Positions 1 through 64,000 of a stretch of DNA of 64,000 bases are shown here, in pieces. Made by a program: the position numbers and the translations under genes. Below the pieces are notes generated by a model. It saw nothing but the letters and a program-made list of their open reading frames with translations, was not told where the DNA came from and ran no database searches. Position 1 is the first letter of the stretch, and every line of letters starts with the position of its first letter. The stretch lies in the NCBI GenBank assembly GCA_963759805.1, contig CAVXAT010000001.1:160001-224000 (forward strand), written 5' to 3'. This DNA is from an uncultured bacterium (GTDB lineage Bacteria > Babelota > Babeliae > Babelales > RVW-14).

Positions 1-438
1 AAACTTTTTCATTAACTCCGGAACTTGTTTGGGGGCCGGTGGAACAAACTCTGTCCCAGAAATAAAAACTTGTTGTTTGCGGTATTTACCGGCATTTTTC
101 ATATCGATGTGATAGTAAAACAACTTGTGCAGTTTTAAAATGTCTTTTTCTTTTATTGCGTGATTTTTGGCAAGTTTGTATAACAGATCATACGCTTGGC
201 TGTGCCCAATGGCTTCAAGGTGTTCTCGCATGGGTTTGCCGCCAATTGTAAGTCCATCTTCGAGAATGATTTTTGTTTCTGTTTCGGTCAGAGAGTTGCC
301 TTCCATTGCGTTGCTGGTATATGTTAACCCTATTCTAAAATATTCTCTTAACTCGTCCCTAACCTTTTTCTTTAATGGTCTGTAAGAGTTGATTTGCTTT
401 TGTAACTCATCAATTTCTTTTACTTTATTTGAATACAC
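1..438 (-). CDS. Fic-domain protein (3' end runs off the window)
   Basis: Manual translation from GTG at 438: MYSNKVKEIDELQKQINSYRPL...TYTSNAMEGNSLTETET...GKPMREHLEA...LHKLF...AGKYRKQQVFISG. This is the typical Fic N-terminal SNAxEGN and GxYR region; the catalytic HPF motif would lie outside the window. Confidence 0.85.
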   Translation of the reverse strand, partial: MYSNKVKEIDELQKQINSYRPLKKKVRDELREYFRIGLTYTSNAMEGNSLTETETKIILEDGLTIGGKPMREHLEAIGHSQAYDLLYKLAKNHAIKEKDILKLHKLFYYHIDMKNAGKYRKQQVFISGTEFVPPAPKQVPELMKKF

Positions 439-462
439 AAATAATCCCTTTCTCTTTATTTT

Positions 463-1236
463 TTAACATGTTTCCAGCTTTAATTTTTTAAACTCTGATA
501 CAAAATCATCTACTTCATTATTCAGATCGGACACAAAATTGTCTAATTCTGCTTTTAGCCAAGGAACAAAATCATAAAATTCTTCTCTGAGCTTGGATAC
601 AAACGTTCTAAATTCTTCTTTTGAAATCCAAAGATTGAACTTTGTAATATCAATGAAGTTTATTTCCAATATATCTAAATCTTCCACTTTTATACCGCCA
701 ACCTTGGCGTAGTACTTATTATCCAGAATTTTTTCTTCATTTTCAAACCATTTAATTGCTAAAACCATTGCTGTTAAAAATATTCGGTAAAATGAAAATT
801 GATTAAAGGCATTTGGGATTCCTGCTTTATCGATAAACCTATTAACATATATAAGTGCTATTACATAACACGAAGGGTCTTGGTTTGTGTATTGGATAAA
901 ACGATCTAGAAATTGCTTTGGCTTGATTGAGGCGATTGTTCTTGGCAGCGGAAGGAATACTCGGATAAACGCCGGAATACTGGAAACATCAATTTGATCT
1001 ATTTCCTGAAGTGGTTGTTGCTTGTCATCTTTTAAAATAACAATCATTGTTATAATTTTTTTTAAGATTAAATCAATTAATTTTGTCTCTTTTTTAGTAT
1101 AAAATATTGGATATTGAAATTCAGGATTTGTATCTTCATACTGCTGATTAGCATTCATAGGATGTAGGTAAGATATTCCTGCAAAAATAAGACCAAACCA
1201 TAAATAAATTCGTGATGTAACTGTTTTATAAAGCAT
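463..1236 (-). CDS. Secreted eukaryotic-like cyclin (PHO80/PCL/P-U type cyclin box)
   Basis: FLDRFIQYT...SCYVIALIYVNRF...FYRIFLTAMVLAIKW...DNKYYAKVGGIKVEDLDILEINF...FNLWIS matches the PHO80/cyclin-P consensus; hydrophobic N-terminal leader. Confidence 0.85.
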   Translation of the reverse strand: MLYKTVTSRIYLWFGLIFAGISYLHPMNANQQYEDTNPEFQYPIFYTKKETKLIDLILKKIITMIVILKDDKQQPLQEIDQIDVSSIPAFIRVFLPLPRTIASIKPKQFLDRFIQYTNQDPSCYVIALIYVNRFIDKAGIPNAFNQFSFYRIFLTAMVLAIKWFENEEKILDNKYYAKVGGIKVEDLDILEINFIDITKFNLWISKEEFRTFVSKLREEFYDFVPWLKAELDNFVSDLNNEVDDFVSEFKKLKLETC

Positions 1237-1257
1237 AAACCATACATTTCGTCATTT

Positions 1258-2565
1258 TTACTCAATTATCTTATTTTCCTGAACCAACTGATAATTTTTC
1301 CTACCAACGTAAAGTGCAGCAAAAATCCAAATTCCAACAATCCCAAGCGAAATGAGTGAGCCATAAAATAACAAATCCGTCATGATGGGAAAAATGGCAT
1401 TCACGCCTCCACCAATAGCCTTGACTGATCGATCACCAAAAGTGTCAATCCAGCCTTTGGCCTTAAATTTAACATCTCTTGATGTTTGAATGTACATAAT
1501 TTCCTTGCTTGGGCCGTTGAGCGCATAGCCCAAACATTTGATTGTAACCATTGCGGCAAAAAGCACCCACAATGTTGGAAAAATCCACACGGATACAACA
1601 ACAATCCCCACGATTATTGGATATACTGTCAGAGAGAATGTTAGGCCATAATTTCGAATAATAAAGCTGGTGCCGATCAACGCAATAAGCAGCGTTAAAA
1701 AATTTGCGGTTTGTCCGTAGAGGCCAAGAAATTCAATTACCTTTTCAGTTGAATGATAGGTATCATGCGCCATATAATTCAGCTCGTATTCTAAAATTAT
1801 TGAGATAATTGAGCCCAATGTTGCTATGCCAAATATTCCGACTAGGTACGGTTTGGTGAACAATAATCGCAACCCCTCGACAAATCCCGTTGATATTTTT
1901 GGTTCTTGTGCTTTAACAGTGATTGTCGTTGGATACATTTTAGTAAATAACATGATCATCAATGGAATAATAAGCGTGCCGCATGCTGCTATAAAAACAA
2001 GCGATGGAACACCAATTTGCCTTGCATGTCTTGCAAGTCCCGGGCCCATAATTGTTCCAATTTGTGCTCCGGCCAATATCAAAGCATATCCACGTTTGGC
2101 AGATGCATTATCTGTGCTGCTGGCAACAAATGACCAGAACAATGTTACGACGAGCGAGATGAAACTCTCGACACCCAGATAAATTGCCCATCCAAAGATT
2201 CGATATTTGTCTGGTGTTAAATTGGCAATTCCAATTGTTGGGCTTGTTAACAGATATGCCGAACAGAGAAAGAAGATCCCATAACAGATTGTAATGATGT
2301 AAATCAGTTTGTGCTTTTCAAAAATGTCGACCAGCTTTGAATACAGTAAAATAAGTGGAACTAAAAAAATAATCGATGCAATTTTTGCGTAGGGCAAATA
2401 TGTTTTACCAACAATATGCATAAAAAGAGCATCTTTGATGGGGCGTAAAAGCCAGTAGGTACCAACAATAAAAAGTAGTGTGGCAGATAGCAGCCCGAAT
2501 TTTTTGAGTTCATCCCGCGTCAGATCGCCCCACAACGCACGACAAACAGATGTTAATATGCTCAC
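1258..2565 (-). CDS. NTT/TLC-family nucleotide (ADP/ATP) translocase
   Basis: Multi-TM MFS-like protein with YWLLRPIKDAL, FWSF...AKRGY and YALNGPSKEIMYI...KFKAKGWIDTFGDR motifs. Confidence 0.9.
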   Translation of the reverse strand: MSILTSVCRALWGDLTRDELKKFGLLSATLLFIVGTYWLLRPIKDALFMHIVGKTYLPYAKIASIIFLVPLILLYSKLVDIFEKHKLIYIITICYGIFFLCSAYLLTSPTIGIANLTPDKYRIFGWAIYLGVESFISLVVTLFWSFVASSTDNASAKRGYALILAGAQIGTIMGPGLARHARQIGVPSLVFIAACGTLIIPLMIMLFTKMYPTTITVKAQEPKISTGFVEGLRLLFTKPYLVGIFGIATLGSIISIILEYELNYMAHDTYHSTEKVIEFLGLYGQTANFLTLLIALIGTSFIIRNYGLTFSLTVYPIIVGIVVVSVWIFPTLWVLFAAMVTIKCLGYALNGPSKEIMYIQTSRDVKFKAKGWIDTFGDRSVKAIGGGVNAIFPIMTDLLFYGSLISLGIVGIWIFAALYVGRKNYQLVQENKIIE

Positions 2566-2579
2566 TATGTTCCCCTTCT

Positions 2580-2607
2580 GTCATCCTGAATTTATTTCAG
2601 GATCCAT
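2580..2607. repeat. Solo REP-like palindrome, family A (GTCATCCTGAA-N5-TTCAGGATCC)
   Basis: Same unit as at 14281, 27851, 48851, 53352 and 58705. Confidence 0.85.
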
Positions 2608-2622
2608 AGATTAATAAACATT

Positions 2623-3369
2623 CTACACTTTAACAACCATTCCATCATAAGCAATTTTTATTTTAACACCAAACTGTTTCTCTAATTTTTTTATCTTGCT
2701 TCTTACTTGTAATGGTTTTGTGACAGTTTCTGATCCGCAGTGAGTAAAAATAGCCAGAGGAACTTTCTCCTTTTTGCACCAACTTAATTGTTTAACAATC
2801 GTGGTATGTCCAATTAATCGTGTGCCTCGTTTATGAACAAGTGGATGAAAAATTCGTGCGCCATCACCAATGTACAGGTCGACGTTTTTGAGCGCCGCAT
2901 GCTGTTGTTTGATAAAAACTAAATCAGGAACATAAAAAATTGATTTTTCCCCAGCGGTAATTCGGTATCCAACAGCAGGGGTATTGATAGAATGCTCAAC
3001 TGGAAATGCCTCGATAGTTATGGACCCAATGATAAACTGCTTACGGGTTTTTATGATGTTCTTCTGCTGTATTGGATAATTCTGCATTATCTTAAAATTT
3101 TCTTTAAGGGCATATACAGGGCAGTCCGTTTTTTGCTTAAGCCCATCGACGTGATCTGGGTGGGCATGAGTGATCAAAATCGCGCATGGTGCTGGCTGAA
3201 TAGATGAAAGTTTGCCATACCAATCAGTTCCGCAATCAATCATGATATGTGTTGATCGGTGCGATATTATGCAAGAGGCATTAAACCAGTGTTTTTTCGT
3301 GCGATGTTTAATGTTGGCTCGTGTGCCGATTAAGGTAAGTTTCATTTCTATTCCAGTAGGCTCGTTCAT
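2623..3369 (-). CDS. MBL-fold metallo-hydrolase (PhnP-like)
   Basis: IMIDCG, THAHPDHVDG, FPVEHS and GH motifs. Confidence 0.9.
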   Translation of the reverse strand: MNEPTGIEMKLTLIGTRANIKHRTKKHWFNASCIISHRSTHIMIDCGTDWYGKLSSIQPAPCAILITHAHPDHVDGLKQKTDCPVYALKENFKIMQNYPIQQKNIIKTRKQFIIGSITIEAFPVEHSINTPAVGYRITAGEKSIFYVPDLVFIKQQHAALKNVDLYIGDGARIFHPLVHKRGTRLIGHTTIVKQLSWCKKEKVPLAIFTHCGSETVTKPLQVRSKIKKLEKQFGVKIKIAYDGMVVKV

Positions 3370-3380
3370 TGATGAGCCAA

Positions 3381-3806
3381 TTATGATTCAATGATTTTTT
3401 TAGTCTCAAAAATTTCCGTCTGTCCGGTTTCTGGTTCTGAGATTTTTTTGAGTACAAATCGCATAATACTTTGTGTACGCTTTATCGCAAGTTCTGCTTC
3501 AGCTTGGTCTGGAATATCATATTCTGTTGGATATCTAAACTTGGTTGCATATGGGTTTAAGAAATTTGCGGCTGAAATAAGTTTTATAAATTTCTTATCA
3601 AAATTCAAACATATTTCCAATAATTTTTCTAAATCATGTGTTTTCAAAATGGGTTGGTTCTTTAAAACGATATAAGCCTTTAAAGCCTTTTCTGCAGACT
3701 GTTGACAGTGATATGTAACAGTGGCAAAAAACTCTAGCTTTAATAGAGCTTTTGCAACTGCCAAATCTTCCTTTGCTAGTCTTAACCATTCTTCATGCCT
3801 GTGCAT
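3381..3806 (-). CDS. HEPN-domain protein (MNT-HEPN pair)
   Basis: WLRLAKEDL...YHCQQSAEKALKA...KTHDLEKL...RYP; overlaps the upstream MNT gene. Confidence 0.9.
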   Translation of the reverse strand: MHRHEEWLRLAKEDLAVAKALLKLEFFATVTYHCQQSAEKALKAYIVLKNQPILKTHDLEKLLEICLNFDKKFIKLISAANFLNPYATKFRYPTEYDIPDQAEAELAIKRTQSIMRFVLKKISEPETGQTEIFETKKIIES

Positions 3807-4116
3807 AAAGTACCTTTCCCTCTTTTTTTATTTTATATTCAAGCGTGGTTATTTCGTTAGATTTACGCTCAAATACCTCCTTGGCTTGCACAATTATATC
3901 TTTAGAAATTCCCATCCCAAACAATGCTCTATGTCCAATGCGGATGCAATCAAGTGATCTTTTTTCATTGATCTTATCAACCACAATCAACAAGTCCAAA
4001 TCACTGTCTTCGGTTGGTGTGCCCCAGGCATATGAACCAAAAAGATAAATTGCAATTGGATTGTATGTTTTGACTAATCGATTTTTAACTTCTTCTATAA
4101 TTTCTTTTTTTATCAT
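3793..4116 (-). CDS. Minimal nucleotidyltransferase (MNT)
   Basis: IYLFGSYAWG...DSDLDLLIV motif. Confidence 0.9.
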   Translation of the reverse strand: MIKKEIIEEVKNRLVKTYNPIAIYLFGSYAWGTPTEDSDLDLLIVVDKINEKRSLDCIRIGHRALFGMGISKDIIVQAKEVFERKSNEITTLEYKIKKEGKVLYAQA

Positions 4117-4132
4117 AATTGTCCTTTAATAT

Positions 4133-4408
4133 TTATTCAAAGAGTTCTGCGTGTGAACCCACACGTTCAAATTTTATGATTCGCTCTTCAGTCAAAATTC
4201 TGTAAATCATTACCCAGTCACTTGTTATATGATAATCTCGATATCCATTCCATTGGCCCTTGAGTGGATGATCTTGGAAAATAGGATCCAACTGCTTTCC
4301 GCTGAGCAGGGTAAGTATAACCTTACCCAACAGCTCTAGATCTTTTTTTTGACGACGCGCTTTTGCGATGTCTTTTTTGAAGCTTTTTGAGATTTTTGAT
4401 TTAAACAT
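4133..4408 (-). CDS. yafQ: YafQ-family mRNA interferase toxin
   Basis: FKKDI...DHPLKGQWNGYRDYHITSDWVMIY...RVGSHAELF. Confidence 0.9.
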   Translation of the reverse strand: MFKSKISKSFKKDIAKARRQKKDLELLGKVILTLLSGKQLDPIFQDHPLKGQWNGYRDYHITSDWVMIYRILTEERIIKFERVGSHAELFE

Positions 4409-4683
4409 GTCGTTGGCAACCCTAAATATTTAAACATTTCCAATGGAGACCCAAAAGTGGCCGTATCCTTTTCGCGCTCACTTTCAATGAGGCTTGCAGC
4501 AGTTTTTTTATTTGGAACATGCTTGACTTTGCATGGCAGATGTTTCCTGATACAGCTCAACACAAGATCATTGATACTGATGCGCTGGCTGGCAGCCAGA
4601 ACTTTGAGCCACAATCGCTCCTCTGTGGGGATATCAATGCTAAGCCGGGATCTCTTTTCTAACGTTTTCATAACATACCTCAA
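4336..4683 (-). CDS. Antitoxin of the YafQ module (RHH/DinJ-like)
   Basis: RLSIDIP...LKVLAA...SINDLV (RHH-like) plus the DinJ-like PNKKT...F...EMF tail; directly upstream of and overlapping yafQ. Confidence 0.75.
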   Translation of the reverse strand: MRYVMKTLEKRSRLSIDIPTEERLWLKVLAASQRISINDLVLSCIRKHLPCKVKHVPNKKTAASLIESEREKDTATFGSPLEMFKYLGLPTTCLNQKSQKASKKTSQKRVVKKKI

Positions 4684-4730
4684 TTAGTAATTGATTTGGC
4701 TTTTAATACGATGTTTTGTCCTTGTTTTTC

Positions 4731-4771
4731 ATGGTGACACAAAGACACAACTGTGTCAATTTATGGTGACA
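4731..4771 (-). promoter_or_regulatory. Putative TA operator/promoter
   Basis: Palindrome GACACA-AC-TGTGTC (4744-4757) overlapping a minus-strand TTGACA (4754-4759); direct repeats ATGGTGACA at 4731 and 4763. Confidence 0.5.
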
Positions 4772-4792
4772 ATGTTTTTCCTTCCAATCATA

Positions 4793-5896
4793 TTATCTAT
4801 TTAGTTTGGGGGCTAGCTGTGGCCTTACCAATCTGTTCCCCGGCTTATAAACAATTTGTGCTTTGCTAGATTTTTCCAAAAAGCTTCTAAGTAATGGAAA
4901 GAATTTTTCCGGCTCATCTGCAAAAATTTTATGCCCAGATTTTTCAAAAAGCTCAAACTGAGCATGGGGATGATTTTTGCGCATGAGTTCATGCATATCA
5001 GGGTTTCGCCACAATAAGTCCCACTTAGTGTCTATGATTAACGTTGGGACTTCAAAATCGTCAAATTTATCCTTCAAATTTGTTTTGTTGATTTCTGAAC
5101 GCATCAATGTTTCAAAACCTGGTGCCGGATTCCATTCATAAAGAGCTGTTCTAATAAATTCTTCTTCGGTTGGCTTGTAATACCTATTGCGTTTCCAATC
5201 GCCAGAAAGTTGTTTGTTGTAAATAACTTGAGCGTCTGAAGTTAGGGGACCCTTGCTATCGCCAATATTTTCTATTGCATTCCACTCTGCTTGTGAAATA
5301 AACATATGCTCTTGTTCACGATTCATTGGCGCGTAAAGCCCAGAATTTGATGAAATTAAAATTAATCCTATGAAGCGATTCGGATATGTCAATGCATAGC
5401 ATTGAGCCAAAAACCCTCCGTTCGACCAACCAAGAACTGCCCAACGATCAATCTTTAACGCTTTTCTTAAACTTTCTAAATCTTCGACTGCTTGTTTGAT
5501 TGTGTAAGTTTTACCTGTGTCATCTTTGCTTGATTTACCAGTGCCGCGTTGATCATAATAAATTACTCTGGCAATATCTTTGATTTGTGAAAAATATGGA
5601 TGAAAATTGTGATGGGTTCCCCCTGGCCCGCTATTAATGAGAACTAGTGGAATGCCTTGACCTTCTTCTTCGTAATAAAGTTTGCCATTTAAAATATCGG
5701 CAAACCCCTTTTTAAGACCAGGGATTTCATCGCACAGTGGCGGTAATTGAGGAATATCGAGAACCAATTCTTTTGGGATGCTGACAATTTTATCGAAAAT
5801 TGTTTCACGTGCGGGTGTTTTGGCAAACCAATCGCAACCCGTTAATGTTAGTGCTACTAAAACTGTGCCACAAAATAATAATTTATTTTTTTTCAT
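4793..5896 (-). CDS. Lipoprotein alpha/beta hydrolase (proline iminopeptidase-like)
   Basis: Lipobox LTGC; SGPGG, YDQRGTGKS, GWSNGG nucleophile elbow, SGH. Confidence 0.85.
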   Translation of the reverse strand: MKKNKLLFCGTVLVALTLTGCDWFAKTPARETIFDKIVSIPKELVLDIPQLPPLCDEIPGLKKGFADILNGKLYYEEEGQGIPLVLINSGPGGTHHNFHPYFSQIKDIARVIYYDQRGTGKSSKDDTGKTYTIKQAVEDLESLRKALKIDRWAVLGWSNGGFLAQCYALTYPNRFIGLILISSNSGLYAPMNREQEHMFISQAEWNAIENIGDSKGPLTSDAQVIYNKQLSGDWKRNRYYKPTEEEFIRTALYEWNPAPGFETLMRSEINKTNLKDKFDDFEVPTLIIDTKWDLLWRNPDMHELMRKNHPHAQFELFEKSGHKIFADEPEKFFPLLRSFLEKSSKAQIVYKPGNRLVRPQLAPKLNR

Positions 5897-5921
5897 AATA
5901 TTCCCAGGGTTAAAACTTATC

Positions 5922-7067
5922 TTAATTTCTTTGGTTTTTATTCTTCGCTTTTGTCCGTTTGGGCTTAATCGTTGTCCGTTTTATTTCAGCCAATACCTCA
6001 TGCTTTTCAAGTTCAGCCTCAATTTGCTGAATTGTAGGCAGGCAGCTTTTGAGTTCTTTGGGCAACGATTTGACTAATTTTGTTTCATAGCTGGCAACAC
6101 CGATTGGATTTAGGTTTTTTCTTAGAGTGTATTCAACAGTAAGTTTTCTTTTGCTTTTGCACAAAAGAAGTCCAATGGTGGGTTTGTCATCTGGACTCTT
6201 CAGGTTATCGTCTACCGCTGAAAGATAAAAACTGATTTGCCCAGCATCCCGCGGATCAAACTCCCTAGATTTAATTTCAATAACCACATAGCAGTGCAAT
6301 TTAGCGTGATAAAAGAGAAGATCGATGTAGTAATCTTTTTCATCAACTTCAAGATGGTATTGTCTACCAATAAAAGCAAATCCGTCGCCAAGTTCAAGCA
6401 AAAATTTTTGAATATGATCAATCAGCCCCTGTTCTAAATCACTTTCTCTGTATTTTTTATCTAATGCAAGAAAAGAAAAATTATATGGATCTTTAAGTAC
6501 TTGTTCTGCTAAATCAGATTGAGGGGATGGGAGTGTTTGTTTAAAGTTTGTGACAGCCTTACCCTGTCGTTTGTATATATTAGATTCAATCCAGTGCTCC
6601 AACATGCTCCGGCTCCACCCATTTTCAATAGTTTGCCCTACATACCAAAGCCGTTGATTTGGATCTTTCACCCTATCTAAAATGATCATATTATGTCCCC
6701 ATGGAATTTGTGCAGCGGCTGCTGCACAATTGATATCTTGGTAACAGTCTGCAAGCTTGCGCATGTATTTTAGATTGCGCACTGAGAAGCCTGAAACATC
6801 TGGGAAAGATTCTTGTAAGTCTTTTGCAAGGTGTTCTATAATTTTTGTGCCCCATTTCTCATTGGTGATTCTATCTGATAGCATCTTGCCCATACGCCAA
6901 TAAAGCATGGTAAGTTCTTTCGTGATAGCAAGGGCTGCACGTAATTGCGTTTGTTGGATATCTTTTTTAAGCTGTTCAAGAAGGTTCGCATATTCTTTGG
7001 TTGAAATCGGTGCGCCAGCAAGCCCCGCCGAATTTTTTTTTGATGGGTTTCTCTTATTTTTGGCCAT
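5922..7067 (-). CDS. YhcG/DUF1016 PD-(D/E)XK nuclease-like protein
   Basis: GFSVRNLKYMR, IPWGHN, LKDPYNFSFL, LELGDGFAFIGRQ, IDLLFYH...VVIEIK. Confidence 0.92.
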   Translation of the reverse strand: MAKNKRNPSKKNSAGLAGAPISTKEYANLLEQLKKDIQQTQLRAALAITKELTMLYWRMGKMLSDRITNEKWGTKIIEHLAKDLQESFPDVSGFSVRNLKYMRKLADCYQDINCAAAAAQIPWGHNMIILDRVKDPNQRLWYVGQTIENGWSRSMLEHWIESNIYKRQGKAVTNFKQTLPSPQSDLAEQVLKDPYNFSFLALDKKYRESDLEQGLIDHIQKFLLELGDGFAFIGRQYHLEVDEKDYYIDLLFYHAKLHCYVVIEIKSREFDPRDAGQISFYLSAVDDNLKSPDDKPTIGLLLCKSKRKLTVEYTLRKNLNPIGVASYETKLVKSLPKELKSCLPTIQQIEAELEKHEVLAEIKRTTIKPKRTKAKNKNQRN

Positions 7068-7170
7068 TGTTTCCCTTAAATTGGCAAACTTTCTAATTGT
7101 GTTACAGCTTGTGATACTTTTTCACAAGCATAATAATTTGTCCAACAGCCTGTTGGACTTTTCCGCAATT

Positions 7171-7584
7171 TCACATACAAGAAATTACTGGTTGCAGTTC
7201 CGGATCAATTGCGCGAAGCAGTTTTTCAAATTTTTCAAAACTTGGTTGATGTTCTCCATTTTCATACTGTGCATATTCATTGATTGATCTTGCGTTTAAA
7301 TGTTCTGCCACTTCTTCTAATGTTAATTTTCTTTTTCGACGTTGTCGTTTAAGAATAAGGGCAATAAGTTTTTTCTGATCGGTGGATTCAAGATATGCAA
7401 ATCTTTTATGCAGTGATACCTCAACAGAAAAATGTTTATCATCAATTAACGCCTCAACAGCGTCTTTGACCATTTCTGGGATTTTCTCTTTTTTTCGAGT
7501 CTGGGTTACCAAGTCCAATAAAGAGAATTCTACAAGCCATAAACCACTGGCTCTACTTTTCCAGATTTTTCCAGCGAGCTTCAT
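7171..7584 (-). CDS. HicB-like N-terminus plus XRE HTH (orphan antitoxin-like regulator)
   Basis: WLVEFSLLDLVTQ...MVKDAVE (HicB-like) and LTLEEVAEHL...YAQYENG..QPS (XRE HTH). Start placed at the ATG after AGGAGG. Confidence 0.65.
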   Translation of the reverse strand: MKLAGKIWKSRASGLWLVEFSLLDLVTQTRKKEKIPEMVKDAVEALIDDKHFSVEVSLHKRFAYLESTDQKKLIALILKRQRRKRKLTLEEVAEHLNARSINEYAQYENGEHQPSFEKFEKLLRAIDPELQPVISCM

Positions 7585-7753
7585 TTTGAGCCTCCTAATA
7601 TAACCCACAACGACAGAATATTCTATTTACCTGTTTTTTTATTTTACATAAATTTATGTAATTATACAAACGCTAAAACTTTTATTTTGTTTTTTGCTAC
7701 GCTCAACTTGAAACTGTCGATCAAAATGCCCACCCGGCAATCGTTTGTTAATG

Positions 7754-9163
7754 TTATTCGATAATCTTATTTTCTTTCTGCAGCTGATTGAATTTGTTTC
7801 CAACGTATGCAGCAACAAAAATCCAAAATGCAACTAAACCAAGTGATGCAAATGTTCCAAAAATAATTAAATTTGAAAGGTTTGCTCCAAGTGAACCCGT
7901 AACAACAGCACCGGTGCTTTTTGCCGTCCTGCCGCCAAAACCATCAATCCAGCTTTTTGCTTTAAATTTTACATCTTTGCTTGTTGGGATGTACATAACT
8001 TCTTTGGCCGGATTATTTAACGTATAACTAAGCGCCTTGAAAAGGACAACTGCTATAAGAAATGCCCACATCAAGAAGTAAAGACTTGCTCCTGTAATGT
8101 AAAACCCAAAACAAGATATTACCGTAATTCCAATCATTACTGGATATGAAATTATGCAAAATTTCAAACCAAACTTGCGCATCAAAATACTAGTTCCGAA
8201 TAAAGCAAACATTAGTGATAAAATACCAGTCGACAAACCCTGTATCCCCTTAAACCATGCAAATGCAGCCCCTCCATCAATATTTACTGGATAAACTGTA
8301 GTGGCACAAATTCCCATTTGAAACTCAACAATTGTTCCAATAATTTCGTATGCAGTTGTAACGACTAACAAACCTGCAACATAGGGATGTGTTAATATAA
8401 GTCTTGCACCTTCAAAAAATCCCGTCTGTTTCTTCTTTGTTTGTTGTGCGTATCGTGCATGGTTGCTGCCTCTTGCGCAAAGACGGATAGATAAAGCTTG
8501 ATGAAAAATGGTGCAATCAAAACAAGAATTCCACCAATGAAATAAATAGCCGAAAATCCAACTGCTTTCACAACAAACATTTCAATAATTATACCAACGA
8601 GTGTTGCCAACTGAATAAAGACGAACAGGAAGCCATAACCTTTTTTAGCCAAATCTGTAGTCATAACACTTGCGATAAATGCGTAGAACAGGCCGATGAG
8701 AAGTGAACCATAACTTTCGAGCAGCAAGTAGGCAACCCATCCAATTCCTTGACCAGGAATCCAAGAAACAAGTGGGTACATGGCTGATGTTTGGCTTACG
8801 GTCACGAGGCTTGGGTTGGCAATAAGAAGACTAAGCACAATAAATGCCAGACCATAAAAAGCACACATGACATAAATCAAGGAGCTTCTTCTTAAAAGAT
8901 CTACCAGCTTGCTGTATCCAAGAACTGCGATAAGCATAAAAATTGGTGAGACCATTTTAACAATCGGGCCATATGCTTTATATCCAACAAATAAGATTAA
9001 ATAAGGCATCTTTGGTAACGCGTAACATCCAGTAATTTCCAATGATTAACATCATTGCTGCGGCTAAAATGCCAAATTTTTTGTACTCATCTTTGGTGAG
9101 ATCGCCCCATAAAAAACGAATAATTATACATGTGAAAAACAAAACATGAGAAAACCTTTCCAT
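7754..9163 (-). pseudogene. Second NTT/TLC translocase split into three ORFs by frameshifts (pseudogene or sequencing errors)
   Basis: ORFs 8978-9163, 8392-9042 and 7754-8371 are consecutive pieces homologous to 1258-2565 (LWGDLT..E.KKFG, AKKGY, KEVMYIPTSKDVKFKAKSWIDGFGGR, ENKIIE); frame changes near 8990 and 8435. Confidence 0.85.
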
Positions 9164-9498
9164 TAAATAAAAAAAACATTTTTGCCCATGAATTTTTTTC
9201 CACGGGCACTTACAATTCTACAATTCTTGTGGGTTAGCCCGCAAAAGATTGTAATGAAAGTATTTTCAGCGATAATTTCTTTACGGGTTTACCCATCGCT
9301 TCGCAAGGCTACGACGGGACAAGTTTGTAAAGAATCTTTTGACACCATTTTAATGAAGAAATGTCAGAAAAGACACTCTACATCTCATTATAGCCTCATG
9401 AAGCCTATAAATCAATTTTATATTGAAAATTAAGGGTTTTTTGGGCGTAAAACAGACAAAATTTTAGAGTAAATAAAGCCGGAATTAGTTTAAAATTA

Positions 9499-9565
9499 TT
9501 GCATTTTTTAAGGCTTATATGCTACATTTGAGCTAAAGGTAACGCTGTATGTATCCTTTAACTCA
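9499..9565 (+). promoter_or_regulatory. Promoter plus inverted-repeat operator of the AbiE operon
   Basis: TTGCAT-N18-TACATT followed by TGAGCTAAAGG (9529-9539) and CCTTTAACTCA (9555-9565), an 11-bp inverted repeat with one mismatch. Confidence 0.55.
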
Positions 9566-9576
9566 TAGGTGAAGAA

Positions 9577-10161
9577 ATGGGAAATGCAAATATTTTAAAT
9601 ATTTTGAGATCAAAATCGTCCGTTTTGACATTTAAAGAGATTTTAATCGCCTCCGGCGAGCAAAAACCTAATCTTTTAAAAAGGCGATTAAGTTACTATG
9701 TACAAAAGGGTGAGTTGCATTCCATTCGGCGGGGATTGTATGCGAAAGATAAAAATTATGACAGGCTTGAGTTGGCAACAAAAATATTTACACCATCATA
9801 CATAAGTTTTGAAACCATTTTGATAGAAGCCGGTATCATATTTCAGCATTACGCCAAGATTTTTGTTGCAACATATCAAACTAAAGAAATTGAGTGCGAC
9901 GGACAGTTATATTCATTCAGAAAAATCAAAGATATTATTCTTGTGAATAATGCCGGCATCGAAAACAGGGGAAATTATTTTGTTGCCTCAAAAGAACGTG
10001 CGTTTCTGGATGTTCTTTATCTAAATAAAGATTATCACTTTGATAATCTATCTCCACTTGATTTAGATAAAGTAAACTCTCTTTTGCCCATTTACAATAA
10101 CAAGCGGATGATTCAAAGAGTAAATAGATATTTCAAAAATTTTAAAGCGGATGGGTTATAA
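9577..10161 (+). CDS. AbiEi-like type IV antitoxin
   Basis: wHTH IRRGLY, PSYISFET and ASKERAFLDVLYL motifs; upstream of the AbiEii-like gene. Confidence 0.8.
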   Translation: MGNANILNILRSKSSVLTFKEILIASGEQKPNLLKRRLSYYVQKGELHSIRRGLYAKDKNYDRLELATKIFTPSYISFETILIEAGIIFQHYAKIFVATYQTKEIECDGQLYSFRKIKDIILVNNAGIENRGNYFVASKERAFLDVLYLNKDYHFDNLSPLDLDKVNSLLPIYNNKRMIQRVNRYFKNFKADGL

Positions 10162-10879
10162 TATGACTTTAGAAATAGCTACACACAGAAGTCTTCTGAT
10201 TCATATTTTAAAGGACATCTTTACAGATACGGAGCTTGGTCCATTACTTGGATTCAAAGGGGGAACTGCTGCTTATCTGTTTTATGATTTAGGACGTTTT
10301 TCGGTGGATTTGGATTTTGATTTGCTCGATTCAAGCAAAGAGGATCTAGCCTTTGAAAATTTAAAAAATATTCTGCAAAAATATGGCTTAGTAACAGAGG
10401 CTCGAAAAAAAAGATTCAGTTTTTTTTACCTGCTGTCATACAGTAATAAAATTCAAAATGCATACAATATAAAAGTTGAAGTCAATCGAAGAGCCTTCGG
10501 ATCAAAGTATGAATTAAAATCTTATCTTGGTATCCCTATGAAGGTCATGGTGCGCGAGGATATGGCTGCGCATAAATTGGTTGCAATGTTTGAGCGTATT
10601 GGTAAAACCAATCGTGACATTTTTGATGTGTGGTTTTTTTTAAAAAACAATTGGCCAATTAATGAAAAAATTATTGAAAAACGAACAGGCTTGTCTATGC
10701 AACAGTTTTTACAAAAATGCATTGATGCGCTTGGGGAAATGAGTGATCGCGGTATATTGTCAGGGATCGGCGAACTACTTGATGCAAAACAAAAATTGTG
10801 GGTAAAAGAGAAGCTACGCAGCGAAACCATCTTCTTGCTCAAATTAAGACTGGAATCTTCACATATTTCAAACTATTGA
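10151..10879 (+). CDS. AbiEii-family nucleotidyltransferase toxin
   Basis: FKGGTA...RFSVDLDF...AHKLVA...RDIFD. Confidence 0.9.
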   Translation: MGYNMTLEIATHRSLLIHILKDIFTDTELGPLLGFKGGTAAYLFYDLGRFSVDLDFDLLDSSKEDLAFENLKNILQKYGLVTEARKKRFSFFYLLSYSNKIQNAYNIKVEVNRRAFGSKYELKSYLGIPMKVMVREDMAAHKLVAMFERIGKTNRDIFDVWFFLKNNWPINEKIIEKRTGLSMQQFLQKCIDALGEMSDRGILSGIGELLDAKQKLWVKEKLRSETIFLLKLRLESSHISNY

Positions 10880-10940
10880 CTTTCAATCCCGATAGTTTTT
10901 TAAACTGTATGCAATTATTATTAAAATATGATTAGAAATC

Positions 10941-12506
10941 GTGGGTAAGGAATCTTCGGGGTCACTTTTTTTAAGGGAGAAGGTAATGAAGCTGTTTTTT
11001 GGCTTACGCCATATGGTTATTCTATCCTTGGCAATCGTTTTTACATCTGTTGTTTTTGTAAATGCAGAGCAAGTAAACGCAACGCAATCGGATGGGAAGC
11101 GATTGCACATTCTTGATACTATTGCTACATATTCGCATGAAATAGGGAGTACTATAGCTGCAGATTTTCATGACATGTTCAATTATGTTGAAGATGTTTT
11201 TAATATTAAACCTGGCAGTACTTCTAGATTTAAATATGATGCCACGCTTGTTGGTTTTGTTAATTCTGCCGATGGCATTGGTAGACATCCAATTCTGTTC
11301 AAGGAGTGTCTTGAAAAAAATGTTAAAATGAATTTTTTAAGTACTCGAAATATTCCTGCGGAAATCGAAGATTCGCAACTTGGCCTTGCTCGCCTTGATC
11401 TTGCGAACAAGCAGGATATAGGCGCGGTTTCTATCCTGCTCGATATTATTGCAGATAAAGAGCTAAATATTTATAAAAAAATGCCTGACAGTCCTATCAA
11501 AATTGCTTATACAATGTTTGAATCTACAGCTATTCCGGATAATTGGGTGTCAATCTTAAATAATAAATTTGATATGGCCATTGTTCCGGATCAATATCTT
11601 ATTGAGGTGTATAAAAACTGTGGGGTTCAGATACCAATTTTTGTTTTACCATTGCCATTGATGTTGCAGAAATTTTTGGATTCAACGTCTCAGGTGCGAG
11701 ATCATAAGCCATTTGTTTTTGGGATGACAGGAGGCTTTTGGAAAAGAAAGAATCACATACATGTCTTAAAAGCATTTGCGCGGGAATTTGGTAATAGTCA
11801 AAGAGTTAGGCTAAAGTTGCATGGACGTTTTGGTAAAGATGAGATTATTAAAGAGTTATACGATGAGATTGCTAAATATCAGCTTACAAACGTGGAGGTT
11901 ATAGTTAAGCCGTTTACGTCGGATGAATATTTAAATTTTTTCCAATCTCTTGATTGCTATGTCCTTTTATCAATGGGTGAGGGATTTTCTATCACACCTC
12001 GTGAAGCTCTTGCTTGTGGAATACCATGTATTTTAACTGATAATACCGCACAAAAAACTATTTGCAATTCAGGTTCTGTTAGAGTTGTGAGATCAGAATA
12101 TTTAGTGCCTGCTATCTACGATTGCCACTACTCAAATCGTGTTGCTGATCAGACCTTGGATGTTGCAGATAGATCTTTGCAGATTAGTAATTGTGATGCG
12201 TTAGTTGCCGATGAGGATTTTTTATTGAGATCAGGCGATATTGGATATCAGTTTGATTGTACGTTACACGATGCACGCGAAGCCATGCGTGATGTCTATA
12301 AAAATTACAGTGATTATCTAGAAAAAGCATCTTATGGAAGGGAATGGGTTAAATGCTATCTAAAGGAAAAGTTAATTGATAAATATGTTAGTGTGGTCAA
12401 GCCCGAAACAGTAATACTAGGGAAGGAGAATATCATTGGGGATAAGTTCCTGATGACCAACTCAAAAAAACTGTATGAAAAATATAAGTATATACTGGGT
12501 AATTAG
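10941..12506 (+). CDS. GT-B (GT4-like) glycosyltransferase with N-terminal signal peptide
   Basis: YTMFEST, RKN, DCYVLLSMGEGFSITPREALACGIPCI. Likely start is the ATG at 10986, followed by a hydrophobic leader ending VNA. Confidence 0.85.
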   Translation: MGKESSGSLFLREKVMKLFFGLRHMVILSLAIVFTSVVFVNAEQVNATQSDGKRLHILDTIATYSHEIGSTIAADFHDMFNYVEDVFNIKPGSTSRFKYDATLVGFVNSADGIGRHPILFKECLEKNVKMNFLSTRNIPAEIEDSQLGLARLDLANKQDIGAVSILLDIIADKELNIYKKMPDSPIKIAYTMFESTAIPDNWVSILNNKFDMAIVPDQYLIEVYKNCGVQIPIFVLPLPLMLQKFLDSTSQVRDHKPFVFGMTGGFWKRKNHIHVLKAFAREFGNSQRVRLKLHGRFGKDEIIKELYDEIAKYQLTNVEVIVKPFTSDEYLNFFQSLDCYVLLSMGEGFSITPREALACGIPCILTDNTAQKTICNSGSVRVVRSEYLVPAIYDCHYSNRVADQTLDVADRSLQISNCDALVADEDFLLRSGDIGYQFDCTLHDAREAMRDVYKNYSDYLEKASYGREWVKCYLKEKLIDKYVSVVKPETVILGKENIIGDKFLMTNSKKLYEKYKYILGN

Positions 12507-12654
12507 TAATATATGAACTAAAACCCGGAGTGTTATTTATATTTTGTAGATTTAAAACAGTTGGGAGTGCCGTGAATTTTATTATAAAAATTTTATTATT
12601 GGGTGGCTTGTTATGGTATCTGTTTGCTCATGCATTTACTCAAACATCAAAATG

Positions 12655-12688
12655 CACAAAGCCCTCTGCGAAAACAGAGGGCTTTGTG
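12655..12688. terminator. Hairpin between convergent genes
   Basis: CACAAAGCCCTCTG-cgaaaa-CAGAGGGCTTTGTG, a perfect 14-bp stem. Confidence 0.8.
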
Positions 12689-12726
12689 TTAAACAAATGA
12701 TATATTTTATTGGCTAATATTTTACT

Positions 12727-13629
12727 TTATTGAACTGTATGTTTTGCAAGCTGGCTTGAAACAAACTTGAATGCCATAGTTTCAACAGGATTGAACTCGC
12801 CACGTGGAATGTTTAAAGCATCATCTAAAATTGTTTCAGAAACAAATCTAAATGTGAGAGCTTTAACAATTTTTGTGACTTTATAACGATTATCTAACAG
12901 ATTAAAACATTGAGTTTTAAATTCCTCGCTGTAGCAAAGATCAGCTATAGCACGTGCATTGTTGATCAATAGATCGATAAGTGTTGTTGTTTCTTGATCC
13001 ACTTTGCCGTACACGGACATAATAGCAGAATCTCCTGCAAAATAAATATTTGACGAATCCTGTTTGCATTCACTGCATATTTCAATAATATTCAGAAGGT
13101 TACTTTTTGTGTTACCAAATAAATTCACAAGCGTGTTTTTTAGTTCTTGATTTAATGGAGTATTAAAGAATCCGTTTTTTAGTGGATATAAGAAATTGTC
13201 TTTTCCATAAATTTCAAAAGGCACTTCGATTAATGCTTGTAAATCAGCAATAAATTCTTGAGAGTAATAATCTTCGATATTTACGTTACGTCTTATATTT
13301 TTGGCAAGTATAGTCAAACTCTCTTCACTAACATATGGCCATATTTCTGCAGGTGTATTTTTGATTTTTGCAATGGTTGCTTTTATATCAAATTTTCCGG
13401 CCAAAAGATCATCAAGTGCTTCCTGCGATGTCTTTTTTATGAAAGCCTCAGCAACTTTCTGATTTTCATAATATTCGTTCCAACTAGTTTTTACATCATT
13501 TAGAAATTGCTTATTTACCATTGCTTCTGAAAAACATACCGGAGCAAGATTCAGAAATACAAGACCGTAAAACAACTTTTTCATTGTAAAATCCTTATGT
13601 TTGACCAACTTTAACTTCACATTTTTCAT
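12727..13629 (-). CDS. Hypothetical secreted protein
   Basis: 300-aa ORF; internal MKKLFYGLVFLNLAPVCFSEAM looks like the true signal-peptide start; no recognised domain. Confidence 0.7.
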   Translation of the reverse strand: MKNVKLKLVKHKDFTMKKLFYGLVFLNLAPVCFSEAMVNKQFLNDVKTSWNEYYENQKVAEAFIKKTSQEALDDLLAGKFDIKATIAKIKNTPAEIWPYVSEESLTILAKNIRRNVNIEDYYSQEFIADLQALIEVPFEIYGKDNFLYPLKNGFFNTPLNQELKNTLVNLFGNTKSNLLNIIEICSECKQDSSNIYFAGDSAIMSVYGKVDQETTTLIDLLINNARAIADLCYSEEFKTQCFNLLDNRYKVTKIVKALTFRFVSETILDDALNIPRGEFNPVETMAFKFVSSQLAKHTVQ

Positions 13630-13770
13630 AGTATGCCATAGGTTTAAATAAAGAAAAGCCTTTATTTAAAGGTTTTTTTGGATAAAATTTTAAAGTGCCG
13701 AAATTTTAAATATTTGAATTTTTGTTGTAAAAAATATTAGTAGCGCTTTTCAATTGAATAATTTTGGGGC

Positions 13771-14217
13771 ATGATAAATCCAGGCCATAAATCAAGGGAG
13801 CCCAAAATGATTAAATATGAGTTAATTCCGCATACTGCTGATATTCGGTTAAAAATTAGTGGAGCAACGCAAGAGGAGCTTTTTACTGCCTCCTTGCAGG
13901 GTATGTCGAGTATTCTGAAAAAAGATGTGCAAATAGATAAGCTAACTGAAAGTAAAGAGATCAAGATTAAATCTTGCGATATGACCTCTCTTCTTATTGA
14001 TTTTTTGTCTGAGGTCCTGACTGCATCCCAAATTCAAAAAACAGTTTTTTATAAAATTAAGTTTTTGAAACTAGGTGAAAACGAGCTTCATGCTATAATC
14101 AGTGGCACGAAAGTAAATGCTTTTTGCGAAGATATTAAGGCTGTGACTTATCATGAAGCTGATGTGCATAAAAATGTGTCAGGAGATTTGGAAACTGCTA
14201 TTGTTTTTGATATTTAA
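13771..14217 (+). CDS. Archease
   Basis: YELIPHTADI, LLIDFLSE, DIKAVTYH and terminal VFDI. Confidence 0.93.
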   Translation: MINPGHKSREPKMIKYELIPHTADIRLKISGATQEELFTASLQGMSSILKKDVQIDKLTESKEIKIKSCDMTSLLIDFLSEVLTASQIQKTVFYKIKFLKLGENELHAIISGTKVNAFCEDIKAVTYHEADVHKNVSGDLETAIVFDI

Positions 14218-14223
14218 GGCTAG

Positions 14224-14388
14224 TTCGATAATTCAGGAAAAGGGCTCAAGGTGTCAAAGATGTCTTCCGATTGGAGATTTGTCATCCTGAACTCGTTTCA
14301 GGATCCATCGATAAATTTATTCAAAATTTCTGCAAAGAAGCAATAGGAGCAACTAATCCATGGATCCTGAAATAAATTCAGGATGACA
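14224..14388 (+). repeat. ~165-bp REPIN/MITE-like element, copy 1
   Basis: TTCGATAAT...GAGATTT leader, then two inverted family-A palindromes (14281 and ending 14387) with a conserved spacer; homologous to 27850-28014 and 53293-53459. Confidence 0.85.
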
Positions 14389-14486
14389 AAATTACGAGTC
14401 AAAAGACTTTTTTCAGTAAGTGTGGCACGTTTTGTTGGGTTGTCGGACTGTCCTTATTTAATGTTCAGGGTATTTAGGACCAAACT

Positions 14487-15930
14487 ATGATTACAAAATC
14501 CAATTTGATAAAAATATCACCGGTGTTGTGGGAGATTTCAAAAAATTTCAGATCGGATATGCGTGTTCCTGCACGAATTTTTGCAACTGAGCAGATGCTT
14601 GATGACATTCTCAAAGATCGTTCACTTGAGCAACTTGTCAATGTTGCATGCCTGCCCGGCATTCAAGGTTGGGCTCTTGCTATGCCCGATGCTCATGAAG
14701 GGTATGGGTTTCCAATCGGGGGTGTGGCTGCAATTAAATACCCTGACGGAGTTATATCCCCAGGCGGAATTGGTTATGACATCAACTGTGGTGTGCGACT
14801 TTTAAAATCAAATTTAGATTACTCACAAATTCAAGATCGGCTTGAAGATTTAGCAAAAAAAATCTATAAAATAATTCCGTCCGGTGTTGGGCAGGGTGGA
14901 AAAATAAAAATTTCAAAGCCTGAATTAGATAATGTTTTGGTAAATGGGGTTAACTGGGCAGTTAAGCAGGGGTATGCAGAGCAGAATGACCTGAGTCGCA
15001 TTGAGTCTGACGGTTGCATGCAGGGCGCTGATTCAGATAAAGTTTCGCAAGAGGCAAAAGAGCGTGGGCTTGACCAGCTTGGAACTCTTGGTTCGGGCAA
15101 TCATTTTGCAGAGATTGATTTTGTGGATGAAGATTTATGATGAGGCAACAGCGCAAGTGTTTGGTTTGCGCAAAAATCAGATTGTTGTTCTGATTCACAC
15201 CGGTTCGCGTGGGCTTGGGCATCAAGTTGCAACTGATTATATAAGAAAGATGGTGGCAGTTATGGGAAGTTATGGAATTACGATGCCGGACAGGGAACTT
15301 GCCTGTGTTCCATTTTCAAGCACTGAAGGTAAAGATTATTTTTCTGCCATGTCGGCTGCTGCAAATTTTGCTTGGACTAATCGCCAACTGATTACTTGGC
15401 ATATGCGGAATGTTTGGGCGCAGGAGTTTGGCGAATCAGAAAAATTAACACTGCTTTATGATCTGGCTCATAATATTGCAAAAATAGAGACACATGATGT
15501 TAATGGAAAAAAACAGCCTTTGCTTGTTCATCGCAAAGGTGCGACGCGTGCATTTGGCCCAAATCATCCTGAGTTACCTGACTATTTTAAATTAACCGGG
15601 CAACCTGTTTTAATTCCGGGAAGTATGGGTACATCCTCTTATGTTTTGGCGGGATCTGGAGCAGGAATGAATTTGTCATTTGGTTCATCATGTCATGGAG
15701 CGGGGCGCAAAATGTCGCGTGCCGCTGCAAGCAAAATAATGCAAGGTAAAACTGTGCGTGAAAAACTTTTTAATCAGGGTATTCATGTTCAGGCCGGTTC
15801 TATGTCAGATTTATCTGAAGAGGCTCCTTTTGCATACAAGGATGTTGACCAGGTTATACAAGTTGTGCATGCTGCAGGCATTGCAAATAAAGTTGCAAGA
15901 TTAAAACCTTGTGTGGTTATCAAGGGATAG
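14487..15930 (+). pseudogene. rtcB: RtcB RNA ligase with one +1 frameshift near 15132 (pseudogene or sequencing error)
   Basis: MPDAHEGYGFPIGG, GYDINCGVRL and QLGTLGSGNHF in one frame; HTGSRGLG, AHN, HRKGATRA, PGSMG, SSCHGAGR and EEAPFAYK in the next. Removing one G restores VDEIYDE. Confidence 0.9.
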
Positions 15931-16471
15931 AATTGTGAATAAAATTTTGACAAATAAAGTTTTGATGCAGGATTTTTTTGACCGGCCTGTTGTTGATGTT
16001 GCCAAAGATTTATTAGGAAAATCTTTAGTCGGAAAAATCGGCACACAAGAAATTCATCTTGAAATCAATGAAGTCGAAGCCTATGATGGTCCTCAAGATT
16101 TGGCATGTCATGGACGTTTTGGTAAAACCAAAAGAACAGAACCAATGTTTGGTCCGGCGGGACATTTTTATGTTTATTTTGTTTACGGTGTTCACTGGAT
16201 GCTAAATATTGTGACAGGGCCGGAAAATTATCCGGCTGCTGTTTTAATTAGAGGTGCAGGCAAATTTAATGGTCCGGCAAAATTAACAAAGTTTTTGCAG
16301 ATTGATAAAAAGTTTAATTCAAAATTGGCTGCTCCGGAAACAGGCCTATGGATTGAAGATTGCGGACTTGTTGTTTTAAATAAAAATATTATTGCCACGT
16401 CAAGAATTGGTGTTGAGTATGCAGGTCCTGTTTGGTCTAAAAAACTTTATAGATTTTTGGCTAAAAATTAA
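15911..16471 (+). CDS. mpg: DNA-3-methyladenine glycosylase (MPG/AAG family)
   Basis: EVEAYDG..D.ACH, YVYFVYGVH, AVLIRG, GPAKL, RIGV. Confidence 0.93.
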   Translation: MWLSRDRIVNKILTNKVLMQDFFDRPVVDVAKDLLGKSLVGKIGTQEIHLEINEVEAYDGPQDLACHGRFGKTKRTEPMFGPAGHFYVYFVYGVHWMLNIVTGPENYPAAVLIRGAGKFNGPAKLTKFLQIDKKFNSKLAAPETGLWIEDCGLVVLNKNIIATSRIGVEYAGPVWSKKLYRFLAKN

Positions 16472-16563
16472 TGTATTTGATATGAATTTATAAAAACTTG
16501 ATTTATTTAAATTTTAGAAGATATCTTTAGAGTAGTTTTTAAAATTTAAAAAAAGGTAGAGAG

Positions 16564-19500
16564 ATGATTGTGCAATCAAAAATTATTAAAAAGATAATCT
16601 TTTGTTTCTGGCTACTTGGTCTTGTAACGTGCGGATTTTTTGAACCCCAAATATTTGCTGTTGACGATTCAGCCTACCGGGACCACGGTTGGGCAATGTT
16701 GGATTCAGTTCGTAGTGTTATGCCATATCCTGTAACTTTTTATGCCATGTCCCGCGGGTTGCAGTCGCGCATGCATGACGGGATGATTGTAAGAATTAAG
16801 TCTTTAAAAACCGGATTTGGAAGTTATTATAAATTGGAAAAAGATAACAACGGGGTTTGGGCTCTTAGAGCTAAAGGCAAGAACCCAAAAGAGTTGTCAT
16901 CACAATTTTTAGTGTCAATTTCAGACAAATATATTACATTGACCTCCGAAGTTGCTGACGGATTTTTGCTTGCATCAACACCAGATTTTAATGTGACGCT
17001 GGTAAATGAAAAGGATGTAAAAAGTGATAGCACCAAGACAGATTCTACACTTTGGGAGTTAACTGAAGATCCAAACTCTGGTGATACGCTTGACTCCTGT
17101 TATTTAAAAAATAAGGCTACTGGCGGACTGTTAACCGCCTCATATGATTCTTCTGATTCTTCTGGGGGAAATGTGGATGCTCAGATAACCAATTTAAAAG
17201 CCCAAATAGATCCATTAGAAAAAGCTACGCCATATCTAACAATTACGTATGCAATGACACAGGCTGCTTCTATTGCAAAAGGTGGTACCGATATTAAAGA
17301 TATTTTGAATCAAAAAATTAAGGATTATGTTATAGATCCTAAAGACGGCTCGCATGTGCAAGTTAGTGGAGCTGGCGGGGTGCTTGAAATATTGCCAACA
17401 GCTCCTTGGATAGAGCAGTGGACTGGGTTATCAAAGGGATCGTGGAATGCTTGGCACTGGACTGTTGGGCAAGCTCGTGATATAGAAGTGCACTATACTG
17501 AGGGAGCTGATAATACTGAAAAGACATATCATACTACCGAAGATGCTGACATGCCTAATCCGCTTTTTTATATTAAAGCTGATCCAACCAAACATCCGGC
17601 ATGGCCTTTGAGGCAGAAATTAATAGCGCTTGCAAATAAATCTCAAGAAGCGGGAGCTTTGAATCTAAAAAATAGCGATATTGCACATACCGGTTATGGG
17701 ACAACTCCATTTGATCCAAACCAGTGGTCTAAAGTTGCAATTGAGCCTGTTGTTGATCTTGGAGAAGATAGTAATGTAGATACGCAAAGCATAACAATAG
17801 CCGCTGCACAGGAGGGTGGTTCTGTTGTTACGGATCTTAAGGATAAGGCCATCTGGATACATAAACACCCTGAGTTTGAAGGTTATTTCAAAGAGACTCA
17901 GGACTTTGGGCCGGGAGACGTTATTACCGTTAATCCGCTTAATTCAAAGGGTTATGTCTGGCTTGATAAAACATTCCAGACGGCAGGGTATGGAGCTGTT
18001 ACATTTAGGGCTTTTACACAGGACAGTGATATTCAAATCTGTTTTACAGCGGCAGATGAGCTTCATGCTGTTTATCGCATAGTCTTTGGGGCGCAGGCAA
18101 ATACCAAAACAGTTATTTATAAAAATGATGTTCCCGTACAGGAGATTACCAATGATCAAAGCACGCGTGCTCGCATCTCTCCGGGAAAGATTGAGAGCTT
18201 TTGGGTTAGCTTAAATAATGGATTTATTATAATCGGAAAACGTGATCCCGGAACAAATGTTATAATGGCTTGGCAAGATCCAAATCCTCCGGCCAATGTT
18301 AAGCAGATTGGTTTTAGTACATACAAATCAGTAGTTAAATACACTGACGTACAGATAATTGATAATCCGATAGTAGTAGTTGCTCCTACCGGAAAGGCTT
18401 ATGCTACTGATTCCAGCCCAATCCAAGTTGGGACATTGGATGCACCGGCATGGCATCGATTACCTCTTTCACCGCCATCTGTAGGAACAGTTGTTTTTCA
18501 GGCAACCGGCAGTGAAGAGGCAACTTTGATTTTGGCAAATGATAAAAATGAAGGGTATGCAATTACATTTGGGTCCGACGGAAATACAACGTCTAAGATT
18601 GTTGCATTGGAGAATCAACAGGAGCTTTTCAAAATTGATGCCAAATCCACGCCATTTGCTTGTCTTGATGCCGGCGGTTCGAATAAATTTTGGGTAAGTT
18701 TTTATAAAGGAATGATAATTTTGGGCAAGGGTGATATTGGTAAAAATACATTCTGCGTGTATGTTGATAACACTGTTGATAGCAATGGTAATAGCACTGT
18801 TCCGGATGGAATTTGTAAAATTGGATTTGCAGGTAATGCTACATTGCAAAATTTAGAAATCTGGCCGGAAGTTACTCTTGGTTTTGATCAGAACGTTGCC
18901 CAATTTGTTAAGCAGCACCAGAATATTCCGGTTCAAGGCAAGTTAAATATAATCTCTCCATTCGATTATGCAATTTATCAAGAGGGGCCTGCCATTACCT
19001 TCCAAAATAGAATTACGGGTATGTCTACCTATATTGCAGGTACTCCTGATTCGGGCCTTATATATCATTTTACGTTGGATATAGGTAAAGATGGCAGCCC
19101 TGATCTCATTCCGGGACAGAATGTTAAAACGGCTGAAAAAATTGTACTGGAGACAGCTGTTAAAGTTCTTCAGGCGGCACAGGATACTATTTTTAATCAG
19201 GTTATGATGACTGCTTATGAGGCAAGCCAGGAGAATGATCCAATTGAAGGCTGGATTACCGGTCCTCTAATGCTGTGTGGGGCTAGTGCCATTGGCGCCG
19301 CGGGTGCTGCGGTTTCGGCTACACAATCTGCGATACAAGCCAAGCTTGATGAGAGTAGTGCGCTTGCAAATCGTCAAATTAATACCGAAAAAATTATACG
19401 CATGGCTGGTGGTTCCACTGCCGTGAGTGATGAGGCAAAAAATAATCGACAGGCATTTGAATCTGCATTATTGACGATATTTGGGCCATTGCCCGGTGAC

Positions 19501-20394
19501 CCGAAGGACCCTAATTCAGTTGTTAACCGTGATGCAGCAGGAAAACTCGATTATAAAACCGGATTATGGGATGGGGCACTGCGATTAATAACAGATGCTT
19601 ATGTTGTTGCAGATCCGGAAAAGAAAAAGAGTGTTATCTCCGGGCTAAGTGATCTTTATAATGGCGTTATCGCTCTTGGGCTATCTGATGATACATCTCT
19701 TATTTACAATCGTATGATGAACATTTTGATCAAAGCTTACAATAATGCATACCTCACAAGCTTTGGAGATCTTTTCGATGATGCGAACAGGCATAATTGG
19801 TATATCTGGATAAATAATTTGGCAAAGCAATTTTTCGGCTCACAAGAATTTCTAAAAAAGGGAGTGGAGATAAATTTTAAGGGCGAATATTTGTGGTTCC
19901 CAATATCATTTTCCCAAGCGGGAAGTGGATCACTTACATTTGAGGTACAAGCGCAAAGCGATGTATTTGTCTGTTTTAGTGAAAATCCAGTACAATCAAG
20001 CGATATGCTCAAGCATATTTATGAAATTGTTTTTGGAGCATGGGACAATAAATTAACCGTAATCCGTCGTGAGAATTTAGGTGATGATGTTATTGAGTTT
20101 GATAACAGCAACCTTACGGACCTCTCTCCTGATCCGATGATTTTTAAAAAATACTGGATAAATATTGATAACGGAACTCTTTCAGGTGGAGTTGGTGAGC
20201 TTGGGCAGAACAAGTTATGGGAATGGACAGATCCATATACTCCCGTTGCGGTTAAATGGTTTGGATTTAGTAATTGGCTTTCGGCGATTACGATTAGAAA
20301 TGTTCAAGTTGGAGCATCGATTGGGAAAAGTGTTGGGAGCAATCCAGTGACTCAACCAGCGCAGCCACAAACAACAGATGTTGATGCGTCCTAA
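16564..20394 (+). CDS. Large secreted protein with three FAMeT-like (Methyltransf_FA) domains
   Basis: Signal peptide. Three units of the pattern F.a.a..D..vcF...Y.ivfG...N..tvI...fWv...nG....G....m.WqDp.....iGFs at about 17950-18355, 18450-18870 and 19885-20310. Gly/Ala hydrophobic segment at about 19250-19330. Confidence 0.7.
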   Translation: MIVQSKIIKKIIFCFWLLGLVTCGFFEPQIFAVDDSAYRDHGWAMLDSVRSVMPYPVTFYAMSRGLQSRMHDGMIVRIKSLKTGFGSYYKLEKDNNGVWALRAKGKNPKELSSQFLVSISDKYITLTSEVADGFLLASTPDFNVTLVNEKDVKSDSTKTDSTLWELTEDPNSGDTLDSCYLKNKATGGLLTASYDSSDSSGGNVDAQITNLKAQIDPLEKATPYLTITYAMTQAASIAKGGTDIKDILNQKIKDYVIDPKDGSHVQVSGAGGVLEILPTAPWIEQWTGLSKGSWNAWHWTVGQARDIEVHYTEGADNTEKTYHTTEDADMPNPLFYIKADPTKHPAWPLRQKLIALANKSQEAGALNLKNSDIAHTGYGTTPFDPNQWSKVAIEPVVDLGEDSNVDTQSITIAAAQEGGSVVTDLKDKAIWIHKHPEFEGYFKETQDFGPGDVITVNPLNSKGYVWLDKTFQTAGYGAVTFRAFTQDSDIQICFTAADELHAVYRIVFGAQANTKTVIYKNDVPVQEITNDQSTRARISPGKIESFWVSLNNGFIIIGKRDPGTNVIMAWQDPNPPANVKQIGFSTYKSVVKYTDVQIIDNPIVVVAPTGKAYATDSSPIQVGTLDAPAWHRLPLSPPSVGTVVFQATGSEEATLILANDKNEGYAITFGSDGNTTSKIVALENQQELFKIDAKSTPFACLDAGGSNKFWVSFYKGMIILGKGDIGKNTFCVYVDNTVDSNGNSTVPDGICKIGFAGNATLQNLEIWPEVTLGFDQNVAQFVKQHQNIPVQGKLNIISPFDYAIYQEGPAITFQNRITGMSTYIAGTPDSGLIYHFTLDIGKDGSPDLIPGQNVKTAEKIVLETAVKVLQAAQDTIFNQVMMTAYEASQENDPIEGWITGPLMLCGASAIGAAGAAVSATQSAIQAKLDESSALANRQINTEKIIRMAGGSTAVSDEAKNNRQAFESALLTIFGPLPGDPKDPNSVVNRDAAGKLDYKTGLWDGALRLITDAYVVADPEKKKSVISGLSDLYNGVIALGLSDDTSLIYNRMMNILIKAYNNAYLTSFGDLFDDANRHNWYIWINNLAKQFFGSQEFLKKGVEINFKGEYLWFPISFSQAGSGSLTFEVQAQSDVFVCFSENPVQSSDMLKHIYEIVFGAWDNKLTVIRRENLGDDVIEFDNSNLTDLSPDPMIFKKYWINIDNGTLSGGVGELGQNKLWEWTDPYTPVAVKWFGFSNWLSAITIRNVQVGASIGKSVGSNPVTQPAQPQTTDVDAS

Positions 20395-20438
20395 ACTGTT
20401 TGTAAGATGTTTTAATTTTTAACATAGGAGAAAGGTTT

Positions 20439-23400
20439 ATGGTTTATAGATTGAGGATTTATAACTTGCTGATAATAGCAAGTCTAGTTTTTGGCATGAA
20501 AATTCCACTGTTTGCAGATGATGTAGTGTACCAAGATCATGGTTGGGCATTCATAGAGAAAGTGCGGGTCAACTGTGGAGATGTGTTATTTTACAGGCAG
20601 CCTCTTGGTTTTGATGCGCTTTTGCCTGAAGGATCCATCATAATAATTAAAGCCCTGAAAACCGGTTTTGGCAATTATTATACTGTTGCAAAACAGGCAG
20701 ATGGAACTTGGGCTGTTAGTGCCAGCGACAAAAGTGGAAAAAAGCAGGAATCGCAATTTTTGGTGTCAAAAGTTGGGGATAATTTTGTATTTACATCTGA
20801 AGTTGCTGACGGATTTGCACTTGCATCGACACCGGATTTTAATGTGACGTTGGTAAGTGAAAAGAATGCGCAAAATGATCCTAAACAAGCTGACTCAATA
20901 CTTTGGGAACTTGTTCCGGATCCAAATGCCGGAAATACACTTGATTCATGTTTTATCAAAAATAAGGCTACCGGCGGGTTTTTAACTGCTATGTACTCAT
21001 CTGCTGGTGGCGACACAACAGGTGATTTAAAAAATCAGATAGATAAATTAGAAAAAGCTACGCCATATCTTGCAATTACGTATGGAATGACACAGGCTGC
21101 TTCTATTGCAAAAGGTGGTACCGATATTAAAGATATTTTGAATCAAAAAATTCTGAATTATGTTATAGATCCTAAAGACGGCTCGCATGTGCAAGTTAAT
21201 GGGACTGGTGGGGTGCTTGAAATACCAGGAAACACAGCTTGGATAGAGCAGTGGACTGGGTTAACAAAGGGACAATGGAATGCTTGGCACTGGAGTAGCG
21301 GGCAAGCTCGTGATATAGAAGTGCACTATATTGAGGGAACTGATAATGCTGAAAAGACATATCATACAACCGAAGATGGGGACCCTAATTATCCTTCAAG
21401 CGCAGACGTCCTTTTTCATATTCATGCTGATCCAACAAAACATCCGGCATGGGCACTCAGGCAACAGCTTGCAGGGGCTCAGTTAAAACAGGTTGGTTTA
21501 CAAACACTTAAAACAAGTGATGTTGCACATACAGGATTTAGCGGTGCTGCATTTACTGATGCTACGAACGAATGGTCAAAAATTAAAATAGAAAAAGTAG
21601 TTGATCTTGGTGGTGATGATGATGCCGGGGCTGACAAAGATACAATTGCAGGGGGCTCGGCTCGTGAGATAGGTATTTATGTTAACAAGCGTCCGGAGTT
21701 TAAAGGTTCGGGCGAATTGGATCTTCCGAATTTTGTGGCTGGTACGGTTGTAACTGTTAATTCTCAATCTATTTCTTGGCTTTCCGAGTCGTTGACAACG
21801 CCTGGGCGTGGAATGGTCAGCTTCAGAGCAATGGCCGACCAAAGTGATGTTACAGTCTGTTTTTCAGATTCAATTTCCATGTTTCCTGTGTATCGAATTG
21901 TGTATGGAGCTGCTGCAAACACTAAAACAATAATTTATAAAAATGATGTTCCTGTTCAAGAGATTAGTAATGACCAGAACGAAAATGCTCACATAGCTCC
22001 GGGTGTAATGGAAACATGTTGGGTAAGTTTGAACAATGGATTTATAATTGTTGGAAAGGGTGATCCGGGTTCAATTATTCTTATGGCTTGGCAGGATCCG
22101 ACACCGGCATCGGGCATAGAACGTGTTGGTTTGAGTGCATATAAAACAAAGGTTAAGTATACCGATGTAGAAAAATTAGATGTTCCAATTATAACCGTTG
22201 CTCCTTACGCCCCATATGTTCGTGATTCTAATCCAATTCAAGTTGGAACCGATCAGGCCCCTGCCTGGTACAAAATGCCACTGTCACCGGCAGATTCGGG
22301 CACAATTGCCTTTCAGGCAACAGGAAGTGAGCAGGCTAATTTTGTTTTGGCAGATGATCAAGGAGAAGGGTATATCATTTCTTTTGGTGCTGATGGAAAT
22401 ACTTGCACAAAAATTCTAGATCTTAAAGGTGGCGGAGAGCTTTATGCTGTTTATTCAACAATTAGTGCGATGACGCGACCTACTGAGCTTGCTGCATCAC
22501 TTCCAACATCTGTGCAGCCTCCAACTAGTACACCTGCAGCTACTACTTCCAGTGCACCTACGACTGGAACATCTGTTGCTACTGCTGCGCTTGCGACTTC
22601 TGGTGCGGCTGGGGATTCTACTGCCAGCACACCTGTTGTCAGCACGACTGGAACTTCTGCATCAACTTCCCCTGCGACAGGCACTTCTGCAACAGCCGCA
22701 CCTGCTGCAACTCCAATTATTCCAGGTAGTAAAGCAGCTATAACTAAAACAGGCCTATCGTCCCTGGCGATTTTAGACACAAATAAACCGAATAAATTTT
22801 GGGTAAGTTATTACAAAGGAAGAATAATTTTAGGAAAAGGCGAGGTAGGCCAAAATCCTTTCTGTATCTATGTTGATGTTGGCGCGCCAAAAGGTGTCTC
22901 CAAAATTGGATTTAGCGGTAAATCTTCAATTAACAATGTGGCAATTTGGCCGGAACTGGAGCTTAATTTTGAACCGCCGAAATCAGAGTATGATAAGCAG
23001 GCTGAGTTTTCACCATTTACAGGTAGTTTGATTGTTATAAGTCCTTTTTGGTACTCAGTTAATCAAGAAGGGCCGGCTGTAACGTTTACCGATAGGGTAA
23101 CAGGAATGGCATTTTATACCGGTTCAACACCACAGCCTGCTACCCAATATCATTTTACGATTGATATTGAACAGACCGGAATTCCGAAACTTACGCCATT
23201 GTGGACCGATCCTTCAGCGAAGATGAATGAGTTGCAAGCGCAAGTTACAATGGCTTCAGGTCAAGAAGATGCATCTATGAGAATTTCACAAGCCATGGCA
23301 GGTGGTGCAGGTGGAATGATGCCGGTTACCAATATTCTTGCTTTGGCCTTATCAGGTGTTGCCGGCGCTGCAGGTGCAGGTTGGGCTGCAGCAGGGGCAG

Positions 23401-24701
23401 ATGCTACATCAAAATTAAATGAATTACAGCAGTTGGCAAACCGTTACATTTACACTGAACAAGTTTCTCAAAATTTAAAGGGAGCAGCGGAGATTCAAGC
23501 TGAAGCCCAAGCTAATCGTCAGACTTTGGAGGGTACTGAAGAACCTGCAATAATTGCATTGCAACTGCAAGATGCTGCACAGCTTGATAACGCAACAAAG
23601 CATTGGGAAACTGTTTTGGGATTGATTACAGATGGTTATGTTGTGCAGAACAAATCTACTAAAACATGGATTTTAAGTGGTCTTGAAGAGGCTTATGATG
23701 CGGTTAAGAGCATTGATTTGACAACGGTCTCTTTGCCAATTTACAATCGCATGCTCAAGTGCTTGATGATGGCGTACAATAATGCATATTTAACAAAACC
23801 AGGCGATGCTACAGATCAGGCACACAAGAGTGATTGGTACCTGTGGATTAACCAACTATCTAAAACACTGTTTAGTTCTCCTGCTTTGTTGGCGCAGGGA
23901 ATAGAGGTTGATTTCAAAGGTGAATATTTGTGGGTTCCAATTCCGTTTGCTAAACCGGGACAAGGATCAGTTGTATTTGAAGCACAAGCGTTCGATAATA
24001 TTTTTGTTGGATTTAGCGAGAATCCATTAAAGCAACATAATGTTTCTGATCGTATGTATGAATGCGTTATTGGAATGTGGGATAACACGACTTTTTCAAT
24101 TCATCGTAAGAATTTGGGCGACGAAGTTTATGGATTTAAGCTCAGCGACAAGCCTGAAATGACTCCTGATCCATCGGATTTTAAAAAGTACTGGATTAAT
24201 ATTGTCAATGGCAAGATATCCGGTGGTGTAGGTGATCTTGGTCAGAATAAGTTGTGGGAATGGCAGGATCCATATCCTGCACCTGCTGTTAAATACGTTG
24301 GCTTTAGTAATTGGCTTTCAAAGATTACATTTAGGAACATTAAAGTTGGATATCCATTTGTGGAAGGGGCTGGCTTTAAACCAGCAGTACAGACTGCTAC
24401 TCCGGTAGCTGCTGCGCAACCTGCACCTTCAGCCGTTGATACATCAGTAGCTTCTGCCCCAGCTGATACCTCTGCCGCACCTTCAGTTGATACTTCGGCC
24501 GCAGCCCAAGTTGATACATCGGTCGCAGCTCCAGCAGATACTTCTACAGCTGATACCTCGGTCGCAGCTTCAGTTGATACCTCGGCAACAGCAGATACTT
24601 CAGCAACACCAGATACTTCAGCAGCGGCTTCAGTCGATACCTCGGCTGTTGATACCTCCGCCGTAGCTCCAGCTGATACCTCGACCGTTCCTGCAGCCTA
24701 G
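20439..24701 (+). CDS. Paralogous large secreted FAMeT-like repeat protein with Ser/Thr/Ala/Pro-rich insert and tail
   Basis: Collinear with 16564-20394 (DHGWA, LKTGFG, SEVADGF, KNDVPVQEI, FKGEYLW, FKKYWINI, GFSNWLS); low-complexity insert at about 22470-22750. Confidence 0.7.
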   Translation: MVYRLRIYNLLIIASLVFGMKIPLFADDVVYQDHGWAFIEKVRVNCGDVLFYRQPLGFDALLPEGSIIIIKALKTGFGNYYTVAKQADGTWAVSASDKSGKKQESQFLVSKVGDNFVFTSEVADGFALASTPDFNVTLVSEKNAQNDPKQADSILWELVPDPNAGNTLDSCFIKNKATGGFLTAMYSSAGGDTTGDLKNQIDKLEKATPYLAITYGMTQAASIAKGGTDIKDILNQKILNYVIDPKDGSHVQVNGTGGVLEIPGNTAWIEQWTGLTKGQWNAWHWSSGQARDIEVHYIEGTDNAEKTYHTTEDGDPNYPSSADVLFHIHADPTKHPAWALRQQLAGAQLKQVGLQTLKTSDVAHTGFSGAAFTDATNEWSKIKIEKVVDLGGDDDAGADKDTIAGGSAREIGIYVNKRPEFKGSGELDLPNFVAGTVVTVNSQSISWLSESLTTPGRGMVSFRAMADQSDVTVCFSDSISMFPVYRIVYGAAANTKTIIYKNDVPVQEISNDQNENAHIAPGVMETCWVSLNNGFIIVGKGDPGSIILMAWQDPTPASGIERVGLSAYKTKVKYTDVEKLDVPIITVAPYAPYVRDSNPIQVGTDQAPAWYKMPLSPADSGTIAFQATGSEQANFVLADDQGEGYIISFGADGNTCTKILDLKGGGELYAVYSTISAMTRPTELAASLPTSVQPPTSTPAATTSSAPTTGTSVATAALATSGAAGDSTASTPVVSTTGTSASTSPATGTSATAAPAATPIIPGSKAAITKTGLSSLAILDTNKPNKFWVSYYKGRIILGKGEVGQNPFCIYVDVGAPKGVSKIGFSGKSSINNVAIWPELELNFEPPKSEYDKQAEFSPFTGSLIVISPFWYSVNQEGPAVTFTDRVTGMAFYTGSTPQPATQYHFTIDIEQTGIPKLTPLWTDPSAKMNELQAQVTMASGQEDASMRISQAMAGGAGGMMPVTNILALALSGVAGAAGAGWAAAGADATSKLNELQQLANRYIYTEQVSQNLKGAAEIQAEAQANRQTLEGTEEPAIIALQLQDAAQLDNATKHWETVLGLITDGYVVQNKSTKTWILSGLEEAYDAVKSIDLTTVSLPIYNRMLKCLMMAYNNAYLTKPGDATDQAHKSDWYLWINQLSKTLFSSPALLAQGIEVDFKGEYLWVPIPFAKPGQGSVVFEAQAFDNIFVGFSENPLKQHNVSDRMYECVIGMWDNTTFSIHRKNLGDEVYGFKLSDKPEMTPDPSDFKKYWINIVNGKISGGVGDLGQNKLWEWQDPYPAPAVKYVGFSNWLSKITFRNIKVGYPFVEGAGFKPAVQTATPVAAAQPAPSAVDTSVASAPADTSAAPSVDTSAAAQVDTSVAAPADTSTADTSVAASVDTSATADTSATPDTSAAASVDTSAVDTSAVAPADTSTVPAA
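24420..24698 (+). repeat. Coding tandem repeat (V/A)DTS(A/V)AA(P)
   Basis: Recurrent GATAC(A/C/T)TC units encoding DTS more than ten times. Confidence 0.85.
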
Positions 24702-24742
24702 GCAAATACCAATTGCTGTTGAATAAGTAGTATAAAATGGGA

Positions 24743-24784
24743 TATAAAAAGAAGAGGGGCCAACGTGGCCCTTCTTCTTTTATA
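24743..24784. terminator. Bidirectional rho-independent terminator
   Basis: TATAAAAAGAAGAGGGGCCA-acg-TGGCCCTTCTTCTTTTATA. Confidence 0.8.
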
Positions 24785-24801
24785 AACGTCAGGAGGGTTG
24801 G

Positions 24802-27765
24802 ATGCAAAAAATGTTAAAAAAAATAGCGAGAACCTTTTTGGGGGTGTTGATTCTGAGTGTGTTTATTTGTTCATATGCTTTTGCTTCTATGGCAGAGCCA
24901 GAGGCGGCAGAGCTAGTTGCGCAAAGATCTTTTGAGGTTAAGAGAGCTGCTGCGGCTGAGGCTGCGGAGGCCAGGTCAAAAAGAGCCGCCGAGACGAAGG
25001 AAAAAGCTGCTGAGCTTGCAAAAGCTCCGGAAAAACTGGTTGAACCTGCAAAAGTTTCAGGAGAAGCAAAACCTGCTGAACCTACAAAAGCTCCAGTAGG
25101 GGCAAAAGCTGAACAGCTTGTCAAACCTTTACCAGAGATACCTAAAACAGGAGAAGCCAAAGCAAAAGCCGTAGAGCCCGAATCTCTCCAGCAGAAGAAG
25201 CTAGAGGCTATGGGGATTTCTGCAGAAGGGGGAGTGGGTAAAAAGTTTACGTCGTATGTGGCTAAAAAATTAGGAAAAATTGCTCCTGAAAAAATGGCAA
25301 AACTAGAGAAAGTAGTTAATAAGTGCAATGCGCGACTTGGAGCTGGTCAACCGGCGCGGCAAAAAAGCAAAATAGAGAAATGGCTTGAAAAAATTAATGA
25401 TAAGTTATCATTTGGCTCGGGAAGCTCATTGGCTAAGGACAAAGATGTTGATATCCGCCTTGCATCTACGGATCCGGAGCACCAAAAACAGGTGGAAGGA
25501 ACACGCGAGGAGGCTAAGAAAGAGTTAGTTACTCAAGATTTAGCTTATGAATTTAAAAAACAAGGTATGAATTCGCAAGCGGCCGAAGATCTTGCTAAAG
25601 GAGCAATGGATGACCCAAAGGCTTTGGAAACTAAATATATAAACGACGATATTGAAAAGCATTTTTCTACTGAAGCGGAGAAACCAGAGTGGCAGACGCT
25701 TAAAAAACAGTTGAAAGATCAATATATAATAAAAGAAGGTAAGAGCAAGGAGGATGCTGAGAAACTTGCAATGGCAGATGTAGCGGCCAAAATTAAGGAA
25801 ACGGTTTCCGTTCCTGATAAAATAGTGCAAGCTGCTAAAAAGCGGGCATCCGAGAATCTGCAAGAAGTGAATAAGAAAATAACTCCAGAGGATATAGAAT
25901 CTGCCACAAAGGATAAGTTAAAGGCTGCGATTGCGGATGAAGAATTAGCGAAAAAAGCTGCAAAAAAAATGGCAGAGCTTGAAAAAAGTAATCCCGAAAA
26001 AGTTATAAAAATGAAAGCTGAAATTGCTCAAGATTTGGCTAAAGGTGGCAAAAAGTATGGTGCGCTTTTGGAGAAAGTTAAAGAGAAAACAAAATTGGAA
26101 GATTCGGATATTAAGCAATTACTTGAAGATCCCGGAACAAAATATTTGTTAATGCGGGATGTTGCAAAGGAAGAGATAAAAGAGAACATGAAAAAAACTT
26201 TGTCTGATAGGATTAGTGAGGCTTTTGAGACAGAAAAGCTTAACGCGGCTTTAAATAATAATAAGGCAATAGGCATAGCATTGGTGGCAGGGGCATTGTT
26301 GACAGTGGCTGTAGGCTTGATAGAAAAACAGGTTACACAATCAATTGACAATTATTATGCAACCTTCAAAGGGGAAACACCTCCCGGGCTTGATCTTGGT
26401 GGGCAATCCACATATGGCAGTGATCAATTAACGCCTGAAGATCAAAAAAATATGGACGCATTAGATAAGCTTGCAACATTTTATTCGACGATGGATGTCA
26501 GATTTAAAAACACTTTGAGCAAATTTGATTATGATGACATAGTGTTTCAGACTGCTGAAAAATTGAATTACGCAGGTGGTGCAATGACTGCGGGAATCGC
26601 ACTGTTGTTTGATTACAAAGACGCCGGCAACATTGCAGAGGGCCTCACTCCAATAGTTGTTCGTTTCTATCCAATGCATGTTTCAGGTAACTCAATTGAT
26701 CCTATGCAGGCTATGGCCGGAGTTACAAATGTGGATGTACTTGAGCTTGTTACTTCACTAAGAAGTTGCAGTCCTGATGTAGTATTCTTTGTAAAAGCAA
26801 TATCATTACTTAATAATGCAAATAAAAAAATTGCCAATCTAACGCAAAGACAGGCATTTTTGAGTGCGCAGATGAATCTGTTATTTGCGCGGCTTCTAAG
26901 AACTGTTGATGATGTGGCAACGCAAAGAGCTAACAGTATCGAACCTGATGAGGATAAGTGGGAATCGGTATACGTGCACTCCCCCGCACAATGTTTTGGG
27001 ACAGCACCAAAAGTTCTACGGGATTTTATGGCGGATCTGACTGTTGATACATTTGATCAAAATGGCAGTGCAACTAAGGTTTCATTTGAACAGTATATTA
27101 TTGATAAGTTTGCGACATTTGACTCTGCGATTAATGTTAAATTTGAAGGTGATTCCGATTATCAACCTGATAATCAAACCCTTGATAATTCTGCCGTAAG
27201 GCAGCGACTTTTCGCCATATTTTCGCGTGCATTAGACGATGTTTTAAGATTAGAAAAAGAGATGATGGATGCAAAAGGACCGGTGAAAATAATAGATGCT
27301 CAAGCAAATGTGCAGATGCTTGATTGTAAAAAGTTCTATGCGGATGTGACACTCGTAGCATCTAACAATCTTAAAAAAGTTCAAGCCAAGTTTATAGATG
27401 CAACTGTTGAATATGCGGCTGACATGACTGATGCGGCCAATTTGAATACGTACAACTCAGCATATACAGATTACATGAATGCGCTTGATGCGTTCACAAA
27501 GGCTGCACTTGAGTTTAGGAAAGAAGCGAGTTTTTATCCTTTTGAGAAAACGTTAGGTTATGAGCCTGAGAGAATTTTGGATTTTATTAAACGTGAATGC
27601 AAGAGGGCTTATCAAAATGCAAAAAATAAGAAGAACTTTACGTCGGTTTTACCAAAAGTATTTGCACCATTTGCCGACAATTTCCCATTTTCTGCACAGG
27701 ACCTTTTGAAATATTCACAAGAACCCGGGCCTGTTAAATCACCGGCTCGATTGGTTGTGGGGTGA
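24802..27765 (+). CDS. Large secreted coiled-coil protein with one central hydrophobic helix, function unknown
   Basis: Signal peptide ending AFASM; Ala/Glu/Lys/Pro-rich then helical region; AIGIALVAGALLTVAVGLI segment. Confidence 0.7.
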   Translation: MQKMLKKIARTFLGVLILSVFICSYAFASMAEPEAAELVAQRSFEVKRAAAAEAAEARSKRAAETKEKAAELAKAPEKLVEPAKVSGEAKPAEPTKAPVGAKAEQLVKPLPEIPKTGEAKAKAVEPESLQQKKLEAMGISAEGGVGKKFTSYVAKKLGKIAPEKMAKLEKVVNKCNARLGAGQPARQKSKIEKWLEKINDKLSFGSGSSLAKDKDVDIRLASTDPEHQKQVEGTREEAKKELVTQDLAYEFKKQGMNSQAAEDLAKGAMDDPKALETKYINDDIEKHFSTEAEKPEWQTLKKQLKDQYIIKEGKSKEDAEKLAMADVAAKIKETVSVPDKIVQAAKKRASENLQEVNKKITPEDIESATKDKLKAAIADEELAKKAAKKMAELEKSNPEKVIKMKAEIAQDLAKGGKKYGALLEKVKEKTKLEDSDIKQLLEDPGTKYLLMRDVAKEEIKENMKKTLSDRISEAFETEKLNAALNNNKAIGIALVAGALLTVAVGLIEKQVTQSIDNYYATFKGETPPGLDLGGQSTYGSDQLTPEDQKNMDALDKLATFYSTMDVRFKNTLSKFDYDDIVFQTAEKLNYAGGAMTAGIALLFDYKDAGNIAEGLTPIVVRFYPMHVSGNSIDPMQAMAGVTNVDVLELVTSLRSCSPDVVFFVKAISLLNNANKKIANLTQRQAFLSAQMNLLFARLLRTVDDVATQRANSIEPDEDKWESVYVHSPAQCFGTAPKVLRDFMADLTVDTFDQNGSATKVSFEQYIIDKFATFDSAINVKFEGDSDYQPDNQTLDNSAVRQRLFAIFSRALDDVLRLEKEMMDAKGPVKIIDAQANVQMLDCKKFYADVTLVASNNLKKVQAKFIDATVEYAADMTDAANLNTYNSAYTDYMNALDAFTKAALEFRKEASFYPFEKTLGYEPERILDFIKRECKRAYQNAKNKKNFTSVLPKVFAPFADNFPFSAQDLLKYSQEPGPVKSPARLVVG

Positions 27766-27849
27766 GAATACAAAAAAGGCGCTGCTGACTTGATAATCAG
27801 TAGCGCCTGAAGTGTTTTGTAAGATTGAATTACTTTCATCGAAGTACTG

Positions 27850-28014
27850 TGTCATCCTGAATTTATTTCAGGATCCATGGATTAGTTGCTCCTATTGCCC
27901 CCTTACAGAAATTTGGAATAAATTTATCCATGGATGCTGAAACGAGTTCAGCATGACAAATCTCTGATTTGAAGGTGCTTTTTACATTACAGGCGCTTTT
28001 TCTGGGTTATCGAA
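27850..28014 (-). repeat. ~165-bp REPIN/MITE-like element, copy 2 (inverted)
   Basis: Reverse-complement homologue of 14224-14388. Confidence 0.85.
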
Positions 28015-28034
28015 TTGGTGTTATTTACTTAACT

Positions 28035-28075
28035 AAAAAAAAGCGACGCTGATATTAAATCAACATCGCCTTTTT
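28035..28075 (-). terminator. ftsZ terminator
   Basis: Minus strand reads GGCGATGTTGAT-ttaat-ATCAGCGTCGC followed by a T run. Confidence 0.7.
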
Positions 28076-28117
28076 GTATTCGCGTATTTTTTTGCGTTTA
28101 CGCTTTTTTAGTTTGTT

Positions 28118-29344
28118 TTATTCAGCATTCTTTTCGCTTGCCAAATCTTTGGCGGCTTTTTTACGCATAAAAGCCGGTGTGTCAAAATCACTTAAGTCGA
28201 TTTTGATATCATCGGATTCTTTTGCGGATTCAGTTAGGTCTGCGTCAGTTGTAGATGTAGCGCCGGTCATGGCTGTACCAGTCATGACTGTAACTTGTGA
28301 TGCGTCGGCTAATGCCGGTTTTGTAAACAGATCGGATGCACGGTTTTTTATGTCAATTTTCTGTGCGGAGCGCGCAAATCCTGTTGCGATGACCGTAATA
28401 ACAATCTCATCTTTAAGATTTGTATCAATTGCAGATCCAAGAATTATGTTCGCATCTTCGCTTGCGTTTTGGCTGATCAGCGTTGTTGCTTGGCTGATTT
28501 CGTGTAGACCTAGATCAATATTGCCGGTTATGTTTATTAAGATGCCTTTGGCTCCATTGATGCTTGAGTTTTCAATCAGCGGTGAATTGATTGCAGCAAG
28601 TGCAGCCTCTTCTGCACGGTTTGCACCGACTGCAGATCCTGTACCCATAACGGCCATGCCTGCCTCTTTCATAATTGCACGCACATCAGCAAAGTCTACG
28701 TTTATGTGCCCAGGTTTTGTAATTATGTCTGAAATGCCTTTTATAGCCTGTTTTAAAATTTCGTTGGATTTTGAAAATGCATCAAGCATCGAAATTTTTG
28801 GGTCTGAGATTTCGAGTAGTCGCTGATTTGGGACTACAATTAATGTATCCACCGATGAGCGAAGTTGTTCAATTGTCTCTTCTGCGTATTTTAATCTACG
28901 TTTACCCTCAAATAAAAATGGTTTTGTTACAACCACAACGGTTAAGATTCCAAGTTCTTTTGCGGCAGCGGCAATAACAGGCAGGGCGCCTGTTCCGGTT
29001 CCGCCACCAAGCCCTGCTGTAAGAAAAAGAATCTCGGTATCTCTTATTTTTTCTGATACCGCTTCTAAATCCTCTTCTGCCGCTCTGCGGCCCAGTTCAG
29101 GATTTGATCCGGCTCCCAATCCTTTTGTTATTTTGGCACCGAGTTGAATTTTGCATGGAGTAGGGGATTGTTGTAATGCCTGTTGATCTGTGTTAGCAAC
29201 TATGAATTCAACAGCTTGAAACTCTTGGCTGCTGACCATGCTGTTTACCGCATTGCTTCCGGCACCACCCACACCAATGACCTTGATGCTTGCGCCAAAT
29301 TTATAACGATTTTCGTCTTCCATTACACTAAGTTCAATCATCAC
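28118..29344 (-). CDS. ftsZ: Cell division protein FtsZ
   Basis: GVGGAGSNAV, GAGSNP, GLGGGTGTG, INVDFADV and C-terminal DTPAFMRK. Confidence 0.98.
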   Translation of the reverse strand: MMIELSVMEDENRYKFGASIKVIGVGGAGSNAVNSMVSSQEFQAVEFIVANTDQQALQQSPTPCKIQLGAKITKGLGAGSNPELGRRAAEEDLEAVSEKIRDTEILFLTAGLGGGTGTGALPVIAAAAKELGILTVVVVTKPFLFEGKRRLKYAEETIEQLRSSVDTLIVVPNQRLLEISDPKISMLDAFSKSNEILKQAIKGISDIITKPGHINVDFADVRAIMKEAGMAVMGTGSAVGANRAEEAALAAINSPLIENSSINGAKGILINITGNIDLGLHEISQATTLISQNASEDANIILGSAIDTNLKDEIVITVIATGFARSAQKIDIKNRASDLFTKPALADASQVTVMTGTAMTGATSTTDADLTESAKESDDIKIDLSDFDTPAFMRKKAAKDLASEKNAE

Positions 29345-29357
29345 TAACTCCTAGATT

Positions 29358-30605
29358 CTAAAAAAAATCGTAAATCCATGTTCTCATTTTTTTAAAAACT
29401 TGCCCAAATGCAGTTTTATTCGCAGAGAAAAATTCCTTCTCCCCGCACTGTCCAATAGCATACAGCAACAGCCCATATGCTGTTGAGTAGGCCGGACTTT
29501 TTAGTGCATCCGGAAGAATGTACTGCTCCGTACTTTGAGGTGACCCCACTCGCACAGGCATATCAAGTCTTTGCTCTGCAAGCTCTTTAAGTCCGTCAAG
29601 CAGCCCGCCTCCTCCTGTTAAAACCAGGCCTGCAGGCATAAGTGGTTTAACTCTGTACGCAAGTAATTCATCAATGAGCATGTCTATAACTTCTTCTGCT
29701 CGGAAGCGTAAAATATCTCCCGCATTGCTTAACTGTACAGTTTTTGTTCCGCCATCAAATCCTAAATCTACGTCTATGTAATTATTTTCGAGGGAGGCAA
29801 GTTTTTCAGGTAAAACCGACCCATACATTTTTTTAATCTCTTCAGCTTTTTCTGTTGGGATTCCAAGACCTATTGCCAAGTCATTTGTAAAAAGCGTGCC
29901 TGCTATTGGAATAACTTTTGAGTGCCTTATTCTACCGTCTTTGTAAATTGCAAAATCAGAAGTTCCGCCGCCAATATCAAGAATTCCGGCCCCGAGTTCT
30001 TTTTCATAAGGTGTAAGAACTGCATTAGCTGATGCGAGTTGTTCCAGAACGATATCTGAAACATGGACTCCGGAAAGCTCGCATGATTTTATTATATTTT
30101 GTGCAGAAGCGACTGATCCGGTGATTATGTGTACTTGAGCTTCAAGTCGTACGCCATACATGCCAAGCGAGTCTAAAACAAAATCTTGTCCGTCAATTCT
30201 GAAATATTGAGGAAGGACGTGGATTATCTCTTGATCTTTGGGAATGGCTATCGCTTTTGCTGCTTCAATTACTCTGTCGATATCTGACTGTTTGACTTCA
30301 CGTCCTTTAATGGCAACAACGCCTGTTGAATTGAACGATCTTATGTGCCCGCCGGATATTCCCACGCAGGCAGATTCAATTTTGACTGCAGCCATCTCTT
30401 CGGCTTGTTTGACTGCTTTTTTAATCGAATCAACAGTCTTATTGATATTTACGACAACGCCCTTTTTTAATCCATGTGATGGATGTTGGCCAATACCTGT
30501 TATTTCAAGGTTGCCATTTACATCAGTTGTCGCAATTATGACGCAAATTTTCGTCGTTCCGATATCAATTGCAGCAACGTGCCTTCCAAACAGTTTCTTC
30601 TTCAT
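29358..30605 (-). CDS. ftsA: Cell division protein FtsA
   Basis: IDIGTTKI, GVRLEAQVHI, DIGGGTSD, VLTGGG, YSTAYGLL. Confidence 0.97.
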   Translation of the reverse strand: MKKKLFGRHVAAIDIGTTKICVIIATTDVNGNLEITGIGQHPSHGLKKGVVVNINKTVDSIKKAVKQAEEMAAVKIESACVGISGGHIRSFNSTGVVAIKGREVKQSDIDRVIEAAKAIAIPKDQEIIHVLPQYFRIDGQDFVLDSLGMYGVRLEAQVHIITGSVASAQNIIKSCELSGVHVSDIVLEQLASANAVLTPYEKELGAGILDIGGGTSDFAIYKDGRIRHSKVIPIAGTLFTNDLAIGLGIPTEKAEEIKKMYGSVLPEKLASLENNYIDVDLGFDGGTKTVQLSNAGDILRFRAEEVIDMLIDELLAYRVKPLMPAGLVLTGGGGLLDGLKELAEQRLDMPVRVGSPQSTEQYILPDALKSPAYSTAYGLLLYAIGQCGEKEFFSANKTAFGQVFKKMRTWIYDFF

Positions 30606-31420
30606 TATCCCCCCTCCCTGCCATTAATCCCAAGCTCCGTTTTGACCTGATTTGATGCAATAAACCTTGATATGATGCGATTTTTAAACCTTAGATCTAA
30701 AACAAATTTATGATTTTTCTTTTTCTTCATCAGTTTTTTGTTCAACTCTTGTGCTTTGGTTAGTTTTTTTTTGTCCAAAATAGTTTTTTGATTTGTAAGG
30801 AAACAGTAGTTTATAGCTGAATTTTTTGGAGTCAAGTAAATTTCTGTAGATTTTATAAAATTTATCTCAAAATTTTCCCAGTAATCTGTTGGAATCTGTT
30901 TGATAAAGCTGTAGATATCTTTGGATAATGGGTTCTTAAAAGATTTTTCGTTTATTACAATATTTTTAAGATCAGTGAGATTAAATTGATCAAACAGACT
31001 GGTTTGGAATAATTTCTTTTTATCACCCATAACCAAACTGTTATTAATTATGCAGTACGGTTTAATTCCCACAATTTTAAGATGCGCGGTGAGTGAATCT
31101 ATGCGACATTCAAAGCCTTTAATTATTTTAAATTTTTTTTTGAGATCTTTATAAAATTCGTTTTGATCAAAGGTTAAAAGGGTAGATTGCGTAATGTGAT
31201 TTTGGGCAAATTCACTAATTTGGGCTTCAAGCTCTTTAGAGTAGATATTTTCGTATTCGATTTCGATTTTTTCAAAATGGAGGTTTACACTTGCCTTTTC
31301 CTGGGCAGAGCTAATAAATCTCTTTGTTAGTGAAAATAATGAAGGGACCAGTACTGCGATGAATATCACCAAAACACTGATCCTACTTATCTTATTATAC
31401 TTTGAATTTTCTACCTTCAT
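30605..31420 (-). CDS. Highly divergent FtsQ/DivIB-like bitopic protein
   Basis: Single N-terminal TM helix, C-terminal LDLRFKNRII, and translational coupling to ftsA at the ftsQ position. Confidence 0.6.
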   Translation of the reverse strand: MKVENSKYNKISRISVLVIFIAVLVPSLFSLTKRFISSAQEKASVNLHFEKIEIEYENIYSKELEAQISEFAQNHITQSTLLTFDQNEFYKDLKKKFKIIKGFECRIDSLTAHLKIVGIKPYCIINNSLVMGDKKKLFQTSLFDQFNLTDLKNIVINEKSFKNPLSKDIYSFIKQIPTDYWENFEINFIKSTEIYLTPKNSAINYCFLTNQKTILDKKKLTKAQELNKKLMKKKKNHKFVLDLRFKNRIISRFIASNQVKTELGINGREGG

Positions 31421-31593
31421 CTTCCATCACAAAATTTAAATTCTAATTTGTAACTTCTTAACTTAATTTAGTAATAGCAAAATGGAAGCAGAAAATGCAA
31501 AGATTTTTTATTTACAGGTCTTTTTGATGCGTAAAAATACATCTACGCCAATCAAAAAGTCCCGTGTTTTATCTTATAAAATGGTTTTTTAGT

Positions 31594-33012
31594 TTAATAG
31601 CGACGTCTTCGTTGGGACGAGTAGCTGCTATCCCTTGGTCTTTCACGCCTCTCTTCCGAGTACGTAGGCTGCTGAGAAGATGCGTTTTGTGAAAGAAGCT
31701 TAACAAGAGCTGCTGCGACTCTAATCGGTGGATTCTCTTCTGAAACAAGTGACTCAACCGTGTTAATATGTTGATTTAAATCCTGTTCTAATGCTTTTTT
31801 AATTTTTGAAATTAAAGCATGTGCGTTACCTGCTGGCTTACTCACTGATGCAGTGGATGTTGTTGCAGATTGCTCAACCGACTCGGTTGCCGTAAAATGC
31901 TGTTGAGTTACAGTTGTTTTAGTGTAGGTTTTTATGTTTCTAAATGCATAAAAGTCATACTCTGAGACAAAACTGAACGATTTACCAACTTTTCCGGCTC
32001 TACCTGTTCTACCGATTCTATGAACGTATGATTTTTCATCATCCGGAATTTCATAGTTAAAAATAATATCAATGTTTGGGACGTCAATTCCTCGAGCAGC
32101 AACGTCAGTTGCGATTAAAACTTGAATTTTCCCGGATCTGAAACGTTCCATAATTTGATTACGTTTTGGTTGACTGATGTCTCCATGTATGCCTTCAGCG
32201 GCAAATCCATGTTTTCTCAACTTAACCGCAATATTATCAACTTTACGTTTTGTATTACAAAACACAATTGATAAATATGGGTTATGTTCATTTAGAAGTT
32301 TTACCAAAAGTTCTAATTTATTTTTATTCTCGACGTCATAGTAATACTGTTCTACTGTTGTTGCCGGTGCTTTTTCATTTGAAACTTGAACGAGCTTTGG
32401 ATCCTTCTGATGTCGTTTAACTAAGTCCAAGATATCTTTTGGCATTGTTGCAGAGAAGGTGATTGTTTGACGACTCTTGGGCGTTTTATGCAGTATCTTT
32501 TCGATATCAGGCCTGAAACCCATGTTCATCATCTCGTCAGCTTCATCAAGAATAACTGTTGAGACAGTACTTAAATCAATAGATTTTCTATTTATATGAT
32601 CGAGTAATCTACCCGGAGTTCCAACTACAATTTGTGGGCCATGTCTTAATGTGTAAATTTGGCGTTCAATTGCTTGGCCACCGTAAACAGGTATTACGGA
32701 TATCCCTTTTTTATATTTTAAATATTTGTTTAATTCTACAGACACCTGTATTGCAAGTTCGCGTGTTGGGCAAACTATGAGGGCCTGTACATTTTTCTTC
32801 TTATCATCGATCTTATCTACCAAAGGCAAGCTGAATGCTGCAGTTTTTCCAGTTCCCGTCATTGCAAGTCCTGTGACATCGCGCCCCTGCATGATGAACG
32901 GAATTGCTTGTGATTGAATTGGAGAAGTTTCCGTATAGCCAAGATCTGAGATGGCTTTTAAAACTTCTTTTGATAAATTTAAATCTTCGAATTTTACTTT
33001 TAAATTATCCAC
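31594..33012 (-). CDS. DEAD-box RNA helicase (DeaD/CshA-like)
   Basis: Q motif, TGTGKT, PTRELA, DEAD, SAT, ARGID, HRIGRTGR. Confidence 0.97.
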   Translation of the reverse strand: MDNLKVKFEDLNLSKEVLKAISDLGYTETSPIQSQAIPFIMQGRDVTGLAMTGTGKTAAFSLPLVDKIDDKKKNVQALIVCPTRELAIQVSVELNKYLKYKKGISVIPVYGGQAIERQIYTLRHGPQIVVGTPGRLLDHINRKSIDLSTVSTVILDEADEMMNMGFRPDIEKILHKTPKSRQTITFSATMPKDILDLVKRHQKDPKLVQVSNEKAPATTVEQYYYDVENKNKLELLVKLLNEHNPYLSIVFCNTKRKVDNIAVKLRKHGFAAEGIHGDISQPKRNQIMERFRSGKIQVLIATDVAARGIDVPNIDIIFNYEIPDDEKSYVHRIGRTGRAGKVGKSFSFVSEYDFYAFRNIKTYTKTTVTQQHFTATESVEQSATTSTASVSKPAGNAHALISKIKKALEQDLNQHINTVESLVSEENPPIRVAAALVKLLSQNASSQQPTYSEERRERPRDSSYSSQRRRRY

Positions 33013-33358
33013 GTTTAAATATTTCCTTTTAATTTGATGTTAACTGTAATTTGTAAATGTAACTTGTAAGTGTAACTTATAAGTTCAATTGGTTAAACTG
33101 ATAACCGATCAAGCTTGTAATTTGGATTAATTAGATAAGATACTTAAAGAAAGAAGACCGAATTTCTTTAATGCTTACTTTATCTCATAATAACATGTTA
33201 ATTCTGTTTGTCAAGAAACAAATGTGTGCATAGAAATTAAGGATCTTTTTTAGATTATCTCAAGAATATACACATAATGCATACATGTCGAATATGTCGA
33301 AAAATATAGAAAAATATGATATTTACGCGAAAAACTATGCAAAATCGTTGAAAATAAG

Positions 33359-33744
33359 AGGGCAGTCAGTCTCTAACCCATAAATCTTAAAAGATTCAAG
33401 ATCTTAGAAGATTCAATTGCATCGCAGTGTTACGAATTTTTTCACGAATGAAAGTTCGGAGAAAAACAGTAACATTGCAATAACTAAGTCAAAAACATCG
33501 ATCAACCTTGGTCATCGACACTGACAAATGCTCAAACTTAAAGCTAGTCCTACCAAAAGCTGGAGGGATGAGCTTTTTCCCAGCCAGTAAAGTTTGAGTA
33601 TATCAGTATACTGCGTAGTAACTATTTAAGTTGGCAACTTTGAAAGTTAAAAACTTGAAAAGTTAAAAACTTGGAAAGTTGGTATACTTAAAGAGCTAAA
33701 AAACTCTAAGAGTTATTACCGCCATACTGGTCAGTGGCTGCCCT
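33359..33744 (+). ncRNA. Candidate large structured ncRNA of unknown family
   Basis: Terminal helix AGGGCAGTCA/TGGCTGCCCT encloses four long internal arms and several mini-hairpins; wobble pairs are G-U on the + strand; no ORF of 60 aa or more. Confidence 0.7.
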
Positions 33745-33845
33745 TTGACTTTTAAATCTTAGTAATTTCAATTTCTAATCTTATTCTAATTTATTTTATA
33801 TGTGAAAAGCAATATTTTGATAAAAAATCTTAATAGAAAATATTT

Positions 33846-34583
33846 TTAGACAATTTTGGTCTTTGCAGCGGCCAGGAACATCAAGATTCCGGCAGCTACA
33901 GATGCATTGTATGAGATATCAGCGGTACGCTGGGGTAGGGTGACCTTTTCCCCCAAAGATTGAATATTTTTGCTAATTCCGATGGCTTCGTTGCCAATTA
34001 CAAGGCAAAGAGGCCTTTTGAATTCAACTTCGACTGCATTTTTACCATCCAATACTGCCATGTAAAGATTATAGCCGACATTTTTCAGCTCCTGGGCAGC
34101 GTGAGCGGCTGAGGGTGCAACGTAAATGTTCAAATGCTCAGCCAAACCAGCCGAGGCCTTAAATGATGCAGGAGTCAAAACGGCAGAGCCTTTTTTGCAT
34201 AAAACTACACCATCGATGCCGGCGCAGTATGCCGAACGTAAAATTGCTCCAAGATTTCGCACATCCTGGATTCCGTCGAGCATGAGCACAAAAGGCTTTG
34301 AATCAGGGCTAAAAACCTTTGAAGAGTACTTAAATGGTGAGACCCAGGCAAGGATGTTGTTATGATCCATTGTTCCTGTCATTTTATCAATAACTTGCTT
34401 TGATACGTACTGAATCATGGGCGATTTTTGTGGAAGATAAGATTTGATGCGCTCCCACCCCTCGGGCAGAGGTCTTGTTGTATAAATAGAGATAATTCTG
34501 CGTTTTTTGGCCTTCAGAACTTCGATTATTGAGTGCACACCATAAATCAGGTCATTGGGCTGTTGGTTTGAGGTATTTTTCAT
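33846..34583 (-). CDS. rlmB: 23S rRNA Gm2251 methyltransferase (TrmH/SpoU family)
   Basis: IYGVHSI, LDGIQDVRNLGAILRSA, LVIGNE, SYNASVAAGI. Confidence 0.88.
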   Translation of the reverse strand: MKNTSNQQPNDLIYGVHSIIEVLKAKKRRIISIYTTRPLPEGWERIKSYLPQKSPMIQYVSKQVIDKMTGTMDHNNILAWVSPFKYSSKVFSPDSKPFVLMLDGIQDVRNLGAILRSAYCAGIDGVVLCKKGSAVLTPASFKASAGLAEHLNIYVAPSAAHAAQELKNVGYNLYMAVLDGKNAVEVEFKRPLCLVIGNEAIGISKNIQSLGEKVTLPQRTADISYNASVAAGILMFLAAAKTKIV

Positions 34584-34645
34584 ATTTTCGCTTTTATTCT
34601 TTGTGCTTTTTATTCGAAATTTATATAGATCTTAAGTTTAAGTTA

Positions 34646-34674
34646 AATTTAAACTTATTCGAGTTTATACCAAA
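34646..34674. repeat. 29-bp direct repeat, copy 1
   Basis: AATTTAAACTTATTCGAGTTTATACCAAA, identical to 36678-36706. Confidence 0.9.
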
Positions 34675-34716
34675 AATATTAGATACGCAAAAAACGCTGG
34701 TTAATTAACGTAAACC

Positions 34717-36558
34717 CTATTTGTTACCAAGTTTCTTGGGCTGTCCTTTTCTGCTGCCATCTCGATAGATTGTTACACCCTTAAGATTTTTTAAATAGGC
34801 TTGATAAAAAATATCAACAATTTCTTGCACGCTGGTGGTTGATGGAACATTAATGGTCTTTGAGATTGATTCATCTACGACCGATTGTAAGGATTCCATC
34901 ATATCCAGATGCTCCTGAGGTGAGAGCTCTGATGCTGTTAAAAAAATATGGCGAATATTGACAGGAATTTCTGATAACTCACCGATACATCCTGATGTTT
35001 CTATTTTTTCCATTAAAACTGGATCAACTTTGATTCCAGCATCAGTAAGTGCTTTTTGTAGAATAGGGTTAAGTTGTTTTTGTGCTTCAACTAAGGAGAA
35101 TTGTGGCTCTATTCCGTGCGAAGCATTGATAAGCAGTGAGCTTCTGCCGGTTGGTGGCAATGCAATAGTAGATGCATTGCGTAAGAGTTTCGTTTCTCTG
35201 ATTTTTTTTGCTAATTCATGCCACATATTGGTAGACACATGAGGAGCGGAAATTTTTCCAAATCGTTGTTCAATAAATCCGGGATTATCATTGTATCGGC
35301 AACCTTGCACAAGGAACATTGCCTCAAAAGATCCTCTAATCTTTGCAAGTTCATGAGATGCTGATTTTGAAATGTAATTGATGAAGGCAATAATATCTTT
35401 AGCTAAGTCTCTAGCTTGTTCGTCGGAATATGAGATGTTAAATTTCATGAAAAGATCGGCAAGGCCGCATATGCCAATACCGATTTTGCGTTTTGCCCTC
35501 ATAATTTTCTTTTGTTCTTCATAAGCATATCTGTCAATACTTAATTCCAAGGCATTATCGAGAGCTCTCACCATTAATCGTGTTGCTCGTTCTAATTTTT
35601 CAAAATCAATTGCCAGAGTTTTTTCTTGTCCTGCTATAAGGAATTTTGCCACGTTTATATAGCCAAATTGACAGCTTTCTCCAGCGGCTAGTCCAACTTC
35701 TCCGCATGGTGCAACAGCAATATAATCGCCAACGCCAGGCGTAGGATTGCCTTCATTAAGTCGACTTATGAAAATAAGCCCTGGATCGCCGCATATGTAT
35801 ACGCTTTTTGCTATTTCTTCCAAAAGCACTTTTGCTGATACTTCTTGGCCATCACGTAATCGATATACTGTATTGCGCTTAAAGGCCTGTATAAAATCAT
35901 CATCTATGTTGACTGAGATGTTAAATTTCAAGCCCTCGCCACGCTCATCAGCCTGGTTTTTTGCGTTAATAAATTCGCGAATTCTAGGATGGGACACTGA
36001 AAGGATGGCTATATTTCCAACGGGACGATCTTCTTTTCCGCTCTTTGCTCCTTGCACAGCGATATCGTTGAGCGCTTTTAAAACTGATACAGGATCTTCG
36101 AGTTCGTCGAGGCTAAATCCGGTGCCCATGCCATCTTGATGCAGGCGGTCAATGACTTCCTTAATTGTTGCCATACCTTTTTTCAAGTCGATCGGGGGTA
36201 CGGTGCATGCAGAGAAAGGTTTGTCGCTGTATCTGCCGGCATTGGTCAAAATGGGTGTGCTCATGACACAGTAACCATCATCCAAAAATGACCCAAATTC
36301 ACATTCTAATCTCTGTATTTCGTCGGGGTCTGTTTTAAATTTTGTTTCGATTGAAAATAGGGTATGAATGACGCGCTCCATCATATGCTGTGGTGATTCT
36401 CCGAGGGCAAGAATCTTTCCGTCATGCAGAATAGATTCGGCAAGACTTGTAGGTCGATATGTAGAATGGTAATTTGTGCCCATGGCAAAAATAGAGATAC
36501 TTGGAATTGTTATTATAGTTATAATCAAAAATATGTGTGTAGCAAATGAATATTTCAT
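34717..36558 (-). CDS. nrdJ: Class II (AdoCbl-type) ribonucleotide reductase-like protein with hydrophobic leader
   Basis: STPILTNAG, SAC, GMGTG, FNISV, GDPGLIF, PCGE, RKIGIGICGLAD, PPTG, GIEP, SISKTIN, KGVTIYRDGSR; no class I YY pair. Confidence 0.85.
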   Translation of the reverse strand: MKYSFATHIFLIITIITIPSISIFAMGTNYHSTYRPTSLAESILHDGKILALGESPQHMMERVIHTLFSIETKFKTDPDEIQRLECEFGSFLDDGYCVMSTPILTNAGRYSDKPFSACTVPPIDLKKGMATIKEVIDRLHQDGMGTGFSLDELEDPVSVLKALNDIAVQGAKSGKEDRPVGNIAILSVSHPRIREFINAKNQADERGEGLKFNISVNIDDDFIQAFKRNTVYRLRDGQEVSAKVLLEEIAKSVYICGDPGLIFISRLNEGNPTPGVGDYIAVAPCGEVGLAAGESCQFGYINVAKFLIAGQEKTLAIDFEKLERATRLMVRALDNALELSIDRYAYEEQKKIMRAKRKIGIGICGLADLFMKFNISYSDEQARDLAKDIIAFINYISKSASHELAKIRGSFEAMFLVQGCRYNDNPGFIEQRFGKISAPHVSTNMWHELAKKIRETKLLRNASTIALPPTGRSSLLINASHGIEPQFSLVEAQKQLNPILQKALTDAGIKVDPVLMEKIETSGCIGELSEIPVNIRHIFLTASELSPQEHLDMMESLQSVVDESISKTINVPSTTSVQEIVDIFYQAYLKNLKGVTIYRDGSRKGQPKKLGNK

Positions 36559-36677
36559 GATAACCTCCGTTTAGACTATTAGTTTTAAATTATATTTCTA
36601 TTATGAACTTAAAAACAAAAATAGTAAAATGGGGTAGAACAAAATATTCAAAAAATGCGAAAAATATGGGATTCTGG

Positions 36678-36706
36678 AATTTAAACTTATTCGAGTTTAT
36701 ACCAAA
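36678..36706. repeat. 29-bp direct repeat, copy 2
   Basis: Identical to 34646-34674. Confidence 0.9.
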
Positions 36707-36715
36707 TTGTGTATT

Positions 36716-38080
36716 TTATCCCATTTTTTCTGTAACCAGACTCGTTAATGCATCACGGATGTTGCTGTTTACATCAAAAAAACACTTTGCAACTGCATAA
36801 AGTGGGTATGTATGAACTCGCAAATCGACAGAATAATTATGTGCAGAAAAACGCATTCCATATGAAGAATTCGGATGTGAATCTAAAAAAATGTGCATAC
36901 TTTTTATTCTCAAGCTTGTGCCAGCCTTAACCTCAATGGGAACAACCATTTCTTTTAATTGTACCAAATAATCAACTTCTGCTTGGCTATTTCTATTTTC
37001 TTTGCGCCAATAAAAAAGATGATTTTTGGATATTGGATCTGAATATGCAAGTATCTCTTGTCCGACGAATGCCTCGACTAGTTCACCCTTATTGATAAAT
37101 GCAGTCAAAGGTTCAATAAACCATGGCGTTATATCAAGTTTAAGTGAAGTTTGGCTCAAGCCAACATCTAAAAAAATTATTTTAAAATCATCGAGTTTTG
37201 CTTGTGCTCCGATTGGAATCCCCTGCCCTGCGTTACGAGTAATACGATGCACAATTCCTGCTTTTTGCAACAGGTCCAGGGCAGGTTCAAGCTCTCTTTT
37301 TTGGTATTCACCTACATGGCTATATATAAATTTATTACTAAGTTGAGATAATGCGTTATGGAAGAGGGCATCAAGATATTTAATTTGGTGCATTCCTGCG
37401 TATTTATTAAAGTCTTGTTGGTAGGAATCCAGCAGATCTGAGTGTACTTTTTTCACATTTCGAGGCGTTTGAGATTGCACCCATGCATTAACGGCTGAGG
37501 GCATGCCTCCTATGGCAAGATAAGTTCCTACTAAATCTAGTAGCTTATTGTGTACAGGCTCCAACAATGGTTCGTGTAAATTGTGATTTAAAATTGCGTG
37601 AACCCATCTTTCATGGCCGAGCGCTACTAAAAACTCTAGAAATGACATTGGGTACATGTACAAGCTAGAGATGCGTCCAACGGGCATCCCTACCTGCTCG
37701 ATGGCAAAATCCAAAAGTGATCCTGCAGCAATGACATGCAATTCCGGCATTATCTCATAAAAATAACGCAATGCAGTAATCGCTTTGGGAATTGTCTGGA
37801 TTTCATCAATGAAAAGCAATGTTGAGCCTGGAATTATATCTGCCTTTAGATACTGTGAAAGCTGGAAAACTATTCTTTTAGGATCAAGATCCTGAGCGAT
37901 GATCTTTCGAGCATCTTCATCCGATTCCAAATTTATTTCGATAAAATGTTTAAATGATTTTCCAAGGTTGCGTACTGCGTGAGTTTTGCCAACTTGCCTC
38001 GCACCTCGGAGCAAAAGTGGTTTTCTGACAAATTTATCATTTTTCCATTCCTGCAAGAAGAAATCTATTATTCTTTTCAT
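36716..38080 (-). CDS. AAA_14 ATPase with DUF4143 C-terminal domain
   Basis: GARQVGKT, FIDEIQ, GGMP, DVGL, EVDYL...PIEVKAG. Confidence 0.92.
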   Translation of the reverse strand: MKRIIDFFLQEWKNDKFVRKPLLLRGARQVGKTHAVRNLGKSFKHFIEINLESDEDARKIIAQDLDPKRIVFQLSQYLKADIIPGSTLLFIDEIQTIPKAITALRYFYEIMPELHVIAAGSLLDFAIEQVGMPVGRISSLYMYPMSFLEFLVALGHERWVHAILNHNLHEPLLEPVHNKLLDLVGTYLAIGGMPSAVNAWVQSQTPRNVKKVHSDLLDSYQQDFNKYAGMHQIKYLDALFHNALSQLSNKFIYSHVGEYQKRELEPALDLLQKAGIVHRITRNAGQGIPIGAQAKLDDFKIIFLDVGLSQTSLKLDITPWFIEPLTAFINKGELVEAFVGQEILAYSDPISKNHLFYWRKENRNSQAEVDYLVQLKEMVVPIEVKAGTSLRIKSMHIFLDSHPNSSYGMRFSAHNYSVDLRVHTYPLYAVAKCFFDVNSNIRDALTSLVTEKMG

Positions 38081-38265
38081 TTTTATTACTCCAATCTCTC
38101 ATTTTATAGGGTTTTTCAAAATTAAATGTAGAAAAAACAAACTAATTTTAACGCCTAAATGCAGAAAAAACAAGGTAAATTTGGGTCAAATATGCTGAAA
38201 AACCAAAGATAAGAGATTAAGTCAAGTGAACATTCAACTTTGGAATACCAAATTCTTGTAAGACT

Positions 38266-39039
38266 TTATACCATTTTGACTTGACCATCAACTACAGTAG
38301 CTGAGGAATTTAGCTGTATTGAAAATCCTTCAATATTAAAGATTAACATGCCGCCTGAGGCATCTAACTTACATGCTCCGTCAAAAGTAATAGGAGTTGA
38401 ATTCAAAAAAACTCCTTCAGGATTACCTGTTCGTGTTTTCAGCGTAGCGTTGGAAACAACCAACCCACCAGATCCAGCTTCAATAACAAGGGGCTCACGT
38501 CTGTTATCTCTTGGGGCAAACTCTAAAATTGTACCATCAGTAATACGCAGTGTTGCATTACTTCTAATTACACAAGGAATCTTTAAAGAAAAACAATGAT
38601 CTTGCTTATCAACCCATCTAGAAAGCCAAGGATTTTGTTCAGCCCATCTTAAAAACCAATGCTTGTGATCATTAACGTATTTAATGGTTACAATTCCCTC
38701 AATTGCAATTGGAAGACTTTGATTGAAAAATAATCGATCTGAGAGAGGGAGATCTATCGTTTGATCACGCAGCACCAATGTTCCACCTTCGATTGTGCCC
38801 AATTGCCTGTGTTTTTTTATCTCTTTTACATGTGCTGCAAAGGTTTTGCATACTACGCTAATTTTGCAAAGTGTTTCGTAATTGAGTTCGTCTAAAATAT
38901 GATTGATTATCTCTGGAGGGAGCTCTATAAGAACTATTAATGGAACCTGTTCTGCTTTTGCCATAGCATTGCATCGCTCTTGGCGAAATGAAGAAAATAT
39001 TATAAAAAAAATAAGAAACTTAATTATTTTGTTAAACAT
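38266..39039 (-). CDS. Secreted F-box-domain protein
   Basis: Signal peptide ending CNAM; LIELPPEIINHILDELNYETLCKISVVCKTF matches the F-box consensus; beta-rich C-terminus. Confidence 0.85.
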   Translation of the reverse strand: MFNKIIKFLIFFIIFSSFRQERCNAMAKAEQVPLIVLIELPPEIINHILDELNYETLCKISVVCKTFAAHVKEIKKHRQLGTIEGGTLVLRDQTIDLPLSDRLFFNQSLPIAIEGIVTIKYVNDHKHWFLRWAEQNPWLSRWVDKQDHCFSLKIPCVIRSNATLRITDGTILEFAPRDNRREPLVIEAGSGGLVVSNATLKTRTGNPEGVFLNSTPITFDGACKLDASGGMLIFNIEGFSIQLNSSATVVDGQVKMV

Positions 39040-39162
39040 TTTAATTTTCCTTATGCTTAATTAATAATCTTGAATTAATAATCTTAAAAACAATTGGGCT
39101 AAATTCTAACAAAAAAAAATTAAATAAGCTATGCCTGAAAAGTGTTGATTTCTACTTAACTT

Positions 39163-39639
39163 TTAATACTTGATGCCAACTGATTTTAAAAGCATGTTTT
39201 CGAATTTTGACATTTTGGCAAAATCTTTGTCATTTTGATGATCATATCCGAGAAGATGTGCTATTCCGTGAGCCAAAAGTGCAACAAGATGCTCGTTAAA
39301 TTTACGATTCCATGTGATTTTTGCATCCTGTTGCGCAAATTCAAGCGATATTACAATGTCTCCCAGATTTTTGTCTTCGTCTGATTTCACGATTATTTTT
39401 TGTCCTGGTTTTAAATTCACATGAAACGGGAATGAAAGTATATCTGTGGGCTTGTCTTTGCCGCGAAATTTTTTGTTTAAGTTTCGAATTGTGTTGTTTG
39501 TTGTCAGCAGAATGCCAAGATCAAAATCTTTGTAATTTATGTCTTTGTCGCCCAGCGCGCAAAGCATTTTTTCTGCTTTGGCGTGCAACTCTTTTGTATC
39601 AACTTTAATTTTACGCTGCCTGTTTTTTATAACAATCAT
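39163..39639 (-). CDS. ybeY: rRNA maturation endoribonuclease YbeY
   Basis: FRGKDKPTDILSFP, LGDIVIS, HGIAHLLGYDH. Confidence 0.96.
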   Translation of the reverse strand: MIVIKNRQRKIKVDTKELHAKAEKMLCALGDKDINYKDFDLGILLTTNNTIRNLNKKFRGKDKPTDILSFPFHVNLKPGQKIIVKSDEDKNLGDIVISLEFAQQDAKITWNRKFNEHLVALLAHGIAHLLGYDHQNDKDFAKMSKFENMLLKSVGIKY

Positions 39640-42218
39640 AAAACACTTACCTGTCCGGTGAAGGTTGTAGGCTCAGTTGTTGTATCTTTTATTAATCTGT
39701 TTTCTATTAATTTATTTTCACTAGGTGCTTGGTTTTGTATTTCAAGTTTTAACGCTTTTGTTATACCGCAGATTAATCTTTCTTGCGTTTTTATCTGGGC
39801 CAAAGTTTTTTTGTTTTCTGAATTAATTACAAGATTTTGTAACTCTGTTTTTAATGACAGTTGTGCTTCGCTTTTAAGTTTGCGTACAGCATCGATAACT
39901 TCCAGAACTTTTTCAAGAGTTTTATTGCTCTCTTCAAAACTGTAGTTAAAGCGCGGCATGTCAAACTTGGTTAAGTGTATGGAGCTTACGCCCGTAGTAG
40001 AGCCTTCGCTTTCAGATTTCTTATAAAGTTTCTGATAAAGAGTTTCTGTGATGTACGGTATAATTGGGCTGAACAGTTGCAATATTCCAAATCCCACTTC
40101 GTACAGTACAAACTTGGTTGCCTCGATCTCTTCTTTGCTGTACTTATCCGGACTGAAGAATCTATCTTTTACTAACTCCAGGTAGTTATCGCAAAACGTC
40201 TGCCAGAAAAATTTCTCAGCAATTTCAAGTGCTGAGTAGTACTCATACTTATCGTATGCCTGCATGTATGCATGCAGGGTTTTTGTGAAGTTGTGCAGTA
40301 GCCATTGGTTTACGGCATCAAGTTTGGGCGCTGTTTGCTGCTTTTTGTAATCGCCAAATTGCCCGCAACTGGAGAGTTGTCCACAACTGGAAAGTTGTTT
40401 ACAACTGGAAAGTTGTTCGGAACAGAAACGCAATGCGTTCCAGAGTTTTGTCAGCAGGCGCTGCCCAATTTTCAGTTGATTCTCACTGAACGCCGTATCG
40501 ATTCCCAATCTACCGTTTGCTGCCCAGTATCTTATAACATCTGCCGGATATGCCTGCAGTAAGGCATCGGGTGACATTTTGCTGTTATCTTTTGATTTGG
40601 AAATTTTTTCTTTTCCTGCAAGCACATGTCCCGAGATAACGATATCATTCCATGGAAGTTGATTGTTGTGAAAATACGCCTTTGCGATAGTGTAAAAAGC
40701 CCATGTTCTAATGATATCATGCGCCTGTGGTCGCATACTCATTGGAAGAGTTAAATTATCCGGTGATTTATCCGGCCAGTTCAGATTGATTTGTGGCGTC
40801 AGCCCTGATGTGTTCCAGGTGTCCATAACATCCGTCTCAGGTGTGATATGTATTGAACCACACTTTGTACACTTGCTGCCTGGAAAATTCTGTTCTTGCG
40901 GATCAACTGGAAGCGTTTTTTCATCTGCTAGCAGTATCTCACCACAATCTTTGCAGTGCCATACAGGAAATGGAATTCCATAAAAACGCTGACGAGATAT
41001 GCACCAGTCCCAACTCAAATTTTTTACCCAATCAACATATCTGACTTTCATGTAATCAGGATACCAGTTGATTTTTTCTGCCTGTTCGAGTAATTCATCT
41101 CGATGATCAAGAATTTTTATAAACCATTGTGATGGTGCCAAGTACTCAATTTCTTGTTTGCAACGTTCGTGAACGTTAACATTGTGGGTAATGGCTTTTT
41201 GATTTAGTAATTTGTCCGTCTCTTTGAGCAATTCTATAATTTTTTTTCTAGCCTCATGAACGGTTAGTCCTGCAAGCACTCCTGCGGCTTGCGTCCAGCG
41301 GCCGTCAAGACCAACAACTTGAACGAATGGAAGCGAGTGTTTTTTGTACCAAAGAATATCTGTTTGATCACCAAATGTGCAACACATGACAAGGCCTGTT
41401 CCCTTTTCAGGATCGACTTTTTCATCAGGCAGTATTGGAACTTCTTGTTTAAATACTGGAACAATTGCCTTTTTGACTGATAGCTTTGCGTATCTGGTAT
41501 CGCTTGGATGATAAAAAACCGCAACACAAGCAGGCAGCAGCTCCGGCCTGGTTGTTGCAATGATTAATTTTTCTCCGTCAGATGTTGTAAATTCTATGTC
41601 ATTGAATGAGCTTGATACGTCTGAATCATCAAGCTCAGCCTGCGCCACTGATGTCCTGCATGTGGTGCAGTACAGAGCAGGCTCTGTTTTGCGGTAGGCA
41701 AGTCCTTTTTTGAAAAGTTCAATGAAAGAGTGCTGTGATATTTTACGGACTTTGGGAGATATCGTTGAATATGTTTTTGACCAGTCAATAGAAAGACCGA
41801 GTTTCTTATAAAGTTCTTCAAAATCTTTTTCAGCTGCGTGTGATTCTTTTAGGCAGAGCTCAATAAATTCTGATCTTTTCATCAAATGTGCTTTAATGCC
41901 GTTTTTCTTTTCTACAAAACGTTCTGTTGCAAGTCCATTGTCATCAAAACCTTGAGGGTAAAAAACATTGAAACCGCGCATGCGTTTGAAGCGTGCGATT
42001 AAATCCTGGTGAGTGTAAGAGTATACATGTCCGATGTGCAACGATCCGGAAACAGTTGGAGGGGGTGTGTCAATACTGAACACCTTTTTATTTGGATCTG
42101 CATGAAAATCATAAATTTTTTCTCTCTCCCACAACTCGCGGACCTCTTTTTCCGATTGGGTATGATTGTATATTTTGTCCATATTAATTTGTTCTTGATT
42201 ACCTTGCTCGTGTTCCAT
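39636..42218 (-). CDS. valS: Valine--tRNA ligase (short type, no C-terminal coiled coil)
   Basis: DTPPPTVSGSLHIGH, ATTRPE, DWCISRQR, DVMDTW, KISKS. Confidence 0.95.
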   Translation of the reverse strand: MEHEQGNQEQINMDKIYNHTQSEKEVRELWEREKIYDFHADPNKKVFSIDTPPPTVSGSLHIGHVYSYTHQDLIARFKRMRGFNVFYPQGFDDNGLATERFVEKKNGIKAHLMKRSEFIELCLKESHAAEKDFEELYKKLGLSIDWSKTYSTISPKVRKISQHSFIELFKKGLAYRKTEPALYCTTCRTSVAQAELDDSDVSSSFNDIEFTTSDGEKLIIATTRPELLPACVAVFYHPSDTRYAKLSVKKAIVPVFKQEVPILPDEKVDPEKGTGLVMCCTFGDQTDILWYKKHSLPFVQVVGLDGRWTQAAGVLAGLTVHEARKKIIELLKETDKLLNQKAITHNVNVHERCKQEIEYLAPSQWFIKILDHRDELLEQAEKINWYPDYMKVRYVDWVKNLSWDWCISRQRFYGIPFPVWHCKDCGEILLADEKTLPVDPQEQNFPGSKCTKCGSIHITPETDVMDTWNTSGLTPQINLNWPDKSPDNLTLPMSMRPQAHDIIRTWAFYTIAKAYFHNNQLPWNDIVISGHVLAGKEKISKSKDNSKMSPDALLQAYPADVIRYWAANGRLGIDTAFSENQLKIGQRLLTKLWNALRFCSEQLSSCKQLSSCGQLSSCGQFGDYKKQQTAPKLDAVNQWLLHNFTKTLHAYMQAYDKYEYYSALEIAEKFFWQTFCDNYLELVKDRFFSPDKYSKEEIEATKFVLYEVGFGILQLFSPIIPYITETLYQKLYKKSESEGSTTGVSSIHLTKFDMPRFNYSFEESNKTLEKVLEVIDAVRKLKSEAQLSLKTELQNLVINSENKKTLAQIKTQERLICGITKALKLEIQNQAPSENKLIENRLIKDTTTEPTTFTGQVSVL
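40363..40416. repeat. 3 x 18-bp tandem repeat inside valS (QLSSC units)
   Basis: CCGCAACTGGAGAGTTGT / CCACAACTGGAAAGTTGT / TTACAACTGGAAAGTTGT. Confidence 0.9.
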
Positions 42219-42421
42219 AATTTTCCCTCGAATTTTCCATCAAATTCAATCGAATTAACTTTTAAATAGCTTAATTATTTTTTATACTTTAGGCAAAAGG
42301 AAGTAAAAACGGATGATTTCAAATTGATTTTTGTTTATCAAGATGTTATTTTGCCTGTAGTCATGGGAAAATAGAAAAAGATTAGTCATAATGTGCAAAA
42401 AGTTAATTGTAGAGAGCGTAG

Positions 42422-43549
42422 ATGATTTTTAACAAAAAAAATATATTTGTAGCGATATTGTCATTTGCGGTATTTGGTTTAAATCTAAATGCAACGACAG
42501 CAGAAGGTTTTGAATTGGCTACCGCATTTTTGCGCATTCCCGCTGCCATCGGTGCAAATACGGTTGGCAAGCAAAGAGGCATTGCCCCAAAAATTGTATT
42601 AATTGCTTCTGATCTGATTAGATTATCAAACGAGATCCTTACGATTGTGAATAAACGTGGAAAATTCGATTTTCACATTTATGATTACTGTTGGGGTGCC
42701 TATGATGTCTATAACTTGATTGTTCATGTTAAAAGTCTTTTCGGGGATAAGGCTAACGGTGTTGAAAAGATTGAATCCAAAGAAATTAAAAAATTTGAAT
42801 CAGTAATTCGATCTTTACATCAAGTAATCTTGCCTTTAGTCGAGGGAATGTCTGCCATCTTAAAATCTTATCCAGATGATCCGAAACTTAAAATTCAAAA
42901 TTTTCAAGCGTTCAGAAACAGGTGCGGGGCCATATGTTCACTTTCACGCTTGCTTGATAATTTGATTGTGAGTGAGCCTAAAAGTGCTGAGTTTTATACA
43001 TGTATTATTCTGCTTGTTGTCAATATTGTCGTTGCTTATGGAATTGATTCTAAGATTAAACCGGTGGAAGCAGAAGCCAGACGTCAAGAGGAAGCTGAGG
43101 CGCGTCGCTTGCTTGAAGAAGGTCGAGCAGCAGTGCTTTTGCATTTGATGATGGCTGAGCTTATGCGTGAACCTCGTGGGCGAGAAGAAGAAGAGGCTCG
43201 GCAGCAGGCAGAAGAAGTAGGGGCATTATTAGGCGATGCCGTTCCTGAAGATACGGATGAAGAACACTTTAGGACTGTTGGTGGGCAGATAGCAGCCAGG
43301 AATCGTTCTGCACGTCAAGTGGTGGAGAATCATAAAACGTTTTCTGATGAAAATTGTTCTGTATGTCTTGATCCATTTGTTCATGGAGAGAGAGTAAGAA
43401 GATTTATTTGTGGGCATGTACTCCATCATTGCGAAAAGAATGGTCATGAAGATTGCTTTGGTCAATTTGCAAGTAATGGCTCTAACGTTTGTCCATCTTG
43501 TAGGGGTATGCGAGACGTAAATGGAGAGACAGATATAGACATCCCATAA
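42422..43549 (+). CDS. Secreted/membrane protein with C-terminal RING-H2 domain (paralog 1)
   Basis: Signal peptide, shared ~210-aa N-domain ending in a hydrophobic helix, then CSVCLDPF...RRFICGHVLH...C...CPSCR. Confidence 0.85.
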   Translation: MIFNKKNIFVAILSFAVFGLNLNATTAEGFELATAFLRIPAAIGANTVGKQRGIAPKIVLIASDLIRLSNEILTIVNKRGKFDFHIYDYCWGAYDVYNLIVHVKSLFGDKANGVEKIESKEIKKFESVIRSLHQVILPLVEGMSAILKSYPDDPKLKIQNFQAFRNRCGAICSLSRLLDNLIVSEPKSAEFYTCIILLVVNIVVAYGIDSKIKPVEAEARRQEEAEARRLLEEGRAAVLLHLMMAELMREPRGREEEEARQQAEEVGALLGDAVPEDTDEEHFRTVGGQIAARNRSARQVVENHKTFSDENCSVCLDPFVHGERVRRFICGHVLHHCEKNGHEDCFGQFASNGSNVCPSCRGMRDVNGETDIDIP

Positions 43550-43619
43550 ATATGAGCTTTTGGACATGCCAAACTTTTAGTGGAATTTTAGTGTACGGAG
43601 TCTATAGATAGATTAAAAT

Positions 43620-44579
43620 ATGATGATTTTTAACAAAAAAAATATATTCGTAGCGATATTGTCATTTGCGGTATTTGGTTTAAATCTAAATGCAACGACA
43701 GCAGAAGAGCTTGAATTGGCTACTGCCTTTTTGCGCATTCCCGCAGTAATTGGTGCCAATTCGGTTGGTAAACAAAGTGGCATTGCCCCAAAAATTGTAT
43801 TAATTGCTTCTGATCTGATTAGATTATCAAACGAGATCCTTACGATTGTGAATAAACGTGGAAAATTCGATTTTCACATTTATGATTACTGTTGGGGTGC
43901 CTATGATGTCTATAACTTGATTGTTCATGTTAAAAGTCTTTTCGGGGATAAGGCTAACGGTGTTGAAAAGATTGAATCCAAAGAAATTAAAAAATTTGAA
44001 TCAGTAATTCGATCTTTACATCAAGTAATCTTGCCTTTAGTCGAGGGAATGTCTGCCATCTTAAAATCTTATCCAGATGATCCGAAACTTAAAATTCAAA
44101 ATTTTCAAGCGTTCAGAAACAGGTGCGGGGCCATATGTTCACTTTCACGCTTGCTTGATAATTTGATTGTGAGTGAGCCTAAAAGTGCTGAGTTTTATAC
44201 ATGTATTATTCTACTTGTAGCCAATATTGTCGTTGCTTGTGGAATTGATTCTGAGCTTAAAACGGTAGAGGCAGAAGCCAGACGTAAAGAGAACGAAGAG
44301 TTTGAGGCTGAGTTTAGGCCTAAGGAAGATATCAGACGAGGAGTAAACCATTTGTTGGATAAAATATCTGAAATTGGAGGAAGTACACCTAAAAACGCAC
44401 GTGAACGTCTTGGAATTTCTTTAGAAGAAAGCAAAAACAAAAAGGCGGTGGATAGCGCATTCAGAAAAAGTGCTCAAGCGGATCCTTCAAGAATACGAGC
44501 ATTGGTGGATGCTAAAAATACTCTTTTCCCAAGACAACAAGATCTTTTCTCTGGGACAGGAAGTCAAACAGGTATTTAA
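43620..44579 (+). CDS. Paralog 2: same N-domain, C-terminus resembling a degenerate J-domain
   Basis: Near-identical 5' DNA to paralog 1; C-terminal NARERLGIS...VDSAFRKSA...LVDAKNTL lacks HPD. Confidence 0.7.
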   Translation: MMIFNKKNIFVAILSFAVFGLNLNATTAEELELATAFLRIPAVIGANSVGKQSGIAPKIVLIASDLIRLSNEILTIVNKRGKFDFHIYDYCWGAYDVYNLIVHVKSLFGDKANGVEKIESKEIKKFESVIRSLHQVILPLVEGMSAILKSYPDDPKLKIQNFQAFRNRCGAICSLSRLLDNLIVSEPKSAEFYTCIILLVANIVVACGIDSELKTVEAEARRKENEEFEAEFRPKEDIRRGVNHLLDKISEIGGSTPKNARERLGISLEESKNKKAVDSAFRKSAQADPSRIRALVDAKNTLFPRQQDLFSGTGSQTGI

Positions 44580-44750
44580 ATTAGCTGCTGGCTGAAATAA
44601 GTGAATATGAAAAATCTTTAGGCAAAAGGAAGTAAAAACGGGTGATTTTAAATTGATTTTTGTTTACTGAAATGCTATTTTGCCTGTAGTCTTGGAAAAA
44701 AAGAAAAAGATTAGTCATAATGTGCAAAAAATTAACTGTAGAGAGCGTAG

Positions 44751-45674
44751 ATGATTTTTAACAAAAAAAATATATTTGTAGCGATATTATCATTTACGAT
44801 ATTTGGCTTAAATTTGAATGCAACGACAGCAGAAGAGCTTGAATTGGCTACGGCCGTTTTGCGCATTCCCGCAGTAATTGGCGCGAATACGGTTGGTAAG
44901 CAAAGTGGCATTGCCCCAAAAATTATATTAATTGCTTCTGATCTGATTAGATTATCAAACGAGATCCTTACGATTGTGAATAAACGTGGAAAATTCGATT
45001 TTTACATTTATGATTGCTGTTGGGGTGTCTATGATGCCTATAACTTGATTGTTCATGTTAAAAGTCTTTTCGGGGATAAGGCTGACAACGTTGAAAAGAT
45101 TGAATCTAAAGAGATTAAAAAATTTAAATTAGCAATTCGATCTTTACATCAAGTAATCTTGCCTTTAGTCGAGGGAATGTCTGCCATCTTAAAATCTTAT
45201 CCAGATGATCCGAAACTTAAAATTCAAAATTTTCAAGCGTTCAGAAACAGGTGCGGGGCCATATGTTCTCTTTCACGCTTGCTTGATAATTTGATTATAA
45301 GCGAGCCCCAAAGTGCTGAGTTTTATGCATATATTATTCTGCTTGTTGTCAATATTGTCGTTGCTTATGGAATTGATGGGGCCCAAGCGGTTAAAACGTT
45401 TTCTGATGGAGATTGTGCTAATGGGGTCCAAGCGGTTAAAACGTTTTCTGATGGAGATTGTGCTTTATGTCTTTGTCCATTTGTTCGTGGAGAGAAGGTA
45501 AAAAGGCTTGGTTGTGGACATGTATTTCATCATTGCCGGAAGAATGGGCATGGTGATTGCTTTGATCAGTTTGCAAACAAGTGTGAAAACTCTGCCGTTT
45601 GTCCACTTTGTAATTTCAAGCGAGATGTGGATCTGGAGACAGATATTAAGATTGTAAAGACGTCTAAAAGTTAA
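44751..45674 (+). CDS. Paralog 3: same N-domain with C-terminal RING-H2
   Basis: CALCLCPF...KRLGCGHVFH...C...CPLC; 45-nt tandem duplication at 45375-45464. Confidence 0.85.
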   Translation: MIFNKKNIFVAILSFTIFGLNLNATTAEELELATAVLRIPAVIGANTVGKQSGIAPKIILIASDLIRLSNEILTIVNKRGKFDFYIYDCCWGVYDAYNLIVHVKSLFGDKADNVEKIESKEIKKFKLAIRSLHQVILPLVEGMSAILKSYPDDPKLKIQNFQAFRNRCGAICSLSRLLDNLIISEPQSAEFYAYIILLVVNIVVAYGIDGAQAVKTFSDGDCANGVQAVKTFSDGDCALCLCPFVRGEKVKRLGCGHVFHHCRKNGHGDCFDQFANKCENSAVCPLCNFKRDVDLETDIKIVKTSKS

Positions 45675-45695
45675 AATAATTGATTTAAAAAAAAT

Positions 45696-45718
45696 GCCCC
45701 GGCGTTAATAACCGGGGC
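45696..45718. terminator. Hairpin terminator between convergent genes
   Basis: GCCCCGG-N9-CCGGGGC preceded by an A run (T run on the minus strand). Confidence 0.7.
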
Positions 45719-45722
45719 CATC

Positions 45723-45968
45723 TTATTTCCTAATTTTAGGCAGATGCACTTTGATTGATTGAAGTACATTATCAATTGATACTCTAACCTGTTCCATTTT
45801 TAACATTGAAAGGCCGTAGTAAACTAAAAATAGGCCTGAGAAAAAAAATAAAACTTGTAAAATAACTTTATATGCAAGTGCGATTAAAATTACGCCGATA
45901 ACAAGTGCAACAATGCCTTTTATTGCATCGCCGTTGTTGCATGGTCCGTTTCCACAACTTCCACTCAT
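45723..45968 (-). CDS. Small two-helix membrane protein
   Basis: AAGGAG RBS; two hydrophobic segments. Confidence 0.7.
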   Translation of the reverse strand: MSGSCGNGPCNNGDAIKGIVALVIGVILIALAYKVILQVLFFFSGLFLVYYGLSMLKMEQVRVSIDNVLQSIKVHLPKIRK

Positions 45969-46221
45969 AAATTTCTCCTTTTAAAAGATTGGACAAAATT
46001 CACTAAATTAAATTCATGCTAGCATGAGTAGTTTTGAAAATTCAATAACTTATAGAAACTTGTTGTATGGTATAATATAAATACTGACAGAAATATTCAA
46101 CCGATGATGGAAAAATCTTAAATATGTTAAGGGAGAGTAATAAATGCAATGCCATCACATAGCCTTACCATTGTGGATTATGGTTTTTGCAGGTATCGTA
46201 TTTTTTGATTGGAGTGATATT

Positions 46222-48819
46222 ATGTCAAAGGAAAAAAATAAAGATTCCATTTTCGTTATTCAAAAACATGATGCAAGCCACCTTCATTATGATTTTCGAC
46301 TGGAATCAGATGGGGTTTTAAAATCATGGGCGCTTCCCAAAGGGCCCCCAATTAAAAATTCTGATAAACGGCTTGCAATTCCTACAGAAGATCATTCTCT
46401 TTCATATGCGCGGTTTGAGGGTGTGATTCCCCCTGGTAGTTACGGCGCAGGAACTGTTATGGTGTGGGATATAGGTACTTTTAAGAATATTACCAAGGGC
46501 AAGGATGGAAAAATACTTTCCATTCCTCAATGCATCAAAAACGGTCGATTAAAGTTTCTGCTTGAGGGGAAAAAATTACATGGGGATTATGCATTAATCA
46601 AAACAAAGTCTGCGAATAAATCTTTCTGGTTACTACTGAAGATGAAAGATGCGGCAGGGAGTTCAAGCGTAAAAAATAAAGAGCTGTCCGCCATTTCAGG
46701 AAGAAGTATGCAACAGATTGCTGCTGAAAATGAAAGTGATGATGAGCCGCCGCCGGGTCAGAAAGAGATAATCCAGAAAAAAACGTCAGATTATTTTTCT
46801 GTTTTACCCAGTTCAATGCGTAATAAACTGAAAAAAACAAAGCCCAGTCAAACACAAAAGTCCATTGAATTAGTAAGCCCAATGTTGCCTTCACTGGCCA
46901 GCTCTGTTCCCCAAGGGGGAGAGTGGTTATACGAACGAAAATTTGATGGACAACGATGCATCTGTTTCAAGCAGGGCAAAAAAATTCAGCTCTTTTCTCG
47001 TAACAAAAAATCCCTGAACGATAATTATCCGGATCTCATTGAAGTGTTACAAAATCAACCGGTTGCTTCATGTATTATTGATGGAGAAATCGTTGCTTTT
47101 GAGGGCGACAAAACCAGTTTTGAGAGATTACAAAAACGAATGTTTCTTACTGGCTGTGATCAAATACGTCAATCTCATATCAAAATAACATACTGTATTT
47201 TTGACCTTCTAAGTCTGAATGGTTTTGATTTGTGTAGTGTTCCTCTGGAATACCGTAAAAAAATATTAGCAAAAGCAATCTGTTTTATTGAACCGTTGCG
47301 TTGTACGGATTTTACTGAAAGTGGGGGACAAGCCTATTTTGAACATTCGTGCAAAATAGGTTGGGAAGGCATTGTTGCCAAGAAAACATCAAGCATCTAC
47401 CAACAAAAACGATCTAAAGATTGGCTCAAGTTGAAATGTACACAAGATCAGGACTTTGTAATCGGCGGTTACACAAGCCCGCGAGGCAAACGTATTGGAT
47501 TGGGCGGATTATTGCTTGGGTACTACGATCTTTCCTGCGCCGCTCGTGGTGAGCTTGTCGAACCATCGCCAGGAGGCGACGGGCAGGGCGCAAAACTGCA
47601 CTACGTTGGTAAAGTTGGTACCGGGTTTTCGGATTCAATGTTACAAACTCTCATGAATTTTTTAAAACCATTGGAACAGAAAGATTCTCCTTTTAAAGAT
47701 TGCGGTATTTCATTTAAGGGTGTGCACTGGGTTAAGCCACAACTTCTTGCATCTGTGTCATACAAAGAGTTGACTAAAGCCGGCAAACTGCGTCACCCCC
47801 GTTTTATAGGGCTGCGTACGGATAAAAATGCTTGTGATGTTAGATTAGAAACGAAGGATGTTGATATGAACCAGTCAGTTGATTCGCGAACAATCAAAGT
47901 AAATAATCACACAATTACACTTACGCATGAAAACAAAATAATGTTTCCAAAAGATCAGATTACCAAAGAAGATATTACCAAGCATGATATTATAGAATAT
48001 TACAGTAAAGTTGCTGAGTTTATGGTCCCGCACATGATGGATCGACCGGTAAGTATGCTGCGTCTTCCTGAAGGATTAAAGGGCGAAAGCTTTTATCAAA
48101 AAGATATTCCGGAAAGTTTTCCCGCCTGGATTAAACGTGTATCAGTTCCCAAGGAGGGAGGATATAACAGAATGGTTGTCTGTAATAATGCGGCGACACT
48201 CGTGTATCTTGCAAATCAGTGCTGCCTCACTCCACATCTTTGGCTTAGTTTTACTGACAAACTTAATTATCCCAATCGTATGATTTTTGATCTTGATCCG
48301 TCAGGAAAAAACGAGTTTTCGCAGATATGCGATGCTGCGCTTGCACTGAAAAAAATTCTTGAGTCGATTGGCCTGATTCCATTTGTAATGACAACAGGCT
48401 CGCGTGGGCTTCATGTTGTTGTACCCCTTATCCGTAATGACGATTTTGATACTGTACGTGCCCTTGCACATAAAATAGCAGAGCAACTTGTTGCCACTGA
48501 CCCGCAACATTTGACGACAGAGATTCGCAAGAACAAACGCCATGGGCGAATATATGTTGATGTAGGGCGTAACGCTTATGCACAAACATCCGTGTCTCCT
48601 TATGCAGTACGAGCCAAACCGTGTGCCCCTGTTGCAACGCCATTGCAGTGGAAAGAACTTTCGGACAAAAAACTTACCGCGCAAAAATATAATATTAAAA
48701 ATATTTTTAAACGTCTGAATTTGAATGGGGATCCGTGGAAAGACATTAATTTGTCGGTGCGGTCATTGAAAAGTGCGCAAACTAAGTTTGAGAAGCTTTA
48801 TGATAAGGGTGGGGATTGA
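46222..48819 (+). CDS. ligD: NHEJ DNA ligase D (phosphoesterase-ligase-polymerase)
   Basis: FVIQKHDASHLHYDFRLE (PE); ERKFDGQR, DGEIV, WEGIVAK, KVGTGF (ligase); FYQK, FDLDP, TGSRGLHV (primase-polymerase). Start placed at ATG 46222 after GGAG. Confidence 0.95.
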   Translation: MSKEKNKDSIFVIQKHDASHLHYDFRLESDGVLKSWALPKGPPIKNSDKRLAIPTEDHSLSYARFEGVIPPGSYGAGTVMVWDIGTFKNITKGKDGKILSIPQCIKNGRLKFLLEGKKLHGDYALIKTKSANKSFWLLLKMKDAAGSSSVKNKELSAISGRSMQQIAAENESDDEPPPGQKEIIQKKTSDYFSVLPSSMRNKLKKTKPSQTQKSIELVSPMLPSLASSVPQGGEWLYERKFDGQRCICFKQGKKIQLFSRNKKSLNDNYPDLIEVLQNQPVASCIIDGEIVAFEGDKTSFERLQKRMFLTGCDQIRQSHIKITYCIFDLLSLNGFDLCSVPLEYRKKILAKAICFIEPLRCTDFTESGGQAYFEHSCKIGWEGIVAKKTSSIYQQKRSKDWLKLKCTQDQDFVIGGYTSPRGKRIGLGGLLLGYYDLSCAARGELVEPSPGGDGQGAKLHYVGKVGTGFSDSMLQTLMNFLKPLEQKDSPFKDCGISFKGVHWVKPQLLASVSYKELTKAGKLRHPRFIGLRTDKNACDVRLETKDVDMNQSVDSRTIKVNNHTITLTHENKIMFPKDQITKEDITKHDIIEYYSKVAEFMVPHMMDRPVSMLRLPEGLKGESFYQKDIPESFPAWIKRVSVPKEGGYNRMVVCNNAATLVYLANQCCLTPHLWLSFTDKLNYPNRMIFDLDPSGKNEFSQICDAALALKKILESIGLIPFVMTTGSRGLHVVVPLIRNDDFDTVRALAHKIAEQLVATDPQHLTTEIRKNKRHGRIYVDVGRNAYAQTSVSPYAVRAKPCAPVATPLQWKELSDKKLTAQKYNIKNIFKRLNLNGDPWKDINLSVRSLKSAQTKFEKLYDKGGD
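47540..47566 (+). repeat. REP-like family B palindrome inserted in-frame in ligD
   Basis: CCGCTCGTGGTGAGCTTGTCGAACCAT; both ends match the intergenic element at 63728-63862 (reverse strand). Confidence 0.75.
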
Positions 48820-48850
48820 ATTGCCGCCAAAAAATGAGGTGTTTATTTTA

Positions 48851-48882
48851 TCCATGGATCCTGAATCAAGTTCAGGATGACA
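48851..48882. repeat. Solo family-A palindrome
   Basis: TCCATGGATCCTGAATCAAGTTCAGGATGACA. Confidence 0.85.
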
Positions 48883-48893
48883 AAAAAGGAGAG

Positions 48894-48967
48894 CGTCCCC
48901 AATGGGATTCGAACCCATGTTACAGGAATGAAAATCCTGTGTCCTAGTCCACCTAGACGATGGGGAC
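48894..48967 (-). tRNA. tRNA-Glu (TTC), CCA not encoded
   Basis: GTCCCCA acceptor, CAGGA-TTTTCAT-TCCTG anticodon arm, ATGGG-TTCGAAT-CCCAT T arm. Confidence 0.96.
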
Positions 48968-49039
48968 GTATGCATCAAAGAAAATTGTCTCTTGAAGAAC
49001 CAGTTTTTATCATGCCATCATTCAAGTAATTAGGATGGC

Positions 49040-49121
49040 CTGCCATCCGTCGTGTCCGCCGTAGCCACATCGGGCGAAGGCTGGAAGCTACGAGCCCTTT
49101 AGGGCGAAGGGCGTAGGATGG
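49040..49121 (-). repeat. GC-rich nested palindromic element (family C) fused to the tRNA-Lys 3' end
   Basis: Minus strand CCATCC...GGATGGCAGG encloses GCCCTTCGCCCTAAAGGGC and GCCTTCGC-N6-GGCTACGGCG units; related units at about 9292-9320 and 63741-63765. Confidence 0.65.
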
Positions 49122-49194
49122 TGAGCCGCGCAGGAATCGAACCTGCGACCCACAGCTTAAAAGGCTGTTGCTCTACCGACTGAGCTAGCGGCTC
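49119..49194 (-). tRNA. tRNA-Lys (TTT)
   Basis: GAGCCGC...ACAGC-CTTTTAA-GCTGT...GCAGGTTCGATTCCTGC-GCGGCTC-ACCA. Confidence 0.97.
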
Positions 49195-49428
49195 GTGAAT
49201 TTCATGCTTAAAATCTATTAAAATATGTACTTTTTGTCAAGGAAATAAGTGTCAATTAATAAAGTTATTTTCAGATTATACGACTCAGAGGGCCCTGACC
49301 AAAACAAATGTTTTTAGAGTAGTTATCGGGATAATTAGCTAAATAAATTTTATCCCAAGATCTTGCTGCATACGACGCAGCGCGACGAAATGTACCCCGA
49401 CCGGCCTCAAATAAGTTTGCCCTGTCCT

Positions 49429-49779
49429 TTATTTGTACAGATGAGAAATGTTCAAGGGGTAGGATTGTCCATTTCGTTCAATGGTTAAATTTTTAAACCC
49501 TAACCCCTTTAAGATTTTAAAAAAACTTTTCATGCTGAAGTCTTTTTTTGCTCCTGATCGCATAGCCTGAACGACCGTTGGTGATACATCTGCCATTTTT
49601 GCAAGTTCCCTCACCGAGATTTCATCTTGCTCCATAATGGCAAGCAGAAGCTCTGAAAGTAAAAGATCCTTGTATTCTTTTTCAAATTCACGTTTTTCTT
49701 TGGGCTTTAGTGAACTTACAAATTCTTCGTATGTCGATTGGACTTTTTTGGTGTGAATCGGATTATTTTTTTTCATCAT
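49429..49779 (-). CDS. XRE-type HTH protein (orphan antitoxin-like)
   Basis: ISVRELAKMADVSPTVVQAMRSG HTH preceded by REFEKEY. Confidence 0.75.
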   Translation of the reverse strand: MMKKNNPIHTKKVQSTYEEFVSSLKPKEKREFEKEYKDLLLSELLLAIMEQDEISVRELAKMADVSPTVVQAMRSGAKKDFSMKSFFKILKGLGFKNLTIERNGQSYPLNISHLYK

Positions 49780-49863
49780 AATAAATTCCCTTTTTGTTTC
49801 TTTTTAAGTTTGATAAATTTAATATTAAATACCAAATTTTTTAATTGTTAATCAGGAGGAAAA

Positions 49864-50064
49864 ATGATTTCTAATTATAAGTACAAACCATTAGGCTATT
49901 TTTTACTAACCTTTATTGCAACCTATGCACTCTGGTTCATAGGAGCATATGTTAGTTTTCAAGCTGATAAAATAGGCTTGCAAATATTGTTTGTGCTGTC
50001 CGGTCTTAATGGTTCCGTTTATTATCTTACTTCAATTCTACTTGGCAACATTGAAGCGCAGTGA
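49864..50064 (+). pseudogene. Short membrane ORF, possibly the 5' remnant of a CPBP/CAAX protease gene
   Basis: Strong AGGAGG RBS; YFLLTFIATYALW resembles CPBP N-termini; ends after 66 aa. Confidence 0.35.
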
Positions 50065-50120
50065 TGGTTGCCTTGAACATAGGCATAGGGTTTCTATATT
50101 TAAGTATTTTCTCGAAAATC

Positions 50121-51485
50121 TTACCCCAGAATCTTACTGCATATGACGCAGTAGATAAGTACGCCCAGAATGTCCATCAGCGTTGTCAAAAAAGGAGCGG
50201 CGGAATGGGCGGGATCGAAGTTAAATCGTTCAAGGACGAGTGGAATTAAGGTTCCTAGAGTTATTGATGTAACGATAATCAGGAATAGAGAGAGTGTAAT
50301 AGCAATTGTGCTTATGAGATCATGTGATGTATAAAAAACACGAGTAAATCCCACCAAGACTATTATTGAGGCAAGAATCAGAGATATCCCCATCTCTCGA
50401 ATTAGCATTTTGATACCATTTTGACGAGTGATTTCTTTTGTTGTTAATCCTCGAATTACAAGCGTTGCAGATTGGTTGCCTGCATTGCCACCCGTTCCAA
50501 TTAACATTGTTAAGAATAGAGTGATGATCGCATAACTACTGATCATTGAATTATACTGGAACAGAATCATGCTTGAAAAACTTTGTAACAAAAGAAGCCC
50601 AATCAACCATGGTATGCGCTGTTTTACAAGTTGCCAGGTAGGTGTAGCAAAGTAGCTGTGTTCCATTGGCGCCTGTCCGGACATTTTATAAACGTCTTCA
50701 CTTTCCTCTTCTGTCATAATCTCAAAAACTGCTTCTGCCGTTATAATTCCAAGGAAGTGTTTTTCTTTATCTATTACCGGTGCTGAGATCAGGTTATAGT
50801 GTTTCATCTGGTTGGCTACATCTTCCTGGTCTTCATCTACGTCAACCAAAAATTCAGCTTTGTCCATAATTTGGCTGAGCAGTGTTTCCGGTTTATTTAA
50901 AACAAGTTTATCGATTGTCAAAGAGCCTACGACTACATTGTTTTTATCAGTGATATAAAATACATTATCAACGGACTGTTTTGGGGTTAGTCGTTGCAGA
51001 ACTTCGATACTACGTTTTACCGTGAAATTTTCTTGTAAAGTTAAAACGTCTGTTTGCATACGAGCCCCGGCAGACTCGGGTGCAAAACTTCTTAAAGAGA
51101 TTAATTTATTGCGCTGTTTTACTTGCAATAATTTCAGATATTTTTCCAGCTCTTCATCAGATATGTGTTCAAAAAGATCTGTAAGTGCGCTTACAGGAAT
51201 TTCGGTTAGAATGTAAGCGATGTCATCATGATCAAGATTTGCAAGAATAAATGCCTGAATTGGTTCTTGGATTTTTTCAAAAACTTTGAAGGCAAGATCT
51301 TTGGGTAATTTTTTGAACAGCTCTATCTGTGATTGATTATCAATATTATTGATTATCAAAGCAATATCTGCGGGGTGTTGCTGCAAAAGAATCTGCCATA
51401 AATCCTTGCCAAGTATTGTATCTTCTTTGATAATGCTTGCGATATTATTCTCAATCTGTAGCAGAACTTTTTTCAACGTTAACAT
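50121..51485 (-). CDS. mgtE: Magnesium transporter MgtE
   Basis: HPADIA, ESAGARM, CBS pair, GTGGNAGNQS, DPAHSAAPFLTTLMD. Confidence 0.95.
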   Translation of the reverse strand: MLTLKKVLLQIENNIASIIKEDTILGKDLWQILLQQHPADIALIINNIDNQSQIELFKKLPKDLAFKVFEKIQEPIQAFILANLDHDDIAYILTEIPVSALTDLFEHISDEELEKYLKLLQVKQRNKLISLRSFAPESAGARMQTDVLTLQENFTVKRSIEVLQRLTPKQSVDNVFYITDKNNVVVGSLTIDKLVLNKPETLLSQIMDKAEFLVDVDEDQEDVANQMKHYNLISAPVIDKEKHFLGIITAEAVFEIMTEEESEDVYKMSGQAPMEHSYFATPTWQLVKQRIPWLIGLLLLQSFSSMILFQYNSMISSYAIITLFLTMLIGTGGNAGNQSATLVIRGLTTKEITRQNGIKMLIREMGISLILASIIVLVGFTRVFYTSHDLISTIAITLSLFLIIVTSITLGTLIPLVLERFNFDPAHSAAPFLTTLMDILGVLIYCVICSKILG

Positions 51486-51675
51486 GGGCGTCCCCTTTTC
51501 GAAAATTAAAGTTTAAAGGCAAATTCCTATTTGACTTTATTTTACATGAAAATATAATTAAAGAGAAATGGATCCTTAATGATACTAGTAATTTGTAGTA
51601 AATCCAATGTTTAATCGTATTTTGTTTTATAAAAAAATTAATCTTTACCGGTCATGACCAATTTTGTTATGATTC

Positions 51676-52623
51676 GTGGGGGTTTTGGGGTTAGATATGT
51701 CAGCAACTATTTTAAATGTTACAAATATTCCTACAGAACTGGCCGGAAGCCGGCTGGATAGGGTTTTATTTTTACAACTTCCCGGCTACTCAAGGACATA
51801 TTTTCAAGACCTGATTGATCGAGGGTTGGTCCTTGTAAATGGAAAAAAGGTAACAAAGAGCAGTTATGCCGTTCAGGCAACCGATCAAATTTCAGTAACT
51901 ATTCCACCGGCAAAGCAGTACGATTTAACGCCGGTGCCTGTTGCTTTTGATGTTGTTGATGAAAATGCCGATTTTCTTGTGATCAATAAGCCCGCAGGTT
52001 TGGTAGTCCATCCTTCGGATAATAATAAAGAAGAGGTTTCACTAGTTCATGGGCTTCTTCACCGTTATCCTGATTTTTGTAACATCAAGGATGATCAGCG
52101 GCCTGGTGTAGTTCATCGCCTTGATCGCGATACATCCGGATTAATGCTTATTGCACGTACGGAGTACTCCACGCGCGATTTGATTTGCATGTTTGAAAAA
52201 CGTCAGATGCAAAAAACTTATCTGGCAGTTGTTGCTCGACATCCGCACAAATCCGGTACGATCGAATTTCCAATTGGTCGTCACCCTATTCATCGTCACA
52301 AAATGTCTCACATGGGTATTGCCAGTCGAGAAGCCACAAGTTTTTATGAAAATCTTGTTTACTACAAAGACAGTTCATTGGTCTCCGTTCGCATTGTTAC
52401 CGGCCGAACGCATCAGATTCGTGTTCACATGGCGGCCATAGGGCATGGTCTTGTGGGAGATTCGTTATATGGATACAAATCCAGACTTATATCTCGACAA
52501 GCGCTCCATTCCTGGAAGCTCTCTTTTGAGTACAAAGGCAAAAAGTTTAATTATCAGGTCCCGGTTCCTCAAGATATGAAGGATTTGTTGCAGAAGCTGA
52601 AAAATGGTGAAAACTTCAATTAA
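51676..52623 (+). CDS. rluD: RluA/RluD-family 23S pseudouridine synthase
   Basis: S4 domain, NKPAGLVVHP, HRLDRDTSG, TGRTHQIRVH, GDSLYG. Confidence 0.9.
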   Translation: MGVLGLDMSATILNVTNIPTELAGSRLDRVLFLQLPGYSRTYFQDLIDRGLVLVNGKKVTKSSYAVQATDQISVTIPPAKQYDLTPVPVAFDVVDENADFLVINKPAGLVVHPSDNNKEEVSLVHGLLHRYPDFCNIKDDQRPGVVHRLDRDTSGLMLIARTEYSTRDLICMFEKRQMQKTYLAVVARHPHKSGTIEFPIGRHPIHRHKMSHMGIASREATSFYENLVYYKDSSLVSVRIVTGRTHQIRVHMAAIGHGLVGDSLYGYKSRLISRQALHSWKLSFEYKGKKFNYQVPVPQDMKDLLQKLKNGENFN

Positions 52624-52832
52624 TAGCACTTTTGCGCGCTTTTTACTTATTTTATTTCCCCAAATTTTCTGAAAAACTCAAAATAATCACAAAAAGTGGG
52701 GTTTTTTGCCTTACTAGCGCTTAAAACTCTTGTTTTTGCTTGCCAAAATCAATTAGTCTTAGATTAAGAAAGATAGAAGAGTGCATAAACGAGTTTTTGC
52801 CTGTCATAACGTACTACTTGTGAGGTAATGAT

Positions 52833-53090
52833 ATGCTAAAAAATAAGATTACTAGATTAAGAAGATTTAAAAGGATTCTGTTTTTATTATGCTCTTTTAA
52901 TTCGAGTCTTTATGCGCCCTGCACAAATAATGGGATATTGGCACCCAGGGCGAATGCTGACTCTAAAGAACGCTTTTGTGAGTCTAGCCGTTTGCCTAAC
53001 GTCACATTACAAACTCGAATTGAAATTCGACCTGTTGGGCAAGGCAGTTTTGTGGATGTAGGTGAATTTGATGTTAACCGAAGGAGTTGA
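52833..53090 (+). CDS. Small hypothetical protein with signal-peptide-like N-terminus
   Basis: GAGG RBS; basic, then hydrophobic leader ending LYA. Confidence 0.4.
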   Translation: MLKNKITRLRRFKRILFLLCSFNSSLYAPCTNNGILAPRANADSKERFCESSRLPNVTLQTRIEIRPVGQGSFVDVGEFDVNRRS

Positions 53091-53172
53091 ACTTTCGTTT
53101 GACAATTGCGGGTATAGACTTATAATTAAGCTACAAATTAAGATTTTCTAAGCGGATATTTTGAAATTATAA

Positions 53173-53249
<77 letters not shown>

Positions 53250-53255
53250 AATTTA

Positions 53256-53280
53256 CTCCCAGCAGTCGCTGGGGTTTTTA
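53256..53280 (+). terminator. tRNA-fMet terminator
   Basis: CCCAGC-agtc-GCTGGG followed by GTTTTT. Confidence 0.8.
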
Positions 53281-53292
53281 GTTTCTACAAAT

Positions 53293-53520
53293 TTCGATAA
53301 TTCGGGAAAAGGGGTTGAATGGTGTCGGAAGCTTCTTCCAGTCAGAGATTTGTCATGCTGAATTTATTTCAGCATCCATGAATAAATTTATTCCAAATTT
53401 CTGCAATTGAGCAATAGGAGCCACTAATCCATGGATCCTGAAACAAGTTCAGGATGACACAGGGCTCTGGTGAAAACAATCTGACACTTCGGACAGTTAT
53501 GAAACAAGTTCAGGATGACA
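53293..53520 (+). repeat. ~165-bp REPIN/MITE-like element, copy 3, plus an extra partial palindrome (53500-53520)
   Basis: Homologous to 14224-14388; the extra half-unit overlaps the truB stop codon. Confidence 0.85.
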
Positions 53521-54277
53521 AGTGGCTTTGATTAGAGCAATCTGTCGCATCGAAAGCTTTTCTAATATCTTCAACTGTCTTTAAATCACAAAGTTGCACA
53601 GCATCTTCAAGTTTGTATTCACCAATCTTTGTTCTCTCAAGCTCATAAGTCGTCGCATGCAATCCCAATTTTTGAGCGATATCATCTGCCAGTGATCTGA
53701 CATACGTTCCCTTTGATACGTGCGCTTTGAATGTGAAGAATGGCAATTCAATATTTAAAAGTTCAATTTTATAAATTTCAACCAAGCGGCTCTTCTTTTG
53801 AGTAATCTGTTCAAGCTTGTGAGTTTCCATTTTTTGTTTGCGTGCAAGTTCATGCAATGGAGTCCCCTGATGCTTTAGCGCAGAGTAGATTGGTGGAGTC
53901 TGAATGTAACTTGATCCCAACTCTTTGATTGCCTTTTCGATATCTTGTTTTGTAATATTTTGACTAATTTCTTGTGATTCGAGAATCTTCGATTCAATTA
54001 TTTTTCCTGTCAGATCAAGAGTATCTGTTAGTTCGCCGAGTTTGGCTTTTACAATATACTCTTTGTCTTGCGTCATTAGCTGATCGATTGATTTGGTTGC
54101 CTGCCGGCCGATGCAGATTAACATCAATCCTGATGCGAACGGATCAAGTGTGCCAGCATGACCAATCTTAATTTTTTTAGCCTTTAAAATACGTTTAATA
54201 TGCCTGATGCAGTCGTATGAGGTTATGCCTGCCGGCTTGTTGATTTTTATGAGTCCTGAAAAATTGATCTCTCGCAT
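53510..54277 (-). CDS. truB: tRNA pseudouridine(55) synthase
   Basis: KIGHAGTLDPFASG, PPIYSALK, SKGTYVRSLA. Confidence 0.96.
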   Translation of the reverse strand: MREINFSGLIKINKPAGITSYDCIRHIKRILKAKKIKIGHAGTLDPFASGLMLICIGRQATKSIDQLMTQDKEYIVKAKLGELTDTLDLTGKIIESKILESQEISQNITKQDIEKAIKELGSSYIQTPPIYSALKHQGTPLHELARKQKMETHKLEQITQKKSRLVEIYKIELLNIELPFFTFKAHVSKGTYVRSLADDIAQKLGLHATTYELERTKIGEYKLEDAVQLCDLKTVEDIRKAFDATDCSNQSHLSS

Positions 54278-54304
54278 GTTGTATATTTTTCCTGTTTTCT
54301 ATAA

Positions 54305-55174
54305 TTATTTTAGCTGTTCATGAATCTTGAGCAGCAGCTCTTTAAATGATTGAATGCTTTTAATAAAAGCCTCTTTTTCTTGCAACGCCGGTTTGATGTC
54401 AGTAATATCTTCAGCTGTTTGGGCTGCAAGAATTTCTTCGCTGGCGGTTTCTTCTGCTAGCACTGTGTTAGGTTTCTCGGCTATGTTTTCGCTTTGCAGA
54501 TCTTCATGCGCGCCTTGGAACGTTGTTTCGGCGTTATCTGCTCGTCCCTTTGCGATAAATGCTTGTGCCAGCTCTTCAGCTACAAGCTCTTCGGCTGTCA
54601 TTTCTTGCGTTGGAAGTTCTTGAATGGCCATCTCTTGAATAGCCTGTTCAAGCGTGGCAATTTCAGCAATTTCTTGTTCCTGCGTGCAGATCATTTTGGC
54701 TGCTACTTGATCTGTTACTACTTGTGTTGTGGCTTCCTGTGATACTGTTTCTTGTATGGTGAGTTCTTGCATTGCAATCTCTTGTGACACAACTTCTTGC
54801 GACGCAGCTTCTCGTGCTTCAACTTCTTGACTTGACGGTTGCTGCGTTACTTGATCAGTAAATTCTTTACCCGTAAATTCTTTGTCATCAAATTCTTTCC
54901 CTGCTAATATCTCTTGCAGATGCTTTTTCGCTATAGATTGTGGTATTTTTTTTATAAGAACGAGATTTTTGATAGTTGCAAATACTTTGAAATCTTCCTG
55001 AGAGTATTTATTGTCCGGTCCGCTTTTTTTAAGATCAAACTGTTTTTCCCAGTTTTTAAGAACAAATTTTTTTACTCCCAACTCTTTGGCCAACTCATCT
55101 ACCCTAAAACTCTTTTTGGCCGGAACATTTTGCATATGCATTCCATTCTCCTTTTTAAACATATCATTACTCAA
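54305..55174 (-). CDS. MerR-type HTH protein with long acidic Q/E-repeat C-terminus
   Basis: KKSFRVDELAKELGVKKFVLKNWEKQF...YSQED followed by repeated QE units. Confidence 0.7.
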   Translation of the reverse strand: MSNDMFKKENGMHMQNVPAKKSFRVDELAKELGVKKFVLKNWEKQFDLKKSGPDNKYSQEDFKVFATIKNLVLIKKIPQSIAKKHLQEILAGKEFDDKEFTGKEFTDQVTQQPSSQEVEAREAASQEVVSQEIAMQELTIQETVSQEATTQVVTDQVAAKMICTQEQEIAEIATLEQAIQEMAIQELPTQEMTAEELVAEELAQAFIAKGRADNAETTFQGAHEDLQSENIAEKPNTVLAEETASEEILAAQTAEDITDIKPALQEKEAFIKSIQSFKELLLKIHEQLK

Positions 55175-55766
55175 AAGTTATCAAAACTTGATTTTGTTGT
55201 ACCAAATTTCCTTCCATAATTGAAACATTTTTAATAAATCCATGCAACGTTGCGTGGATTTCGTTCTCCATCTTCATTGATTCTATAATTACCAGAAGCT
55301 GGTTTTTGCTGACCTTATCACCAGGCTTGACCAATATTTTTACAACCCGGCCCGCCAGCGGACTTCTCAGAGCCCGCTCAGCGATTGCGCTTTCTCTTGG
55401 TGCATCTTCACGATCAAGAATCATGGGATTAGGTAGTATTTTCTTTTCAACAGGTTCAACAAGAACTTGCGTGCAGTGATTTATGATATAAAGCAACAAT
55501 TTTTCGTTGCTGTTCCCGTTATTTAAAAATTGCCCTTGATCTTGCTGCCCTGAGTACTTGATTTTGACCGGATGATTATTAATCACAAGGTTTAAAATTT
55601 GTTTTGTGCCTCCATTCTCTTGCGATCCATGAGCCTCAAGTGATACCTCAAAAACTTTTTCATTAATTTTGAATTTAAAATAAGCGGGATGTTGTTCTAA
55701 AATTTCAACGGCTACAGTTTTGCCATCGATTACAAATTCTTTTATTGCCATTGTTGATCTTTCCAC
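55167..55766 (-). CDS. Biotin carboxyl carrier protein
   Basis: SPLAGRVVKI...IESMKMENEI. Confidence 0.9.
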   Translation of the reverse strand: MERSTMAIKEFVIDGKTVAVEILEQHPAYFKFKINEKVFEVSLEAHGSQENGGTKQILNLVINNHPVKIKYSGQQDQGQFLNNGNSNEKLLLYIINHCTQVLVEPVEKKILPNPMILDREDAPRESAIAERALRSPLAGRVVKILVKPGDKVSKNQLLVIIESMKMENEIHATLHGFIKNVSIMEGNLVQQNQVLITFE

Positions 55767-57412
55767 CTGTTGTTTTTAGAATCAGCTTGATGTGTTTTTT
55801 GGGTTTTGTAAGTTTTGCTTGGTGTGTATGTGCTGTGTTGTTTTTTGAGCAGATTTAGAATTGTTGCAGCGATCGCGCCAATATCTTGATAGGGTAGTTC
55901 AAGTAATCTATTCTTCTGAAAAATTTGCTCAATAAACTCTTTTGTGAGAGTCTGGGTGTGAAAATTTCCAGCTACAAACTCTTGCGTGCAAAGAAGAGTT
56001 TGTAAAAACTCTATGTTTGTCGTAACGCCCTGAATGTGAAAATTTTTAAGAGCAGTTTGCATGTACGCCGTTGCTAGTTCGCGGTTTTGGCCGTACACCG
56101 TAATTTTTGCCTGCATCGGATCAAAGAAAGGCGATATTTCGCCACCGTGTGCAAGCGCATGATCAACGCGAATAAACGGCATATGTGGAATTTCAAGATA
56201 ATTTATTTTGCCGGTGCATGGGACAAAATTATTCTCCGGATCTTCAGAATAAATCCTGCATTCGATAGCGTGACCGTGTTGTGTGACATCTTCCTGCGTT
56301 AGTGTCATCTGACCAGTTTGTGCAATTTGCAGTTGCAGTGCAACAAGATCAACACCTGTGGTCATCTCTGTTACCGAGTGTTCGACTTGTAGGCGAGTGT
56401 TCATTTCAAGAAAATAAAAATCTTCCGGACATGCTAGATTTTGACTTGCCAAGTCTTGATTTGTAGTGTCTTGAGTGACCATAAACTCAATTGTCCCTAC
56501 GCTTTGATAGGTTACAGCTTTGGCTAAACTGATTGCTGCCTCGTACATTTTCTCAAGAGTTTGCTTGCTGACAAACCGACATGGCGATTCCTCTACAATT
56601 TTTTGGTAACGACGTTGTAAGGAGCAGTCTCGTTCAAAAAGATGAACAAATTTTTGACCATCTCCCGCAATCTGAATTTCAATATGCCTTGCGTTTTCAA
56701 GGTACCGTTCGAGTAAAATTGTTGTGGTTCCTGTAAGTTTTTGGGACTCAGATATGGTCATACTTAGGGCATTTTCAAAATCTGCTTGGTTGGTTACTCT
56801 TCTGGCCCCTTTGCCTCCCCCTCCAAGCGGATCTTTTAAAATAAGTGGGAATCCTACTTGTTTGGCAACATTTAGCGCGTCCTGAAAGCTTATCTGATTG
56901 ATATTTTCAAGCTTGGCGCCTGGGATGGTAGGGACTCCGGCCTCTTGCGCTATTTTTCTTGCCTGGTTTTTGTCACCCATTAACCGAATGGTTTCCGGGT
57001 TTGGCCCGATCCATGAAATCCCGGCATCAACAACTTTTTGTGCAAAATCGGCATTTTCGGAAAGAAAGCCGTACCCTGGGTGGATGGCATCGCAGCCTGA
57101 TTTTTGTGCAATTTCTATGATTTTATCCTGAGCCAGGTAGGCCTTATACCCCTCCAGATTGATAAAATATGCCTGGTCTGCCTGGTATACATGTGGGCTT
57201 GCGTGATCTTGAGGGGCGTAAATAGCAACCGTTTGTATGCCCAGCGACTTGCACGTTTGCTGGATTCGCAGGGCTATTTCACCGCGGTTTGCTATCAGGA
57301 TTTTTTTAAAAGTATGTTTTGTGGTCATCTTTGCTTCTTTATTGCAATTTGTTGCACTAAAATTATATGCTTTGTAGATATTAAAATATCGGATAAGCCG
57401 TGGTATTGTCAA
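55742..57412 (-). CDS. accC: Biotin carboxylase (acyl-CoA carboxylase alpha subunit)
   Basis: ILIANRGEIA, HPGYGFLSEN, GGGGKG, RDCSLQRR, FLEMNTRLQVEH; real start probably MTTKHTF. Confidence 0.92.
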   Translation of the reverse strand: MTIPRLIRYFNIYKAYNFSATNCNKEAKMTTKHTFKKILIANRGEIALRIQQTCKSLGIQTVAIYAPQDHASPHVYQADQAYFINLEGYKAYLAQDKIIEIAQKSGCDAIHPGYGFLSENADFAQKVVDAGISWIGPNPETIRLMGDKNQARKIAQEAGVPTIPGAKLENINQISFQDALNVAKQVGFPLILKDPLGGGGKGARRVTNQADFENALSMTISESQKLTGTTTILLERYLENARHIEIQIAGDGQKFVHLFERDCSLQRRYQKIVEESPCRFVSKQTLEKMYEAAISLAKAVTYQSVGTIEFMVTQDTTNQDLASQNLACPEDFYFLEMNTRLQVEHSVTEMTTGVDLVALQLQIAQTGQMTLTQEDVTQHGHAIECRIYSEDPENNFVPCTGKINYLEIPHMPFIRVDHALAHGGEISPFFDPMQAKITVYGQNRELATAYMQTALKNFHIQGVTTNIEFLQTLLCTQEFVAGNFHTQTLTKEFIEQIFQKNRLLELPYQDIGAIAATILNLLKKQHSTYTPSKTYKTQKTHQADSKNNRWKDQQWQ

Positions 57413-57482
57413 ACGCCGGGTTGAATTTACTTTGGGTTGTGTGGTAAACTAACCAATCAGTGTCACAAGGCTTAATTAGGGG

Positions 57483-57809
57483 ATGCTCATGATAAGTAGC
57501 GATTTGATTGAAAAAGTAAAAAATTTGTTAGTTAGGGCATACAATCCTTTGGAGATATATCTTTTTGGATCATATGCATGGGGACATCCATCGCGAGATA
57601 GCGACTTGGATTTGGTGATTGTTGTTGAAAAGTCTAATGAAAAAAATTATAAAAGGCCATTGATTGCATATGATGCTTTAGTTGATATAGACGTTCCAAC
57701 AGACATAATTGTTTATACCAAGGATGAGTTCGAAAATAAGTCCAGAAAAATAACAACTCTCTGCTATAAAATAAAAAATGAGGGGAAGCGAATTTATGCA
57801 AGAGCATGA
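57483..57809 (+). CDS. Minimal nucleotidyltransferase (MNT), paralog of 3793-4116
   Basis: IYLFGSYAWG...DSDLDLVIV. Confidence 0.9.
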   Translation: MLMISSDLIEKVKNLLVRAYNPLEIYLFGSYAWGHPSRDSDLDLVIVVEKSNEKNYKRPLIAYDALVDIDVPTDIIVYTKDEFENKSRKITTLCYKIKNEGKRIYARA

Positions 57810-58167
57810 GTCTTGGCTTAAAATAGCAGCAGAGGATTTAAGAAGTGCAAAGATTTTATTTGAAAATGATGCATTAAATAATTCAGCTTATTGTACTTAG
57901 CAATGTGCAGAAAAAGCGCTGAAGGCTTATCTCGTTAGTAAAAAACATAAGATTGAAAAAACACATGATTTAGTTTATTTATTAAAAGTTTGCTTTCATT
58001 ATGAGCCTACATTTTGGAGCTTGTTTCATGCTGCAAAGGCACTTAACCCATTTTCAACGGGATCCAGATACCCGGATGATTTCGAGGTTTTGGAACGTGA
58101 AGATATTTGTGCTTTGATAGAAAAAGCAGAGGAAATTTTCAATTTTGCCAAATCAAAAATTAAATAA
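57796..58167 (+). pseudogene. HEPN gene with in-frame TAG at 57898-57900
   Basis: MQEHESWLKIAAEDL...AYCT*QCAEKALKAY...KTHDL...RYPDD; the paralog at 3381-3806 has Gln at the stop position. Confidence 0.88.
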
Positions 58168-58188
58168 ATTTTTTAATGGGAGGGCTTT

Positions 58189-59538
58189 ATGGATTTTAAA
58201 AAAATGGATTTTGAGAAGATAAGAAGCGATTTTCCAATATTTTCAAAAATGAAGCAGCTTGGGCGTAAGTTTGTCTATCTGGACAGCGCTGCAACAACAC
58301 ATAAACCTCAAGTTGTCATCGATTCACTCATTGATTTTTACACTTTGCATAATGCCAACGTTCACAGAGGATTATATGAAACTGGTGAACAAGCGACATC
58401 TTTGTACGAGAGTGCTCGTGACAAGGTTGCCAAATTTATAAATGCCAAAAAATCTTCTGAGATAATTTTTACAAGTGGTACAACTGAAAGTATAAATTTT
58501 GTTGCACAAACTTGGGCAACAGCCAATCTAAAACCCGGTGACGAGATTTTGCTTACGCAGGCTGAGCACCATTCCAATCTACTTCCATGGCAGAGGATGG
58601 CCAAGCAGACCGGTGCAGTGCTTAAATTTATTCCCATAAATTCTAAAACTTTTAAAGTTGAGCGCTCTGGCGGAGAGTTTTATGTCCAAAAAAATTCTGG
58701 TTTTTGTCATCCTGAACTTGATTCAGGATCTAATCCAATAATTGCTCCTGAACATTGGGTCACTCCCAAAACCAAACTTGTTGCAGTAACTTACGTTTCT
58801 AATATTTTGGGCGACATCTGGGCAACCGGGCAGTTGGAAAATTTGATTGCTGAGGCAAAAAAGCGGGGCGCCAAAATTCTGATCGACGCAGCGCAGGCAG
58901 TTGCGCATCGTAAAGTTGACGTTCAATCTTTGGATTTAGATTTTATGGCATTCTCAGGTCACAAGATGTTTGCGCCAACCGGTATCGGGGTTCTTTATAT
59001 TAAAAGTGATTTGCAAGACCAAATTGAGCCGTATAAAGTTGGAGGCGGAATGGTGATGTCAGCCTCTTTTAACAATGCGAGTTGGCTGCAAGCTCCACAA
59101 AAATTCGAGGCCGGAACACCTGCCATTGCACAGGTAATTGGGCTAGGGGCTGCCGTTGATTACATATCACAAAACTTAAATTTTGATCAAGTTGCAAAGC
59201 ATGAAGCCATTTTGTATAACCAGTTACTTGCAGAGCTGCTCAAGATTAAAAAGATTAGAATTGCCGGCAATATTTCAGAACTTGAAAAACATGGTCATCT
59301 AAATGGTCAGTTAATATGTTTTGCCATTGATGGTGTGCATGCTCATGATATTGCCGGGTATATTGGTGAAAGAGGGGGGGCAGTGAGGGCAGGGCACCAC
59401 TGTGTGCAGCCGCTTGTGAACTATCTTGGTTTTGAATCGTTGGTAAGAGTAAGCTTTGGGGTTTATAATACGGCACAAGATGTTGATAGTTTTATTACAG
59501 AACTAAAAGAAGCTTTAAAGTTTTTTGGTGCGAGATAA
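58189..59538 (+). CDS. sufS: Cysteine desulfurase SufS
   Basis: YLDSAATTHKP, ANVHRG, EHHSN, FSGHKM, FEAGTP, RAGHHC. Confidence 0.96.
   Translation: MDFKKMDFEKIRSDFPIFSKMKQLGRKFVYLDSAATTHKPQVVIDSLIDFYTLHNANVHRGLYETGEQATSLYESARDKVAKFINAKKSSEIIFTSGTTESINFVAQTWATANLKPGDEILLTQAEHHSNLLPWQRMAKQTGAVLKFIPINSKTFKVERSGGEFYVQKNSGFCHPELDSGSNPIIAPEHWVTPKTKLVAVTYVSNILGDIWATGQLENLIAEAKKRGAKILIDAAQAVAHRKVDVQSLDLDFMAFSGHKMFAPTGIGVLYIKSDLQDQIEPYKVGGGMVMSASFNNASWLQAPQKFEAGTPAIAQVIGLGAAVDYISQNLNFDQVAKHEAILYNQLLAELLKIKKIRIAGNISELEKHGHLNGQLICFAIDGVHAHDIAGYIGERGGAVRAGHHCVQPLVNYLGFESLVRVSFGVYNTAQDVDSFITELKEALKFFGAR
58705..58730. repeat. Family-A palindrome inserted in-frame in sufS
   Basis: TGTCATCCTGAACTTGATTCAGGATC, encoding CHPELDSGS. 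Confidence 0.85.
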
Positions 59539-59553
59539 GAGGCGTGGTGTAAA

Positions 59554-59937
59554 ATGAGTTCCAAAAATTATCAAGAAGAGTTATTCGAACATTTCAAATA
59601 CCCTTGTAATAAAAAGTGCATAAATAATCCTGATTTTCAAGCTGGGCAAGATAATCCTTCATGTGGAGACAAAGTTACAATCGAAGGTAAAATTTCGGGC
59701 AACAAAGTTATCGAGATTGGTTTTAATGGAAGCGGATGCGTGATAAGCCAGGCTGCAACTTCAATGCTGACTGAGTTTTGCAAAAATAAAACAGTTGACG
59801 AAATTCTTGCGCTAACAAAAGATGATGTTTTAAATTTAGTCAAAATTGAACTCGGGCCCAATCGCTTGAAGTGTGCGCTGCTATGTTTGCATGTTCTGCA
59901 AGAGGCATTAGTAAAATTTAGATCTACCAAGAAATAG
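59554..59937 (+). CDS. sufU: SufU/IscU-type Fe-S scaffold
   Basis: NPSCGD, GCVISQAA, RLKCALL. Confidence 0.9.
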   Translation: MSSKNYQEELFEHFKYPCNKKCINNPDFQAGQDNPSCGDKVTIEGKISGNKVIEIGFNGSGCVISQAATSMLTEFCKNKTVDEILALTKDDVLNLVKIELGPNRLKCALLCLHVLQEALVKFRSTKK

Positions 59938-60011
59938 GCAATAGAGGTTGCAAAAGGTTGCTTTTGGTGTTATTATGCTTGCATGTTTATATTTTGGAAA
60001 GGAATTTAAGT

Positions 60012-60236
60012 ATGTCTATGGCTGTTAAACTATCTGATAGTATTGTCTCTGATGCGCAAGTAATATCAAAAGCGTTAAATAGGTCTGTTGCAGGGCAGAT
60101 AGAGTATTGGGCTAGAATTGGTAAAATTGCAGAGGAAAACCCAGACCTAACGTATGATTTCATAAGAAATATTCTTATTGCGCAACAGGAAGTCAAAGCG
60201 GGGAAACTCGAGTCATATAATTTTTCTAAGAAATAA
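60012..60236 (+). CDS. ParD-like antitoxin
   Basis: MSMAVKLSD...RSVAGQIEYWARIGKIAEENPDL. Confidence 0.85.
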   Translation: MSMAVKLSDSIVSDAQVISKALNRSVAGQIEYWARIGKIAEENPDLTYDFIRNILIAQQEVKAGKLESYNFSKK

Positions 60237-60239
60237 TTT

Positions 60240-60512
60240 ATGAAGATTTTACAAACCCCAACATTTGGTAAGCAAATTAAAAAGCTACATAAAAATCAGA
60301 AAAAGGAGCTAGATGAGGCAGTGGGGTCTGTTTATAAAAAACCTCTGATTGGCGAGATGAAAAAAGGCGATTTAGATGGCGTTCGGGTTTACAAATTTAA
60401 AATGGTTAATCAATTAACTCTTTTAGCATACCAATTCGATGAGGATGAGTCACAACTAGTTTTACTTGCATTTGGGTCGCATGAAAATTTTTATCGTGAT
60501 TTAAAAAAATAA
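60240..60512 (+). CDS. RelE/ParE-family toxin
   Basis: TPTFGKQIKKL...PLIGEMKKGDLDGVRVYKF...GSHENFYRDLK. Confidence 0.88.
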   Translation: MKILQTPTFGKQIKKLHKNQKKELDEAVGSVYKKPLIGEMKKGDLDGVRVYKFKMVNQLTLLAYQFDEDESQLVLLAFGSHENFYRDLKK

Positions 60513-60520
60513 ACAATTAA

Positions 60521-62101
60521 TTGTTAAGGATTTTAAAAATGATATCCGTCCAACTTACGCAAAAAAAGTTTTGGGAAAATGACGTAGAATGCTACATTTT
60601 TTTGATGACTGAAAATTTAGAATCAGCATCAGATCTTGCAATGCTTGATAAAGTCGAGCACGATTTTTATCCTCATGTAAAAGAGATTTTAAAGAAACAC
60701 AAATTCAGCGGCAAGCATGGACAGAATTTTGTTTTGACTGCCATGCGTGATTCGAGCGAAGGCTCTAAAAAACTTGTTCAGTTTATGTTTGTTGGTCTTG
60801 GAAAGTTGAACAACTCTTGGCAGCGTGAACTGGAGTTGCTACGCAGGTCTTTTGCCGGTGCGGTTGAAAAAATGAAATGCTTGGCCATACGCAATGCAGT
60901 TGTGGCACTACCAGATCTAAAGCCGTTTAATGTGAAATCAGCAGAACTTGTAAAACAACTGACAATCATTGCATTTATGACTGATTATGAATTTATAAAA
61001 TTTAAATCAGACAAAAAAGACAAAGAATGGTCAGGAACACTTTTAATAGAAACAGATCCAAGTATGCATTCTTTACTTAACACTGCTTTGAGCCACGGCA
61101 CTACCATTGGTCAAGCTATTAATCAGGCAAGACACTGGGCGGATCTTCCCGGCAATATTTTGACGCCATCTGAGCTTGCAAAAGAGGCTAAAAAGGTTGC
61201 CGATGAGTCCGGTTTGAAATGCACGGTCTTTGGAGAAGAGAAAGCAAGAGAACTTGGCATGGGCGGATTTCTTTGTGTTAATGCCGGATCAGATCAACCG
61301 GGCAAATTTGTTGTTCTTGAGTACAAGCCTAATTCCCAAAATACTTCTTCAAAAAATATTCCAACCATTGCACTTGTCGGCAAAGGCGTCTGCTTTGATT
61401 CAGGTGGCATAAGTCTAAAACCCTCAGAGTCTATGCATGGCATGAAGTTTGACATGTCAGGTGCCGCTGCAGTTATTGCGACAATGGGAATTCTGGCTCA
61501 ACTCAAGCCGGACATTAATGTTGTTGGTGTGACACCGCTTGTTGAAAATATGCCAAGCGGTAAAGCTGCTCGTCAGGATGATATTATTACTTTTATGAAC
61601 GGTAAGACGGCGGAAATTAAAAGTACGGATGCTGAAGGCCGTTTGATTTTGGCTGACGCGTTACATTATGTAGAGAAAAATTATAACCCGGAGATTATTA
61701 TTGATATTGCAACTCTGACCGGTGCATGTGCCTACTCGCTTGGACATTTTTATTCGGCAATCATGACGCGAGATCAAGCTTTGTGTGATACTCTTGTCAC
61801 CGCCGGTAAGTTAACCGGTGACAAAATTTGGCAGCTTCCTCTTGAAGATGATTACAAAGATGCTATCAAATCTGATGTTGCAGATATCAGCAACACCGGC
61901 TCCAAAGCTTATCTTGCAGGGACAGTCACTGCTACCTGCTTTCTTGAAAATTTTGTTGAGAAAGCGCGCTGGGTGCATCTGGATATTGCCGGGACTGCAG
62001 ATTCTGTACCCGGAGTTAATTATATGGGTAAAGGAGCATCAGGTGTTGGCGTGAGACTTTTTGTTGAGTTTGTTATGAATTACAAGAGGTCTGGCAAATA
62101 G
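60521..62101 (+). CDS. pepA: Leucyl aminopeptidase (M17)
   Basis: GKGVCFDSGG, MKFDMSGAA, TDAEGRL, ATLTGA, HLDIAG. Confidence 0.96.
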   Translation: MLRILKMISVQLTQKKFWENDVECYIFLMTENLESASDLAMLDKVEHDFYPHVKEILKKHKFSGKHGQNFVLTAMRDSSEGSKKLVQFMFVGLGKLNNSWQRELELLRRSFAGAVEKMKCLAIRNAVVALPDLKPFNVKSAELVKQLTIIAFMTDYEFIKFKSDKKDKEWSGTLLIETDPSMHSLLNTALSHGTTIGQAINQARHWADLPGNILTPSELAKEAKKVADESGLKCTVFGEEKARELGMGGFLCVNAGSDQPGKFVVLEYKPNSQNTSSKNIPTIALVGKGVCFDSGGISLKPSESMHGMKFDMSGAAAVIATMGILAQLKPDINVVGVTPLVENMPSGKAARQDDIITFMNGKTAEIKSTDAEGRLILADALHYVEKNYNPEIIIDIATLTGACAYSLGHFYSAIMTRDQALCDTLVTAGKLTGDKIWQLPLEDDYKDAIKSDVADISNTGSKAYLAGTVTATCFLENFVEKARWVHLDIAGTADSVPGVNYMGKGASGVGVRLFVEFVMNYKRSGK

Positions 62102-62123
62102 AACGCTGAGAAACAAAACATAG

Positions 62124-62441
62124 ATGATAGGGGAATTTATGTCGTTTGATGGACTTAATGAAGAATATAAACATAAAATTATTGGAATATTAAAAATTCT
62201 TTTTCCTACAGCAAAATTTTATTTATATGGATCAAGGGCAAGAGGTGATTTCAATGATCGTTCTGACATTGATCTTGCTGTTGATAATGGTGCAGGCAAG
62301 GAGCGTTTAAAACTCGGTGAGGCTAAGACTGTATTAGAGGGGCTGCACATTCCCTATAAAATTGATCTAGTCGATCTGAACCATCTTCAAGATTCAATGC
62401 GTCAAATAATATTAAAAGAAGGTGTCTTGTGGAACGATTAA
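62124..62441 (+). CDS. Minimal nucleotidyltransferase (MNT)
   Basis: YLYGSRARGD...SDIDLA...KIDLVD. Confidence 0.9.
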   Translation: MIGEFMSFDGLNEEYKHKIIGILKILFPTAKFYLYGSRARGDFNDRSDIDLAVDNGAGKERLKLGEAKTVLEGLHIPYKIDLVDLNHLQDSMRQIILKEGVLWND

Positions 62442-62833
62442 ATGTTCGGTTGAATGTTCTATCTAAAGCCTTGAATCGCCTGCAAGAGGCTTTAGATTTG
62501 TTTAAGACAATAGATGAAAATGAAAAAATTTATTCACACATTCGTGATTCTGTTATTCAGCGTTTTGAATTTTCGGTGGATATTTTTTGGAAATGTCTGA
62601 AGGATTATCTTGGTATAAAGCATAAAATTAACATTGCAAGCCCTAGATCTGTTATGAAAGAGTGTTTTTCTCAAAGAATTATCGATGAAGAAGAATTAAG
62701 AATTTTTGAAGATATGATTGATGATCGAAATGATACTTCGCATGTATATAATGAAATCATGTCTCAGGATATAGCTGAAAATGCTTATGAGTATTACAGA
62801 CTTATGATTGTTGTAAAAATGCGATTGCAATAG
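62429..62833 (+). CDS. HEPN-family toxin (HI0074/NTase substrate-binding type)
   Basis: RDSVIQRFEF, SPRSV and RNDTSHVY (RX4HXY). Confidence 0.88.
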   Translation: MERLNVRLNVLSKALNRLQEALDLFKTIDENEKIYSHIRDSVIQRFEFSVDIFWKCLKDYLGIKHKINIASPRSVMKECFSQRIIDEEELRIFEDMIDDRNDTSHVYNEIMSQDIAENAYEYYRLMIVVKMRLQ

Positions 62834-62941
62834 GGTGCATCGAAATTAAAATTTTATTTTTTGATCTTATGCGGTAAGTTATACTAAAGTAGTTTATAAA
62901 TATTTTTAGTTTTTTAACTTTTATATTTTTAAGGATGCTGT

Positions 62942-63700
62942 ATGGTACGAAATTTTATTAGACTGTTACTTCTACTCCCTATGATTGCCGTGATTTCCGG
63001 GTGCGTCCCTTATTACAAGCTTTCAAAACGCGAGTTTCCGCAGGGCATTGATTTGCCGATTCGCAATGAGATTTCAAGAGATTATGTAAAGGCCCAGACT
63101 GTCTATGACCAGTTTACAACACTTGCACACTTTGATGCGATGTGGCTCTCAGACCAAACAAGAATTGCATATGTTGATACGTACTGCCAAAAGCGCGGAA
63201 AGACCGGAGACGCCAAAGAAGCCTTTCTTAGACGCCAGCTTGAAGAGAATCGCCATTGGATTTCATTTTATGTTCTGGCGGATGTACGCGATGTTTTTAA
63301 TGGTACAATGAGCGACAAAACCCCTGTTTGGACCCCTTATCTTGAGATAGGTGAGATCAAAATTGAACCTGTTACTATTAAAGAGGTTGATCTTGAGCCT
63401 GAATACATCAGTTTATTCGGAAGTAAATTGAATTCATTTAAAACGGTTTATCTTGTAAGTTTTCCTGCGAATGATGCTACCGGTAAATTTTATCTTGATG
63501 GAAGTAAGAATTTAAAGCTTGTGTTTAGCTCAGTTGATAAGGCATGCAGCATGGAGTGGGATTTAGAACAGCTTAATAAACATCCAAACAGCCATGATAA
63601 CACTTCAGATGGTAATAAAGACAAACACGCACGCAAGCATAAAAAGTCTGATAAAAACAAAAACGTAGGGAAAGATATTGATTTTTATTGGGGGGCGTAA
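62942..63700 (+). CDS. Hypothetical lipoprotein
   Basis: Lipobox ISGC; basic His/Lys-rich tail. Confidence 0.75.
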   Translation: MVRNFIRLLLLLPMIAVISGCVPYYKLSKREFPQGIDLPIRNEISRDYVKAQTVYDQFTTLAHFDAMWLSDQTRIAYVDTYCQKRGKTGDAKEAFLRRQLEENRHWISFYVLADVRDVFNGTMSDKTPVWTPYLEIGEIKIEPVTIKEVDLEPEYISLFGSKLNSFKTVYLVSFPANDATGKFYLDGSKNLKLVFSSVDKACSMEWDLEQLNKHPNSHDNTSDGNKDKHARKHKKSDKNKNVGKDIDFYWGA

Positions 63701-63722
63701 TACCCATTCAAAGTAAATTTTA

Positions 63723-63864
63723 TGCCCGCATGGTTCGAGCCGCCTTCGCTCAGATAGCTTCGGCGCCCAAGCACACCGGCCGCTCGTCCTGAGTGATTTG
63801 CGTAGCAGTTTACTGCATAGCAAATTGTATCGAAGGATCGGCCGGCACTCACCACGAGCGGGCA
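63723..63864. repeat. Composite nested palindromic element (families B and C)
   Basis: Outer TGCCCGC/GCGGGCA; family-B ends ATGGTTCGA and CTCACCACGAGCGG; inner CCGGCCG...CGGCCGG enclosing CGCTCGTCCTGAG...TCGAAGGA; family-C unit at 63741. Confidence 0.75.
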
Positions 63865-63906
63865 AGTTTGGGGTTCCTGTAGGCCAAGAATAAGAAAGTG
63901 CAGAGT

Positions 63907-64000
63907 ATGAAAATTTCAATTGGCGCTGATCATCGAGGTTTTGCGCTCAAGACTTTTGTAATTAATTATTTTAAAGAGCATCAATGGATTGACGTTGGAA
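63907..64000 (+). CDS. rpiB: Ribose-5-phosphate isomerase B (5' part)
   Basis: MKISIGADHRGFALK...WIDVG. Confidence 0.88.
   Translation, partial: MKISIGADHRGFALKTFVINYFKEHQWIDVG

Follow-up and report, generated by a model that had tools for sequence, protein, structure and literature searches.

An undescribed structured RNA downstream of rlmB in Babeliales bacteria and its predicted transcription from the rlmB strand

Introduction

The Babeliales (Babelota) are a group reported as living inside protists. In the 64-kb stretch of DNA analyzed here (the window), which comes from the genome of one such bacterium (G000), two minus-strand genes, coding for a DEAD-box helicase and for an RlmB-like 23S rRNA methyltransferase, are separated by a gap extending from position 33013 to position 33845. 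An earlier reading made from the letters alone (the sequence-only reading) had proposed that this gap is free of ORFs and that positions 33359-33744 correspond to a large, previously undescribed RNA, read from the plus strand and divergent with the helicase gene. The locus thus raises the questions of whether such an RNA exists, which strand encodes it, whether it belongs to the helicase gene or stands on its own, and what role it might have. These were addressed by folding analysis, searches against known families and comparison with related genomes, in particular those of genus g1 (G000, G001, G002 and G003) and of a second genus, g12 (G014, G025, G030 and G033).

Results

A strong, single-copy fold without a match in Rfam

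The gap is bounded by the gene of a CshA/DeaD-like DEAD-box helicase (31594..33012, minus strand), recognized through NCBIfam and Pfam matches, and by that of the RlmB-like methyltransferase (33846..34583, minus strand), assigned by synteny and by a match to TIGR00186 (E 4e-45) that lies slightly below the cut-off. As had been claimed, it does not contain any ORF of 60 aa. The region 33359-33744 folds at -123.3 kcal/mol on the plus strand (z -8.76) and at -117.2 kcal/mol on the minus strand (z -7.10), and none of 100 shuffles folded as well in either case. Every helix named in the sequence-only reading was found in place, and the element is present in a single copy in G000. When 87 ORF-free segments of G000 of 386 nt and similar GC content were folded, three others reached -117 kcal/mol or lower, and by eye these consist of inverted-repeat elements and a DnaA-box-like repeat.

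No Rfam family was matched by the RNA or by its homologues. At the gathering score the window contained three tRNAs and nothing else, and E-value scans of the RNA region and its homologues returned chance matches only (E 0.19 or worse). RNase P RNA, tmRNA and SRP RNA, whose signatures had already been reported as lacking, are excluded by the presence of full-length rnpB, ssrA and ffs genes on other contigs (C2, C5 and C14). The 6S RNA model (RF00013) gave no match at the RNA region, in the rest of G000, or in any of the 35 genomes of the family, the search being positive in 5 of 14 control genomes, and a crude scan for 6S-like rods returned 26 matches in 1166 windows, the best eight of which were unconvincing. 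Apparent similarities to FMN, cobalamin, T-box and telomerase-template motifs found no support in Rfam and were dropped. A survey of the open-licence literature yielded no paper on structured RNA of the phylum (Dependentiae/Babelota), on 6S RNA in it, or on an rlmB-linked RNA motif. The proposal of a large undescribed structured non-coding RNA is supported by the lack of an Rfam match and by homologues that preserve the pairings (see below): this is a real, undescribed structured RNA.

Other features of the locus and the genome deserve mention. In G000 a class II (NrdJ-like) ribonucleotide reductase gene lies upstream of rlmB (window 34717-36558, minus strand), its place being taken in G002 and G003 by ybeY, which abuts rlmB. 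The space downstream of rlmB is a hot spot for insertions: G007 carries foreign genes there (L185), in G001 (G001:C13; L034 / L187) rlmB is separated from the RNA promoter by an inserted DUF6290 gene and a gene for a ParE-type toxin, and the corresponding gaps of G215, G110 and G048 (L218, L237, L244) show long perfect inverted repeats. A gene at window 30605-31420 (minus strand), before ftsA, has no Pfam or NCBIfam match; it occupies the ftsQ position, is conserved at 24% in G011, and is called ftsQ-like by position only. A dispersed family of inverted repeats accounts for the strongest AT-rich intergenic folds of G000 (C2:214161, C4:96671, C2:220491, C14:5431) and showed no BLASTN similarity to the RNA. 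Another strong fold, at G000:C8:146941-147326, is made of TTATCCACA-type and TTATCAACA-type repeats, which we take to be DnaA boxes, beside an AT-rich hairpin, and looks like a replication origin. A tRNA-Ile gene adjoins a tRNA-Ala gene in the region of G000:C1:253000, and neither 16S nor 23S rRNA was found anywhere in the G000 assembly, in which the rRNA is unassembled.

Homologues in genus g1

The RNA is present at the same locus in all four g1 genomes. When 61 relatives were searched by BLASTN, full-length matches were obtained in G002 (E 6e-87) and G003 (E 2e-60); the version in G001 is shorter, about 250 nt, and was located by synteny. All four RNAs fold far below their shuffles, and no conserved small ORF was found. 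In the four sequences, covariation within g1 was not significant (40 of 500 shuffles). A covariance model built on the 3' half of the g1 RNA (R1) detected g1 only among 35 genomes of the family and 150 of the order, with four weak additional matches: those in G006 (E 3.6e-5) and G012:C26 were rejected, both being in coding DNA, and the remaining two are poor alignments. Beyond these genomes, a pattern scan of GTDB contigs gave five matches (G001, G002, G003 and two by chance), and one of metagenomes gave 64, of which three are real, all near G002. Scans of viral contigs returned chance matches only (three in all), as did BLASTN against phages and plasmids, where the matches were short.

The RNA is most probably encoded on the minus strand

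The assignment to the plus strand had been based on G-U pairs. A recount of 12 helices in G000 confirmed seven G-U and no A-C on that strand, but that this fixes the strand was not confirmed. In the homologues, the closing helix and arms 1, 2 and 4 of the sequence-only reading gain A-C mismatches on the plus strand, which are G-U pairs on the minus strand, and arm 3 alone mostly retains plus-strand wobbles. Five hand-picked shared helices show nine G-U types and no A-C in their variable columns on the minus strand, a count biased by the picking. In an unguided consensus fold of the well-aligned 3' half, the minus strand gave -42.9 with a G-U:A-C ratio of 13:0, versus -33.6 and 2:3 for the plus strand; at full length, where G001 is misaligned, the two strands tie (-93.6 vs -94.8). 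The z-score of G001 is -5.15 on the minus strand versus -2.30 on the plus strand, and G000 and G002 fold slightly better on the plus strand. As for the flanks, of the 139 positions that would lie upstream on the plus strand, only 16 are identical in the four species; positions 33760-33845 are identical at 59 of 86 and read as a sigma70-type promoter facing the minus strand.

A plus-strand RNA divergent from the helicase gene, or transcription of both strands, would agree with the wobbles of G000 and of arm 3, the greater stability of P3 (see below) on the plus strand and the z-scores of G000 and G002. We nevertheless regard it as very unlikely: no single plus-strand fold is common to the four species (pairing probabilities 0.00-0.75 for P5 and 0.00-0.64 for P2), conservation upstream on that strand is low, and both the conserved promoter and the terminator found in g12 face the opposite way. 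The RNA is thus predicted, with high confidence, to be transcribed from the minus strand, that of rlmB and the helicase gene, as the shared helices, the promoter and the g12 terminator all indicate. The strand given in the sequence-only reading was probably wrong, and the divergent arrangement with the helicase gene finds no support.

A four-way junction with conserved and variable arms

Read on the minus strand, the body of the RNA (33359..33744) is closed by helix P1 (33738-33744 with 33359-33365) and organized around a four-way junction of P1, P2, P4 and P5. The same junction appears in the minus-strand folds of G000, G001 and G002; in G003, P2 is missing from the best fold (probability 0.35). 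P1 has a probability of 1.00 in three species, and G001 prefers a shifted register. The P2 arm (33519..33736) is formed by 33730-36 with 33519-25 and encloses the variable arm and P3; its seven pairs are kept in all four species, variable positions continuing to pair via G-U on the minus strand. This pairing had been noticed before as an alternative to the main fold; it does exist, but as a conserved helix of the core. The second alternative proposed then (33584-89 with 33725-30) is broken in all three homologues.

The variable arm (33601..33724, minus strand; arm 4 of the earlier description) consists of nested short repeats in G000 and is absent from G001, identity being 5 of 124 positions in the four species and, when only the three closely related species are compared, 52 of 124. 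The P3 arm (33531..33598, minus strand) holds a conserved, partly unpaired A-run and a C-rich segment (33562-33578) whose core is near-invariant in the four species; this arm folds better on the plus strand in G001, G002 and G003. The P4 hairpin (33498..33518, minus strand) shows one compensatory and two G-U changes, with a UNCG-type loop in G001, and the probability of its outer stem on the minus strand is 0.91-0.96 in all four species. P5 (33369..33496, minus strand) is formed by 33488-96 with 33369-77 and encloses P5a and P5b. All nine of its pairs are maintained on the minus strand in the four species, with probabilities of 0.91-0.99 versus 0.00-0.75 on the plus strand, and the core of P5a is invariant at 33456-66 and 33435-47.

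Predicted promoter, leader and 3' end

The predicted promoter consists of a -35 hexamer TTGCTT (33807..33812, minus strand), found as TTG(A/C)TT at all eight RNA loci of the two genera, and a -10 hexamer TAGAAT (33783..33788, minus strand), where TA..AT is kept at the eight loci; the spacer between them has a fixed length of 18 nt and a diverging sequence. It is followed by a 12-nt leader, AGA(A/G)ATTGA(A/C)AT (33765..33776, minus strand), also present at 8 of 8 loci, and transcription is predicted from the position of the -10 hexamer to start at about 33776. The promoter-leader pattern was built from these eight loci, so that its exact match in eight of 261 genomes holds by construction. Allowing two mismatches, five further matches were obtained; four are promoters of ordinary mRNAs and the fifth is an intergenic site of unclear nature in G004. 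The latter (L189; G004:C9:10357, minus strand) is located in a convergent intergenic gap and is followed by four short hairpins, with no closing helix. A relaxed pattern gave nine off-locus matches and nine in the control; seven of the off-locus sites were folded and none was structured, the other two being orthologues of one of the seven. Promoters of the same type precede ordinary genes at a rate equal to that of the control, for example the ftsQ-like gene of G011, and in G000 the ftsQ-like gene is still preceded by a separate promoter-like site. The promoter and leader were present at 8 of 30 rlmB loci of the family and at none of 40 further rlmB-downstream regions (39 genomes from other families plus G009); inspection of seven of these 40 with long gaps did not reveal a similar unit.

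At the other end, no intrinsic terminator was found between the RNA and the helicase gene. The intervening spacer (33215..33358, minus strand) is poorly conserved and contains more C than G (22:16, 23:9, 23:9 and 14:6 in the four g1 species), being in the top 2-3% of intergenic windows for C-richness in three species and in the top 23% in G000. The genome contains a rho gene, and the spacer is a candidate Rho termination zone.

Relation to the helicase gene

Since the RNA is assigned to the minus strand, it lies upstream of the helicase gene, which recalls the leader of E. coli deaD. As described in PMC7430678, the deaD mRNA has an autoregulatory 5' leader of 838 nt. In both cases a long non-coding stretch precedes a DEAD-box helicase gene of the same strand and Rho is present; unlike in E. 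coli, a separate proximal helicase promoter is predicted here, and similar RNA units occur without a helicase gene. This promoter, TTGACA-16-TATTAT (33187..33214, minus strand; 11 of 12 consensus positions), is conserved in the four g1 species. A similar one precedes the helicase gene in the sister genus represented by G007, where the gene is elsewhere, behind a 172-nt gap, and the RNA is absent. A deaD-type system would have a distal promoter accounting for most of the helicase mRNA, and Rho-dependent feedback; here there are two candidate promoters, that of the RNA and that of the helicase gene, besides rho. A hairpin at window 33143-33172 (minus strand), immediately after the helicase promoter, is kept in G000, G002 and G003 and not in G001, and is a possible short regulatory leader.

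The RNA could be conceived as part of a long 5' leader (760 nt) of the mRNA of the helicase, which would remodel it to trigger Rho termination or decay as in the E. coli precedent (PMC7430678). The common strand, the C-rich spacer without a detected intrinsic terminator, the presence of rho, and the toxin-antitoxin pair of G001, which separates the RNA from rlmB and not from the helicase gene, agree with this. The proximal promoter, however, is strong and apparently ancestral, and the RNA does not travel with the helicase gene: model R1 found no RNA at any of 26 other helicase-orthologue loci, it is lacking in G007, and no helicase or ftsQAZ genes were present in the 2.6-9.6 kb retrieved downstream of the units of three g12 genomes (a weaker objection if the g12 units are unrelated). 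A leader function of this kind appears improbable. That the RNA is not the helicase 5' UTR, as had been stated on other grounds, probably holds because the helicase gene has its own promoter and the position of the RNA tracks rlmB. The helicase is probably a neighbor of the RNA rather than its partner, and the link between them looks incidental. We consider it likely that the RNA forms a minus-strand gene of its own.

Similar units after rlmB in a second genus

The region that follows rlmB in genus g12 was singled out by a weak profile match (E 0.0015), and the four g12 genomes were found to carry the same promoter and 12-nt leader directly after rlmB, so that the RNA locus follows rlmB in two genera by synteny. 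The g12 units are 200-245 nt long, start 27-29 nt after the predicted transcription start and are closed by a helix of 12-13 bp similar to P1 of g1. The units of G033, G030 and G014 fold as four-way junctions; both partners differ in 13 of the 85 pairs (0 of 500 shuffles), the structure being derived from the same three sequences, and all five changes in P1 give G-U pairs when read on the rlmB strand. These three genomes next show a terminator hairpin with a U run (found by scan in G014, folded in G033 and G030), and then a gene on the same strand, whose start codon is about 45 nt from the terminator in G014. In G025 two related P1-closed units of 201 and 216 nt lie a few nt apart behind one promoter (G025:C2:16983-17410, minus strand; L042:929-1356). 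The terminator scan was negative there, yet a long hairpin carrying a run of U can be seen, and the gene that comes next is convergent. Across genera, the genes found downstream show no relation to one another.

An attenuator or riboswitch-like sensor controlling whichever gene follows, with tandem aptamers in G025, would suit the succession of promoter, fold, terminator and same-strand gene in G033, G030 and G014, as well as the short distance to the start codon in G014. Given the convergent gene of G025, the unrelated downstream genes, the failure to find a ligand core conserved across genera and the lack of an Rfam riboswitch match, we consider it very doubtful. A domesticated or decaying inverted-repeat element of MITE/REP type, without RNA function, is a no more convincing reading, and we think it highly unlikely. 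Across the order, the gap downstream of rlmB does gather inverted repeats as well as genes of foreign origin, G025 has tandem units and P1 can be read as terminal repeats; against this, there is one copy in G000, g12-type ends occur at the rlmB locus only in 261 genomes, strand-biased G-U and compensatory changes fit RNA pairing, and the promoter is conserved.

The preferred reading remains that of a stand-alone RNA, and the question is then whether the g1 and g12 RNAs are the same. The bodies of the g1 RNA, the three g12 units and the G025 units are unalignable, without profile matches between genera, and no 8-mer is common to at least two units of each genus. Model R1 and a model built from the three g12 genomes (R2), which detects only those three, do not cross-detect. 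In the rlmB tree g1 and g12 are not sisters, three changes being needed to explain the distribution of the RNA, which was found in 8 of 35 family genomes. Because the bodies cannot be aligned, homology is not demonstrated; we infer it from locus, promoter, leader, P1 and topology only. A single family with fast-changing arms seems to us rather probable, and two unrelated RNAs behind a homologous promoter less so.

Discussion

An RNA of 250-390 nt kept, together with its own promoter, in the reduced genome of an intracellular bacterium is probably of use to it. In the scheme that we propose, transcription would begin at about 33776 and end by Rho termination in the C-rich spacer in g1 and at the intrinsic terminator in g12; leader and trailer would be trimmed to give the P1-closed unit, and the conserved frame of this unit would bind a protein, with the arms free to vary. 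That G025 has two units in tandem behind a single promoter suggests processing to P1-closed units. The frame (promoter, leader, closing helix and junction) persists when the arm sequence does not, which favors recognition of shape rather than a seed in common or a pocket for a ligand. A processed, stand-alone RNA, recognized by a protein through the shape of its closing helix and four-way junction, is thus our working model, held tentatively.

One alternative is a minus-strand sRNA that would pair with mRNAs, using the C-rich segment (33562-78) or the leader as seed, the rest being a stabilizing scaffold. The C-rich segment is complementary to Shine-Dalgarno-type sequences, near-invariant in four species and partly unpaired; no transcribed stretch is better conserved between the two genera than the leader, and the promoter and terminator of g12 fit an sRNA gene. 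However, CCUCC itself tends to be paired, at the tip of P3, a seed common to both genera was not found, the seven other exact matches of the leader in G000 appear by eye to be in-frame coding sequence rather than targets, and pairing requires neither the invariant P5a core nor the four-way junction. We consider such a mode of action unlikely.

Returning to the protein-binding model, its partner could by analogy be RNA polymerase, the RNA acting as a 6S/Ms1-like sink. The polymerase is the lead candidate because 6S RNA was undetected in the 35 family genomes and Ms1 homologues were likewise found by synteny; it remains a doubtful one because the fold departs from the rod of 6S and the RNA was found in only 8 of 35 family genomes, a patchy presence for a housekeeping regulator. 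As for other RNA-binding proteins, CsrA was found in none of five genomes (control positive), nor was Ro60 (TROVE) in five genomes 88-94% complete (control positive in 2 of 14); a search for Hfq with PF01423 gave no match, but the bacterial controls were also missed.

A bolder and rather unlikely extension would be a Babeliales family built as frame and payload, in which promoter, leader, P1 and junction are fixed, arms are swapped between genera and tandem units are cut from one transcript, and which either replaces 6S as a branched RNA-polymerase sink or acts on the protist host. If the RNAs of the two genera are one family, it is one that is invisible to sequence and covariance searches and was found only through its conserved promoter and locus. 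This could suggest a route to further bacterial RNAs that are still missing, among them equivalents of 6S that have escaped detection.

Comparison with known RNA classes

Several known classes were considered. A CsrB/Rsm-type sponge RNA finds no support, single units having one to three GGA motifs (eight across the G025 tandem) and CsrA having been found in none of the five genomes searched. In C-rich sRNAs of staphylococci and Bacillus (RNAIII, RsaE), long-range 5'-3' pairing is combined with a conserved C-rich segment complementary to ribosome-binding sites. The RNA described here shares the long-range pairing and the conserved C-rich segment, which unlike in those sRNAs is confined to g1 and partly paired. 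Bacterial Y RNAs have a conserved closing stem, a variable body and tandem copies, as is the case here, with the difference that neither a Ro60/TROVE gene (five of five genomes) nor an Rfam match was found. raiA-motif, ROOL and GOLLD RNAs are likewise described as multi-domain bacterial non-coding RNAs with paired ends and no established function; the RNA reported here differs in its far narrower range, in arm sequences that turn over completely between genera and in having no Rfam match.

The remaining comparison is with RNAs that bind RNA polymerase: 6S binds the holoenzyme and Ms1 the core enzyme. With respect to Ms1 (about 300 nt, with a central bubble and short hairpins at both ends), the length fits; P3 has a one-sided 12-nt bulge in place of a bubble, and the ends are paired in P1. 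According to PMC9130861, 6S RNA is a rod of about 180-200 nt with a central bubble, and Ms1 homologues were located by synteny, BLAST similarity being absent. The predicted fold described here departs from 6S, being a 245-386-nt four-way junction with long arms rather than a rod, with a patchy presence in 8 of 35 family genomes. It resembles 6S and the Ms1 of Actinobacteria (PMC9130861) in being a probable stand-alone structured RNA of 200-400 nt whose homologues are reached through their gene neighborhood, in a group where 6S has gone undetected.
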